A DNA stretch of 64,000 nt from Raja brachyura (Eukaryota), in contig OY740791.1 in NCBI GenBank assembly GCA_963514005.1, positions 39,804,001 to 39,868,000 of the forward strand. Direction: 5' to 3'. Shown piece after piece: positions 1 through 64,000 of this stretch. Position numbers and translations under genes: made by a program. The notes under the pieces are model-generated. The model did no database searches and was not told the DNA's origin. It worked only from the letters and a program-made list of their open reading frames with translations. Within the stretch, counting starts at the first letter, position 1; each line of letters opens with the position of its first letter.

Positions 1-346
1 CTTCATCCAGACATTTGATGTACATGACAAACAACAAAGGACCCAACACAGATCCCTGAGGCACCCCACTAGTCACCTGCCTCCAACCCGACAAACAGCC
101 ATCCACCATTACCCTCTGGCTTCTCCCATTCAGCCACTGTTGAATCCATCTTGCTATTCCTGCATTTATACCCAACAGTTGAACCTTCTTAACCAACCTT
201 CCATGAGGAACCTTGTCAAAGGCCTTACTGAAGTCCATATAGACAACATCCACTGCTTTACCCTCGTCAATTTCCCTAGTAACCTCTTCAAAAAATTCAA
301 GAAGATTAGTCAAACATGACCTTCCAGGCATAAATCCATGTTGACT
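1..346 (-). mobile_element. CR1 LINE RT fragment
   Basis: Reverse strand encodes [19 protein letters not shown] and [11 protein letters not shown]. Confidence 0.9.
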
Positions 347-489
347 GTATAATAATAATTGATGGCTCACAATGGCCAGTGACGTTTTCCGTTTTAAAGG
401 CTTTTACCATGTAAAGTCAAACATTATGAAGGCACCACACATTTAATACAACAATATATTTTGATCGATTTACAAATAATTTCACTTAA

Positions 490-495
490 TTTATT
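490..495 (-). terminator. Candidate poly(A) signal AATAAA of the TIM gene
   Basis: tttatt on + strand, ~100 nt downstream of the stop codon. Confidence 0.5.
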
Positions 496-595
496 TTCCT
501 ATTCCTGTTTACTCAATAGTTGAGGCGTTACAACATTCTAAAACTATTAACTAATTAATCAATCGATATTATTACTTGGTGCACAAAATAGTTCT

Positions 596-662
596 TTAAG
601 AAACTTGATATATATTTTCTTCAATTGCTTGATGCTGTTGCAGATCAATAGTATTGTTTAAA
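596..662 (-). CDS. TIM exon 7, cytoplasmic tail (LNNTIDLQQHQAIEENIYQVS*)
   Basis: Acceptor ttttatacccacag. EENIY matches the tyrosine motif of TIM-1 (EDNIY) and TIM-3 (EENIY). Stop at 598-596. Confidence 0.88.
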
Positions 663-3600
663 CTGTGGGTATAAAACAAGAAATTAATATATATTGTATA
701 AGAATTTTTAAATATTACCACGTCCTAAAAAGTGATTACAAATATAAATTCTTACATGTTCCTTTTTGTGGAATTCTTTGCTAAAAAAGACAAAAATACA
801 TATTGAGATGGTTATGTCAAAACAGTAACAAATATACCATATGCCATTTGTTTTGATGAACACCTACAGTATATTTTGGGAACTATTTTAAGTCGCACAT
901 TCTTTCACTTCTTGAATTATCAATATTAAACAAAACAAAGTTTGCCAGGTGTTGGTGACTGAACATAGTAGACAGATTTAATGGAAATATCAATTAAAAT
1001 GTCAACTTCCACTAAGATACTTTTAAAATAGTTTTTTACCAAAATATTAAAAATTGAACTATAACATTGTTTTGTAATTTCACTATTTTTCTGATAAGTG
1101 TGGTAAAGTCCTCTTGCTGATTACCTAACTAAGTGAGTGTTTTGTTTCATTACTCTCCATAGCGTACTGATTTATGGAAAAGAGGCACAAGCGGTGGAAT
1201 AACTCAACGGGTCAGGCAGCATCTCTGGGTATCATGGATAGGTGATGTTTTGGGGGTTGGGACCCATTTTCAGACTGATGCATTGAGTTACTCCAGCAGT
1301 CTGTATCTTTGTAACTTTACTGCCTCCTCTTATTTTCCTTACCTAATTCCCACAGTCATACACTTTGATCATATCTTGAATACTCCTTTAGATCACCGCA
1401 TTCTTAAATCATCTATGAGACTATTTCATTTGTTAATCTCTAGGTTGCTGTACTTTGGTAATAGGCATGGGAGCATTTGTGAATTCTTGGGAGGGTATGG
1501 GTGCACAGAGGTATAGCTTGGAAGTGAGAAACCAACCATATAACCTACCAATACATATCACAGTCTTCAGTATGATCAGACACATAGAAACCCATGAATA
1601 TTGAGGATTAGACCAACATCGTCATAAAACAGCGAGAATTGATGCCACATTCAGCACTGTGCTGCACAGATCCTTTACGGAGTCATACAGCACAGAAACA
1701 GGACCTTTGGTCCACCATGCCTATACTAGTCATTGTTTCATCTATGCTAACCTAAATTACCAGCACTTGGCCTATAGCCAACTGTGCCTTCAAGGGATCA
1801 TCCCATGTTTCTTTAAATGCTTTTAAACCTGCCCCCATAACCTTTTAAGGCAGCTCTTTCCAGATTACAACTCCCATCCAGGTGAAAATATTGATTTTTC
1901 AATCCCCTCTAAACTTCCTGTTCCTCACCTCCAGCCTATGGTCCATGGACTTAGACACGTCTGCCACTGAGTATTTTTTCTTATTATGAACCCATCAATG
2001 CTTATCATAATTTTGATTATAAATTTACAGCATGATAATTTTAGCTTCTTTTAAATTTAAAATGTAAAATATTTTTTTATTAAAAATTTTTTTTAAATTT
2101 AAATTCTGAGTACCGCAAATGAAAATGATTCACCATAACACTGGAGGTCCCTGCCCACCCACACATCCAAATGTCTAAACTTATCACTTACAGTTTTTCA
2201 AGAAGATGAACATTGCTATTCCAGTCAAAGAGAGCAAAACCAGAAAACCAATGCTAAGAAAAAGTGGAAGATTTGTGTCTCCGTGCTAAAAATGAAAAGA
2301 CAGATTTCATTTCAGAACTTGAAGCTAAAACAGAAAATATTGTAAATATACAACGGGCCAGGCCACATATTTGGAAAAGACAATAGTTAACCTTTCAGGT
2401 CAATTAAATGATTGACCATCCACCTGAAACATAAACTCTGTTTCTCCCTTCACAAATGCTGTCTAACTGGCTGCTATTTTGGGCATTTTGCATTAGATTT
2501 CAGATGATCAGAAACACAGTAAATGTCCTCATTTAACTGCAAAAAAAGGAATGTCCCTATTTATTGATTTATGTATGTTTTCTCTTTAGCTAAATAGGTG
2601 ATTTAGATGAACATGCTTGTCAGTTTCTCAAACCCTTGGTGTGCTAAATCTAATATCTAATATTCAGTCCAATGGCCTCTTATTATCACCCATTAATTGT
2701 TGAAAAGATCAGTTTGTATCTCCTTCATCCATCTACTTTTAATGATGTTTGAATGAAATCAGCTCCAATTTTACATTTTTCTCTGTCGTGTACTTTCTCA
2801 TTTAAATCAGCAAGATCTAGCATATCTGATCTAAATAAAGAAGTGCCAATTTCTCTATATGATTGATCATAATCCAAATGAAATCTCATTCTCAGTTGTT
2901 TCACAACAGAGCTGTAGATTCCTTTGATTACATTTATTATTAGTTAATGATGATAATCTGTTTTCTCCTAAGTTACAAGAATTTTAAGGGGGATTCCAAA
3001 TCCTGACAAATACCAGGAATCCCGAGGAGGGTGAAAAAATGTCTCCTGCTTTTGAATGTACAGGTGGTTCTGCTATCATGCATGTTTCTGTTACTCATTT
3101 AAACAGTATAGGTGAAAAAACATCTGTTTTCATGTAATCTCCCAGCAGTACTTAGACAACATTACCTCTAAAGAACACAGCTGACACTTTAACTGCAGCC
3201 GACCACTGAAATTGACAAGCAATCACTCCTATGGGCACTTGTGTAACAATCCTCATAATGTGTGATCAGAACACTTTTAGGTTTTAACACTGTTTGAATG
3301 TCTGTCTAGATCTTGCAGGAAGGTACTAAATTGGAGTGAGGCAAATTACAACATTATTAGGCAAGAGTTCAGGAAGATAGATTGGAAGCAGTTGTTACTG
3401 GGTAGAGGGGCTGTCCCACTGCGGCGACCTAATCTGCGAGTTTAGAAGAGTTTGCCCTCGACTCAAACTCGCAGCATGGTTGACGCGTGGTCCTATGAGG
3501 TCACTGGAACTCTCCTTCATGCTCGAGGGAAGTTCCCACATACTCGTGGCCTCAGCTAGGTCGCGGACAATTTTCAGCATGTTGAAATCTTTTCCGCGAG

Positions 3601-6600
3601 TAAAAATTGGTCAGCATGGTTCTTTTTAACTCGTAGTGCAGTGGTGTGGACCAAGGAAAACCGGCCAGTAGGTTAAATGCCTGCTAAATTTTATTATACT
3701 TAAGTGTCTCCACTCCTTCTCCCACCCTTCTCCTCCCCCTTCTCTCCCCCCCCCCCCCCCTGCACTCTCTAAAGAACTTACCGTTACTGTGCAGCCATCT
3801 TCTACCTTCCTCTTCATCGCGGGAGTGAATTTCAGACAGCGCTCCCCCGCTTTCCCTGGCCCCTGCCTTTGCGATGTGTGTGCGGTCGGTCGTCCAGCTC
3901 GCAGTTTCATCGCTGACGGTCGATCCAGCTCGAGGTTTTCCAGGCGAGTGCCCTCGAGCTTGAAGGTCGAAGACACTCTTCTGAACTCGAGGATTAGGTC
4001 ACCGCAGTGGAACAGCCCCTTAAGTCCCTATCTGACATGTAGGAGTCGTTTTACGGCAGTTCATCAAAGTCCAGGACTGGCAAATTCCAGGAAGGAGGAG
4101 GGATAAGGATAGCAAATTAAGGGAACCTTGGATGACCAAAAAATTGGATGATTGAAAAATTAAACCACACAGGTAGTAATCTGGATTTTCCCCAAATCAC
4201 TGCAAATTAGCACAGGGAAGCTAAAAGCAGAAAATTAAATGTTTGACTCAAATATTGGTACTGAAGAAATGGGTTTCAATTCATGGGAGAGTGGCGGCAG
4301 AGTTGCAGGGAATGGAGAAATTGTTCATCTGGGACAGGTTTTACTTGAATCATGCTGAGACAATGTCCCAGGCTTCAACATTGTGACTATGAGCAGTGTG
4401 TCCTAGGGTTTTGATGCAGATGAATGCACTGTTATTCCATCTCCAAAATTCCATGGATTCTGGATAGTTCCCACAGATTGGAAAATTAATAACAGAAATT
4501 GACAAGAACAAACCAGTTGATCAAACATACTTGTAATTTTAGGAGGCTATCAATAAATTGCCACAATTTAGATTTCTTAAATAAAAATAAAATGCACATT
4601 ATGAGAAAATGTATTGATATCCATACAGACATATAATTAATTTTTTCAGACATTTCAAAATGCGGGTTTACATTCCCTTTTACAGAATTTTGCCACTAAT
4701 TCAGTAAGCCAATGGATAATTATAAAAAGTGAAAACTGATACTGGGTCGTTGCTGAGAGACTGATTTATTGCAGCATCCATAACACCTGCGTAAAAGTAT
4801 TCGATGTTACAAATATGCTTTAGATTTTATGTAGTTTGAACCTTTGATATATGCTTACTTGTTCGGAAGTACTGTTGATTCCATTCATAGTTATTGTAGA
4901 GCTCAAAATTTCTTGAGTACCTGGGGAAAAAGAATACAATTCCGGCTGATCTCACAAGCAAGGAATCAGCTATGGTGCCTAAAAACAAGGCAAGGTATAG
5001 AAGGTCTTGGATCCAATACATTACTATTTTCCAAGATTCATTCTAACAATAATTTTCCACATAAGATCAAATAGACATTATTTGTGTCATTCCCTAATGC
5101 AAATCTTGCTAATCTGACAAGAATCTCCAATTTATGTGTCAATAAATGTTCTAACCAGTAGGTGGTGCTAGGAGCCACAGGGGCATAATTTTCCTCGGAA
5201 AGCTAAAGGTTGTTTCAGCACATTGTAACCACTTATGGGTTAGCTTCTGAGTTTACATCTTCTGCTGTTGTGTTATGAATTTACATTTACCCCTTCAGAG
5301 AATTAGTTCTGGTATTCTGTTTACACGGAGAGGTGCAACAGCTACTGAGGACATTTTATTTACTTCTAGTTTTGTGCACAAACCAGTTGTGCCAGATGTG
5401 GGAACACTGGTAGTCGCTTTCCCCATGGAATTGCCTGTGACCGGGAAGATGGGTCTTACTCACTCAGAGTAGGACATACTACTGGTAGAGGAGAGAGAGA
5501 GAAGGGGATTAGAATCCATATCTGTGCAGGGACAAACTCATTTCCATAAGGTTTTCTCACTGAAATCTGCCAATTAGTCCAGACATAACTACACATTCAA
5601 CAGGAACAAGTCTACCAGTGGATATAAAGTGACGAAAGCTTCATCCAGCTGGAGTTGGAAATAAGTTTGGGAATCACTGTTGCATGAAATAAATATTTCA
5701 TTCCTTTTGCCAGAATCCACAAGGAAGATACAGTATGCAGCTATGCTGGAATTGCAAGCTTCATCAAGATTCTCGGTATCTTGACTGCATGCACATTGAC
5801 CAAAAATCCTGCATGCCAACTCTCCAGTACAATCAAAACTACAAATAATTTAATTCCAGCAATATCCAGTGACTAAGGTAGGGGACCAGCAAAACACCAT
5901 GCCTTGGTATCACAATCCCTGCTGTGCCTTCTACATTTAAGCCATCATGACAAACCAAAGTGTAACTACTTGTGAACTGTAATAATATGGCTGGTCCAAC
6001 TGTTATTCTTGTCACCTTCCCTACTCCAGGAATACAATGGCTGATGACGAGTAAACAACTGTAAACTTGAGCAGCGTGTATACAATGTTCTGGAGTCATT
6101 CACTAGCGTCATGGCATGTAATCAGTTACAACCTCACCGTTCTGAGCAGCAGGAGGAGAAAATATTTTTTAATCATCCACATTAAATTATCCACATTTAA
6201 TGTCCATTTGTAATTCTCCCTGACCTTAGGAAACAGATAATGTCCACCTTTACAGATACACTTAGATCCGGTAAGGATAGTAGATTTCCGTGTGAACCAG
6301 ATGGGTTTTTATGATTAGTATGGTCATTTCATGATTACTCTTTGTGAGATGAACTTTTAAAAGTAAAATCTATTTTTATTGAATTGCTCAAATGCAAGTT
6401 TCCCTGCCATCATGCTGGGGTTTGAATCCACACCTTTAAGCACAGTCCACAATTCTGGCTCCTGCTCCAGTAATCTCCACTCTGCTGCTCCACTCTAACA
6501 TAGACATCATCTTTCTGTGGGGAAAGAGCCTGATTCACTGATTACAGTCACTGGCAGAGTGCCATTGATGGGAGAATTAATGCAACATTCTTCAAAGTTT

Positions 6601-9600
6601 AAGTTGATGGAACCACTGCCCCTTCCGCTCTACATCTGCCTCCTGTGCTGAGATGAGACAATCTTAACTATGTAAAACCAGACCAAATTGCAATGGAACA
6701 TATAGCTATGTTCTATATAGGTTTTCTATAGGAACATGAAACACCCCATTATGAAGTGGTCAATATATGCGTACAGAGTTGAAAGTGGATATGCAGACTG
6801 CCTTCTCCCTTTCTCTACGCTCCTCTTTCTTCCCTCCAAATCTCTGCATGGAGTTCACCCCAATTTACACACTGGAAGCACAGGATTTAATCATAGAGCT
6901 CTCCAGGACAGAAACACTTTGGCTCACTTTGTCCGCGTCGTCCAAGATGGCATTTTCTGCTATCCCATTTGCATGTCTCCAAAACCTTCATATCCATATA
7001 TTTCTTCAATTGACTTTTTAAAGGTGTATTTGTATCCACCTGTACAGCTTCCTCAACCAAATACAGACCAACCCCTGAATGAAAAGGTTGTCCCTGAGAT
7101 CCCTCTTAAATCCTACCCTCTTAATGTCAGGTTATACCTTTTAATTTTTGAATCCTGTATCTGGTAAATAGACTGTGAGCGTTCGCCTTATCCATGCACC
7201 CCGTTATCTTGTAGACCTTAATAAGGTCACACCTCAGCTTCCAATGCTCCAAGGAAAGAATTCCCAGCCTAACCAATCTGTCCCACAACTCAAGGCCTCA
7301 AGCCAAGGCAACATCCTCCCTATAGCTTGGTGACCAGAACTATATACTATACTCCGTGTGGTCTCACCAACAAATTCTACAGCTGCATCATGATGTCACA
7401 TCTTTTGTGCTCAATATTTTTCCCAATGAAAGCAAGCGTACCCTGTTAGGAGAGGTTCAGGTTATAATACATTGAGCAGTGATTCCTTGGAGGGAAAGGA
7501 TTAAAGATGTGGGATGGGACATAGAAGATGACAATGGCTAACGAACAACAATGTAAACATTCTGAATGTAAACATTGAAACAAGGTGGACCACGTGAAGG
7601 TTGCAATCTTCCACCTCAGATAGAGCTCTTAAAAATAGCGAAATCAAGGGATATGGGAAGGAGGCAGGAACGGGGTACTGATTGTGGATGATCAGCCATA
7701 ATCACAGTGAATGACGGTGCTGGCTCAAAAGGCCAAATGGCCTACTCCTGCACCAATTGTTTATTGTCTAATTGCTGATAAGGTTTCAACCAAGAAAGGA
7801 GTCGACAAATTAAAATGTAACATCGGTTGTGCTGGTTTAGCTCATACGTAAGGGTATAACACAACCTGTGGACACTTAGTGGTTGGGACTGTGCGTTTAG
7901 ACAGAGTCATGATCATGGACAAAAGAAAACTGTGAGCAGTGCTGTGGACGATGTTGGCTGCCACTGACTGCGGGGTCAACATCCTCTCCCACACCCACAT
8001 CCCTAGCAATGATCATCTAATTATACTCAAATGGATCGGTTTGGTAGACCATGATCTTTGCATACCCAGCACCAGATTTCCGAAGCAGACGTTATATTCA
8101 GAGCTCTATCATAGGAATAACTTACAAGGTGGACAGAGAAAAAAAATCCAAAGACATTTTCAAAACCTCCATGAAAATATTGCAACATTTCCATTGATTC
8201 CTGTGAAACTCTGGGCCATGACGTCTTGATGTGGAGAAGCATTTGGGGTGGCACTGAGAATCTTGAGTCCATGTGTGAGAAGCACACAAGAGAAGGAGCA
8301 CCCCACATCATGGACCAACCGTCTTGTCCCATCTACATTGGATTCCGTTACCACAGAATCCACTTAACCTGAAACTGAGGGACTGCCAAAGAAGATGCGA
8401 CCCAATAGTTTCATAACGTGAGTTGGCCCATGAATGCTCTCAGCTAAATCATGAGTCATAAATTTCTTGAGCTACTTTGCCATTGAGTGCATTGGCATCC
8501 TTCTGTACTTACCTCTGTCCCTCTCCAAGACAATCACACAGATTCCTCCTTTATGCTCTCCCTTTCATTAGGCAAAGTATCAGCCTCTAAGCTGGTGAGA
8601 GGAAAGCGGTAACAAAAGTTGTATGTCTCTATGCTGCCTGATGTAGGAAATTCTGAAAATTATCAGAATGATGAGTAGATTGTAATATGTTTAACCCAAC
8701 AGCTTACATACTGGGAAATCATGATGGGAAACGAGGCCAATATAGTGAAGGGAATTTAAGTCAAAAGAGTTTATTGTCATGTGTCCCTGACAGGACAATG
8801 AAAATCTTTCTTTGCATAGCACAACAGAACATAGAAGGCATTGACTATAATTCTATACATAAATACACCCACGACTTAATAAATTAATAGTGCAAATAAC
8901 AGATGGAGGGATATTAATGTTCAGAGTTCCGAGCCAGGTTTAATAGCCTGAGGGCTGTGGGGAAGTAGCTATTCCTAAACCGGGTTGTTGCAGTCTTCAG
9001 GGTCCTGTACCTTCTACCCGAAGGTAGCAGGGACATGAGTGTGTGGCTAGGGTGGTGTGGATCCTTGATGATGCTGCCAGCCTTTTTGAGGCAGCGACTG
9101 TGATAAATCCCCTCGATGGAAGGAAGGTCAGAGCCGATGATGGACTGGGCAGTGTTTACTACTTTTTGGAGTCTTTTCCTCTCCAGGGCGCTCAAGTTGC
9201 CGAACCAAGCCACGATGCAACCAGTCAGCAAGCTCTCTACTGTACACCTGTAGAAGGTCTCCTTCACAGACCAACTCTCCGTAATCTTCTCAGGAAGTAG
9301 AGGCGCTGATGAGCTTTCTTAACAATTGCATCTGTGTTCTCGGACCAGGAAATATCTTCACAGATGTGCACGCCCAGGAATCTGAAGCTCTTAACCTTTC
9401 AACCATCGACCCGTTGATATAAACAGGACTGTGGGTCCCCATCCTACTCCTTCCAAAGTCCACAATCATTTCCTTGGTTTTGCTGGTGTTGAGGGCCAGG
9501 TTGTTGTGTTGGCACCATATGAACAGTCGCTCGATCTCTCTTCTATACTCGGACTCATCCCCATCAGTGATACGTCCCACAACAGTGGTGTCATCAGCGA

Positions 9601-12600
9601 ACTTGATGATGGAGTTCACGCTATGACCGGCTACGCAGTCATGAGTATAGAGTGAGCACAGCAGGGGGCCGAGCACGCAGACCTGAGGTGCTCCAGTGCT
9701 GATTGTTATCGAGTCTGACACATTTCCACCAATACGAACAGACTGTGGTCTGTGGATGAGGAAGTCGAGGATCCAATTGCAGAGGGATGCGCAAAGACCC
9801 AGTTCTGCGAGTTTGGTAACCAGCTTGGAGGGGATGATTGTGTTAAATGCCGAGCTGTAGTCAATAAATAGCAGCCTGACATATGAGTTTTTGTTGTCCA
9901 AGTGGTCCATAGCGGAGTGGAGGCCCAGCGAGATCGCGTCCACCGTTGATCTGTTGTGGCGGTAAGCGAACTGCAGTGGGTCCAGGTTTTTGTCGAGGTA
10001 GGAGTTGATTTGCGCCATGATCAACCTCTCGAAGCACTTCATCACCACAGGCGTTAGTGCCACAGGTCGATAGTCATTGAGGCACGTCACCTTGCTCTTC
10101 TTGGGCACCGGTATTATTGATGCCCTTTTGAAGCAGGTGGGAACCTCAGACCTCAGAAGTGACAGGTTGAAAATGTCCGTAAAAACTCCAGCCAGTTGGT
10201 CCGCACAGGTTTTTAGGACACGACCAGGTATGCCATCAGGTCCAGACGCTTTTCGAGCGTTCACCCCTCTGAAGGATTTCCTGACGTCAGCCTCTGTGAC
10301 TGAGACTGAAATACCATCACAGCGAATAGGGGCTCGGGAAGGCACATCGGTGTTCTCCCTATCAAAGGGTGCGTAAAATGCATTGAGCTCATCAGGGGGT
10401 GATGTTTCGCTGACATCCGAGCTGCCTCCTGGTTTCGCCTTGTAAGAGGTGATTGCATTCAGTCCCCGCCACAGCTGCCGAACATCTGTCTCATCCTCCA
10501 GCTTGGAGCAGAACTCCCTTTTGGCCTTTTTGATGGCCTTACCAAGGTCGTATCTGGACTTCTTATAGACCACTGTGTCATCAGACATGAATGCCCGGTG
10601 TCTGGTCTTCAGAAGAGTGTGGATCTTGCAGTTCATCCAAGGTTTCTGATTGGGAAACACGCGGAAGGTTTTTGTAGGGATGCAGTCCTCCACACATTTC
10701 TTTATGAAGTCTGTAACGACTGGCGTATTCATTCAAGTCCGTTGCCGAGTCCTTGAGCATAGCCCGGTCTACAGACTCCAAACAGTCTTGTAGTTGTTCT
10801 TCTGCCCCTGCCGACCAGCTCTGTACTGTCCTCGCCTCTGGGTGTGCGCTCTTTAATTGCTGCCTGTAGGCAGGAAGAAGCAGCACCGCGGTATGGTCAG
10901 ATTTACCAAAGTGAGGGTGAGGGATAGAGCGGTAGGCATCCTTGATGGTGGTGTAGCAGTGGTCGAGGATGTTTGGTCCTCTAGTGCAGCAGGAGACATG
11001 TTGGTGGAAGTTGGGGAGTGATTTCTTTAGGTTTGCCTTATTGAAGTCCCCAGTAATGGTGGTAAATGCCTCGGGGTAAGACATCTGGTGTTTGTTGACC
11101 ACGGCGTGCAGCTCCTCCAGTGCCAGACGGACGTCTGCCTGGGGTGGGATGCAGACCGCGGTCAGGATGATGGAAGTGAATTCCCTCGGTAGGTAGAAGG
11201 GACGGCACTTCACCGCCAGATGTTCGAAGTGTGGAGAGCAGGAGTTGGACAGGACTACCACGCCTGAGCACCACGCAGAGTTGACCATGAGGCAGACGCC
11301 CCCTCCTCTCCCTTTCCCCGATGCCAGTGTACGGTCCATACGGTGGATGGAGAACCCTTCAGACTGGACTGCTGAGTCTGGGGAGCTGGGGGTGAGCCAC
11401 GTCTCTGTGAAACAGAACACAGAGCATTCCCTCAGCTCCCTTTGATAAAGCAACCTTGCCCTTAAGTCCTCCACTTTATTCTCAAGGGACTGTACATTGG
11501 CCAGTAGGATAGTAGGGAGAGGGGGCCGAAGTCCCCTGCGCTTCATTCTGACCTGAAGTCCTGCCCGTCGGCCACGTTTCCGGACACAATGGAGGCTTCC
11601 CCTTTGTTTCCAGGTACTGTGTTTCCTGTACCTGCTATTTCTGTGGACCAGCGCTGGAACGGGAATTCCCTCACAGACGGCAGCTCCAGCTCCGTAATGA
11701 ACGTGGGTTCCCTCAGAATCAGCAGCTCCAGCTTCATTTCTTCTGGGATATCCAGCCCGTCGGCTCTGGAGGTCATCCCGGGGTTTCCAGGTGCCGTACC
11801 TGGGCTCCTCAGTCGGGTCAGGAGTTTCACAGCCAGCGTGGGAAAATTTAAAGTCCGGTGCTCCCAGATCGCAAAATTGCCAGCGCTTTCAGGTGCACAA
11901 GCAGCCTGTCAGAAACGGCACCGATTACTGCCGTTTCCCTGATGCAGGTAAGTTGATAGAGGTTGTAGTTAAATCTTTTCTGGTCTGGTGCTCCGCAAAA
12001 GTCGCCGCAGGCAGGCGCCATCTTAGAATTTAAAGATGTTCCGAGAGGCATTAAATTAACTTATTATGGTATTTAGATTCCACAACATAATTATAGCTGA
12101 GTTGCTTCAATAGTGAAGTTGAAATAGACATTGGGGGTTATAAACTAATCATGGAAGGGACAGAGGCAACTACAGAAGGAGGGTTAATTCACCGGATGGC
12201 AAAACTCGATCAAACCCTGACCTCGCTCCCAGCACTTTGACTAATCTCTTCTATTTGCACTGTTATAATGGGAGAGGGTACTAACGGCAGTAATAACACG
12301 AACCACGGAGACAGAATGAGGCCAGTCGCATACTATTCAACTATGCAAATCTAGTGGTGGCTGGGCTCCATTGATGTGGTCAAATATTTAACTGACAAGG
12401 GCAGTGGAAAATATTTAATGACAGGGCAGTGGAAGTCTCAGAATCCATCTCGCTGAGGGTGACAATAGTTTTATGCTCGACTCTTAGAAGTAGGGAAGTA
12501 CACTGCAACTCTTTGAAGCAGGGAAGTTATGGACAGCACTAGATAGTTGACGTTCCAAATGGGAGAGTGTGTCTTACCTGCTGACCAACATATGCAGAGA

Positions 12601-15600
12601 GATTTCACATGACCCTTATCCTAGTCACAAAATAAAAGGTAATGTTTAGTACTGATTGACCACTTTACCCCCTGGGAAAAAGACTTTCCGATGCCAAGAA
12701 AGTACAGCTAGAATCGTGGCATAGTGCCAAATAATAATATTTAGGATTACCAGTACTCTTCAAAAGACTCTGATCAGGGAACATATTTTGCAGGGAAGGT
12801 GATGAAGGAGGCTTGTCCTGAATGAGGGGTGGAAGATTGCAACCTTCATGTGGTCCGCCATGTTTCGACGAATGCAATCAACCCAGCGTGCACAATCAAA
12901 TAAGATCAAATAGAACAAGTTGTCCTTCAACTTTAGACTATGCACGCAATACGCAAGAAGAAGAAGAAGTCCTGAATGGCATAATATCTGTAGAGAGTTG
13001 TTGTTGCTGTGACCATCCTGGTAAGTGGAGAGAATTCGACTGCAATTCTGCTTTGGGGCAAAGTGGAAAAGCCTTGGGTATCTGGGAATAAGTCCCAAAT
13101 TACAATGAACTGTCTATTTCAAACTCTAGACCAGCAGGCGTATCTAGGTCATCTTTCAGCTGCTTCTTCGCCTTTACATGTTCAGTCCACTAGCAAGGAA
13201 ATGCTGTAAATAGATCAGCGTTTAAGTTGCTCGCAAACATAAACATTGCTGTGGTGCAGCAGTCAAACACACACTTTCAGTGTGCAAAAGCAAGCACTCC
13301 CACAGCAGGGATGATGTACTCCAGGTGAAACTATCTCAACCATTGAAGAATGAACAGGTGTCATTTTGTTTACACATTCTGATGTGGGTGTGACTGGCAA
13401 GGACAGCATTTAATGCCAATCTTTGTTCCAAATGTTCACTGGCATCATTCCCCAACTCCTTCTCCGCTTCACTGATGACTGCATCGGGGCTGCCTCCTGC
13501 ACACATGCAGAACCCAACGATTTATTAGCTTTACCATTAACTTCCACCCTCTCAAATTCACAGACTATCTCTGACACCTCTCTCCCCTTCCTTGATCTCT
13601 CTGTCTCTGTCTAATGGCCAGACTATCCACTAATATCTACTACAAACCCACTGACTCTCACAGTTATATGGACTACACCTCCTCTCACCCAGCCTCTTGC
13701 AAAGACAGTATCACCTATTCTCAACTTTGAATTCAACTTTAATTGTGCAGAGACTACAATTGACTACATTAGTAATCAACTGCTAGAAAAAGCTATTTTT
13801 CAGTAGCTATCTCACAGTCATCACAAAACACGTTCAACATAACTGACAATTTCCATTACTTTTCTTACAATGTTACCCACGTGCCTATCCTTCATGAAGA
13901 TATGAAAACCCTGTAAAAAATGCAAATGGTTCTTTTGTGGTTAGCACAGGAAGAGGTTTTCTGGGGCAGTGATGCACGTTTACCCGTGCCAGATCAACCC
14001 AATACGGGTCCTGCATGAAATTCATACGACATGCACATTATCATCTTCACACAAGCCAGCCCTGACCACAAAGTTCAATTACTTTGTGAGTCAGAACAGG
14101 TTGTAATCTTATGAGTTGCAAGTTACTGAAGTGTATTCTGAGGGTTACGATATACAGGCATTTGGAATGGGCAAGGGCTGATTTGGGATAGACAGCATGG
14201 TTTTGATAGGCATTTCTGCGGCCGCAAACGAGACTCCAGGATGGTATGTTGCCTCCCGGGTGCAAAGGTCAGAGATGTCACTGAACGGCTGCAGAACATT
14301 CTGGAGGGGCAGGGTGAACAGCCAGTTGTCGTGGTGCATATTGGCACCAACGATATAGGTAAAAAAAGGGATAAGGTCCTACAAGGTGAATTTAGGGAGC
14401 TAGGAGATAAACTTAAAAGTAGGACCTCAAAGGTAATAATCTCTGGATTATTACCAGTACCATGGGCCAGTCAGAGTAGAAATAGGAGGATATTACAGAT
14501 GAATACGTGGCTTGAAAAATGGTGCAAGGGGGACGGATTCAAATTTTTAGGGCACTGGAACCATTTCTGGGGGAGGTGGGACCAGTACAAACAGGATGTT
14601 CTGCACCTGGGCTGGAATGGAACCAATGTCCTTGGGGGAGTGTTTGCTAGTGCTGTCGGGGAGGATTTAAACTAATGCGGCAGGGGGATGGGTACAAGAG
14701 CAGAGAGGCAGGTGGGTGTAAAACAAGGGTGGAAGCAATAGGGAGCAAGGTGAAAAGTAAAAGTGGCAGGCAGACAAAACCAGGGCAAAAATCAAAAAGG
14801 GCCACTTCTCAACAAAATTGTATAAGGGGTAAGAGCATTGTAAAAACAAGCCTGAAGGCTTTGTGTCTCAATGCAAGGAGTATTCGTAATAAGGTGGATG
14901 AGTTGAACGTGCAGATAGCTATTAATGAGTATTGGGATCACGGAGACATGGCTCCAGGGTGACCAAGGCTGGGAGTTGAACATCCAGGGATATTCAATAT
15001 TCAGGAGGGATAGAGAGAAAGGAAAAGGAGGTGGGGTAGCGTTGCTGGTTAGAGAGGAGATTAACGCAATGGAAAGGAAGGACATTGGCTTGGAGGATGT
15101 GGAATCGGTATGGGTAAAGCTGCGAAACACTAAGGGGCAGAAAACTCTGGTAGGTGTTGTGTACAGGCCACCTAACAGTAGTAGTGAAGTTGGGGATGGT
15201 ATCAAACAGGAAATTAGAAATGCGTGCGACAAAGGCAAAACAGTTATAATGGGTGACTTCAATCTACATATAGATTGGGTGAATCAAATTGGCAGGGGCG
15301 CTGAGGAAGAGGATTTTTTGGAAAGTATGCGGGATAGTTATCTAATTCAACATGTAGAGGAACCAACGAGAGAGCAGGCTATTTTAGACTGGGTATTGAG
15401 TAATGAGGAAGGGTTAGTTAGCAGTCTTATTGTGCGTGCCCCTTTGGGCAAGAGTAACCATAATATGGTCGAGTTCTTCATTAGGATGGAGAGTGACATT
15501 GTTAATTCAGAAACAATGGTTCTGAACTTAAGGAAAGGTAACTTTGAGGGTATGAGACGTGAATTGGCCAAGATTGACTGGCAATCAATTCTAAAAGAGT

Positions 15601-18600
15601 TGACGGTGAATACGCAATGGAAGACATTTAAAGACTGCATGGATGAGGACTTCCGGTGGCGCTTCGGAGTAGGAGGAACTAGCGCCGTCCAGCTCCGCAA
15701 AAATTGTTTCAAAAACGGGAGAAAACGGGGTTATTTATAGCTACTCACCAGAGAGGAACGTTTGTGAACGGCACCGGCAGCTAGATAAGGTCCGTGACGT
15801 CATCAGGTGCGCGACTTTTACAGCGTTAATGTCGATTCAAAGTACCCCCCCCTCCCAAAGTGAAAAAAACAGTGCCGAAAAAAGAGATAGGCCCAGCTGA
15901 AGCCTCGACCTCGAGTTTGACTGGCTCTCTGGAGGATATCCCAAAGAAGAAATCAGAAATGGAGGATCGGAAAACTACCATTATGGGTGAGCTTAAAAAA
16001 ATGAAAAAAGAATATAAAGAAGAATTTAAGTTGCTCAGAGCTGATATTGAAGTATTTAAAGAGCAAGTTAAAGAGGAGTTGAAAAAAGAAGTTGTAACCA
16101 CAGTAAAAATTATGATAGATGAATGGAAGACAAAAGCAGATGCTGATCTAAAACAACAGATGGATGAAGTAAATCAGAAAGTTGGTGGTTTGGAACTCGC
16201 GGTTGATCTCAAGTTGGAACCTATTAAGAGAACACTTGATCAACAACACGATGCAATAAAGGAATTGACCAGTATTGCTGACTCGAGTGCTAAGGCGAAT
16301 GAGAAACTTCTCTCCGAGAACAAGCGTTTAACAGACTTATTGAATAAAATAACTGAGAAATGTATTGACTTGGAGGGAAGGCAACGGCGCAAGAACTTGC
16401 GTATCGTGGGTGTACGTGAAGGCAAGGAGGGAGCTCAAGACACCAGAGAGTTTGCTGCAAATCTTCTGAAGAATGTCTTGAATCTGGATCAAGCACCCCT
16501 ACTTGGCCGAGCGCACAGAGCACTGAGACGACGTCCAAAGACGGGTTCGCCACCAAGACAACTGATTGTGAAAGTGGTCTACGATCATGTTTTGGAAGAT
16601 ATGATGAAGATAATAATTCGCAAACAGAATCTGTTTTATGATGGTGACAAGATCAGCATATTCAGAGATTTTCCTGCGGAAGTGGCCAGGAAGAGCCCTC
16701 TTTACTGAAACAAGGCACATCCTCAGGAATATAAAGGGCATGAGATATGGCCTGATGTACCCTGCCACATTACGAGTAAGCTATGATAATAAAGAGCACC
16801 ACTTCACTAAACATACCGAAGCTCTGGAGTTTGCCCGTAAAATCGAGAAGGAGTTGGATGAGGAAGAAGAAGGAGAAGCAGAGGGAACACAGAGAGAAGA
16901 TGAAGATGAGGATGAAGAATAACGAACTTGAATCATACTCAACACTTACCTGATGCCGATGTTCACCCAGCAATAAGGAGGAAGAATGATGAACTTTTAA
17001 AATTATTGGACTTGGAGAGCTCAATGATTATTAATAACAAATTAATATACAATAGTATTAGTTTAGTACTAACCATTATTAACAAATGTATGTGATACCT
17101 CCTTAAACAATTTAAAATGATAGCAGTAATTAAAACAATATAGCATTAATAAGAATGGAAATGTAACACCCCGCCCCTAAATATATTGCCCTTAAGGCAT
17201 TTACGGAGCTGGAAATATAAACATCTTTTTTTTCCCCCAACGGAAGTCCGTAGATTAATAGCCGCGCTAGTGTGGCTTACACTAACATCACCTAACGTAG
17301 CTATAGACACTTTTTCTTTCCTGCACTTTTCTAATAATATTATTAACTCTTTTTCCTTTTATTTTTATATTATTTTTTTTTATATATATGTGGAATTATA
17401 TTACTTTACTTTTGAATGGTATTATACAGTAGACTGGAGGGGATATGTATGTCAGATAATGTTATTAGTATTAGTTGATCACAAACTAGGGTATGAAATT
17501 GGGATGTATATGCTGAGACATCTACCTCATTATAATCCACCATAATACCCAAATGCAAGATAGTAATAAGAAAAAGGGGGGTGATGGAATCACCTTCTGT
17601 AGTTGGAATGTAAAAGGTATTAATGAACCAATTAAAAGAGGTAAGGTTTTGGCGCTATTAAATAGAATGAAAGCTGATATAATTTATCTTCAAGAGACAC
17701 ATCTAAAAAAGGATGCACAATATAGATTAACGGCAAATTGGATTTCTAGGGTGTATCATTCATCATTTACTCATAAATCTCGAGGAGTTGCCATCCTTAT
17801 TCGTAAAGGTATTCAGTTTAAACATAGTTCAATAATAGAGGATCCTGAAGGTAGATATATAATAGTTACGGGTGAACTATACTGGAAGAAGGTTGTACTT
17901 ATGAATATATATGGCCCAAATTTTGATAATCCGCTATTTTTTAAGAAAATATTTAACACTATTCCTATAGTAACACAGCACAATCTAATAATTGGGGGCG
18001 ACTTAAATTGCACTTTGGATAATTATTTGGATAGATCATCAACCAAAGGGAAGGCTATTTCTAAATCAGGCAAATTCATAAATTCCTTTATTAGGTCAGC
18101 TAATGTCAAAGATATTTGGAGAAATGATAATCCTAATGGTCGAGAATACTCATTTTACTCTCTGGTATTTGGAACATACTCTAGGATAGATTATTTCCTA
18201 ATAGAATCAAAACTTGTCCCATTTACGTATGACTCAAAATATCATAATATTATTATCTCGGATCATGCTCCATTAACATTCAAGATTAATTTAAAGGGTA
18301 TAACTAAATTCGCAATGGAGATTTAATCCTCATATATTAAATGATAAAGCGTGCTCAGATTATCTGGTTAAACAGATTGAATTATTTTTTGAAACCAATG
18401 ATAAACCTGGAATCTCATCATCTCTTTTATGGGACACATTTAAAGCTTTTATACGGGGTGCTATAATTTCTGCGCAGGTACATCTGAACAAGGAAAATCG
18501 AAAGATTCAACAGAAATTGGAAAATGAAATAAGGCAGTTGGACATGGAAAATGCTGTGTCTCCATCTAGGGTTATACATAATAAAATTGCAACATTAAAA

Positions 18601-21600
18601 TATAAATTAAATGAGATACAATCAAAGTATGTTATTAAACTTTTTCAAAAGACCAAACAAGTATATTTTGAATTTGGGGATAAACCGCATAAATTGTTAG
18701 CTCGGCAACTAAGAAAATCAGAAGAAGAAAAAATGATATATAAGGTCAAATCTGAACAAGGAGAAATATTAACTTTACCAAAAGACATTAATGATAGATT
18801 CCAACAATACTATCAAAAACTTTATACATCAAAGGTGATGGATCAACCCGAGGGAATGGAAACGTTTCTCCAGAAATGTCACATTAATGGATTAGATCAG
18901 GAAGGTAGAGAATTATTAGATGCTGAAATATCAGCAAAAGATATTGAGGAATCAATTAGATCATTAGATTAAAGCTGCAGGACCCGACGGTTTGGGTGTT
19001 GAATTTTATAAGAAGTTTCATGATTTGATCGTCCCACGGCTACAAACTATGTACAAAACTGCCTACGAACAAGAACAACTTCCAGAAACCCTAAAAGAAT
19101 CTACGATTACACTTATTCCTAAAGCAAACAAAGATCCAGAAGATCCAGGATCATACAGAGCAATAGCTCTTTTAAATACAGATCAAAAAATATTAACAAA
19201 AATGTTATCTCAAAGGTTAAGTTTAGTGATCAATAGATTAATACATCATGATCAAACAGGTTTTATTCCTAAACGTTACTCCACTTATAATTTAAGACGT
19301 CTATTTAATATCATTTACTCGAAAAGAATGATTGATATTGAATTAGCAATTATATCCCTGGATGCGGAGAAGGCGTTTGACCAGGTTGAATGGCCTTACT
19401 TATTTAGGATAATGCAGAAATTTCAACTGGGAGAAGGATTTTGCAAATGGGTTAGAATTTTATACTCTGGCCCAACAGCAAGAATCCTAACAAACCAAAT
19501 GTTATCAGCAAAATTTAATCTTTCTAGGGGTTGTAGACAAGGCTGTCCGTTATCACCCTTATTATTTGCACAAGCTATAGAATTATTGGCCGAAAGGATT
19601 AGATCAGACCAGAATTTTATGGATATAATACTAAAACCACAATTAACACAATATCTTTATATGCAGATGATTTTTTAATATACATAACAAAACCGGAGAT
19701 TAGTATTCCTAAATTACTTGAAGTTATAAATGAATTTAGTAGGTTCTCAGGATATAGAATTAACTGGAATAAAAGTGAAATTATGCCTATAATAGGAATT
19801 AAATTGAATAAATTACAAAAATTTCCATTTAAAATAGCTAATAATCAAATTAAATATCTTGGAATTAATGTATCAAAATCTTATAACTCTTTATTTAAAT
19901 CAAATTTCCCCCAATTATTAAATAAATTTAAAAATATTTTATATTGGAAAACATTACCGATATCAATGATCGGTAGAATAAATGCCATTAAAATGATTTT
20001 TTTGCCACAATTACTATATTTATTTCAAGCCATCCCGTTATATCTTCCTAAAAATTTTTTTTTTTTAATTGATTCTATAGTTAACAGCTTTATTTGGGAT
20101 TATAAAAATCACAGAATAAGTAAAACACACTTATGTAAGTCTAAGATAAATGGTGGCCTAGCTCTACCTAATTTTTTATATTATTTTTGGGCGGTTCAGA
20201 TTAAGAACTTTAATTATTGGTTGGTACAGATGGAACAGGACCCGGTTTGGTTAAGAATAGAAAAGGAAGATTGTTTCCCATTCGATATAAGCACAATATT
20301 CCTTGCCCCTGGAGTGGTACAAAAAAAAACATATAAGGAAAATCCTATAATTTTAAATAATATACGTATTTGGAAACAAATCATTAAGACTTTACATTTA
20401 GAAACTATGCCACTTTGTTTACCAATTATGAATAATCCTATGTTTAAACCGTCGACATTGGATGTGGGGTTTAGACATTGGAAAAATTTAGGAATAATAA
20501 GGATAGAACATCTTTATAGGAATGGGAAATTTCTCTCATTTCAGGAGTTGAAAGAGATTTATGGATTGCAAGCAAATAATTTATTTAGATATTTACAAAT
20601 TAGAGATTATGTCAAATTAAATACGCAAGATTACAGAAATAGAGATCCAGGTTTACTGGATGAAGTACTTAATAAGCATCCAACAACAGAAAAATTAATA
20701 GCATATATATATAATATTCTTTTGGACAGGGAAATGCCAAAAACTGAATTATTTCAACAAAAATGGGAAAATGAAATTGGTTTACCGATATCAGAAGATT
20801 TTTGGGAAGAAAGCTTACAACGAATTCATCGCTGTTCGTTAAATGCCAGACATACTTTGATACAATTCAAAGTAATACATAGATTACACTACTCAAAAAA
20901 GAAATTAAATAGAATGTTTCCTAATATATCACCATTGTGTGATAAATGTCAGCACATAGAAGCTGATTTAACTCATAGTTTTGTAATATGTACAAAACTT
21001 AATAGTTATTGGACTGAGATTTTCAAAATTATTTCCATAGTTTTAAAGATTACATTAAGCCCTGACCCAAAATTAATTATATTTGGGGTTTCAGATTCAA
21101 ACCAAACTTTAACAGCAAATCAAAGAAATTTTCTGGATTATAGTTTAATAATTGGAAAAAAATTAATATTAAAATTTTGGAAGGGACCATTATCCCCGAC
21201 AATTAAAATGTGGACAGTGGAAATGTTGGAGACGTTACAACTGGAGAGAATTAGGTTTATCCTAATGGATAAACTTAGGCTTTTTGAACAAATATGGTCT
21301 CCATTCACTGAATATATGAAGGGGTAGCTGGGCTCGGCATTGAAACTCAATAAGTACCCGGTGGGAAGATCAAACAAAAATGTTTAATTTCAGATTTATA
21401 TACTTGTCTCTATATATTATAATTAAAAATTGTTCCATTCATTGATAAGATGTATACTGTTTTCTTTTCCTCAAGTATAATAATTGTTTACTAGTTATAG
21501 GTTTTTTTTTGTTTTCTTTTATTATTATTTTTATTTTTTATTTTTTTATTTTTTTCCCTTTTAATCAAATATAATCATATTCTTCAAATTACTCACTATT

Positions 21601-24600
21601 CTTTCTTTATACTTTTTTCTTTTTCTCTTTTTCATACTATAAAAAAAATGGAGGCCTATATACATGGTTTGGTAATATTTATATAATTTTGGAAAGATGT
21701 ATTAATTATATCTGAAAAAATTGTTATATTATTTGTAATGTGTATGGCCTCTAATGAAAATAAATTAAAAAAAATAAATTTTAAAAAAATTAAAAAAAAG
21801 ACTGCATGGATGAACTACAAAAATTGTTCATCCCAGTTTGGCAAAAGAATAAATCAGGGAAGGTAGTGCATCCGTGGATAACAAGGGAAATCAGGGATAG
21901 TATCAAAGCAAAGGATGATGCGTACAAAGTAGCCAGAAAAAGCAGCATACCAGAGGACTGGGAGAAATTCAGAGACCAGCAGAGGAGGACAAAGGGCTTG
22001 ATTAGGAAAGGAAAAATAGATTATGAAAGAAAACTGGCAGGGAACATAAAAACTGACTGCAAACGTTTTTATAGATATGTGAAGAGAAAGAGATTAGTTA
22101 AAACAAATGCAGGTCCCTTGCAGTCAGAAACAGGTGAGTTAATCATGGGGAACAAGGATATGGCGGACCAATTGAATAACGACTTTGGTTCCATCTTCAC
22201 TAAGGAAGACATAAATAATCTGCCGGAAATAGCAGGGAACCGCGGGTCAAAGGAGGACTTGAGTGAAATCCAGGTTAGTCGGGAAGTGGTGTTGGGTAAA
22301 TTGAATGGATTAAAGGCCGATAAATCCCCAGGGCCAGATAGGCTGCATCCCAGAGTACTTAAGGAAGTAGCTCCGGAAATAGTGGATGCATTAGTGATAA
22401 TTTCCCCCTTATCCTTAAGGATTTCCCCCTTATCCTTAAGCTGTGACCCTATGTCCTGGACCTCCCCAACATCAGGAACAATCTTCCTGCATCTAGCCTG
22501 TCCAACCCCTTAAGAATGTTGTAAGTTTCTATAAGATCCCCTCTCAACTCCTTCTTTATTGCTCAATGTTGCCACTTTCCTATGCTCTCCTATGCCTTCT
22601 TTATTGCTCAATGTTGCCACTTTCAGGGAGTTGTGGATTGAACCCAAAGATTCCTCTGTACATCAATGGTGTTACGGGTCTTACGATCAATTATATTTTT
22701 TCCCCTTACATTGGACCTCCCAAAGTTCAACACCTCACACTTGCTTAGAGTAAACTTAATCTGACATTTCTCTCCTCGTTTCTGTAGCTGATCAGTATCC
22801 TGCTGTGACTTTTGACAGTCTTCCCCTTAGTCCGTGACTCCAGCAATCTTGTTGCCTTCTACAAACTTACTAAGCAACATTAGTAACCAATATTTACACC
22901 CAAGTCATTAAAAATATCACAAATAAGGGAGACTGCAGCACAGATCCCTGGCGGAACTCCACTGGTCACAGTCTGAATATTGTCCGTTCAATATAACCGT
23001 CTGTCTCCATCACTAAGACAATTCTGAATTCATACGATCAAGTCACTGCTTCTTAATATTCTGGATCAGCCTAGCATAGGATACTTTATCAAATATGTGA
23101 CAAAAGTCTCTGTAGACAATCTTCGTCACCTCCTCAAAAAACTCAATCAAGTTAGTCAAACATGACCAGCCTTGTACAAAACCATACTGACTGTCCCCAT
23201 TCTCTTCCAAATAGGAGTAAATCCTATCCCAAATAATCCTCTCCAATTGTTTCCCGATCACTGGCGTGAGGATCACCAGCCTATGATTTCTTGGATTCTC
23301 TTGACTTCCCACCCCAGGGCCAGATAGGCTGCATCCCAGAGTACTTAAGGAAGTAGCTCCGGAAATAGTGATAATCTTTCAAAACTCTTTAGATTCTGGA
23401 GTAGTTCCTGAGGATTGGCGTGTAGCAAACGTAACCCCTCTTTTTAAGAAGGGGGGGAGAGAGAAAACGGGGAATTACAGACCAGTTAGTCTAACATCGG
23501 TAGTGGGGAAACTGCTAGATTCAGTTATTAAAGATGGGATAGCAGCACATTTGGAAAGTGGTGAAATCATTGGACAAAGTCAGCATGGATTTACAAAAGG
23601 TAAATCATGTCTGACGAATCTTGTGGAATTTTTCGAGGATGTAACTAGTAGCGTGGATAGGGGAGAACCAGTGGATGTGGTGTATCTGGACTTCCAGAAG
23701 GCTTTCGACAAGGTCCCACATAAGAGATTAGTATATAAACTTAAAGCATACGGCATTGGGGGTTCAGTATTGATGTGGATAGAGAACTGGCTGGCAAACA
23801 GGAAGCAAAGAGTAGGAGTAAACGGGTCCTTTTCACAATGGCAGGCAGTGACTAGTGGGGTACCGCAAGGCTCAGTGCTGGGACTCCAGCTATTTACAAT
23901 ATGCATTAATGATCTGGATGAGGGAATTGAAGGCAATATCTCCAAGTTTGCGGATGACACTAAGTTGGGGGGCAGTGTTAGCTGTGAGGAGGATGCTAGG
24001 AGACTGCAAGGTAACTTGGATAGGCTGGGTGAGTGGGCAAATGTTTGGCAGATGCAGTATAATGTGGATAAATGTGAGGTTATCCACTTTGGTGGCAAAA
24101 ATAGGAAAACAGACTATTATCTAAATGGAGGCCGATTAGGAAAAGGGGATATGCAGCGTGACCTGGGTGTCATGGTACACCAGTCATTGAAAGTAAGCAT
24201 GCAGGTGCAGCAGGCAGTGAAGAAAGCGAATGGTATGTTAGCTTTCATAGCAAAAGGATTTGAGTATAGGAGCAGGGAGGTTCTACTTCAGTTGTATAGG
24301 GTGTTGGTGAGACCACACCTGGAGTATTGCGTACAGTTCTGGTCTCCAAATCTGAGGAAGGACATTATTGCCATAGAGGGGGTGCAGAGAAGGTTCACCA
24401 GACTGATTCCTGGGATGTCAGGACTGCCTTATGAACAAAGACTGCATAGACTCAGTTTATACTCTCTAGAATTTAGGAGATTGAGATGCGATCTTATAGA
24501 AACTTACAAAATTCTTAAGGGTGGACAGGCTAGATGCAGGAAGATTGTTCCCGATGTTGGGGAGGTCCAGGACAAGGGGTCACAGCTTAAGGATAAGGGG

Positions 24601-27600
24601 GAAATCCTTTAGGACCGAGATGAGAAGGACTTTTTTCACACAAAGTGTGGTGGGTCTCTGGATCTCTCTGCCACAGAGGGTAGTTGAGGCCAGTTCATTG
24701 GCTATATTTCAGAGGGAGGTAGATGTGGCCCTTGTGGCTAAGGGGATCAGAGGGTATGGAGAGAAGGCAGGTACGGGATACTGTGTTGGATGATCAGCCA
24801 TGATCATATTGAATGGCGGTGCAGGCTCGAAGGGCCGAATGGCCTACTCCTGCACCTAATTTCTATGTTTCTCTATGTTTCTATGTACGTGGGAGGTCGT
24901 GTCTCACAAATCCGATTGATTTTTTTGAAGACGTGACCAAAAAGGTTGATGGGGACAGAGCTGTAAATGTTGTGTACATGGACTTCAGTAAGGCGTTCGA
25001 CAATGTTCCGCATGGTAGGCTGCTCTGGAAGGTTAGATCACATGGGATCCAAGGAGAGATAGCTGAATGGATAGCAAATTGGCTCCTTGGAAGGAAGCAG
25101 AGGATAATGGTGGAAGGTTGCTGGGCCCGTTATTGTTTGTCATCTACATCAATGATTTGGATGAGAACATACTGGGCAAGATTAGCAAGTTTGCTGATGA
25201 TACAAAAGTTAGTGGTTTTGCAGATAGTGAAGATGGTTGTAAACGAATGCAGCAGGATCTGGATCGATTGGCCAGGTGGGCGGAGGAATGGTTGATGGAA
25301 TTTAATACAGAGAAGTGTGAGTTGTTGCAGTTTGGGATGTCGAACAAGGGCAGGACCTACACAGTAAATGTTAGGCCTCTGGGTGGTGTTGTAGAGCAGA
25401 GGGATCTAGGGGTACAGGTGCATGACTCCTTGAAGGCCGAATCACAGGTAGATAAGGTGGTCACAGAGGCTTTTGGCACTTCGGCCTTCATCAGTCAGAA
25501 TATTGAGTATAGACGTTGGGAGGTCATGTTGCAGTTGTATAATACGTTGGTGAGACTGCAATTAGAATATTGTGTACAGTTCTGGGCACCATGTTATAGG
25601 AAAGGTATTGTTAAGCTTGAAAGGGTACAGAAAAGATTTACGAGGATGTTGCCAGGACTAGGGGGTGTGAGATATAGGGAGAGGTTGAGTAGGCTGGGTC
25701 CCTATTCCATGGAGCGCAGGAAGATGAGGGGAGATCTTAAAGAGGTATACAAAATCATGGGAGGAATAGATTGGGTAGATGCACAGTCTTTTGCCCAGAG
25801 TAGGGGAATTGAGGACCAGAGGACATAGGTTCAAGGTGAAGGGGAAAAGGGGTAAATTTTTCACACAAAAATAACAGAACACACAATGAACACAGTTTAA
25901 CATCCACCACAGTGAGTCTACTCGGTACCTCCTCACTGTGATGGAAGGCAAAAGTCTTAAAGTCCTTGTCTCTTCCTTCCTTGTTCTCCATTTTTCGATG
26001 TTGGCCCCCCCCCCTCCGGGTCCCGCGGCCGAATCCGAGTTCCGCGAACGGGCCGGTTGAAACTCCGCGGCCCGGGGCGGACAAAGCTGCCACCCTCCAG
26101 TCCAGCAGACAAAGCGGTTGTTGCGGGAGCTCCAGAGAATCGGTCACCAACCTGGGACCTGCGAGCTCTCGATGTTGTCGTTTACTGGACCCGCGGCCGA
26201 AGCCTCCGAGGCTCCGAAGTCGGGTCGCCGCCGCAGCACCACCACAGCCCCAAAGTCAACCAGCTTCGTGATGGTGAGAACTGACACTGCCTCCGGAGCC
26301 TCGATGTCGGCCCTAGTTGGAGGCCACCAGCTCCGCGATTAGGCCTCAGCACAGACAGTGACGGAGATACGACAAAGAAAAGGTTGCATCCCCCTGAAGG
26401 AAGAGTTTCCTTCAAAACAAGTTTCCCCCCGCTCCCCACACATACACAACTAAAAATAAACTAAGACATACGTCCAACAAGACAAAAGAAAACAAAAAAA
26501 AAGAAAAAGACAGACGGACTGCAGGCGAGCAGCAGCTGCTTGGGCAGCGCCGCCACTTCCGGAGTATTTAGCTATAGCTTATAGTTATGCCTTCTATTCT
26601 TGGACAGTTCCACCCTGGGAAAAAATGTTCTGACTGTCTACCCTATCTATGTTTTTCATAATTTTATATAATTCTATCAAGTCTCCCCTCAACCTCTGAC
26701 ATTCCAGAGAAAACAATCAAAGTCGAAAATTAGGGCACATGGTATTGGGGGTAGAGTGCTGACATCATAGAAAATTGGTTGACAGACAGGAAACAAAGGG
26801 CAGGGATTAACGATTCCCTTTCAGAATGGCAGGCAGTGCGGTAGCGCAAAGCTCGTTGCTGGAACCGCAGCTATTTACCAAGTACATCAATGATTTAGAT
26901 GAAGGGATTCAGTAACATTAGCAAATTTGCAGATGACACAAAGCTGGGTGGCGGTGTGAACTGTGAGGAGGATGCTATAAGAATGCAGGGTGACTTGGAC
27001 AAGTTGGGTGAGTGGGCAGATGCAGTTTAATGTGGATAAATGTGAGGTTATCCAATTTAGTAGCAAAAACAGGAAGGCAGATTATTATCTAAATGGTGTC
27101 AAGTTGGGAAAAGGGGAGTACAACGGGATCTGGGGGTCCTTGTTCATCAGTCAATGAAAGTAAGCATGCAGGTACAGCAGGCAGTGAAGAAAGTGAATGG
27201 CATGTTGGCCTTCATAACAAGAGGAGTTGAGTAACAGGTGCAAAGAGGTCCTTCTGCAGTTATACAGGGCCCTAGTGAGACCACATCTGGAAACCTTTGT
27301 GCAGATTTGGTCCCCTAATTTGTGGAAGGACATTCTTGCTATTGAGGGAGTGCAGCGTATGTTTACAAGGTTAATTCCCTGGATGTCATATACTGAGAGA
27401 ATGGAGCAGCTGGGCTTGTATACTCTGGAATTTAGATGGATGAAAGGGGATCTTTTTGAAACATATAAGATTTTTAAGGGTTTGGACACGCTAGAGGCTG
27501 GATACATGTTCCCAATGTTGGGGGAGTCCAGAACCAGGGGCCACAGTTTAAGAATAAGGGGTAAGTCATTTAGAATGGAAATGAGAAAACAGATTTTCTC

Positions 27601-30600
27601 ACAGAGAGTTGTGAGTCTGTGGAAATCTCTGGCTCAGAGGGCGGCGGAGGCCAGTTCACTGGGCTCTTAAAGATAGCAGAGTCAGGGGATATGGGGAAAA
27701 GGCAGGAACGGGGTACTGATTGGGTACTGATTGAGGATGATCACATTGAATGGCAGTGCTGGCTCGAACGGCCAAATGGCCTACTCCTGCACCTATTGTC
27801 TATTGTCCATTTCTATTGTCTATTTAACCATTCCCTTCATCCAAAACCCTCTAATCCAGGCAACATTCTGGTAAACCTCCTCTGCACCGTGTCCAAAGCC
27901 TCGACATCTTTCCTATAATGCATGATCAGAACTGCCACAATACTCCATATGTGGCCTAACCAAGATCCTAACCATAGTCTCTACTGACATTCAACCTCCT
28001 AAAGTGCAACACCTCACACATGCTCAGGTTTGAATCCATCAGCCATTTCTGCAACAAATCTATATCCCACTGTATCTTCTCACAGCATTCCTCACTGTTT
28101 GCAACTCCCCCAATGTTGCTGTCATCAGCAAACTTACATCTAGGTCATTGATATATATCATAAACTGCAGAGGTCCCAGCTGAGATCTCAATGGAAGTCC
28201 ACTGGTGACAGACTTCCAGCCAAAATATCTACCTTCCACCACAATCATTTTCTATGAATAAGCTAGTTCTGAATCCAAATCTATGTATCTGTCCAAATGT
28301 CGTTTATACATTGTTACTGTACTTACCTCAACTACTTCCTGCGGCAGTTCGTTCAATTTCTCTGAGGTGAATACGCAACATCCCAAGGTATTATTTCAAA
28401 GAACAAGAAATAACCTCAGTTTGTGGCCAATAATCATTCCTTAATTAAAATCAATTAAAAAATCTACATCACAATCTATATCTCATCATCACAACATTCT
28501 TGACTGTAGAAACTGGCTTTCAGTACTTGTTGTTCAGTACTTTGAAATCTCCTGACAATTTTAAAAGTACTTGATAAAATGTATGTCCCATTTCACTTTA
28601 ATCACAAATATTTCCCAAGTACATTTTACAATACTTCACCCAATTTAAATCCATTATGTTTCAAGTTGTTTTAAACATTAAACATTTTGTATTAAAAGCA
28701 ATTTCAAGGCCTCGTTGTCCACTTTAATCATCTGCAGTTTATGGAAATAAATATACATTGCAACAGACATTAGAAGACAACTTGTCATAGTTTGAACTTT
28801 TAGTCTGACCTTCAAACGTAGAAGGTATGACAGAGTTTGCATCCTGTGCACGGACAGACTCATTTGTGGTTGAAGGAGTCGGTGTGGTGATCTCTAGGAC
28901 AGAAGAAATAATAATTTATTGTGCCAGTGCTGGTGAAGACATATTCTTTCTCGCTCACTGATTTTCCACATACTGCATCATTCAGCTCACACACAGCTAA
29001 CCCACTGAATTGAATATAGAACCAGTGATTGTGGTGCTTCAGGACATTCATAGTGCCTTTCCACATTTCCCACATTTAAAAATAATCATAATCCATTGGA
29101 TTGTACTTACTGATGTGCACTCATTATCAAAGGTAAAACAGGGTAGGAGTAAACATTTTAATTTGAATTGGAAGCCTGTGGGTGGTTTGTGCAATGGTCT
29201 GCCAGGACAGTGCAGCTGGTTGATCTCGGGGAAGCACTGGAAGTGGAACTGTGTGTGATGACGGGACTAGAAGTTGTCCAAGAGTAAGAGGATGTAGGCG
29301 AGGCACTAAATGCTAACTTTGCATCTGTATTCATCAAGTAGAAGGACATGGAGGATAGTGGTCTATGACATGAGAATGGAAACAAGAGGGGAAACCGAGG
29401 CAATGAACTCCACGCAGGTGGCACTGGGCAGGATCGAACCTGAATCACAGTAGCTGTGGGGAAACTGTGCTAACAGCAACATCGTTGCAATGTCAGGAAT
29501 GATACAGAAATATGTAACATTGAGCTGTCTACGGTCCAAATTCACTTTCACGTCTTGAAACAGTCCAAAGATCTCCACATGGCAACAAAACTAGCCAAGT
29601 CTTTGGGTATTTTTAAAGCGGAGATTGACATGCAATAACATTATTGTTTCTAGATTTATTGTTAACTCTAAGTAGTTGGGTGGGAGGTGATAGACTCCAC
29701 CAAGACTGCTCCTATTTGTCTTACACTTCCTTCTCTGACCTCTCCCCTGACTCTCGGTCTAAAGAAGGGTCTCGACCCGAAACGTCAACTTCTATCCAGA
29801 GATGCTGCCTGTCCCGCTGAGTTACTCCAGCATTTTGTGTCTATCTTCATTGTAAACCAGCATCTACAGTTCCTTCCTTCCTGTTTCTTGGAGTTTAAAG
29901 ACATGGCTATAAACGCCAGTGTGGGAAACACCCAATGTTTCTGTATTATATACCTGATGTAAAACACTAAACGTTCTTCCTCACAATTTCGCAATGGACT
30001 CATTGTCCATATTACATTCTACTGGCCTGCTATTTTCACCTGCACTTTATTGATAGTGCTGGATATTCAATGGACTTTTTAATTGATTGATTGAAAGTTA
30101 CAGCATGGAATCAGGCCCTTCGTCCCCCAGATCCCACGCCGACCATCTATCACTAATTCATGTCAAATCTGCGTTATCCCACTTTCTTATCCCCGCGCTG
30201 CTCATTTGGGGCATTTTTACAATGGCGACTTCACCTGCACGCCTTTGCTTAACAATGTTAATTAGAGTTAACAATGAATCTAGAAACAATAACATGGTGT
30301 TCCATATTTCCCTAAGGGGCAGAAGAGGGTCATTCAGCCAACAAGACCATGGCACCTGTTCAAGCATTCCCAGCGATGCACCCCCTACTTATAGGGAGGT
30401 TGCATGCAGTCAAGGTCACGACCGGTGACCCGTACTGTTGCCATGCAACGCCAACTGGAGTACACGCGATTTCCACACACCACTCGTAAGTCTGGAGATT
30501 TTTTTAATGATAAATTTAGTTTCAGAAACGTTTTCCTTTTGCATGATAAACCCACTTCAGAACCATGGGCGATTTTAAAATTTTACAGCCAGATTTATTA

Positions 30601-33600
30601 CTTCTGAAACTTTTTAGATACCAAAGGAATCAAGAAAAATGCAGTGAGAAAATGCAATAATTGGCAATAGGGAGGTTTCACGGCAGTCGGGTCACAACCC
30701 ATGATCCGTACTTTTGCTATGCTACGCCAAGTGGAGTACACGTGATGAACTGCAGGTAAGCACTGAAGATTGTTTCAAGCGTTAATGGGCATTGTGCCCA
30801 TTAAAACCCGCCGAAATTGTCCATTTTTGCGGTGTAAATAATTATGGAAATCGGGATAAGCGTGAGAGACATTTAGCCTACTTCATAATTCCAAAGGTGA
30901 GGAGAAATGACGGTAGATAAAGCTGGCTGTAAAATTTTTAAATCACCCATGGTTCTCAAGTGGGTTTTTACATACAAAAAGAAAACGCCTCTGAAGCAAA
31001 CTTTACAGCCAGATGCATCACTTCTGAGACTTTTTAGATACCAAAGGAATCAAGAAAAAACACAAATAATGCCTTACTGTTGATGAAATGCAGTGAGCAA
31101 ACGCGATAATTCACGATATTTTCAATTCCGATATCTGCACGGCCAATGTTCGCCAAGCACTTTAGCTGTTGTTGTCCCTTCAGCTCTCGCTTCCCTTTAC
31201 CTTAATTTCGCTTCACTTTTGGAATTCTGAAGTTGGGTACGTCTCTCACGCTTACCCCGACTTCCACAGTTTTTTACAGCGCAAAAATTCACAATTTTGG
31301 CGTTTTTTAACAGGTAAGAAAGTAAGTGTTTCTTGTATTAATAACATATGCTGGAAGTTACGGATGTCCTCCAGATGAATTGCGTCAAGCCCTATGACCC
31401 AGTGACCTTATGTGCAACCCCCCCTATATTTTCAATCTTGATATCTGCACGGCCAATGTTTGCCAACCTCTTTAGCTGTTGTTGTCCCTTCAGCTCTCGC
31501 TTTTCTCTACCGTCATTTCTCCTCACTTTTGGAATTCTGAAGTTGGATAAATGTCTCTCACAATTACCCCGATTTCCACAATTATTGACAATAAATGACA
31601 ATTTTGGCGGTTTATAACGGGTAAGAAAGTACGCGTTTCGTGTATTAACAGAATATGCCAGAAGCGTCCATGTACTCCACATGGATTGAGCTGCTCCGTG
31701 TGTCACGCCCTTTGACCCGATTACCTCATGTGCAACCCCCCCTATAGGGAGGTTTCACGGCAGTCGGGTCACGACCCAAGACCCATACAGTTGCTACGCT
31801 ATGCTAAGTGGAATACATGCGATGAACTGCAGGTAAGCACTTACCATAGTTTCCAGCGTAGTGGCCCGTTAAAACCCGCCGAGATTGTCAATTTTGGCGC
31901 TGTAAATAATTATGGAAATCGGGACAAGCGTCAGAGACATTTAGGGTTACACAAAAAGCTGGAGAAACTCAGCGGGTGCAGCAGCATCTAAGGGGCGAAG
32001 GAGATAGGCGACGTTTCGGGTCGAGACCCTTCTTCAGACACTGGGTCTCGACCCGAAACGTCGCCTATCTCCTTCGCCCCTTAGATGCTGCTGCACCCGC
32101 TGAGTTTCTCCAGCTTTTTGTGTAACCCTCGATTCTCCAGCATCTGCAGTTCCTTCTTTAACACGTCAGAGACATTTAGCCTACTTCAGAATTCCAAAAG
32201 TGAGGAGAATTGACGGTAAATAGAAGCGCGAGCTGAAGGGACAACAACAGTCAGAGTGTTTGGCGAACATTAGCCAGATTTATCACTTCTGAGACTTTTT
32301 AGATACCAAAGGAATCAAGAAAAATCACAAATAATGCCTCACTGTTGATGAAATGCAGTGAGCAAACGCGATAATTCCCAATATTTTCAATTCCGATAAC
32401 TGCATGGCCAACGTTTGCCAAACACTTTAGCTGTTGTTGTCCCTTCAGCTCTCGCTTCTCTTTACCTTCACTTCGCTTCAATTTTGGAATTCTGAAGTTG
32501 GGTACATGTCTCTCACGCTTACCCCGACTTCCACAGTTTTTTACAGCACAAAAAACTCCCCGCTCTTCTGCACAAGAGGCAGCTTAACCCACTCGCATAT
32601 TCTTCGAACCTGGGAGAAAACCAGAACACGAGGGGAAACTGGTGGAGAACCTGCGAACTCCACACTGGTGGCAGTGGAGGTTCGGATCGAACCTGGGTCA
32701 CACAGCTGTGGGGAAACTCTGTCAACAGCAACATCGTTGCGACACCAGGAATGAAACAGAAATATTGAGCTGCTTACCATCCAAAACCAGGAGATTCAAA
32801 TTCACTTTCACATCATTAAACAGTCCAGTGATCTCCACACGGCAGCAATACCAGCCTTCGTCTTCTTTCCAGAGCTGCTTTATCGTGAGCGACACGTTTC
32901 CTTGCTCAATGTTACCACTAAGCTGATATTTCTCGGATCCTGCTGAAGTTACTGTTTCTCCGTTTGTTATCATCAGTTTATCTCCACAGCCAAAGGTCGG
33001 GCACTCTCCCCGACCCCAGCACATCTCAGTTTTACCATACTTTCGGACAGAGTAGTGGCACGGCAGAGTGATCGCCTGTCCCGGGTATCCTCGCACTAGT
33101 GATCCGGTGACAAGGGCCACTCGACCTGAAACAGTCCGGGAAAAGACAGTTATAGCCGGCGCTGAGTGATGAGATGGGAAGTGGCCACAGTGTGACAACC
33201 CGTCCCAGCGCTGAGAAAATGAGCCCGTTACCGCTGGCAGCAATTGGGAATATAGTGAAAGGGTTTCTATTTATCGGGATGTGCGTATTGCAGGCAGATC
33301 CAGTATTTACCCCCCAGCCACATTTTATCCCAGGGTAAGTGGTGGCGAGCGGCCGTCTCCAATCGCTGCATTTCTGTAGCAGCTTTGACACAACCGGTCG
33401 GCTTGTGAAGCAATTTCAGGGACGGACACGGGGACATATGGGACAGGGACTGACACACATTGTGTTCCCTGAATGACTCCTGGGAAGCAAATATTTTCGT
33501 CTCTTAACATTTTGTTCACATTTCATTTCATTCGATTTCAAACTCCCCGGGTAGGACCGAAACAAACAATTCGGACCACAGCTCCAGCCTTTGGTCTATT

Positions 33601-33950
33601 TGTCGTTAACAAACCCATTGAGCTGCCAAAACCAGTGGAACAGATTCGGAGCCGAATATCCTCAATGCCGTCAGATCAGCGCCGACCTGAACTTCAACTC
33701 CAACCCCGTTAGTTCACCCCTCGCCCTTCTCAACTCCAGGGGATGGAGCCCGTCCTCACGATCAGACCCGGCATCACTCGGTGACTCGGCTGGACCCCCT
33801 CGGTTACGCACAGACAGACACATCTCACTTACTGCATTCCAGGGATTTTAAATAACACGATTTGACAAAACAATTCAATTCCTGACTCGGAAACGTACCT
33901 AAAATAAGAGATACTACGATCAAATGAGCCACACCGCCAGTAACAACCAT
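596..33950 (-). CDS. TIM-family (T-cell Ig and mucin domain) receptor, HAVCR1/HAVCR2-like; 7 coding exons, 243 aa: join(33950-33899,33125-32778,28893-28810,4920-4859,2285-2192,780-756,662-596)
   Basis: Hand-assembled exons all have GT/AG boundaries and compatible phases (1,1,1,0,1,2). They total 732 nt and are open to TAA. Architecture is signal peptide, IgV with six TIM-type Cys, S/T stalk, TM, and a tail with AIEENIY. HAVCR1 vs HAVCR2 orthology cannot be resolved by eye, and extra small stalk exons are possible. Confidence 0.88.
756..780 (-). CDS. TIM exon 6, juxtamembrane cytoplasmic (SKNSTKRN)
   Basis: Acceptor gtcttttttag, donor AT|gtaaga; phase 1-2, bridging exons 5 and 7. Confidence 0.78.
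1185..1310 (-). mobile_element. Decayed Penelope-derived short repeat
   Basis: Similar to the copies at 31945 and 33966 (gggtcaggcagcatctctgg...ttcagac). Confidence 0.6.
1675..2010 (-). mobile_element. Old CR1 3' fragment
   Basis: Degenerate similarity to other CR1 3' ends in the window. Confidence 0.5.
2192..2285 (-). CDS. TIM exon 5, transmembrane (HGDTNLPLFLSIGFLVLLSLTGIAMFIFLKN)
   Basis: Acceptor ttttcatttttag, donor T|gtaagt; ~23-residue hydrophobic helix followed by K. Confidence 0.88.
3406..4020. mobile_element. PIF/Harbinger-type MITE inserted in an old CR1 fragment (~3310-4150)
   Basis: TIRs AGGGGCTGTCCCACTGCGGCGACCTAATC / GATTAGGTCACCGCAGTGGAACAGCCCCT; flanks TAG/TAA fit a TAA TSD. 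Confidence 0.8.
4859..4920 (-). CDS. TIM exon 4, stalk (GTQEILSSTITMNGINSTSEQ)
   Basis: Acceptor ttttttccccag, donor CAA|gtaagc; phase 1-0, which matches the TM exon; NST sequon. Confidence 0.75.
6975..7445 (-). mobile_element. Old CR1 3' fragment
   Basis: Similarity to the CR1 RT C-terminus and 3' region of other copies. Confidence 0.6.
7573..7617 (-). ncRNA. Truncated second copy of the HDV-like ribozyme retroposon head
   Basis: GAGGTGG-AA-GATTGCA-ACC-TTCACGT-GGT-CCACCTT-GTTTC; P1, P3 and L3 intact; catalytic C and the 3' strand of P2 lost. Confidence 0.7.
7618..7775 (+). mobile_element. CR1 3' UTR fragment
   Basis: ggatgatcagcc...ggcctactcctgcacc with a tattgtc tail. Confidence 0.75.
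7960..8397 (+). mobile_element. RTE-clade LINE 3' fragment
   Basis: LKWIG..RFPKQTLYSEL..GGQRK resembles the RTE RT C-terminus; ends gagggactgccaaagaag. Confidence 0.6.
8760..12025 (-). mobile_element. Full-length Rex1/Babar LINE with frameshifted EN (11546-10581) and RT (10732-8914)
   Basis: ANVQSL/FTETWL/GDFN/SDH endonuclease motifs; LNDYRPVALT, QFAYR and KFADD RT motifs; 5' AAGATGGCG; 3' tgacaataaa; 8-bp TSD GAATTTAA (8752-8759, 12026-12033). Confidence 0.92.
12825..12968 (+). mobile_element. Short non-autonomous retroposon with HDV-like ribozyme head and (GAA)n tail
   Basis: 10-bp TSD GTCCTGAATG at 12815-12824 and 12969-12978; (GAA)n tail; partial second copy at 7573-7617. Confidence 0.85.
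12826..12879 (+). ncRNA. Minimal HDV-like self-cleaving ribozyme fold
   Basis: P1 GGGGTGG/CCGCCAT (G1-U, one mismatch); P2 GATTGCA/TGCAATC; P3 ACC/GGT; L3 TTCATGT; P4 reduced to T-TTCG-A; J4/2 CGAA with C12869 at the catalytic position. Confidence 0.75.
13420..13725 (+). mobile_element. Penelope-like element RT fragment
   Basis: LRFTDDCIG, LPFLDLSV and YYKPTDSHSYMDYTSSHP motifs. Confidence 0.8.
15647..21796 (+). mobile_element. Full-length L1-clade LINE, copy 1 (ORF1 ~15829-16922; ORF2 17553-21327, frameshifted)
   Basis: RRKNLRIVG ORF1 motif; SWNVKG EN, RT and CCHC; poly-A; 17-bp TSD AAAGACTGCATGGATGA (15630-15646, 21797-21813) at a TT/AAA site. Confidence 0.95.
22553..23310 (-). mobile_element. 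Older CR1 RT fragment embedded in the large CR1
   Basis: QYGFVQGWSCLTNLIEFFEEVT on the minus strand. Confidence 0.75.
24888..25860 (+). mobile_element. 5'-truncated CR1 of a second subfamily
   Basis: SCLTN..DFSKAFD..SKFADDTK..LEYCVQFW. Confidence 0.88.
25862..26562 (-). mobile_element. GC-rich non-coding dispersed element (related pieces at ~34510-34860, 41085-41810, 42730-42821 and 50997-51232)
   Basis: Shared CpG-rich core and 3' region between copies; related copies end in a Rex1-like tgacaataaa tail. Confidence 0.5.
26724..27810 (+). mobile_element. 5'-truncated CR1
   Basis: KFADDTKLG and LYRALVRPHLE; 3' UTR with (tattgtc)n tail. Confidence 0.88.
27825..28360 (-). mobile_element. Old CR1 fragment
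   Basis: WKSVTSGLP..LGPLQFMIYINDLD. Confidence 0.75.
28810..28893 (-). CDS. TIM exon 3, mucin-like stalk (EITTPTPSTTNESVRAQDANSVIPSTFE)
   Basis: Acceptor ttcttctgtcctag, donor G|gtcaga; 84 nt, phase 1-1; T/S/P-rich. Confidence 0.78.
29372..29596 (-). pseudogene. Degenerate duplicate of the 3' end of the TIM IgV exon plus adjacent intron
   Basis: Reads G*FCCHVEIFGLFQDVKVNLD vs GWYCCRVEITGLFNDVKVNL. The intronic flank aligns with ~32612-32775. It has a stop codon and a degraded donor. Confidence 0.85.
29670..29885 (+). mobile_element. Penelope pLTR-derived fragment with core-mutated hammerhead (29759-29786)
   Basis: CTAAAGA-AGGGTCTCGACCC-GAAACGTC, i.e. CUGA changed to CUAA. Confidence 0.7.
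30393..32552. mobile_element. Cluster of three MITEs with AGGG...CCCT termini and 2-bp AT TSD (ISL2EU/PHIS-like): U1 30393-31743, U2 30669-31425 nested in U1, U3 from 31746
   Basis: TIRs AGGGAGGTT(G/T)CA / TGCAACCCCCCCT; AT at every terminus; removing U2 and one AT restores the sequence seen in the sister copies. Confidence 0.8.
31945..32163. mobile_element. Young palindromic Penelope-derived insertion with hammerhead motif (minus strand, 32037-32010)
   Basis: Perfect 87-bp inverted repeat (31943-32029 / 32043-32129); 16-bp TSD CGTCAGAGACATTTAG; empty site visible in the sister MITE at ~30860. Confidence 0.88.
32555..32750 (-). mobile_element. Degenerate tRNA-derived HE1/V-SINE
   Basis: B-box ggttcgatcc followed by gtgtggagtt...ggttctcc. 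Confidence 0.55.
32778..33125 (-). CDS. TIM exon 2, IgV domain
   Basis: ITLPCHY..MCWGRGECPTFGC..YQLSGNIEQGNVSLTI..DEGWYCCRVEITGLFNDVK; acceptor tttcag|, donor G|gtaagc; 348 nt, phase 1-1. Confidence 0.96.
33899..33950 (-). CDS. TIM exon 1, signal peptide MVVTGGVAHLIVVSLILG
   Basis: ATG at 33950-33948, hydrophobic run, phase-1 donor TTAG|GTACGT that joins the IgV exon in frame. Confidence 0.85.
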
Positions 33951-33965
33951 CGCGCTGGACACTGT

Positions 33966-34050
33966 AGTGCTGGAGTAACTCAGCGGGTCAGGCAGCTTCT
34001 CTGGAGAGAAAGAATAGGTGACGTTCCGGGTCGGGCCCCTTCTTCAGACT
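33966..34050 (-). mobile_element. Penelope-derived fragment with mutated hammerhead, immediately upstream of the TIM ATG
   Basis: Same family as 31945 and 36216; reads CTGAAGAAGGGGCCCGACCCGGAACGTC. Confidence 0.8.
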
Positions 34051-34079
34051 CGAAGGCACTGTCACGGCCGCTCTCTGAC

Positions 34080-34135
34080 CTGTTGCTGGGCCACATCCTG
34101 TCCTGTGGCTGTTACTTCCTACTTGACGCGGACAC
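34080..34135 (-). promoter_or_regulatory. Putative TIM proximal promoter with ETS/PU.1-type site AGGAAGT (34120-34114)
   Basis: Motif ~165 nt upstream of the ATG in a relatively CpG-rich region; the TSS itself is not observable. Confidence 0.35.
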
Positions 34136-34984
34136 GAGTTTGCTTCACAGTATTGTTAACCAACACCCCGGTGAATTGAGGCAAATCATATCAGGCACTC
34201 GGTTCCTGCTCTGGCGTTACATCAATGTCCAACGTGTATGAATTACAACCTCCTTCAGCGTTGATATCAATTTAGATCCTCAGATCACTGGTGATAAAAT
34301 GCACCGAGCAGATCTCGTGTCTGTCCTGTGCAGTAGCAGCAGGAAGAGTGAAAATGTTGCCAAGTGCCAGACTGGTTGGGTCGCTGATCCACCTGAGTCT
34401 GGGATTTAGTGCCACTTTTCAGTGTTTTATTTGTGAAGAGAAGGCAATGAAATGGGGAGAAAGCGAGAGTCTCCGGGAAACTGAGATAATATTTCTAGCA
34501 TTTTTTATAATCATACTTTATTAGCCAAGTATGTTTTGCAACATATGAGGAATTTCATTTGCCATACAGTCATACCAATAAAAAGCAACAGAACACACAA
34601 AATACATTTTAACATAAACATCCATCTCAGTGAGAAATGTGGAGGAATCGCTGAGATGGAAGGTGAAAAAATGTTAAATCTCTTCCGCTTTGTTCTCCCG
34701 CAGTGGGGGGCCTCAAGCCTATCATTAACGGGATGATCTTGGCTCCCGTAGCCAGTGGTCGAGCCCTCCGTGACGGGGCAATGCATCGGGGGGGGGGAAT
34801 CTCAGCTCCCCTGCGATCTGACCCCGGGTCGGGGCTGGTGCGAGCTCCTCAATGATGAAATCTGCAGTTGGAGCGTCGATCCCAGGCAAGAGATTGGCTC
34901 CAATGGTAAGTCCACATCCCCGTCTGTTTCCATTATCACTCCAGGCTGCACTAACGGTTTCATTCTGCACACTGGAGTCTCTAA

Positions 34985-35700
34985 ACTGGAATAATGTGAG
35001 CCCCAAACCTGGTTTATCCTGGGCTGTTGTTATAACCATGACATTAGAAGTGGTAATACAGGTGGATAGAGCGGTAAAGAAGGCATCTGATATGCTTGTT
35101 TTCATAGGTTGGGACATTGAGTATAAGAGTCAAAAGTATAAGATGTAGCTCTACAGAACTTTGGCTGGGCTGCATTTAGAGTATTGTGTGCATTGCTGGT
35201 TGTCCCTGTGACAGGAGGGACGTGGAGACTTTGGAAAGGGTGCAGAGGAGCTTTCCCAGAATGATGCCTTGATCAGGAGGTATAAGCTGCTGGGAGAGGT
35301 TGGACAGACTTGTTTTGTTTGCTGTGCAACTGGAGATTGCGGGCAGAGATGATAGAAGTATCGACAATTATGAGGTGTAGAATGGTCTGGATGGTCAGAA
35401 TCTCTATCCCAGGAATGTAAAATCAAATACTGCAGGGCATAGTTTTAATGTGAGAAGGACAAAGTTTAAAGGAGGTTTGCAGGGCAAGTTTTTTACACAA
35501 AGATGGTGAGCACCTGGAATGCGCTGCTGAAGGTAATGGTTGAAGCAGATACGTTAGTGGTTTTTAAGAGACTTCCGGATAGGCATATGGATATACAGGG
35601 GATGGAGGGATATGCTTTATGTGCAAGTAGACAAGGGTTGGTCTTGGCATCATGTTTGGCACAGACATTGTGCTGACCTGTTGCATGTTCTATGTCCTAT
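34985..35700 (+). mobile_element. Old CR1 3' portion
   Basis: VKKA, LEYCVH and a typical 3' UTR ending in a tctatg tail. Confidence 0.75.
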
Positions 35701-36215
35701 GACTGATCCCTGTGCTGGGGTCAGACCCAGGTCCTCTTGGATATGGAACTGGGTGTATCGGGTAAGTGGTGCACTCCACCCCCACTCCCCCAATGTTTTA
35801 GCTTTATACATGTACCCTGGATCTGGCTTTGCTTGGGACCCTGCTCAGATAGAAGGAGAAACAAGTAAAATATCTCCTAGTGGCAGTTTCTAAAATAATT
35901 TGGTTTATTGAAAGCTTAATAGTGCACACTGTGAAACAATCTGAGAGAATTCAAAATGTTTCAGTGATTCACAGCACCCACAGCATTTTTATATTCTCAT
36001 GACACAATGGTTACTTGTGGAAGCTATAGTTCTGAAATAATTCATAATTGATCAATGTCTCTGTAACCTTTCATCTTTGTCTTTCCACAGAGTTATCTTT
36101 AACCTTATGTTCCCTGCTATTTACAAAACCACTCTCTCATTTGTCTAACAACCCCAATGTTTATTTTGCCTAAACTAGTTGTGCTGTGGAACATAAACAT
36201 CATGATAAATCTATT

Positions 36216-36316
36216 GTGGGTTACACAATAAGCTGGAGAAACTCAGCGGGTGCAGCAGCATCTAAGGAGCGAAGGAGATAGGCGACGTTTCGGATCGAGA
36301 CCCTTCTTCAGACTCA
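36216..36316 (-). mobile_element. Short Penelope-derived insertion with intact hammerhead core (36311-36284)
   Basis: 14-bp TSD ATGATAAATCTATT (36202-36215, 36317-36330). Confidence 0.85.
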
Positions 36317-36353
36317 ATGATAAATCTATTTATTGCCTCACTAACATCCTTAA

Positions 36354-36600
36354 GTTTAGTTTAGTTTAGTTTAGAGATGCAGCTCGGAAACAGACACTTC
36401 AGCCCACCAAGTCCGCACCGACAAGCAATCCCTGGAAATTAACACTATCCTACACAATCTTGGGACAATTTTACACATACACCAAGCCAATTAACCTACC
36501 TACCTGCATGTCTAGAGTGTGGGAGAAAACCGAAGATCTTGGAGAAAATCCACCGGTCACGGGGAGAACGGACAAACTCCGTACAGAAAGCACCCGTAGT
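36354..36600 (-). mobile_element. HE1-type SINE, 5'-truncated
   Basis: (CTAAA)n tail; body matches the copy at 40560. Confidence 0.8.
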
Positions 36601-36799
36601 CTTAAATACATTACAAACTACTCAACTTCCATATAACTTTCAAAATTTCCAACATGATCCGCGAAAGCGACAATGCAATGAATATTCACAACATTGGTTC
36701 CTGGAATGGCAACTATGATGTATGAGGAGATATTGAGTAGACCAAGACTGTATTCTCTCGACAGTAGAAAAATGAAACATGCAAAATTCATGTAGGTCG

Positions 36800-37275
36800 C
36801 AATAGACAATAGGTGCAGGCCATTAGGCCCTTCAAGCCAGCACCGCCATTCAATGTGATCATGGCTGATCATCCACAATCAGTACCCCGTTCCTGCCTTC
36901 TCCCCATATCCCCTGACTCTGCTATCTTCAAGAGCCCTATCTAGCTCTCTCTTGAAAGTATCCAAAGAACTGGACTCCACCGTCCTCTGAGGCAGAGAAT
37001 TCCACAGACTCACAACTTTCTGTGAGAAAAAGTGTTCCCTTATCTCCATTCTAAATGGCTTACCCCTTATTCTTAAACTGTGGCCACCTGGTTGTTGACT
37101 CCCCCAACATTGGGAACATGTTTCCTGCCTCTAGCCTGTCAAAACCCTTAATAATCTTATATGTTTCAATAAGATTCCCTCTCATCCTTCTAAATTTCAG
37201 AGTATACAAGCCCAGCCGCTCCATTCTCAGCATATGACAGTCCCCCCCCATCCCGGGAATTAACCTTGTGAACCT
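36800..37275 (-). mobile_element. CR1 3' fragment
   Basis: LGLYTLKFRRMRGNLIETYKI and 3' UTR. Confidence 0.88.
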
Positions 37276-39124
37276 TGTGAAGAGTGGGTGCTGAAAAAAT
37301 GTTTCTCTAGGGCAAAGTCCAGAAATAGTTGCGAAAAAAGGAAATAATTTCTGATGGAGGGTCTTTGACTTGAAAAGTTAGCTCTGTTAATCTTTCTACT
37401 GAACTTACCTGAGCTGCATCTTTACAGCATTTTCTGTCTATACCTATATTTCAGTAGGGCATTCAAGGTCTGTTTGGAAGTGACATTTCTTCACTCACAG
37501 GGTGCTGACTCTTTAAAATTCACTATTCAGAGGGCTGCAGAGAATCCGAGTTGTCGCGTTCATTCAAAGCAGAGATTGGCAGAGTTTTGAAGACAAAGTG
37601 AATCAAAGATATATGGGCAGGGCGGGAAATTGAGGTAGCTGAGGGAAAAGATCATCCAAGTTCTTGAAGATTCCCAAAGCAGACTTAAAGACAGTTCTTT
37701 GTTCACAACATAATAATTCAATGCTGAAATCAGAATTGTAACTAAAAGAATAGTTATAACTGTCAAGGGAATAAATGGACATGCAGTCTGTCTAATGTGT
37801 GGCATGGAGAAGGTTTGTTGTTGGTTTAAATTTGACTCACTAAATTTCTCAAGTCTTACATTTCCTTCCAGTTTCATTTCTCAAATTAACGAGCAAAAAT
37901 AAAACTGTCAATTCCCTCTTTCATGCTCCTTCCCCCTCATGATAACCCACAACAGTGCAGAGGAAGGAGGCACTCATTTATCACCAAATGTTTCTTTGTT
38001 TCAACTTTAGGCACTGGATTTAGAAAATGAGTGCTTGTAAATTTGAACATGGTGCCATTTTGCTGCAGTGATGATCTAGCTCCTGTTCCTTAAAGTTTTG
38101 GTCCAATGCCCAATGCATTTTGAGTGCAGCGTTTAGCGAATCTGTTAATGATTCAACATCATAAGATGTGAGTGACATTGTTCCCAAATTAAATTAGAAA
38201 AACTATAAGCTAATTTACCTTCACTGAAATAAAGTTGGGAAATGCTTCTCACACAAACAGAGATCAATGCTTCAAAGTCTATGTCATAAATTTAGAGATG
38301 TTAAAATGAATTAACCTGCAAGCTTCTGCAGTGTATATTGACTGTAACTGTGTACAGAAGATCGACAATATATTACTCAATCAAGAAATATTACTTACAA
38401 CAAAAAACAGGATATCTGACTCACAGAGATAAGTGGTGGGAGCATTTCTCTGTGTCTCCCTCTTCTCGCCAGTGCCAGTGTTGAACCAATAGGTCAGCCT
38501 GTGTTGAATAATTTCCTGCTACTTTCAGGTATCAAACCAATCATTTTAACACAGCTCAACCAGGTTACACGGCCACCCAAATTATAGGTTTAATTGGAGT
38601 TTGAATAATTTCAAAGCTTTTCTTAAAAAAATCTACAGTACTGTATCTAGAAAGAGAAAGAGAAATAAAAGAGAAACAAGAAATATTCAGCAGTTCATTC
38701 AGTTTCTATGGGCAGATGACCACTCAACGGGACTCGATTAAATTAAAAAGTCAGATATCAAATGTGTTCAATGTTACTGAGTATGGGGTGGGACGGGGAG
38801 GGCAAAGGGGATGTCTGTGATGGCGTGGTACCAGGAAGGACTGAATAATATTTACTGTGACAGCAGCTTCAGCTAGAGGAGATACACCACTTGCCTATTT
38901 ACTTCTTACCTTCTCAATATCCAGCAAATACAACATTCCGTCCTGCAGAAGCAGAGATACACCAGTGCCTCTTCTAATTCAGTCCCTTCCAATCAAGGCT
39001 TACAAAGTGATCGTCTCTACAGTAGGAAAACTAAACTCAGGAATAGATAACCACTTTGCAAAATCAGTCCACGGAGATGTCCATCAGTTTTCATTTGCCT
39101 GTCGCTGAACTTTTATTGCCTTCC

Positions 39125-39318
39125 CTCCCGGTGGAAAATGTTGATCCTGCTGTGGGGGGATGTTCCTGTTAAATTCTATAGTGTGTTGTGTCTTTTCTTC
39201 TTTATTTTGTATGGATGTATGGAAACCCAATTTATTATATGTACAGCACTTTGGTTTCAACACGAGTTGATTTAAATGTGCTATATAAGTAAAAATGACT
39301 TACTTACTTACTTACTTA
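39125..39318 (+). mobile_element. L2-type LINE 3' end, flanked by decayed Penelope pieces
   Basis: gtacagcactttg...gtgctatataa followed by a (CTTA)n tail. Confidence 0.55.
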
Positions 39319-40559
39319 AATCCCCTTTTCCACTGTCATTGTCCTCTTTCACTGTCTCAGTGAGGCCCAACAAAATATCAGGGCACTTCATCACTTCTTC
39401 CAACTGGGCACATCGCAGCTGCAAGATTTCAACACAATTTCTTGGAAAATGAATACCAAGGATTCATCACCTTTTGGTTGAAATCATTTCTTCTCATCTC
39501 AGTCTTGAGTGGGTCCTTTTGTTGCAAATGTGTCCCTGATTCTGGATGCCCAGTTATGAAGCAGTATTCTGCTGTCCTGGGCATCTCTCTTCTGCCCTGA
39601 AGCCTGGAATGAATTTAAAAGCTAACAGAGGTGGGTATGATATCAGATACATAGTTATGGGAGCAGGGTTTGAGCTGAATAACAATGATGCAGAGTATGG
39701 AAAATCCCATGAACAATTTCCCACAAGGTAATCCTTGCTGTGTAATGAGGCATGAAGGGGAGACTGAATGGGACCTTACCACACCCCTCAGTAATTGCAC
39801 AACCTTTTAGCCTTAGCTGCCCAAACTATGTGCTGATATCCACCATTTAGCTTTGAAACAAATGAAATTCAGTATTAACGCTTCTAGCCCCACCACCAGG
39901 AAGGTAAAATATGGAAAAGGTTCATAGATGGGGGGAGATTATGACCTTATATAAATTACTGCAGAAGACTATACTAACACCTAAAATCTGCCACAAATCT
40001 GCACACCCTTCTGTGTTAAACTGAGTAAACAGGGAAATACATTGCATTGCCACTAATTCAGAAATGTAGAAGTTTACACCAGAATTAATCTGTGAAGTTT
40101 CTTCTTATGTATTTTCTGTTCTTCCCTCGTCTTGAAAATGCCACCTCCAACTGGGTACCACCTCAGCTCGGTGTTGAATGAAACATTGAACTCAGACCCT
40201 CTTCTACATCAGAAGTGTGGAAGAGAGGCTTTGGTGTCCCTTAGAGCAGAGTTGTCCTGCTGTCCTTGTTATATTCATCATTTTTGCATTTATAGTTATT
40301 CATTTCACTGCTCTTTGTGGGACTGCTCACAAAATGGTCATCATAGTGGTCCAGAAAGAAAAACAGGGATTAATAGGCTGCCAGAGATTAAGGGAATTGA
40401 CAAACAAAATGCTTATGACGGAAATATAATGTTTCTTTCCACTTGAGATGCATTTTCAACCCTTCTGGTCTAGTGATTCTCTACAAATCAATGCCAAATA
40501 AATGAGTGGACTTTCTCCATTTAACTTGAAAATGGGCACTCTGTTGTACAGACTGTGCT

Positions 40560-40800
40560 GGGCAGCACTGTGGCACAGTGGTAGAATTGCTGCATTCCAG
40601 CGCTGGACACCTGGGTACAATCCTGACTGTGAGTGCTGTCTGTACGGGGTTTGTACTTTCTCCCCATGACCTGCGTGAGTTTTCTCCTGGTGCTCTGGTT
40701 TCTACCCACGCTCCAAAGACATGCAGGTTTGTAAATTGACTTTGGTGTCGTTGTAAATTATCCATAGTGTGTGTAGGATAGAGCTCGTGTGTGGGGATCT
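40560..40800 (+). mobile_element. HE1/V-SINE (tRNA-derived)
   Basis: A-box tggcacagtgg, B-box-like gggtacaatcc, V-domain-like ctccaaagacatgcagg. Confidence 0.8.
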
Positions 40801-41084
40801 CAGGTCGGATTCTGGGACAAACCTAATCCTAACTCGGAAACCGAATATGATGGACACTACTTGCACGACCATGGACTTACTTTTGTTTCTTGCACAAATA
40901 TCATGTTTTTTGCACAGTCTTTCTGTTTTCGCCGTGTTAGATAATTTAAATATAATTTAAATCCTATGTGCTAGTTGAGCCTATGCCTCTGTTAAGCTGC
41001 TGCAAACGAGATTGTCATTGCAACTGTGCCACACTGTGCTTGTGCATAAGAGAATAAAATCAAATTAATTTGACTTAATTAGAA

Positions 41085-41810
41085 CAAAAGGACAAAGGAC
41101 ATTTATTGTCACATACACCAATTGGTTTAGTGAAATTTGTCTTGCCATGCGGCACACAAAGATAAGACACAACAGTAAAGAATTTAACAATGAACATAAA
41201 AAACATCCCCCCACAATGGTTCCCATTATGTGGGAAGGCACGACTTCCTGTCCCAATCCCCTTGTCCACCCATAGTCGGGCCTATTGAGGCCTCCGCAGT
41301 CACTGCTACGGGGGACGATGTTACAGGCCCTTCTTTCTCCGGTGTCGGGAGAACCCTCTCAGCAGCTCAGGGTGCCTGTAATGGGCGTTTCTTTGCTGGA
41401 GACCGCGGCTTCCGACGCCAACAGGCCGCGCTGAATGGAGCTCCACAACTGGCGATCTAGCCGAGAGATCCCAGGCCCCCGACGTTAAAGTTGACGTTCA
41501 GCGCCGCTGCCCGCTGCCGACCGTCCCACAGTCCCGCAGCTCCGCGAAGTTCACCTGTGGTCTTCAGCTCACCGGAGCTCCAGCGCGGCGACCGGGGCAA
41601 GGCATCACCCGCTCTGCTCCGCGATAGTGCTCCAGTTCTGTGCTGCCACCGAAGCCGTGGTTCTGGGCGGTCCCCGCAGGACACGCCGCTCCAGGCCCGC
41701 TGGTAGGCCGTGAGGACGGGTCAACGATGCAGCCCAGAGAAAAGATGCCTCTCCGACCAGGTAGGGACCCCCACATAAAAGGCTAGGACTCTGAAAACAA
41801 AAAAACTCAA
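41085..41810 (-). mobile_element. GC-rich non-autonomous element with Rex1-like 3' tail
   Basis: 3' aaatttcac...gtgacaataaatgtcctttgtcc; reverse-complement match to 51000-51232. Confidence 0.6.
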
Positions 41811-42139
41811 CTAAGGACTGAGAAAGAGAGAATGCAAATTAGTCTCAATGGCAGAGAAGGTGGAGGGGGAGGACATTGGGTAGAACAAAGGGAAACAAGA
41901 ACTGTAGATGCTGGAATCATAATTTAAGCAAAACATAAAGTGTTGGAGGAATTCAACTGTTCAGGCAGCATCTGTGAAAGGAATGAAAGTGCCTTTGCAG
42001 GATGGAAGCCTTCTTCTGAGAAGGGAAATGTCTGTATTGTCGTGAACTGACGCAGACATTAATTTGACTGTTAAGCTAATTTGCCTGTTTCAAGTGTTGA
42101 AAATATGAAGCCTGTTTCATCTGGGCAGTTGGCTAATGC

Positions 42140-42560
42140 TGAGTAGGCCGGAATAAACAAATTAAATAAAAATAATGATTAAAATATTATGGGTTGGATC
42201 AATAGCAACCACAAATTGCCAGTCTTGATACAATAGAAAAAAAGTTGATGAATTCAATATTTATTACTACAACCAAAACACGCTCAGACAAAACATGAGG
42301 TGTTCTTACTTGAGGTTATGCCGGGCCTCGTAATAGTGCAGAAGGCCACACACACACACAGAGGTCAAAGTGAGAGCAGAATGGCGATTTAAAATGGCGG
42401 ATAATCGGAAGCTCAGGGTTGCCCCTGCTGACTGAGTTCAGGTGTTCTGCAAATTGATTACCCGATCTGTGTTTGGTTTCTACAATGTAGTGGAGGCCAC
42501 ATTGTAAACATCAAAAGCAACAGACTAGATTGGAAGAAGTGCAAGTGAACTGCTGTCCCC
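42140..42560 (-). mobile_element. Penelope GIY-YIG endonuclease fragment
   Basis: FTCTSSNLV..C..CGLHYIVETK..FAEHL. Confidence 0.75.
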
Positions 42561-42821
42561 TCTGAATGGTGGGAAGGGATAAGGTTTTTAGTTTAGTTTG
42601 GTTGAGAGATACAGCACGGAAAGAGGCCCTTCGACCCACCGAGTCTGCATCAACCAGTGATCCCAGCACATTCACACTACCCTACACCCACATAGTACGG
42701 AGAGATTTACATTTAAACCAAGCCAATAGGCGAGGGGGTGCCCTCGAGTATGGCTGCCCAGCCAGCAGCTGTCCATCCTTTTACCCTTAAAAAAAATGTT
42801 TTGTATGTTAAAAGTTCGTTT

Positions 42822-45800
42822 GGACTTCCAGTGGGGCTAATCGTGGAGTAGGGTGTGCGCCAGCTAGCTCCACGTGAAAAAACACGAAAAAAACAGGAGT
42901 AAAATAAAGAACTGACCTGCAGAAATCACTCCGGCAGCCTGCATGACGTCATCAGACCGCGACTCTGGAGACCTAATGTCGGTAACTCGCTCCCCCACAA
43001 AGGAACCGACTAAAAAACTACAAAAGGTAAACAACCGAAGGAGGAAGTAGGCCCGACTGAAGCCTCGGGCTCAGTTTTAACGTCATCCCAGGAGGGCGTC
43101 TCAAAGGCCCAGAAGACAAAGATAAAGAAAAGTGAAATGGAGGAACTTCATCACAAGGGAAATTGCAAGTATAAAAGAAGAATTGATAAGCTTTAAAAAA
43201 GAATTGAATATTAAAGAAATACTGAAAAGTCTTAAAAAAGAGATTAAAGAAGACTTCTCAGATTTTGAAAATAAAATGACTAATCTTGTCCATATGGAAC
43301 TGGCAACCATGAAGGAGGAAATGTCTGCAAATTTCGACTTAGAAATCAATGAAGTAAACGAAAAAATTAAGTCGAATTAAACCAACTTTAATGATAAGCT
43401 GGGGTTGACCTTCACTACAATGGATCATCAACTGGGGCTGCAAGCTGACGCAATAATTCACTTGGAAGAAACTACAGAGACACTCCTTGCCGAGAACAAG
43501 CGTTTATCAGATTTACTGTATAAAGTAACTGAAAAATGTATTGACTTGGAGGGCCGTCAGAGACGTCAGAATTTAAGAATTGTGGGCGTTCATGAGGGTA
43601 AAGAAGGAAATAAAGATCTCCGTGACTTTGCCGCAGACTTATTAAAAAAGTCTTGAATATAGATCAAAAGCCCTTATTAGGTCGGGCACACAGAGTTCGT
43701 GGACGTCGCTCGGACCCAAATGCCCCCCCAAGGCAGCTGATAGTGAAGGTGCAATATGATCATGTTTTGGATGACATCATGAAAACAATTGCTGGCACAA
43801 GAAATCTTATGCCTGATGGAGACAAAATAAGCATATTTCGAGATTACCCTGCAGGGGTGGTCAGAAGGAGAGTGTTATTCAATGAGACAAGAGGGATTCT
43901 TAAGAAGATAGACAACTTGAGATATGGATTGCTATACCCTGCAAGATTGAGAGTCACTTACCAGGAGAACAAACAGTTTTTCACTGATCACAAGAAAGCA
44001 TTGGCGTATGCTCGGAAGATTGTGGGCACGAGTGAGGACTGAATAACATTCATATAATATCGTCATCTTGCTGAGAATAAATGGAAGTTTAATTTGTTTT
44101 ACTCAAGGACTAATGAAAGCTGATAACGACAACTGAGCAATCCTTCTTGTTATGGACATATTATTCTAATATTTTAGTACTACTTTTTACTAAATTACTA
44201 ATCATTAAGAACACGTTATTATTATTGGAATAATTAGTTAAAAATATGAAATGTAAAAAAGGTATAATTTAGATATCTTATTAATTGGAATTAGTTGTGT
44301 TCTTCCTTTATTTACCTCAGAATAACATTCGAATAATAATTAGCTAAGAGAGTAATAGTCTCTCACTACATGATTACTAACACTCTGGACCAAAACAGTT
44401 CTAATTTAATCCCGTAAATTACTTTAATTGAAAAAAAAAAATTTAAGCGTGGAGCTAGGAATAATTTTTTTTAAGTCTATGGAAGTCCTTAGATGGCCAG
44501 CCACATTAGTGTGGCAAGCACTAACTACACTAACTTTAGATGTAGTTGCTTTTTTCTTCTTACACTTTATTATTTTTTTACTTTTTGTATTTTTTACTTA
44601 ATTACCATTTTAAACTTGAATTAATTTACAAATATTAATTGTGGAGATATGTCCGTGAGGATTTATTTCAATTAGATTTACAACTCATCTGTCCTGTGTT
44701 CGGGTGGAATGTCTGGTTTACTGTGCTGAGCTATCTGCTCTTTTATAGACCACCCTAACCACAAGATGCAAGACGTTAATAGAAAAAACGGGGGTCAAGG
44801 AATTACTTTTTGTAGTTGGAATGTTAAGGGAATTAATGAATCAATCAAGAGAGGTAAGGTATTAGCACACTTAAAATCACTCAAAACAGATATAACATTT
44901 CTTCAAGAAACCCATCTTAAAAACGACGCACAACATAGATTGAAAGCAAAATGGATCGCTGAAACATATCATTCTTCATTCTCCCATAAGGCCAGAGGTG
45001 TTGCAATTTTAATTCGTAAAGGTATACCTTTTAAACACATATCAACTATTGCGGACACTAATGGTAGATATATTATACTAGTAGGTGAATTATATCTAAA
45101 AAAAAGTGATTTTTCTCAATGTCCATGGACCAAATTTTGATAATCCTTTGTTTTTTAAGAATATACTAGCCCAGAGCTCACACAACATAATTTGATAATC
45201 GGTGGAGATTTAAATTGTACACTAGATTCCTATCTCGATAGATCATCAAGACAAAGAAAAGCAAAATCCAAGACCAGCGAATTATTAAACTCATACATCA
45301 ATACTACCAATATCAAGGATGTTTGGAGAATTGAAAACCCATCTGGAAGGGAATACTCACTTTACTCACCGGTACATAAAACCTATTCAAGGATAGACTA
45401 CTTTTTAGTAGATTCTAAACTTATCCCATTTACTTATAACTCGAAATATCATAATATTATAATTTCGGACCATGCTCCTTTAACATTTATGATCAAACTA
45501 AGTGGAATGACTGATAAGCAGACACAATGAAGACTTAATCCTCAAATTTTAAATGATAAAGCATGTTACGAATATCTTATCACACAGTTAAACATGTTTT
45601 TTGAGACAACCGACTGCCCTGGAATATCTGTCTCCCTTCTTTGGGAAACATTTAAAGTATTTATGCTTAGAGCGTTAATCTCCGCACAAGCCTTTCGTAA
45701 TAACGAAAACCGCGCCAAACAACTGGTATTGGAAATGGAAATAAGGCAATTAGATATGGAAAATGCAATCGCGCCTTCTATGATAATACATAATAGTAAG

Positions 45801-48800
45801 ATTAAACGAGAACTTACCTGTTCGAAGTTTGATCTTTATTTTATGAGGAGTTACAATGAGGGATTACGTGAAGAAGCCCCGCCAGTCGCATGCTCGGCAT
45901 ACCTTATAGCAGCGGCATGAAAAACACAGAACCAATAGCCGAAGTAAGATAGTAAGTCTCACACAAGACTAGAACTACCAGATGATCGTTTAGATTATGA
46001 GGGTCGGGAGCGGAGGGCACTTAATCCCTCATCGTAACTCCTCATAAAATAAAGATCAAACTTCGAACAGGTAAGTTCTCGTTTAATCTTACTAGTTTAC
46101 GTGAGTGGCTACGTGAAGATTTTGAAGCTCTGTGATTTTCATGCCGTAGATTAATTCCATACGACACACTGCTTCAGTTGACGCAGTAGTGAGTAAATAA
46201 AAAAGAAAGAAAAGTAATACCCCTCTATAATGGGGGAAATTACAACAAAAGATATGAATCATTACATAAAAGAAAGCAAATAATGAAACAGAACCCAACA
46301 CTGCATGTCCAAACTCTGGCACCGTGATAACAGGTTTATTGTAAAACTTGGAAAAAATGTCTTCTTTACACCATCCTGCGGCCTCTAAAATTTGGTCGAG
46401 TGGCACGTCCAGTGCCATCGCCACGGACGTGGATGCTGCCCTGGTGGAGTGAGAATTAAACACATCAGTGTATACTTCAGCTAAATCCAAAACCTGTTTT
46501 AACAATCTAGAAATAGTTTGTACTGACACTTTTTTGTATGTTTTTTTATGGGCAATAAGCATTATTGTCTCACAACCTCGGAGACTCTTGGTTACTTCAA
46601 TATATTGAGTCAGATGCTTAAACACACACAATGTTTGGTCGACAGGATATGCTCTAAAGATTACCTTTGTTCCAGACTTCCCCGGTCTGCTTTGTTTGAT
46701 TAGATCATAAACATAAAAAGTAATGTTATCTGCAGACAAATGCATACAATCTAAACGTAACATTTGCAATGTTTGTATTCTTTGTGCTGACACTGATGCC
46801 ATAATCATTACTACTTTAAATGTTAATTTCTGAAAAGACAGAGATGTAATTGGAGCCCATTGCCGAAGCAATGTGAGAACTATACTAACATCCCAAAATT
46901 TCTGTGTATCTAGGTTTGGGAGGATTTTTATTAAAAATCCCTCACATAAATCGGGATATTAATGGATTAAACCCGATAGATAGATGTTCTGAAAATTGTC
47001 GTAAATAGGAAGACAAAGCACTACGAGCACTATTAATGGCACTATAACTAAGGTGCTCATCAAGGAACTCCAATACATCCGATATGTTTGCAGTATGATA
47101 AGATATATCTGACTGAATACAAAAAGCTTCCCATTTCTTTATGTGAGACATTTATTGTTTCTTAGTGCTATCTCTCCAAGCAGACGTTATGACATCCATG
47201 GTCCTATCCGACAGTCCAAGCCCTTGTAATGGTCTGCTCAGAACCTGCAGATTAACAAATTCATATGATCATGCAATGGATGAACTTGTTCTGTCACTGG
47301 TTGTACCAACAAATCCCTGGATCTGGGAATCGTCACAAATGGTTCAATTATCATTCTAAGCATCAATGGGAACCATGGCTGTGTAGGCCAGTTTGGAACC
47401 ACCAAAACACCCGTGGCAGAGTCTTGCTCTATTTTACTGAGACATTGCCTAATCAGGCAAAATGGGAGAAAAGCATAGAAAAACATATTTCCCCAATGTA
47501 GCGAGAATGCATCCAACGCTACAGCTCCTGGGTCAGGCTCCCATCACACGTATTTAGGCAATGGGTGCTTTAATCTGGACGCAAACAGATCAATGTCTGG
47601 TACACCATACCGATTGACAATTTTTTTTTGTTGTTGAAAATTTGTGGATTTAACATCCATGCTGTATTGTCTTTAAACTCCCGTGAGCTGTTGTCTGCCA
47701 TAACATTGTCTTTTCCTGGGAGATAGATAGCTGAAAGCCAGATATTCCTAGATACACACCAATTCCACATCAGGTTGACCAGATGATCACATGATACTGA
47801 TCTTACTCCACCCATGTGATTGATATATGCTACAGCTGGGGTATTGTCTACTTGTAATTGAACATGCAAGTCCTCCATTGTAGAACAATAAGCTTTTAAT
47901 CCAAAAAATGCCCCCAATAACTCCAAATAATGAATACCATATGTTTGGAGAATTAAATCCTCTTGGACAGTCCATCTACCACCACAGCTGGTGTCATTGT
48001 CCGTACCCCCCCCCCCCCATCCGAAAGCACTAACATCAGTTTGCAATACCACTGTAGGTTGCTGAATAACAATGTTTTTAGTAGCTTGTGCAACATTCCC
48101 AATCCACCACTGTAGTACAGCCAAAGCATCCGTTGGCAACTGCATGGGTCTGTCAAAATGACCTGCACGTTCTTTTAGTGTTTGTGCTTTTGCCCTTTGA
48201 AGATTTTGATAATGCAAAGGACCAAACTCAACAGCGGGAAATGCTGCTACTATCTTACCAATAACCCTAGCTACTTCTCGGATGGAGGGATAAGGTTTGT
48301 CAGCAAGGCTACTACACGCATTTGTAATATCCACAACTTTATCTGTTGATAAAGTTACTGACATACTGATAATTTCAACTGAATTAATGACAAACCCCAA
48401 ATACTCAATTGTTTGCAATGGCTGTAGCTTAGATTTTGTTGGATGGATCAGAAACCCTACCTTTTCAACAAGCTTATAGTTGCTGAAAATGAATCTTCAG
48501 CTGATTCCTGAGTGGCATTAACAATTAAAATATCATCAAGATAAGCCATGACAATGTGATTTTGAGCCCTTAACAATGCAAGTGCTGGTTTCAATAATTT
48601 TGTGAACAGCCTGGGAGCTGAACTTAACCCATTAGGGAATGCTTTATATTGCCACAGCTGACCCATCCAATTAAACTTCAAGTACCTACGATAATGGTGA
48701 TGAATTGGCACTGAATAATACGCATCTTTGAAGTCTATAGTAGCCATGTAACACCCTATGGACAACAACTCCTTTGCAGTGTTGAAGGTGTCCATTTTGA

Positions 48801-50995
48801 AATGTCTATGCTGGACATATGAATTCAATTTTGTGAGATCCAGACTGACTCTACAACCCCCATCTTTCTTTGCCCTGGGGAAAATATTTGACACAAATTT
48901 TTGCGGATGATTCCCCGTACTTTCAATTACCCCATTTTAAAATAATTTTTTTACTTCTTCTTTTACCTGAGAATTTTCAGGTGCAGAAAACACCAAAACC
49001 CGATTATGTTTATCCTGTACAGGTGGATCAACTCCTTCCATAAATTCTATAATAGCACCTGACACAGTATCTAATATAAACCGATCAGATGTTATACAGT
49101 ACCATTCATCATAAAACAATTGCAATCTACCATCAACCGGAGGTTCCACAACAGTTTCCTCTGTGATAGAATAAAGTTTTTGTACCTCAGCAAATGACCG
49201 TCACGGTCTCCTTTTCCCAATATATGGATTAACATTGGGCTGTGATGGGTAATACCTTCTCACCATACCCCTGCCTCTGCTTGTTCCTGCTCCTGAATCA
49301 AACCCCCTTCTCATCCAGCCAGATTGTCTCCTTTGACCAAATATAAAAGGTTTCATGAGGCTGATCGTCTTTGCCTCCTCACCGATATCTTTAATTTGTT
49401 TAGGCAGGTTTTTTTTTTCCTCCTCCGAATAATAATCTGGAGCTTGAACATTGCTTGATTTACACAATCCAGCAAATCTTGGGTGCAGGATGGGCCGAAT
49501 GGTGATTTTTCTCATACAATTAATCTCAGAATAAGAGTTACAAAACAATACCAACATGTCTTTTTGGATTTTGGACAAAGCATGCCCTTCCAACTGCCTC
49601 CCAAAAGCAGTAATGCCAGCTGTAATGAGCTTGACGACCCTCTGGAATCGTATCTCCTGTCCTCGCATTGTTGAAGTAACTGGTGTCCAAATAGCTGGAT
49701 TCACCGTCGGCACCCTCAGTGATGCACAATTAACATGTGTTTTATAGAGGTCTGCTGTCTCAATCATGACAGTCTCCTGAAGCTGGTGAGAAACCAAATA
49801 ATTAATGTTGGCCACCAGGTTTTCTTCCATGACCTCACCGCTCCCCTCTGGTACAGCAAAGGATTGTGCTACATCTGGTACACCAGCTGTTTGACTTTTG
49901 TGCTGTGGTGGGTATTCAAGACCAAAAACACCACCTTCAGGGTAAGTCTCCTGCCGCCCTGGTACTCCTGAGACTTGCTCAAAGGAGACTTCTTCCAGAC
50001 CTAAACAAGGCTCAGGAGGTTTAAATTCCCATGTTGTAAAGGCACCATATTCATGATATGGAACCCCCTCAGGGGCTGCCTGGGAATACTCTGGGTCTTT
50101 TGACCCTTGGTTAATAATTGTTTGAAGCATTTTCTCCATTTGGTCCATCCTGAGCCACAGGGCCCGTCTGCCTGGCCCTGCCTCTTCTTCATCAGATTCA
50201 TCTGATATTACAGGCCTAGCAGACTTCCTTTTATTTTTCCTCTCCACTGGAGTACTTCCTTTTATTTTTCCTCTCCACAGTACCGTGGTCTGTGGCTGTG
50301 GAGCATCTAAAGGCTGAACTACGGCAGGGTCAACGGCTACCGGTATCGGAACCGGCTCCATACTAATCTGTGGTCCTGATCTTAACTGTGTTTCCACCCG
50401 GGACGCGCGCTTTCCCCGCGCTTTCCCCGCGCCGTTTTTTCACCATGTCCATTTTTTAAACTTCCCAAACTCCTTCTGGCTATTCCAACCAGCGTCACGG
50501 AGTTTCTACCCAGGAAGTAATTTCAACCCACTTACCCGCGGGCCTGTTACTCACCTCTGGTGGAGCTGCGATCTGCAGCCCGTTCCTTACCGACATGCGT
50601 CGACGTAATGCCAAGCATGCACCTGGCGGGGATTCTTCACGTAGTCACTCCCGTGACTCCGAAGTAAAATAAAATAGCTGCACTCAAATATAAGTTAAAC
50701 CAAATATATTCAGACCAAATCATATAACTTTATCAAAAGACTAAACAGCTGCACTTTGAATTCGGTGATAAACCATAAAAATTACTATCACGTCAACTCC
50801 GGAAACAGGAAGGGGAAAACACAATATATAAAATTAAATCAGATACGGGAGAAATATTAACACTACCCAAGGATATTAATGATAGATTCTCTCACTACTA
50901 TCAAACACTTTACTCAACCAAAATGGCAGTGGGTTCTGCAGGAATGGAATTATTTTTACAGAACTGCAATCTTCCTGGTTTAGAGAGGCATGGAT
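42822..50995 (+). mobile_element. L1-clade LINE, copy 2 (divergent subfamily, 3'-truncated, interrupted by DIRS)
   Basis: 5' GGACTTCC; ORF1 RRQNLRIVG; ORF2 EN from 44766; ORF2 resumes collinearly at ~50668. Confidence 0.92.
45795..50670 (-). mobile_element. Complete DIRS1-type tyrosine-recombinase retrotransposon (decayed ORFs: gag 50397-49201, RT/RH 49149-47570, MT ~47516-47238, YR ~47200-46280)
   Basis: RT YLDD; YR HSTR..AGW..FY; inverted termini (45866-45900 vs 50609-50643); ICR 46022-46119 complementary to both ends; AAT at both junctions. Confidence 0.93.
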
Positions 50996-51231
50996 ATGAT
51001 AGACATTGTGGTGACTGCGTATGCCTCAATAGGCCCGACCATGGGTGAAGAAGGGGAAGGGGACTGGACTTTGTGCCTCCCCTCACAGTGGGAACCATTT
51101 GGGGGGATGTTTAATGTTCAATTCTTTTTTAATGTGGTGTCTTACTTTTATCGGTGTGCTGCAAATGGCAACTCAAATTTCACTACACCAGAAATGGTGT
51201 ATGTGACAATAAATGTCCCTTGTCCTTGGTC

Positions 51232-51416
51232 CAATTAACCTACAAACCTGTATGTCTTTGGAGTGTGGGATGAAAACGAAGAATTTGGGGGGAAAACCCA
51301 TGCAGGTCATGGGGAGAATGTACAAACTCCATACCAACAAGCACACCATAGTCAGGACCTAATCCAGGTCTCTGGCACTCCAAGGCAGTAGCTCTACCAC
51401 TTCGCCACTGTGCCGC
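51232..51416 (-). mobile_element. HE1/V-SINE
   Basis: tggcgaagtgg A-box region; body matches the copy at 40560. Confidence 0.8.
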
Positions 51417-51929
51417 ACTACAGTGAAACATAGCCACTGGCCATTGCCTAACATGATGCCAGTTTAAACTAATCTCTCCTCCTCTTCCTGCATATGATCC
51501 ACATCCCTAATTCACTGCTTATCCACACGTCTATCTCAAAACCTCTTTAACAACATATAAAGACCTTGCCTTGCAAATCCCTTGCATCTTTCTCCCTCTA
51601 TCCTTAAAGCTGTGCCCTCTAGTCTTTAACAAAAGATGAGGTGTTGATCCTCCTGGATAGCTTGGGCCTCATTGTAGTAATGCAGGAGGCTACATACAAT
51701 ATGTTTGGAGTAAGAATAGGATGGTGATTTGAAATGCCAAAGTAATCAGAAGTCTAACCCCCTGAGGAATATGTGCTGACTGTCTATCATATCTATGCCT
51801 CTCATAATTTTATATACCTGTATCAAATCTCCCCTCAATCTCTGACAGTCCAGACAAAACTATTCAACAAAGAACAGCTATTTCTTGTGGTTGCATGGGA
51901 AAGTGCCCAAAAGTGGAAAGTAGAGAAGA

Positions 51930-52170
51930 AGACACAAAAAGTTTAGTAACTCAGCAGGTCAGGTAGCATCTCTGGAGAATATGAATATGGATAGGTGACG
52001 TTTCAGGTCAGGAACCTTCTTCAGAACAAAAAAGGGTCCCATCAATCTGAAGAACGGTCCTGACCCAAAACTTCACTTATCCATATTCACCAGAGATGGT
52101 GCTTGAACTGCTGAGTTAATCCAGCACTTTGTCTCTTTTTTGGATACCAGCATCTGCAGTTTCTTATTTT
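51930..52170. mobile_element. Older palindromic Penelope-derived element; hammerhead core on minus strand 52024-51997
   Basis: Imperfect inverted repeat of the same family as 31945. Confidence 0.7.
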
Positions 52171-52719
52171 AAAAAGGGAAGTAGAGTGGGAGCGTGGATC
52201 AGAGTGTTAAGAAGGGAATGTTCAAAATGCTGAAAGGCAATGGGTGATTGGTGGTGGAATTTTGTTGGAACTGGTGAAAATTGCATAGGATGATCTGTTG
52301 AGTGCACAAATTGGTGGGGCCAAATGTGAGGACTAGGGATGTTCTGTTCTTCAAAATCGCTATTCCATGGCTACATTACTTCACCACATTACTGACATTC
52401 CAATTCCCCTTGTTCCACCCATTGCCCTCCCCAACCTTCTCAGTGGCAAAGGCAAACTTGCATTCTCTTTCTCAGTTCTGATAAAGGGACTTCAAAACAG
52501 TTGTTTTTGAAAAGTTCAGCACTGACACTTGGTTCCCTGCAGCTTTGTGGGATAGGTATTTCAGTCAATATATTCGGCTAATCTTTGCTGTGCTATGTTT
52601 ATGCCATCTTGTGGATGTTGAAGGAACAGTAGCCACCTAGTGTACAGAGTCTACTGGCTGCTGGTACAGTTGAAAAAGTGAACACAATCGAAAAACTTGT
52701 ATATCACAAGATGGAGGCT

Positions 52720-55700
52720 GGGCTGTCTTTTCTAGTGTACCTACTGTAAGAAAGCATACTTGACAAAGCTAAAAGAAGGAGGCAGTGGCAAGCTCGTAGA
52801 GCACAGCATGTAGTTGTAAACATAAGTACCATCTCTTTATTTGCATAAGCCTGGCGTGGGTATAGCATTTCTAAGCTTTTCGTGTTTTAAAAGGCTGCAG
52901 AGTGTTTCAGTCATGCCATAAACAGACATGGGTGGAGTGTTTACTGATAAGATATTAGTAGAACTACACTGTCTCCACTTTCTTTTGGTGAGTTGGAGCA
53001 CGAGGAGGTGTGTGATGTAATCGATCATCTTCACAACTCTGCCAACTCCCGCCTGGCACACAAGAAAATAATCTTGATTTACTTTGTGTCTGTTTGTCTG
53101 TGGAAGGTATAACGTACATTAACATTTGTCGTAGTCGGCAGGATTTCGCTGGACCCTATCTCTGAAGACTAAGTAAGAGACTGCTCTCTGACTGGCACCT
53201 CGAAGGCAGTAGAAAGTGCACTATTGGACCCCTTGAGTCTGAGTTCCTGTGAACACTGTGGTCCCTCGTCTAAGGTTGATCTGGTTCCCTGCCAAAATCC
53301 TTATCACTGACAACGTAAGGTAAGAAGATTTTTCGTGACTTTTGGTTGAGTAGGTCAGACTAAGGAGGTAGTCTGTGGTGATTAAGTGGCTAGAGCAGTC
53401 CCACTCGGGGTCTGTCGTAAATCTTGAGCATATCAGAGATCTGGGGTATTGGCTAGATCAGACCAAGTGCGGGTTGTCGTAAATTGCAGATAAGATATCT
53501 GTGGAAGATTGCAGACTGTGGAAGATCTGTGGAAGATATTTTCGATTGGCTAGAGCACTCCGTGTGGGTCTGTCATAAATTAGAGGGCTGAGAATGCGAC
53601 AAACCCTGGGTAAGAATAATGGAGGAGCTCCAGTACAGCATATGTGTTATTTGGATCCGATATGTTATTAGGATCCGAGAAAACTGAGAAAACTGATCAG
53701 GCAAAAAGATTTTCAAAAAAGAGAATATAAACAATTGGTAATGCGAAACATAAGCAAATTATCCCTGGGGACCCCTTGTCTGGCAAGGCGACCCTGTTTA
53801 TAGAAGAGTGGGATGAGGAACAAAGTCAGGAATTGTGTAGGCCACCTCCCCCATATGCCCTAGCCACCAGTTCCTAGCAGCAGGAGCTACCCCTCTAAGA
53901 TCCCAAAGGCAGCGACTTCGGTACCCTTACAGGGAAGGGCACCCCCAGAAGAAAATTATACTGATAGCGACTCGGAAACTGAAAAGGAAAATGAGAAAGA
54001 AAAGGTAAAGGGCTGAGGCAGAAGAGGAAGGAGGAGCAGTAATTGAATCCAGCAGTGAGAGAGTTAAACAACGCAAAGCATCAGAGAGACAGGATATAAA
54101 TCAAATAAGACTGAACAGAGAAAAAGCATGAAAACAGTGTGCTGATGACCTTCTGGTTGCAAGTACAGAGATAAGGAGAATACTGAGGACACCAATGAGC
54201 TACTAAAAGCCTTCCACCACTGGCGTTACATTCCACCCAAACGGAAGGTAGTTCGGGGGCAGCAGCAGCAGTAGCAATGGCGATAGCTGTCCACAAAGAG
54301 AGATAGAAAATGATTCGGACAAAGGCTTTGAGACAAATTACCAATAAACTTTGAATAACTTTTGGCACAGAGCTCGTCTCCCTGATGGGGAGAGATGGAT
54401 AGGTCATGGGGAGAGTTGTGAGTAGCCGGGCAAGTGTGAGGTGTGGCAAGGACCAGAACAGCATCTGAAGCATGGACGTGCATTGCTGACTGACAGGGAG
54501 TCTGACCAAGCACAATTCTGATCACCGTCTAATCACAGTGCCCAGGATCCTGAATGACTGGGAATCAGACCAATCACCTCTTTTTGCACAAGTAAAATTT
54601 TGCGATATTGCTCAGTACTACAGAATGAGCATTGACGAAGGACTTCCGGTTGGCGCCATGGAGTAGTAGAATTTGCGCCATTCCAGCTCCGCTAAAAATT
54701 GAAGAAAAAACGGGGGTATAGGGGTCAGTTAAACGTGCTTACCACAGGAGAACGACTGGGAACGGCTCCGGTAGCGTTAAAAAGGTGCGTGACGTCATCA
54801 GGCGCGCGACTTTAACAAGAAAATAAAATGCAACGCTCCCCCCCCCGCCGGTGGAAAAAAACCTCCAAGAAAGGAAATAGGCCCTGCTGGAGCCCTGAGC
54901 TCGAGTTTGGCTGCTTCCCAAGAGGAGATCTCACAGAAGAAAGCTGAAATGGAGGAACTTAAAAACACAATCCAAGGTGAGATGAAGAAAATGCTTAGAG
55001 AAATGAAGAAGGAGTATAAAGATGAAATAAAAACTTTAAGAGCAGATATTCTGGTGTTTCATGAGAAAATTAAAGATGAATTAAAAAAAGAAGTTATAGA
55101 GACGGTAAAGATTATGATGAACGAATGGAAAGAAAAGGCTGACGTTGATTTACAAAACCAAATGGTGGAGGTAAACGACAAAGTTGCTGGGATGGAAAGA
55201 ATGCTGGATGAGAAGATAGATCCTATTTTAATCTCGCTCGACCAACAAAATGATGCAATTAAAGAGCTAACTGAGCTTGCTGCATCAAATACTAAGGAGA
55301 GAGAGAAGCTCCGCTCCGAGAACAAACGTCTATCAGAATTATTACGCAAAATAAATGAGAAATGTATCGATTTGGAGGGACGTCAATGGCGTAAGAATTT
55401 GCGTATAGTTGGATTGAGCGAGGGTCGTGAGGGAAATCAAGACCCTCGAAAATTTGTTGCAAAACTCCTAAAGGACATTTTGAATTTGGATCAAGAACCC
55501 CTGTTGGGCCGTGCACACAGGGCATTAAGACGGGTGTCTGGGAGAGATGTACCCCCAAGACAAATGATTGTAAAGGTGGCTTACGATCATGTTTTTGAAG
55601 ACATGATGAAGATAATAATACGTAAGAAAAATCTTAAATACGAAGGGGATAATATTAGTATCTTCAGAAATTACCCTGCGGAAGTGGCCAAGAGAAGATC

Positions 55701-58700
55701 TTTATTCACAGAAACAAGAGGTATTCTGAGGAATATAAAGGATACAAAGGATCTGAGATATGGCCTGATGTACCCAGCAACATTAAGAGTAACCTACAAC
55801 AATAAGGAGTACTGTTTCGTTAAACATACAGAAGCACTGGAATTCGCTCGAAACATACAGAAGGAAACAGAAGAGGAAGAAGAACAAGAGGAAGAAGAAG
55901 ACGACTGAACTTTTATTACCCACCTGCGGTTATGAATTATCCATGGAGAGAGAGGAGGAATAATGGACATGGACTTTAATTTTGGTTTAAAGAGAGATGG
56001 ATAGATTACTACCCTATGTCAATTATTCCCCTAACATAGTATCATTTATCCCCCTAACATAGTATCACTTATCAGAATATTAATCACAATAGATATTAGT
56101 AATATGAATTATCACTAAGTATATAAATTTAGTACCCCACCCCAATATATGCAGCACTCAAGATAGGAGCTGGAACTATTAACATCTTTTTTTTTTTTAA
56201 ACGGAAGTCCGTAGATTAGTAGCCACGTTAGTGTGGCTTACACTAACACACACTACACTATATATAGGTGTAGTTACTTTTTTTTCCGGGAACTTTATTA
56301 ACACCCTTCACTTTACATTTACTCACACCTTTTATTATTTTTTATATATTATATATTTGATTCTATATTATATATTATATGAATATATGTATGATTGGTA
56401 TTAAATAATCAGTTTAAGGAGACGTGTATATGGAATAGTAAGACATATATTAATTTTAATCGATCCAATGTTTGGGTATAATGTTGAGTTGGATGGGCCG
56501 AGACGGCTACTCCAATATAAACCACCCTAATAGCAAAATGCAAGACATTAATGTGAAGACTGGGGGTGATGGAATCACCTTCTGTAGTTGGAATGTTAAG
56601 GGAATTAATGAACCAATTAAAAGAGGTAAGGTGTTAGCCCAATTAAACAGATTGAAATCAGATGTTACTTTTCTTCAAGATACCCATCTCAAAAAAGATG
56701 CTCGACACAGATTAACAGCTAAATGGATTTCGAAAGTGTATCACTCTTCATTTATACATAAGTCTAGAGGGGTAGCAATAATTATTCGTAAAGGTATACC
56801 TTTTAAACAAAGTTTTATAATAGAGGATACGGAGGGTAGATATGTATTAATTACAGGGGAATTATACTCTAAAAAAGTAATCCTTATGAATATATATGCC
56901 CCTAACTTTGATAACCCATTATTTTTTAAGAAAATATTTAATAATATCCCTATATCTACTCAATATAACTTAATAATTGGGGGTGATTTCAATTGTACTT
57001 TAGATAATTATTTAGATAGATCTTCAATGAAAAGGAAAGCTATCTCTAAGTCAAGTAAACTTATAAATTATTTTATTAGTACAGCAAATGTTAAGGATAT
57101 CTGGAGAATAGATAACCCACTGGGACGAGAATATTATTTTTTCTCGCCTGTATTCGGAACTTATTCGAGGATAGATTATTTTTTAATAGATTCAAAATTA
57201 CTTCCATTTACGTATGATGCAAAATATCATAATATTATCATTTCTGATCATGCTCCACTAACATTTAAGATAAAATTAAAAGATATAATTAATAAAACTC
57301 CTAACTGGAGGCTTAACCCCCATATATTAAAGGACAAGGCTTGTTATGATTACTTGGTAAAACAGATTAAATTATTTTTTGAAACTAATGACAAACCTGA
57401 AATTTCACCATCACTTCTTTGGGATACATTTAAAGTATTTATGCGCGGTGCAATAATATCAGCACAAGCATATTTTAACAAAGAAAATCGAAAGACGGAA
57501 CAAAAGTTGGAAAAGGAGATAAAACAATTAGATCTTGAGAATAAAAAATATCCTTCTAAAGTGTTAAGTAATAAAATTGCAATATTAAAATATAAACTAA
57601 ATAAAATATACTCTAATCAAGTAATTAAACTTTTTCAACAAACTAAACAAGTGCATTTTGAATTTGGAGATAAACCACAAAAACTGTTGGCGCGAAACTC
57701 AGAAAACGAGATGATGAAAAAATGATACATAGAATTAGATCTGAGCATGGAAATGTATCGACCTTACCAAAATATATCAATGATATATTTTTACAATATT
57801 ATCAAAGTCTTTATTCATCTAAATTAACAGGACAAACAGATGGAATGGAAACATTCCTACAAAAATGTAATATTAAAAGTTTAGATCAGGAAGGTAGAGA
57901 CTTGTTAAACACTGATATATCAATAAAAGATATTGAAGAATCAATCGGATCATTAAATAATGGAAAAGCTGCGGGCCCTCATGGCCTGAGTGCAGAATTT
58001 TATAAGAAATTTCAAGATCTGATTTCCCCAAGATTACATATAGTGTATAAATATACATATGAACAAGGAAAATTACCGGAATCTTTAAATGAATCTACAA
58101 TTACACTTATTCCTAAGGTTGACAAGGATTTGGAAGACCCTGGATCATACAGAGCAATTGCTCTTTTAAACACAGATCAAAAAATATTAGCTAAAGTTTT
58201 ATCTCGGAGATTAAGTTTGGTGATCACTAAAATAATACATCATGATCAAACAGGTTTTATTCCAAAACGTTATTCATCCCACAATTTGAGACGATTATTC
58301 AATATTATATACTCAAAAAGAGTATGTGATACGGAATTAGCTGTTATATCCTTAGATGCAGAAAAAGCATTCGATCAGGTTGAATGGCCATATTTATTTA
58401 AAATAATGGAGAAATTTCAATTGGGAGATAGATTTTGTAAATGGGTAAGAATTCTATATTCGAATCCTACTGCAAGAATATTAATTAACCAAATATTATC
58501 AGCTAAATTTAAGCTTTATAGGGGTTGTAGACAAGGATGTCCGCTATCGCCTTTGTTATTCGCTCTGGTGATAGAGCCTTTAGCTGAAAGGATTAGATCT
58601 GAACCAGAAATATATAGATATAATACTGATACTACAACTAATAAAATATCTCTATACGCAGATGATGTCTTAAATTATATTACAAAACTGGAGATTAGTA

Positions 58701-61700
58701 TTCCTAAGCTATTTAATGTTATAACTAAATTTAGTACATTTTCTGGATATAGAATTAATTGGAATAAAAGTGATATCATGCCTATAACTGGAATAAAATC
58801 AAATATATTACAACAATATCCACTAAAAATAGTTACGGACAAATTTAAATATTTAGGAATTAATGTATCTAAATCCTGTAACTCATTAATTAAATCTAAT
58901 TATCCTTCATTATTAAATAAACTTAGAAAAAATATTCTATATTGGAAAACACTTCCTATATCTATGATTGGTAGAATAAATGCTATAAAAATGTTTTTTT
59001 TGCCACAACTGTTATATTTGTTTCAAGCTATTCCCTTTTATCTCCCGAAAACTTTTTTTTTTTTAATTGATAATATTGTTAATAGTTTTATCTGGGACTA
59101 TAAAAATCATAGAATAAGTAAAAAACATTTATGTAAATCCAAGATAAATGGAGGATTAGCACTTCCAAATTTTTTATATTATTTCTGGGCAGTTCAGATT
59201 AAGAATATGAATTTTTGGTGGGTAAATTTGGAATATGAACCAATGTGGTTAAAGATGGAAAAGGAAGATTGTTTACCTTTTAATGTAGGTTCGATTCTTT
59301 TTGCGCCAAGGGAAGTACAAAAAAAAATTTATAGGGACAACCCTATAATTTATAGTAATAGACGCATTTGGAAACAAATAGTTAAGACTCTACATTTAGA
59401 TAATTTGTCACTTAACCTACCAATTATGAATAACCCTTTATTTAAACCCTCTATATTAGATAGGGGGTTTAGACATTGGGATGATTTAGGAATTAAAAGG
59501 ATAGAACACCTTTACAGAAAGGGAAAATTTCTTTCATTTCAGGAGTTACAAGATATCTATGGATTGTCATCACATAATTTGTTTAGGTATTTACAAATTA
59601 GAGATTATATTGTCAAACACACAAAATTATAAAAATAAAGAACCAGGATTATTAGATGAACTGTTTAATAAGCACCCAAATACAGAAAAATTAATAGCTT
59701 ATATATACAATATTATTTTGGATAGGGAGAATCCAACAGCAGAAATATATCGACAAGCATGGGAAAATGAAATAGGTTTATCTATAACGAAAGAAACTTG
59801 GGAAGAAAGTTTACAACGTATACATCGTTGTTCGTTAAATGCTAGACATACATTGATACAATTTAAAGTATTATATAGATTACATTATTTGAAAACCAAA
59901 TTAAATAGAATTTTTCCTAACATTTCTTCTATTTGTGATAAGTGTCAGAATTTAGAAGCCAATTTAACACATAGTTTTGTAATGTGTTCAAAACTTAATT
60001 ATTATTGGATAGAAATCCTTAGAGTTATCTCTGAAGTTCTTAGAGTTAAACTGGATCCAGATCCAAAGTTAATAATATTAGGAATTCCGGACTCAAAATT
60101 GGTATTAACAGTAAATAAAAGAAATTTCTTTGATTACTGTTTGACAATAGGGAAAAAAATAATATTGAAATTTTGGAAGGGAACATTATCCCCCACAATT
60201 AAAATGTGGACAGCAGAGATGTTGGAGACGTTGCATTTGGAAAGAATTAGATTTGTCCTAATGGACAAATATGAAATCTTTGAACAGATATGGTCTCCAT
60301 ATATACAATATTTGAGGGCGTAGCTGTTCTTGGCATCACAACTCAATGGGTACCTGACAGGATTTGATGAAAATAATTCATTTTCAAACTGGGATTTGTA
60401 TACATGTCACTATTGATATTATCATTTGTAATAGTTTTATTTACAATATATTTTGTTGTTTCTCTTTTATATATATATAATACTTTTTATTGTTTTTAAA
60501 TATATATATAGTAAATAGATATATATTAATTGGTTGAACTTTTTTTTCTTTTTTTTCCTTTCTCTTTTTTTTATATATAATCAAAATCATTATTTAATCA
60601 CAACCTTTGTTGATTTAAAACCTATTCTTTTTACTTTTTCTCTCTATTTCTAAAAAACAGAAGATAATAATAATCAATGTGATATTTGTATAAATACCAA
60701 ATTAAGTTGGTATTTGTAAATTTGTTTTAGCATTGTGAAATGCTTACTTCTAATAAAAATATTATTTAAAAAAAAAGACTGAGCATTGACACCCACCTGG
60801 GTGTATCCCATTGTGAACCACACCATCCCGTCCACCCCTAAACAAATGAGGGTTTTTCCAAAGCTTGGTTAATTTCTGCCAGTAGTGAATCCCCGACGTG
60901 GCATTATACACTAAACTACTGTCTCCCATACCTCTCTCAAGGCACTGCAGCAATTCACTCCCTCACTCCAACAAGAAAACATTTGCAACTTAAAAAAATT
61001 GCTGGCTATTGCACCAGTCACCCTATGCGATGAACCTACTGCAAGCTTTATTCCTCCCCGTCCTCCTGGCCATTATTAAGTTTAATGCCCATACGAGTGG
61101 CCGCGACAAAGTCTTCCAGGGGAATGCCCTGGCTGACATTACTGTCCGCATGACAGCTTATGATTTCTGCACATTGGTCTCCACAGAACCAAAGATTTTA
61201 GTAGACAGAACAGCTCTGCCAGACATGGGTGATGGAAAGTTAATGCAGGGAGGATGCCTCTACCGTGCAACATGATTTTTGGAAATGAGAGGGCTATGCA
61301 GTTGATCCTTTGACGGGCCTCTGGCTCACCCCTCCTATATGAATTTGTGTACCTGATGCTTTTCAGCCCGTTCTATTACACTATATACACTCCCTTACGC
61401 ACGCTGGTAAGGAAGGGAGGGAATGTGGGATGGAGCTTACACTTTGAAGCTTTTAGGAAATGGCCTGTGTCTAGGAGGGTGAGTAGCAACAGCAGACAGA
61501 GAGAGGGTCAAGTGGGATACAAGGGATGCATTTATGAACAAAGTATGAACGTATTTGGGTGTATCAAAGTATCAAGAGTTTGCATGATTTTCTTGAGGTG
61601 AGAGTGAGAAAACTGTTACTTATTTGTGGAATTGGTTCTGGATGAATGTTGAATTACTGTAATACTATAATTCAGATGATATAGAATATCATTGAAAGGG

Positions 61701-63250
61701 CTTGCTCTTTTATATGATAAATCTTTGTAGAGTCTCATGTGGTAGTGTCTCTTTAAGAAGTTGCAGTTATGTGGGGGTGGAACGAATCAGAGTTATTTTC
61801 TTTTCCTTTGTTCTTTGCAAATGCGTTAGCAATCTACATGAAAATTAACCAGTTATTCTTTGTTTTCTCTTAACTTTCAAGATGCAAATATGCAGTTTAT
61901 TTTGTTTTATCGGTGTTTTAAGTTTGTTTTCTTCCTATTTCTAACCTTTTGAATTGAGTTCAAGAAGAGACCTGAATTCCACACTTGCCACGTGGAATCC
62001 AGGTAGAGAGTTAGATGAGATTGGAAATGCCTTTATTTCAGAAAAAAAACCCAGTTAATTTGAAATTGTGAATTTGGGAAGATAGATTGGAACAATTGGG
62101 AATAATGTTTTAATTGTTTTTTCCTCCTAATATGATCGATTTTTAAAGAGTCTGCCTTGTAAGTAGTTAAAGAGTGATCTCACATCCCCCACCATCCGTA
62201 GAGTTCTGGATTAGTGGAGGGAATGAATAGGACACTAAAGAGTTTAAGTAAAGCCATGACCAAGACTGTGCAGGAATGGGTTAAGGTATTCCCAGCCATT
62301 CTGATGGTTCAGAATTACCCCACCTAAAGAGATTGGGTTAACGCCTTTTGAACTGATAGCAGGACAAGCAATGAACCTACCAGAAGATGGCCCACTTTAA
62401 AATGAGGGTGACCCCACGCTACATACCCCCTGGGGTGCGACTAGAATGTGGAATTTAGTTTTGACCTACAGGCCCTCAGTGATTAATTAATTACATACGC
62501 ACAGCAATTAACCCAAACCTTGTCAGAGCGAGACAGGCATTGGAAGCGCAGAAGCCATTACCAGTTGAACACAGGGACAACCCATTCTACCGGGAGACTG
62601 CGTACTGATAGGGTACTGGGATCGGACGAAATTGGGACTGCATTGGAAGGGACTGTACCAGATGCTGCTACGACAACAACCGCCATGAAGATTGAAGATC
62701 ACCCCCGTTGGATACATCTGATTGACTGTAAATGGATCGGAGAAACAAGAAAGGACAATGGGGCTATTGACCCTCCTTTTTATCCTGGGGTTGGCCCAGA
62801 TGGGCTGGACTTGGGGAACAACTCCTGCACCAAGACATCCTCAATGAGGCTGACAACTGTCCTTACATTTATAACACTGACCAGAGGAACACTGACCAAG
62901 ATAGATCCATTTCCACAGTTTCTTGAAACACTTCGGCAACTCAGTTACAGAACTGGATTGAGGTAAATCCCAGCCGGGATCAAAGTGAGGGGCTGAGTTG
63001 GGATGGATCAGGCAGGCAGTTGGCATTGATGGAGGAGAAGAATGCTGCTTTCACACGCTGATGGACAACTTGGGAGCAAAGAACGTCTTTATAGATCAGA
63101 AGGAAGTGCAAAGCATTTGGTCACAACTTTGGAAAGACGAACCACATTTTATCAACAATGTTTAACAAAGCTTCGGATTTGAACTTTCTAAGTCAGAAAC
63201 TAGCAGAAAAGCTGAAGATTAAAGAGCGAGAACAGGAAGAGCTCTCCCTG
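52720..63250 (+). mobile_element. Heavily deleted ERV1/epsilon-like endogenous retrovirus, split by L1 copy 3
   Basis: gag PPPPY (~53842); RT CADDLLVA (~54140) and LVNFC..IPD (~60865); RNase H AIIK.NAH..GNALAD (~61070); IN GLTPFELI (~62335) and TTAMKI..WIH..CK; possible env CC remnant (~63045). LTR limits uncertain. Confidence 0.75.
54640..60775 (+). mobile_element. Full-length L1-clade LINE, copy 3 (ORF1 ~54828-55908; ORF2 56538-60323 with two frameshifts)
   Basis: YADD RT, CCHC and poly-A; 15-bp TSD AGA(A/C)TGAGCATTGAC (54622-54636, 60776-60790). Confidence 0.95.
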
Positions 63251-63294
63251 AGCAACAGCAGGTTGGAGAAAGAGCTGGAAGAGCTGCTCGGTGA

Positions 63295-64000
63295 AATTTT
63301 TGCAAAGTAATTAAAAATAAATAACTGAAATATCACATTTACATAAGTATTCAGACCCGTTACTCAGTACAGGTTGAGGCACCTTTGGCAGTGATTACAG
63401 CATCATGTCGTGGGATGCTACAAGCTTGGCACACCTGTATTTGGGTAATTTCTCCCATTCTTCTCTGCAGATCCTCTCAAGCTCTGTCAGGTTGGACGGG
63501 GAGCGTCGATGCAGAGCAGCTTCAGGTCCCTCCAGAGATGTTTGATCAGGTTCAAGTCCATGCTCACACTGGGCCACTCAAGGACATTCACAGACTTGTC
63601 ACAAAGCCACTCCTGCGTTGTCTTGGCTCCATCTTTTCCTCGATCCTGACTAGTGTCCCAGTTCCTGCCACTGTAAAACATCCCCACAGCATGATGCTGC
63701 CACCACCTTGCTTCACCATAGCTATGGTATTGGCCAGGTGATGAGCGGTGCCTGGATTCCTCCAGACGTGACGCTTGGCATTCAAGCCAAAAAGTTTAAT
63801 CTTGGTTTCATCAGAGCAGAGAATCTTGTTTCTCGTGCCTTTTGCAAACTCCAAGCGGGCTGTCATGTGCCTTTTACTGAGGAGTGGCTTCCGTCTGGCC
63901 ACTCTACCATCAAGGCCTGATTGGTGGAGTGCTGCAGATATAGTTGTCCTTCTGGAAGGTTCTCCCATCTCCACAGAAGAACTCTGGAGCTCTGTCAGAG
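63295..64000 (-). mobile_element. Tc1-family DNA transposon remnant (runs off the window)
   Basis: ARRKPLL, SDETKI, GGGSIMLWGCF and WPS..DLNLI..LW motifs; terminal-repeat motif aagtattcagaccc. Confidence 0.9.

What the first reader, a model, noticed from the sequence alone, without database searches (positions are those of the whole stretch)
15647..17249. L1 RNA 5' terminus pairs ~1.5 kb away with the inter-ORF spacer through two nested, co-varying helices that loop out ORF1
Seen in all three diverged L1 copies, in the order a-b-[ORF1]-b'-a'. Copy 1: a GGACTTCCG 15647-55 / a' CGGAAGTCC 17241-49; b TCCAGCTCCG 15688-97 / b' CGGAGCTGGA 17204-13. Copy 3: a 54640-48 / a' 56202-10; b TTCCAGCTCC 54681-90 / b' GGAGCTGGAA 56166-75. 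Copy 2 changes both strands together: a GGACTTCCA 42822-30 / a' TGGAAGTCC 44480-88; b CTAGCTCCACG 42864-74 / b' CGTGGAGCTAG 44448-58. The rest of the AT-rich spacer is poorly conserved. A local hairpin between a and b (GGCGCT/AGCGCC; TGGCGC/GCGCCA) would complete a three-way junction. Established: how bicistronic LINEs translate ORF2 is poorly understood. Inference: the bridge brings the capped 5' end to ~300 nt upstream of the ORF2 AUG (a shunt or cap-delivery device), or it licenses full-length RNA for RNP assembly. I know of no description of this in L1.
Basis: partly seen in the sequence, partly recalled or inferred. Interest (0 to 1): 0.88.

Follow-up and report, generated by a model that had tools for sequence, protein, structure and literature searches.

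The report
L1 5' end complements inter-ORF island
Three diverged copies of a fish-type L1 retrotransposon carry, in the spacer between their two genes, the reverse complement of the element's first 9 bases and of a second box about 40 bases in, which may let the RNA fold back on itself or may simply be a second, inverted set of promoter boxes.

Summary
In all three L1 copies the two longest exact complementary matches between nt 1-70 and the next ~1.9 kb are a/a' (9 nt) and b/b' (10-11 nt). They lie at homologous places, nested around ORF1. a' and b' sit in a conserved island of roughly 90-110 nt inside an otherwise poorly conserved AT-rich spacer, and public contigs cover the island better than its flanks.

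- Head plus island cofold into both helices in 3 of 3 copies, beyond 300 of 300 shuffles each.
- Whole-RNA folds do not contain the helices.
- Two of the three compensatory changes in copy 2 are double CpG decays; one (C-G to U-A in b) is not.
- The a motif is already known as the conserved 5' extremity of zebrafish and lizard L1, read as a transcription-factor site (PMC5381506). A DNA-level reading (inverted promoter boxes, possibly an antisense promoter) therefore stays a serious rival.
- The shunt reading fails: the helix starts at nt 1, and 4-8 AUGs lie between a' and the ORF2 AUG.

Only three copies could be obtained. An earlier unchecked note (s1-881378) flags conserved stem-loops in this spacer elsewhere in the genome.

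The parts
15647..15655 (+). c1 box a: first 9 nt of the L1 element (GGACTTCCG)
   Evidence: the target-site duplication ends at 15646
15656..15687 (+). c1 head middle: GGCGCT/AGCGCC hairpin arms and the purine-rich box b'' (CGGAGTAGG), which is also complementary to the 3' part of b
15688..15697 (+). c1 box b (TCCAGCTCCG)
15959..16922 (+). c1 ORF1 (frameshifted), the part that the pairing would loop out
17204..17213 (+). c1 box b' (CGGAGCTGGA), the start of the conserved spacer island
17214..17240 (+). c1 linker with the conserved T8 tract between b' and a'
   Evidence: T8 invariant in 3 of 3 copies
17241..17249 (+). c1 box a' (CGGAAGTCC)
17250..17320 (+). c1 rest of the conserved island: TAGAT, hairpin AGCCGCG/TGTGGCT, CACTAAC, TAG.T.TAG, CTTTTT
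17553..17555 (+). c1 ORF2 start codon, 303 nt after a'
42822..42830 (+). c2 box a (GGACTTCCA)
42864..42874 (+). c2 box b (CTAGCTCCACG)
44448..44458 (+). c2 box b' (CGTGGAGCTAG)
44480..44488 (+). c2 box a' (TGGAAGTCC)
44489..44560 (+). c2 rest of the conserved island
54640..54648 (+). c3 box a; the first 12 nt (GGACTTCCGGTT) equal the published zebrafish L1 5' consensus
54681..54690 (+). c3 box b (TTCCAGCTCC)
54949..55908 (+). c3 ORF1, intact (319 codons plus stop)
56166..56175 (+). c3 box b' (GGAGCTGGAA)
   Evidence: the alignment of a diverged public contig resumes exactly at 56166
56202..56210 (+). c3 box a' (CGGAAGTCC)
56211..56285 (+). c3 rest of the conserved island

Best explanation
The sense-strand L1 RNA can close on itself. 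Its first 9 nt (a) and nt ~42-52 (b) pair with a' and b' in a conserved island of the ORF1-ORF2 spacer, which loops out the rest of the 5' UTR and all of ORF1.

Shown: the complementarity, its position and conservation in three subfamilies, one non-CpG compensatory change, and a favourable local pairing energy.

Inferred:
- The pairing forms in vivo and is selected.
- It competes with local partners. Box b'' in the head matches the 3' part of b, and in c1 and c2 the island can close on itself.
- It therefore works as a two-state switch. The closed form buries the capped terminus, which should lower cap-dependent loading for ORF1. It also ties the 5' end to the structured spacer element, as a mark of a full-length RNA used for RNP assembly or for ORF2 expression.

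In kind this resembles the U5-gag long-range interactions of retroviral genomic RNAs. It does not resemble a ribosome shunt.
For: - a/a' and b/b' are the top two exact complementary matches in 3 of 3 copies.
- Gap-free pairing tables give 9 bp for a in all three copies and 10, 11 and 10 bp for b, with the helix ends shifted but the length kept.
- b core position 2 is C-G in c1 and c3 and U-A in c2, and is not a CpG site.
- Cofold ddG is -16.5 to -23.4 kcal/mol, and 0 of 300 shuffles reach it in each copy.
- The island is the best duplex partner of the head among all 60-nt windows of the element in c1 (rank 1 of 1203) and c2 (1 of 568), and rank 10 of 1200 in c3.
- The island is a conserved block: 21% c2 difference against 40-52% in the flanks.
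- It is covered 5-8 times better than the neighbouring spacer bins in 3 of 3 DNA-type runs.
- The island hairpin shows two one-sided changes to or from G.U. These keep pairing only on the + strand, so the island looks like a sense-RNA element.
- The linker length between b' and a' varies (27, 21 and 26 nt). A helix tolerates that, whereas a fixed promoter geometry would not.
Against: - There are only three sequences.
- Two of the three compensatory changes are double CpG decays, in a copy that lost 10 of 14 shared CpGs.
- Whole-RNA minimum-free-energy folds contain none of the pairs. Pair probabilities are 0.00-0.01 in c1 and c3 and about 0.2-0.27 in c2.
- In c3, nine windows give better duplex energies than the island.
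- Among public contigs, a frequent head variant at a helix-b position (54683 C>A) carries 1315 of 1879 depth in X2. No change is listed at its partner 56173. That list is truncated (606 rows not shown), so this is only a hint.
- The a box, and an AGCTCCG-like box about 40 nt in, are conserved in primary sequence across very distant L1 lineages (zebrafish, lizard, frog). That is what protein-binding sites do and what plain helices need not do.
- No RNA data exist: none of the 23 listed runs is on record as RNA.
Confidence: 0.4

Rival explanations
1. DNA-level reading. a (an ETS/GABP-type CCGGAAGT site on the TSS) and b (the AGCTCC box at about +42) are protein-binding boxes of the internal L1 promoter. 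The spacer island carries a second, inverted set of the same boxes. It acts as an antisense promoter, or as an internal enhancer or promoter, and the RNA complementarity is a by-product.
For: - PMC5381506 (passages read) reports GGACTTCCGGTT as the extremely conserved 5' extremity of all zebrafish L1 families and GACTTCCGGTG in lizard clade 1.
- The same passages report a shared GAGCTCCG about 40 bp from the start of frog families. The authors read these motifs as transcription-factor sites.
- c3's first 12 nt equal the zebrafish consensus.
- The 5' UTR holds other invariant boxes typical of promoters, for example TGACGTCATCAG at about +150 in 3 of 3 copies.
- Order and orientation in the island are exactly an inverted head.
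- The common variant 54683 C>A has no listed partner change.
- Antisense promoters exist in human and mouse L1 (recalled, not from a call).
Against: - Host-factor boxes give no reason for matched changes on both sides (b position 2 C>T with G>A).
- The box spacing differs between head (32-33 nt between a and b) and island (21-27 nt), and the other conserved head boxes are missing from the island.
- In c2 both ETS-like sites have lost the CpG of the CCGGAAGT/ACGGAAGT core.
- The island's hairpin changes are wobble-compatible only on the + strand.
Confidence: 0.3
2. Relic without joint function. An ancient inverted duplication (for example a twin-priming type 5' inversion) put a copy of spacer sequence at the 5' end. 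The two sides are now each conserved for separate reasons, and the matched changes in c2 are coincidence.
For: - The complementarity extends weakly beyond the helices, as in a decayed inverted repeat. In c1 and c3 there are 2-3 further pairs after a conserved G x A mismatch at position 10.
- By my own enumeration, half of all double CpG transitions at a CG/CG step look compensatory.
- c2 lost 10 of 14 shared CpGs.
Against: - It needs the non-CpG double change in b to be chance. I estimate about 0.1 from the 21% island divergence, half of it transitions.
- It does not explain why helix length is kept at 10-11 bp while the ends shift.
Confidence: 0.15
3. The pairing acts in the minus-strand cDNA. 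The 3' end of the first-strand cDNA (the complement of a and b) folds back on the cDNA copy of the island and primes or organises second-strand synthesis.
For: The complementarity is strand-symmetric, so the same helices exist in the cDNA. a is the exact terminus, so its complement would be the cDNA 3' end.
Against: - Extending such a snap-back would copy only the ORF2 side and leave ORF1 unpaired, which matches no known L1 product.
- The wobble positions in and next to the helices, and in the island hairpin, fit the + strand and not the minus strand.
Confidence: 0.05

Closest known systems
Conserved 5' extremity of non-mammalian vertebrate L1 (Boissinot and Sookdeo 2016, PMC5381506; passages read)
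   Same: The 12-nt start GGACTTCCGGTT of c3 is identical to the zebrafish consensus. The short 5' UTR and the long AT-rich spacer with T-rich tracts also match the fish and frog type. A box like the frog GAGCTCCG lies about 40 nt in.
   Different: The paper reads the motif as a transcription-factor site. It reports that RNAfold of the spacer alone showed no shared pattern. The passages I read do not mention a complement of the 5' motifs in the spacer. Its supplement S4 (spacer sequences) was not available to me.
Retroviral U5-gag long-range interactions (MPMV LRI-I and LRI-II, PMC4878616, abstract read; MMTV, listing only)
   Same: Two conserved complementary segments tie the 5' end region of a retroelement's genomic RNA to a downstream region. 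They are thought to hold the architecture of a signal used to select the RNA.
   Different: Those are in retroviruses and proven by SHAPE and by disrupting or restoring mutants. They do not enclose a whole gene. Here the element is a LINE, the loop is about 1.5 kb with all of ORF1, and there is no experiment.
Ribosome shunt of the CaMV type (recalled from general knowledge)
   Same: A stable base-paired structure that could let ribosomes bypass a long stretch before a downstream ORF.
   Different: A shunt needs a take-off site and a short ORF upstream of the stem, and a landing site from which the target AUG is reached. Here the stem starts at nt 1, and 4-8 AUGs lie between a' and the ORF2 AUG.
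L1 antisense promoters (human 5' UTR, mouse ORF1; recalled)
   Same: An internal promoter pointing backwards within an L1. An inverted copy of the start-site box is what one would expect of one.
   Different: No start-site data here. The island lies in the spacer, not in the 5' UTR or ORF1, and the box spacing differs from that of the sense promoter.
Predicted IRES next to ORF2 in long L1 spacers (PMC5381506)
   Same: A structured element in the long spacer proposed to serve ORF2 translation.
   Different: Those predictions lie within about 10 bp of the ORF2 start. The island lies 277-327 nt upstream of it.

Membership tests
L1 (LINE-1 clade) retrotransposon | ORF2 with an APE-type endonuclease and a reverse transcriptase related to L1 ORF2p | tested here: met
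   Pfam Exo_endo_phos E 4.5e-13 and RVT_1 E 1.1e-36. The RT piece matches solved human L1 ORF2p at E about 1e-109, against about 1e-20 for R2 proteins.
L1 (LINE-1 clade) retrotransposon | ORF1 of the L1 type (coiled coil, RRM, CTD) upstream of ORF2 | tested here: inconclusive
   No Pfam family at E <= 0.001. The only PDB sequence match is the mouse L1 ORF1 domain 2ldy at E 0.15.
L1 (LINE-1 clade) retrotransposon | A-rich tail and target-site duplication | tested here: met
   c1: 14-17 nt duplication and an A-rich tail. c3: 11 nt duplication and an A tail. c2's 3' end was not examined.
Long-range RNA interaction of a retroelement genomic RNA (U5-gag type) | Complementary segments conserved across diverged relatives | tested here: met
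   3 of 3 copies, at 70-77% overall identity
Long-range RNA interaction of a retroelement genomic RNA (U5-gag type) | Compensatory covariation beyond chance | tested here: inconclusive
   One non-CpG double change, two CpG-type double changes, n = 3. One frequent head variant has no listed partner change.
Long-range RNA interaction of a retroelement genomic RNA (U5-gag type) | Pairing detected on the RNA and needed for function | not testable with these tools
   No RNA run on record. No probing data.
CaMV-type ribosome shunt | Take-off site with a short ORF upstream of the stem | tested here: not met
   Helix a starts at element nt 1
CaMV-type ribosome shunt | Landing site from which the target AUG is the next usable start | tested here: not met
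   8, 4 and 7 ATG between a' and the ORF2 ATG, against 5.3, 4.5 and 6.1 expected
ETS/GABP-type promoter box, inverted copy as antisense promoter | GGAA core in a CCGGAAGT-like context at both places | tested here: met
   Head reverse complement CCGGAAGTCC and island ACGGAAGTCC in c1 and c3. c2 has CTGGAAGTCC and ATGGAAGTCC. The consensus itself is recalled.
ETS/GABP-type promoter box, inverted copy as antisense promoter | Transcription start at the island and factor occupancy | not testable with these tools
   All runs were contigs without strand or ends
HDV-like or other known 5' ribozyme / any Rfam family | Match to a curated covariance model | tested here: not met
   0 matches at gathering score in the whole window

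The most novel reading that the evidence does not exclude
The 'extremely conserved' 5' extremity of long-spacer vertebrate L1s is conserved not only as a promoter box. It is also one strand of an RNA bridge to a spacer element. The bridge closes the full-length transcript around ORF1 and switches it between cap-dependent ORF1 translation and a closed state used for ORF2 expression or RNP assembly. This would be a LINE counterpart of the retroviral 5'-leader switches and a function for the long, unexplained spacer.
Probability: 0.25. Interest if true: 0.85.

Novelty: new variant of a known kind. Interest (0 to 1): 0.58.

Why it matters
How bicistronic L1s with spacers of several hundred bases express ORF2 is open, and so is why their 5' extremity is conserved across families that share nothing else in the 5' UTR (PMC5381506).

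A conserved complement of that extremity in the spacer ties the two puzzles together. It gives a concrete pair of helices to mutate. If it is instead an inverted promoter module, it would be the first indication of an antisense promoter in the spacer of a non-mammalian L1. Either outcome can be tested with the coordinates given here.

Tried and rejected
1. More copies. I looked for further copies to run a real covariation test and found none.
- ORF1p against viral contigs: 0 relatives.
- ORF1p alignment A3 against metagenome contigs: 593 pattern matches, 0 confirmed.
- A degenerate island DNA pattern against metagenome, genome and viral contigs: 0 each.
- tblastn and sensitive blastn inside the window: only the three copies.

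2. Public reads.
- None of the 23 listed runs is on record as RNA, and all are contigs.
- Laying four runs on c3 54400-56800 gave coverage and a truncated variant list (606 rows not shown). It gave no linked head-island information, no strand and no ends.

3. Known RNA families. Rfam at gathering score: 0 hits in the window.

4. Thermodynamic folding.
- Folding the whole 5' end to the ORF2 start does not recover the helices.
- I rejected this as a refutation because 1.9-kb folds are unreliable, but it is no support either.

5. Splice-site idea.
- I considered that the U tract plus TAG after a' is a 3' splice site that removes ORF1.
- I found no conserved GT donor in the three 5' UTRs by eye, and no contig joint with such ends. 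I dropped it without a formal test.

6. Local structure.
- A local conserved structure for the head alone was rejected: RNAalifold gives -5.4 kcal/mol with a covariation term of +1.78.
- A c1-only 8-nt match between the head (ACTAGCGC) and the island hairpin is absent from c2 and c3.
- A self-closing stem of the island (ATTTA[C/A]G ... C[G/T]TAGAT) is present in c1 and c2 but not in c3.

7. The count of structure pairs was not used. MAFFT put c2's b' into an insertion in the only alignment that holds head and island together (A4). I made gap-free pairing tables by script instead.

8. Literature. My searches found no paper describing pairing between an L1 5' end and its spacer. Supplement S4 of PMC5381506 holds spacer sequences of zebrafish, frog and lizard families and could bear directly on this. 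It was closed and I did not see it.
Full report
What is there

The window holds three copies of one L1 lineage.
- c1 starts at 15647, c2 at 42822 and c3 at 54640. tblastn and sensitive blastn find no others.
- ORF2 carries an APE endonuclease and a reverse transcriptase (Pfam). Its RT part matches solved human L1 ORF2p at E about 1e-109.
- ORF1 has no Pfam family and only a weak match to a mouse L1 ORF1 domain (E 0.15).
- c3 is the least decayed, with an intact ORF1 of 319 codons. c1 has frameshifts. c2 has stops and is interrupted after 45795.
- The copies are 70-77% identical, so they represent different subfamilies.

All three begin with GGACTTCC.
- In c1 a target-site duplication ends exactly at 15646.
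- In c3 three extra bases separate the duplication from the element.

Check of the observation

Every coordinate and string in the finding is right. I searched each copy for exact reverse-complement matches of 8 nt or more, between nt 1-70 and the following ~1.9 kb up to the ORF2 start.
- In 3 of 3 copies the two longest matches are a/a' (9 nt) and b/b' (10, 11 and 10 nt). They lie at homologous places and nested in the order a-b-ORF1-b'-a'.
- Gap-free pairing tables show a as 9 bp in all copies, followed by a conserved G x A mismatch.
- b is TCCAGCTCCG in c1, CTAGCTCCACG in c2 and TTCCAGCTCC in c3, so the ends shift but the length is kept.

a' and b' open a conserved island in the spacer.
- Its order is b', a linker with an invariant T8, a', TAGAT, a hairpin, CACTAAC and further blocks.
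- Where c1 = c3, c2 differs at 21% of island columns, against 52% upstream and 40% downstream.

Public contigs of four coded runs, laid on c3 at 80% likeness, show a very high-copy family (1448-2413 contigs laid in each of the three large runs).
- In the three large runs the island bins (56101-56262) carry 5-8 times the summed depth of the neighbouring spacer bins.
- One diverged contig resumes its alignment exactly at 56166, the first base of b'.

Is it more than chance?

- Cofolding nt 1-60 with the island forms both helices in 3 of 3 copies. The gains are -21.4, -16.5 and -23.4 kcal/mol over the separate folds, and 0 of 300 dinucleotide shuffles of the island reach these values in any copy.
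- Scanning the head against every 60-nt window of the element, the island ranks 1 of 1203 in c1, 1 of 568 in c2 and 10 of 1200 in c3. In c3 a stretch of the 5' UTR and the 70 nt before the ORF2 AUG score better.
- So the inverted repeat is real and not a chance match.

Results against an RNA structure, or neutral to it

- Minimum-free-energy folds of the whole 1.9 kb contain none of the a or b pairs in any copy. Pair probabilities are 0.00-0.01 in c1 and c3 and about 0.2-0.27 in c2.
- The head alone has no convincing conserved local fold (RNAalifold -5.4 kcal/mol, covariation term +1.78).
- Rfam gives no hit in the window.

How strong is the covariation?

All informative changes come from one lineage, c2.
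- The a9 change (G-C to A-U), and the change just 3' of CTCC in b (G-C to A-U), are each CpG to CpA in the head with CpG to TpG in the island. Both lie at palindromic CG/CG steps.
- c2 has lost 10 of the 14 CpGs that c1 and c3 share in the 5' UTR and spacer.
- By my enumeration, two of the four possible double transitions at such a step restore Watson-Crick pairing and a third gives two wobbles.
- The change at b core position 2 (C-G in c1 and c3, U-A in c2) is not at a CpG. From the 21% island divergence, half of it transitions, I put its chance probability near 0.1.
- A further column three bases 3' of CTCC reads A-U, G-C and U-A in c1, c2 and c3. In c1 and c3 it is flanked by mismatches, so it is not clearly part of a helix.
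- The 3' part of b is also complementary to a box inside the head, b'' (CGGAG in c1, CGTGGAG in c2, TGGAG in c3). The same changes fit a local partner as well.
- Among public contigs a frequent head variant, 54683 C>A, carries 1315 of 1879 depth in X2, 224 of 586 in X7 and 280 of 463 in X1. It has no listed change at its partner 56173. That list shows only the best supported rows (606 not shown), so this is a hint against strict pairing at the helix end, not proof.

What is already known

Boissinot and Sookdeo (PMC5381506; passages read) report several relevant points.
- The 5' extremity of zebrafish L1 families is extremely conserved, with consensus GGACTTCCGGTT. This is identical to c3's first 12 nt.
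- Lizard clade 1 starts with GACTTCCGGTG.
- Frog families share GAGCTCCG about 40 bp from the start, much like the core of b at nt 42-51 here.
- The authors read these as transcription-factor sites (XrpFI for zebrafish; I recall this factor as GABP-related, not from a call).
- They say that folding the spacer alone showed no shared pattern, and they predict an IRES next to ORF2.
- In the passages I read they do not mention a complement of the 5' motifs in the spacer.
- None of my searches found such a description.

Consequences for the mechanism

The shunt or cap-delivery idea does not fit.
- Helix a starts at nt 1, so nothing lies upstream of the stem for a scanning subunit to take off from.
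- The 303, 277 and 327 nt between a' and the ORF2 AUG hold 8, 4 and 7 AUGs, as many as composition predicts.

My best reading, at 0.4, is a cis long-range pairing of the sense RNA that competes with local partners and closes the transcript around ORF1.
- It would bury the capped end and tie it to a structured spacer element.
- The closest proven analogues are the two U5-gag long-range interactions of MPMV, which hold the architecture of the packaging signal (PMC4878616, abstract).
- Modest support that the island works as sense RNA comes from its hairpin. Two one-sided changes to or from G.U keep pairing only on the + strand.

The main rival, at 0.3, is a second, inverted set of promoter boxes.
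- It would act as an antisense or internal promoter, and the RNA complementarity would be a by-product.
- It explains the deep conservation of primary sequence.
- It does not explain the matched non-CpG change, the different box spacing (32-33 nt in the head against 21-27 nt in the island), or the absence of the other head boxes from the island.

A functionless relic of an inverted duplication (0.15) and a fold-back in the cDNA (0.05) are less likely.

Verdict

- The RNA-bridge reading is plausible but rests on three sequences and one clean compensatory change.
- The specific shunt mechanism is disfavoured.
- The 5' motif itself is known. Its paired complement in the spacer appears to be undescribed.
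- An earlier first-reader note on another piece of this genome (s1-881378) flags conserved stem-loops in the L1 spacer. Another note on this window (s1-899895) flags the hairpin after a'. I checked only the latter, in part.

Noticed in passing
window 15787-15818, 42936-42962, 54782-54813: An invariant block TGACGTCATCAG..CGCGACT (a CRE/ATF-like palindrome) about 150 nt into the 5' UTR of all three L1 copies. It is the best conserved part of the 5' UTR after the first 12 nt.
   Followed up: no
window 17470-17552, 44690-44765, 56455-56537: A conserved block of about 80 nt directly upstream of the ORF2 ATG. In c3 the ORF2 frame is open upstream, with in-frame ATGs at 56481 and 56493. In c3 and c2 this block also has high duplex potential with the 5' head (-42.3 and -38.4, against -23.8 in c1).
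   Followed up: partly
window 17262-17290, 44501-44530, 56223-56252: The island hairpin AGCCRCR/YGUGGCU overlaps an alternative hairpin, TAGTGT/ACACTA, so it could be a two-state element. The variable pairs change on one side only, to or from G.U.
   Followed up: partly
window 15630-15646 and 21797-21813: c1 is inserted into another coding-looking repeat, whose reading continues after the duplication (an ORF at 21806-22513 on the + strand).
   Followed up: no
window 45795-50668: c2's ORF2 is interrupted by about 4.9 kb that carries minus-strand ORFs of 92-398 aa, probably a nested insertion of another element.
   Followed up: no
window 54637-54639: Three extra bases (GAA) lie between the target-site duplication and the first base of c3. 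They may be untemplated, or come from a start 3 nt upstream in the source copy.
   Followed up: no
window 22326-22384 and 23312-23370; 22412-22552 and 24475-24614 (minus): Short exact or near-exact repeats downstream of c1 (59 nt at 100%; 142 nt at 93%, inverted). They are unrelated to L1.
   Followed up: no
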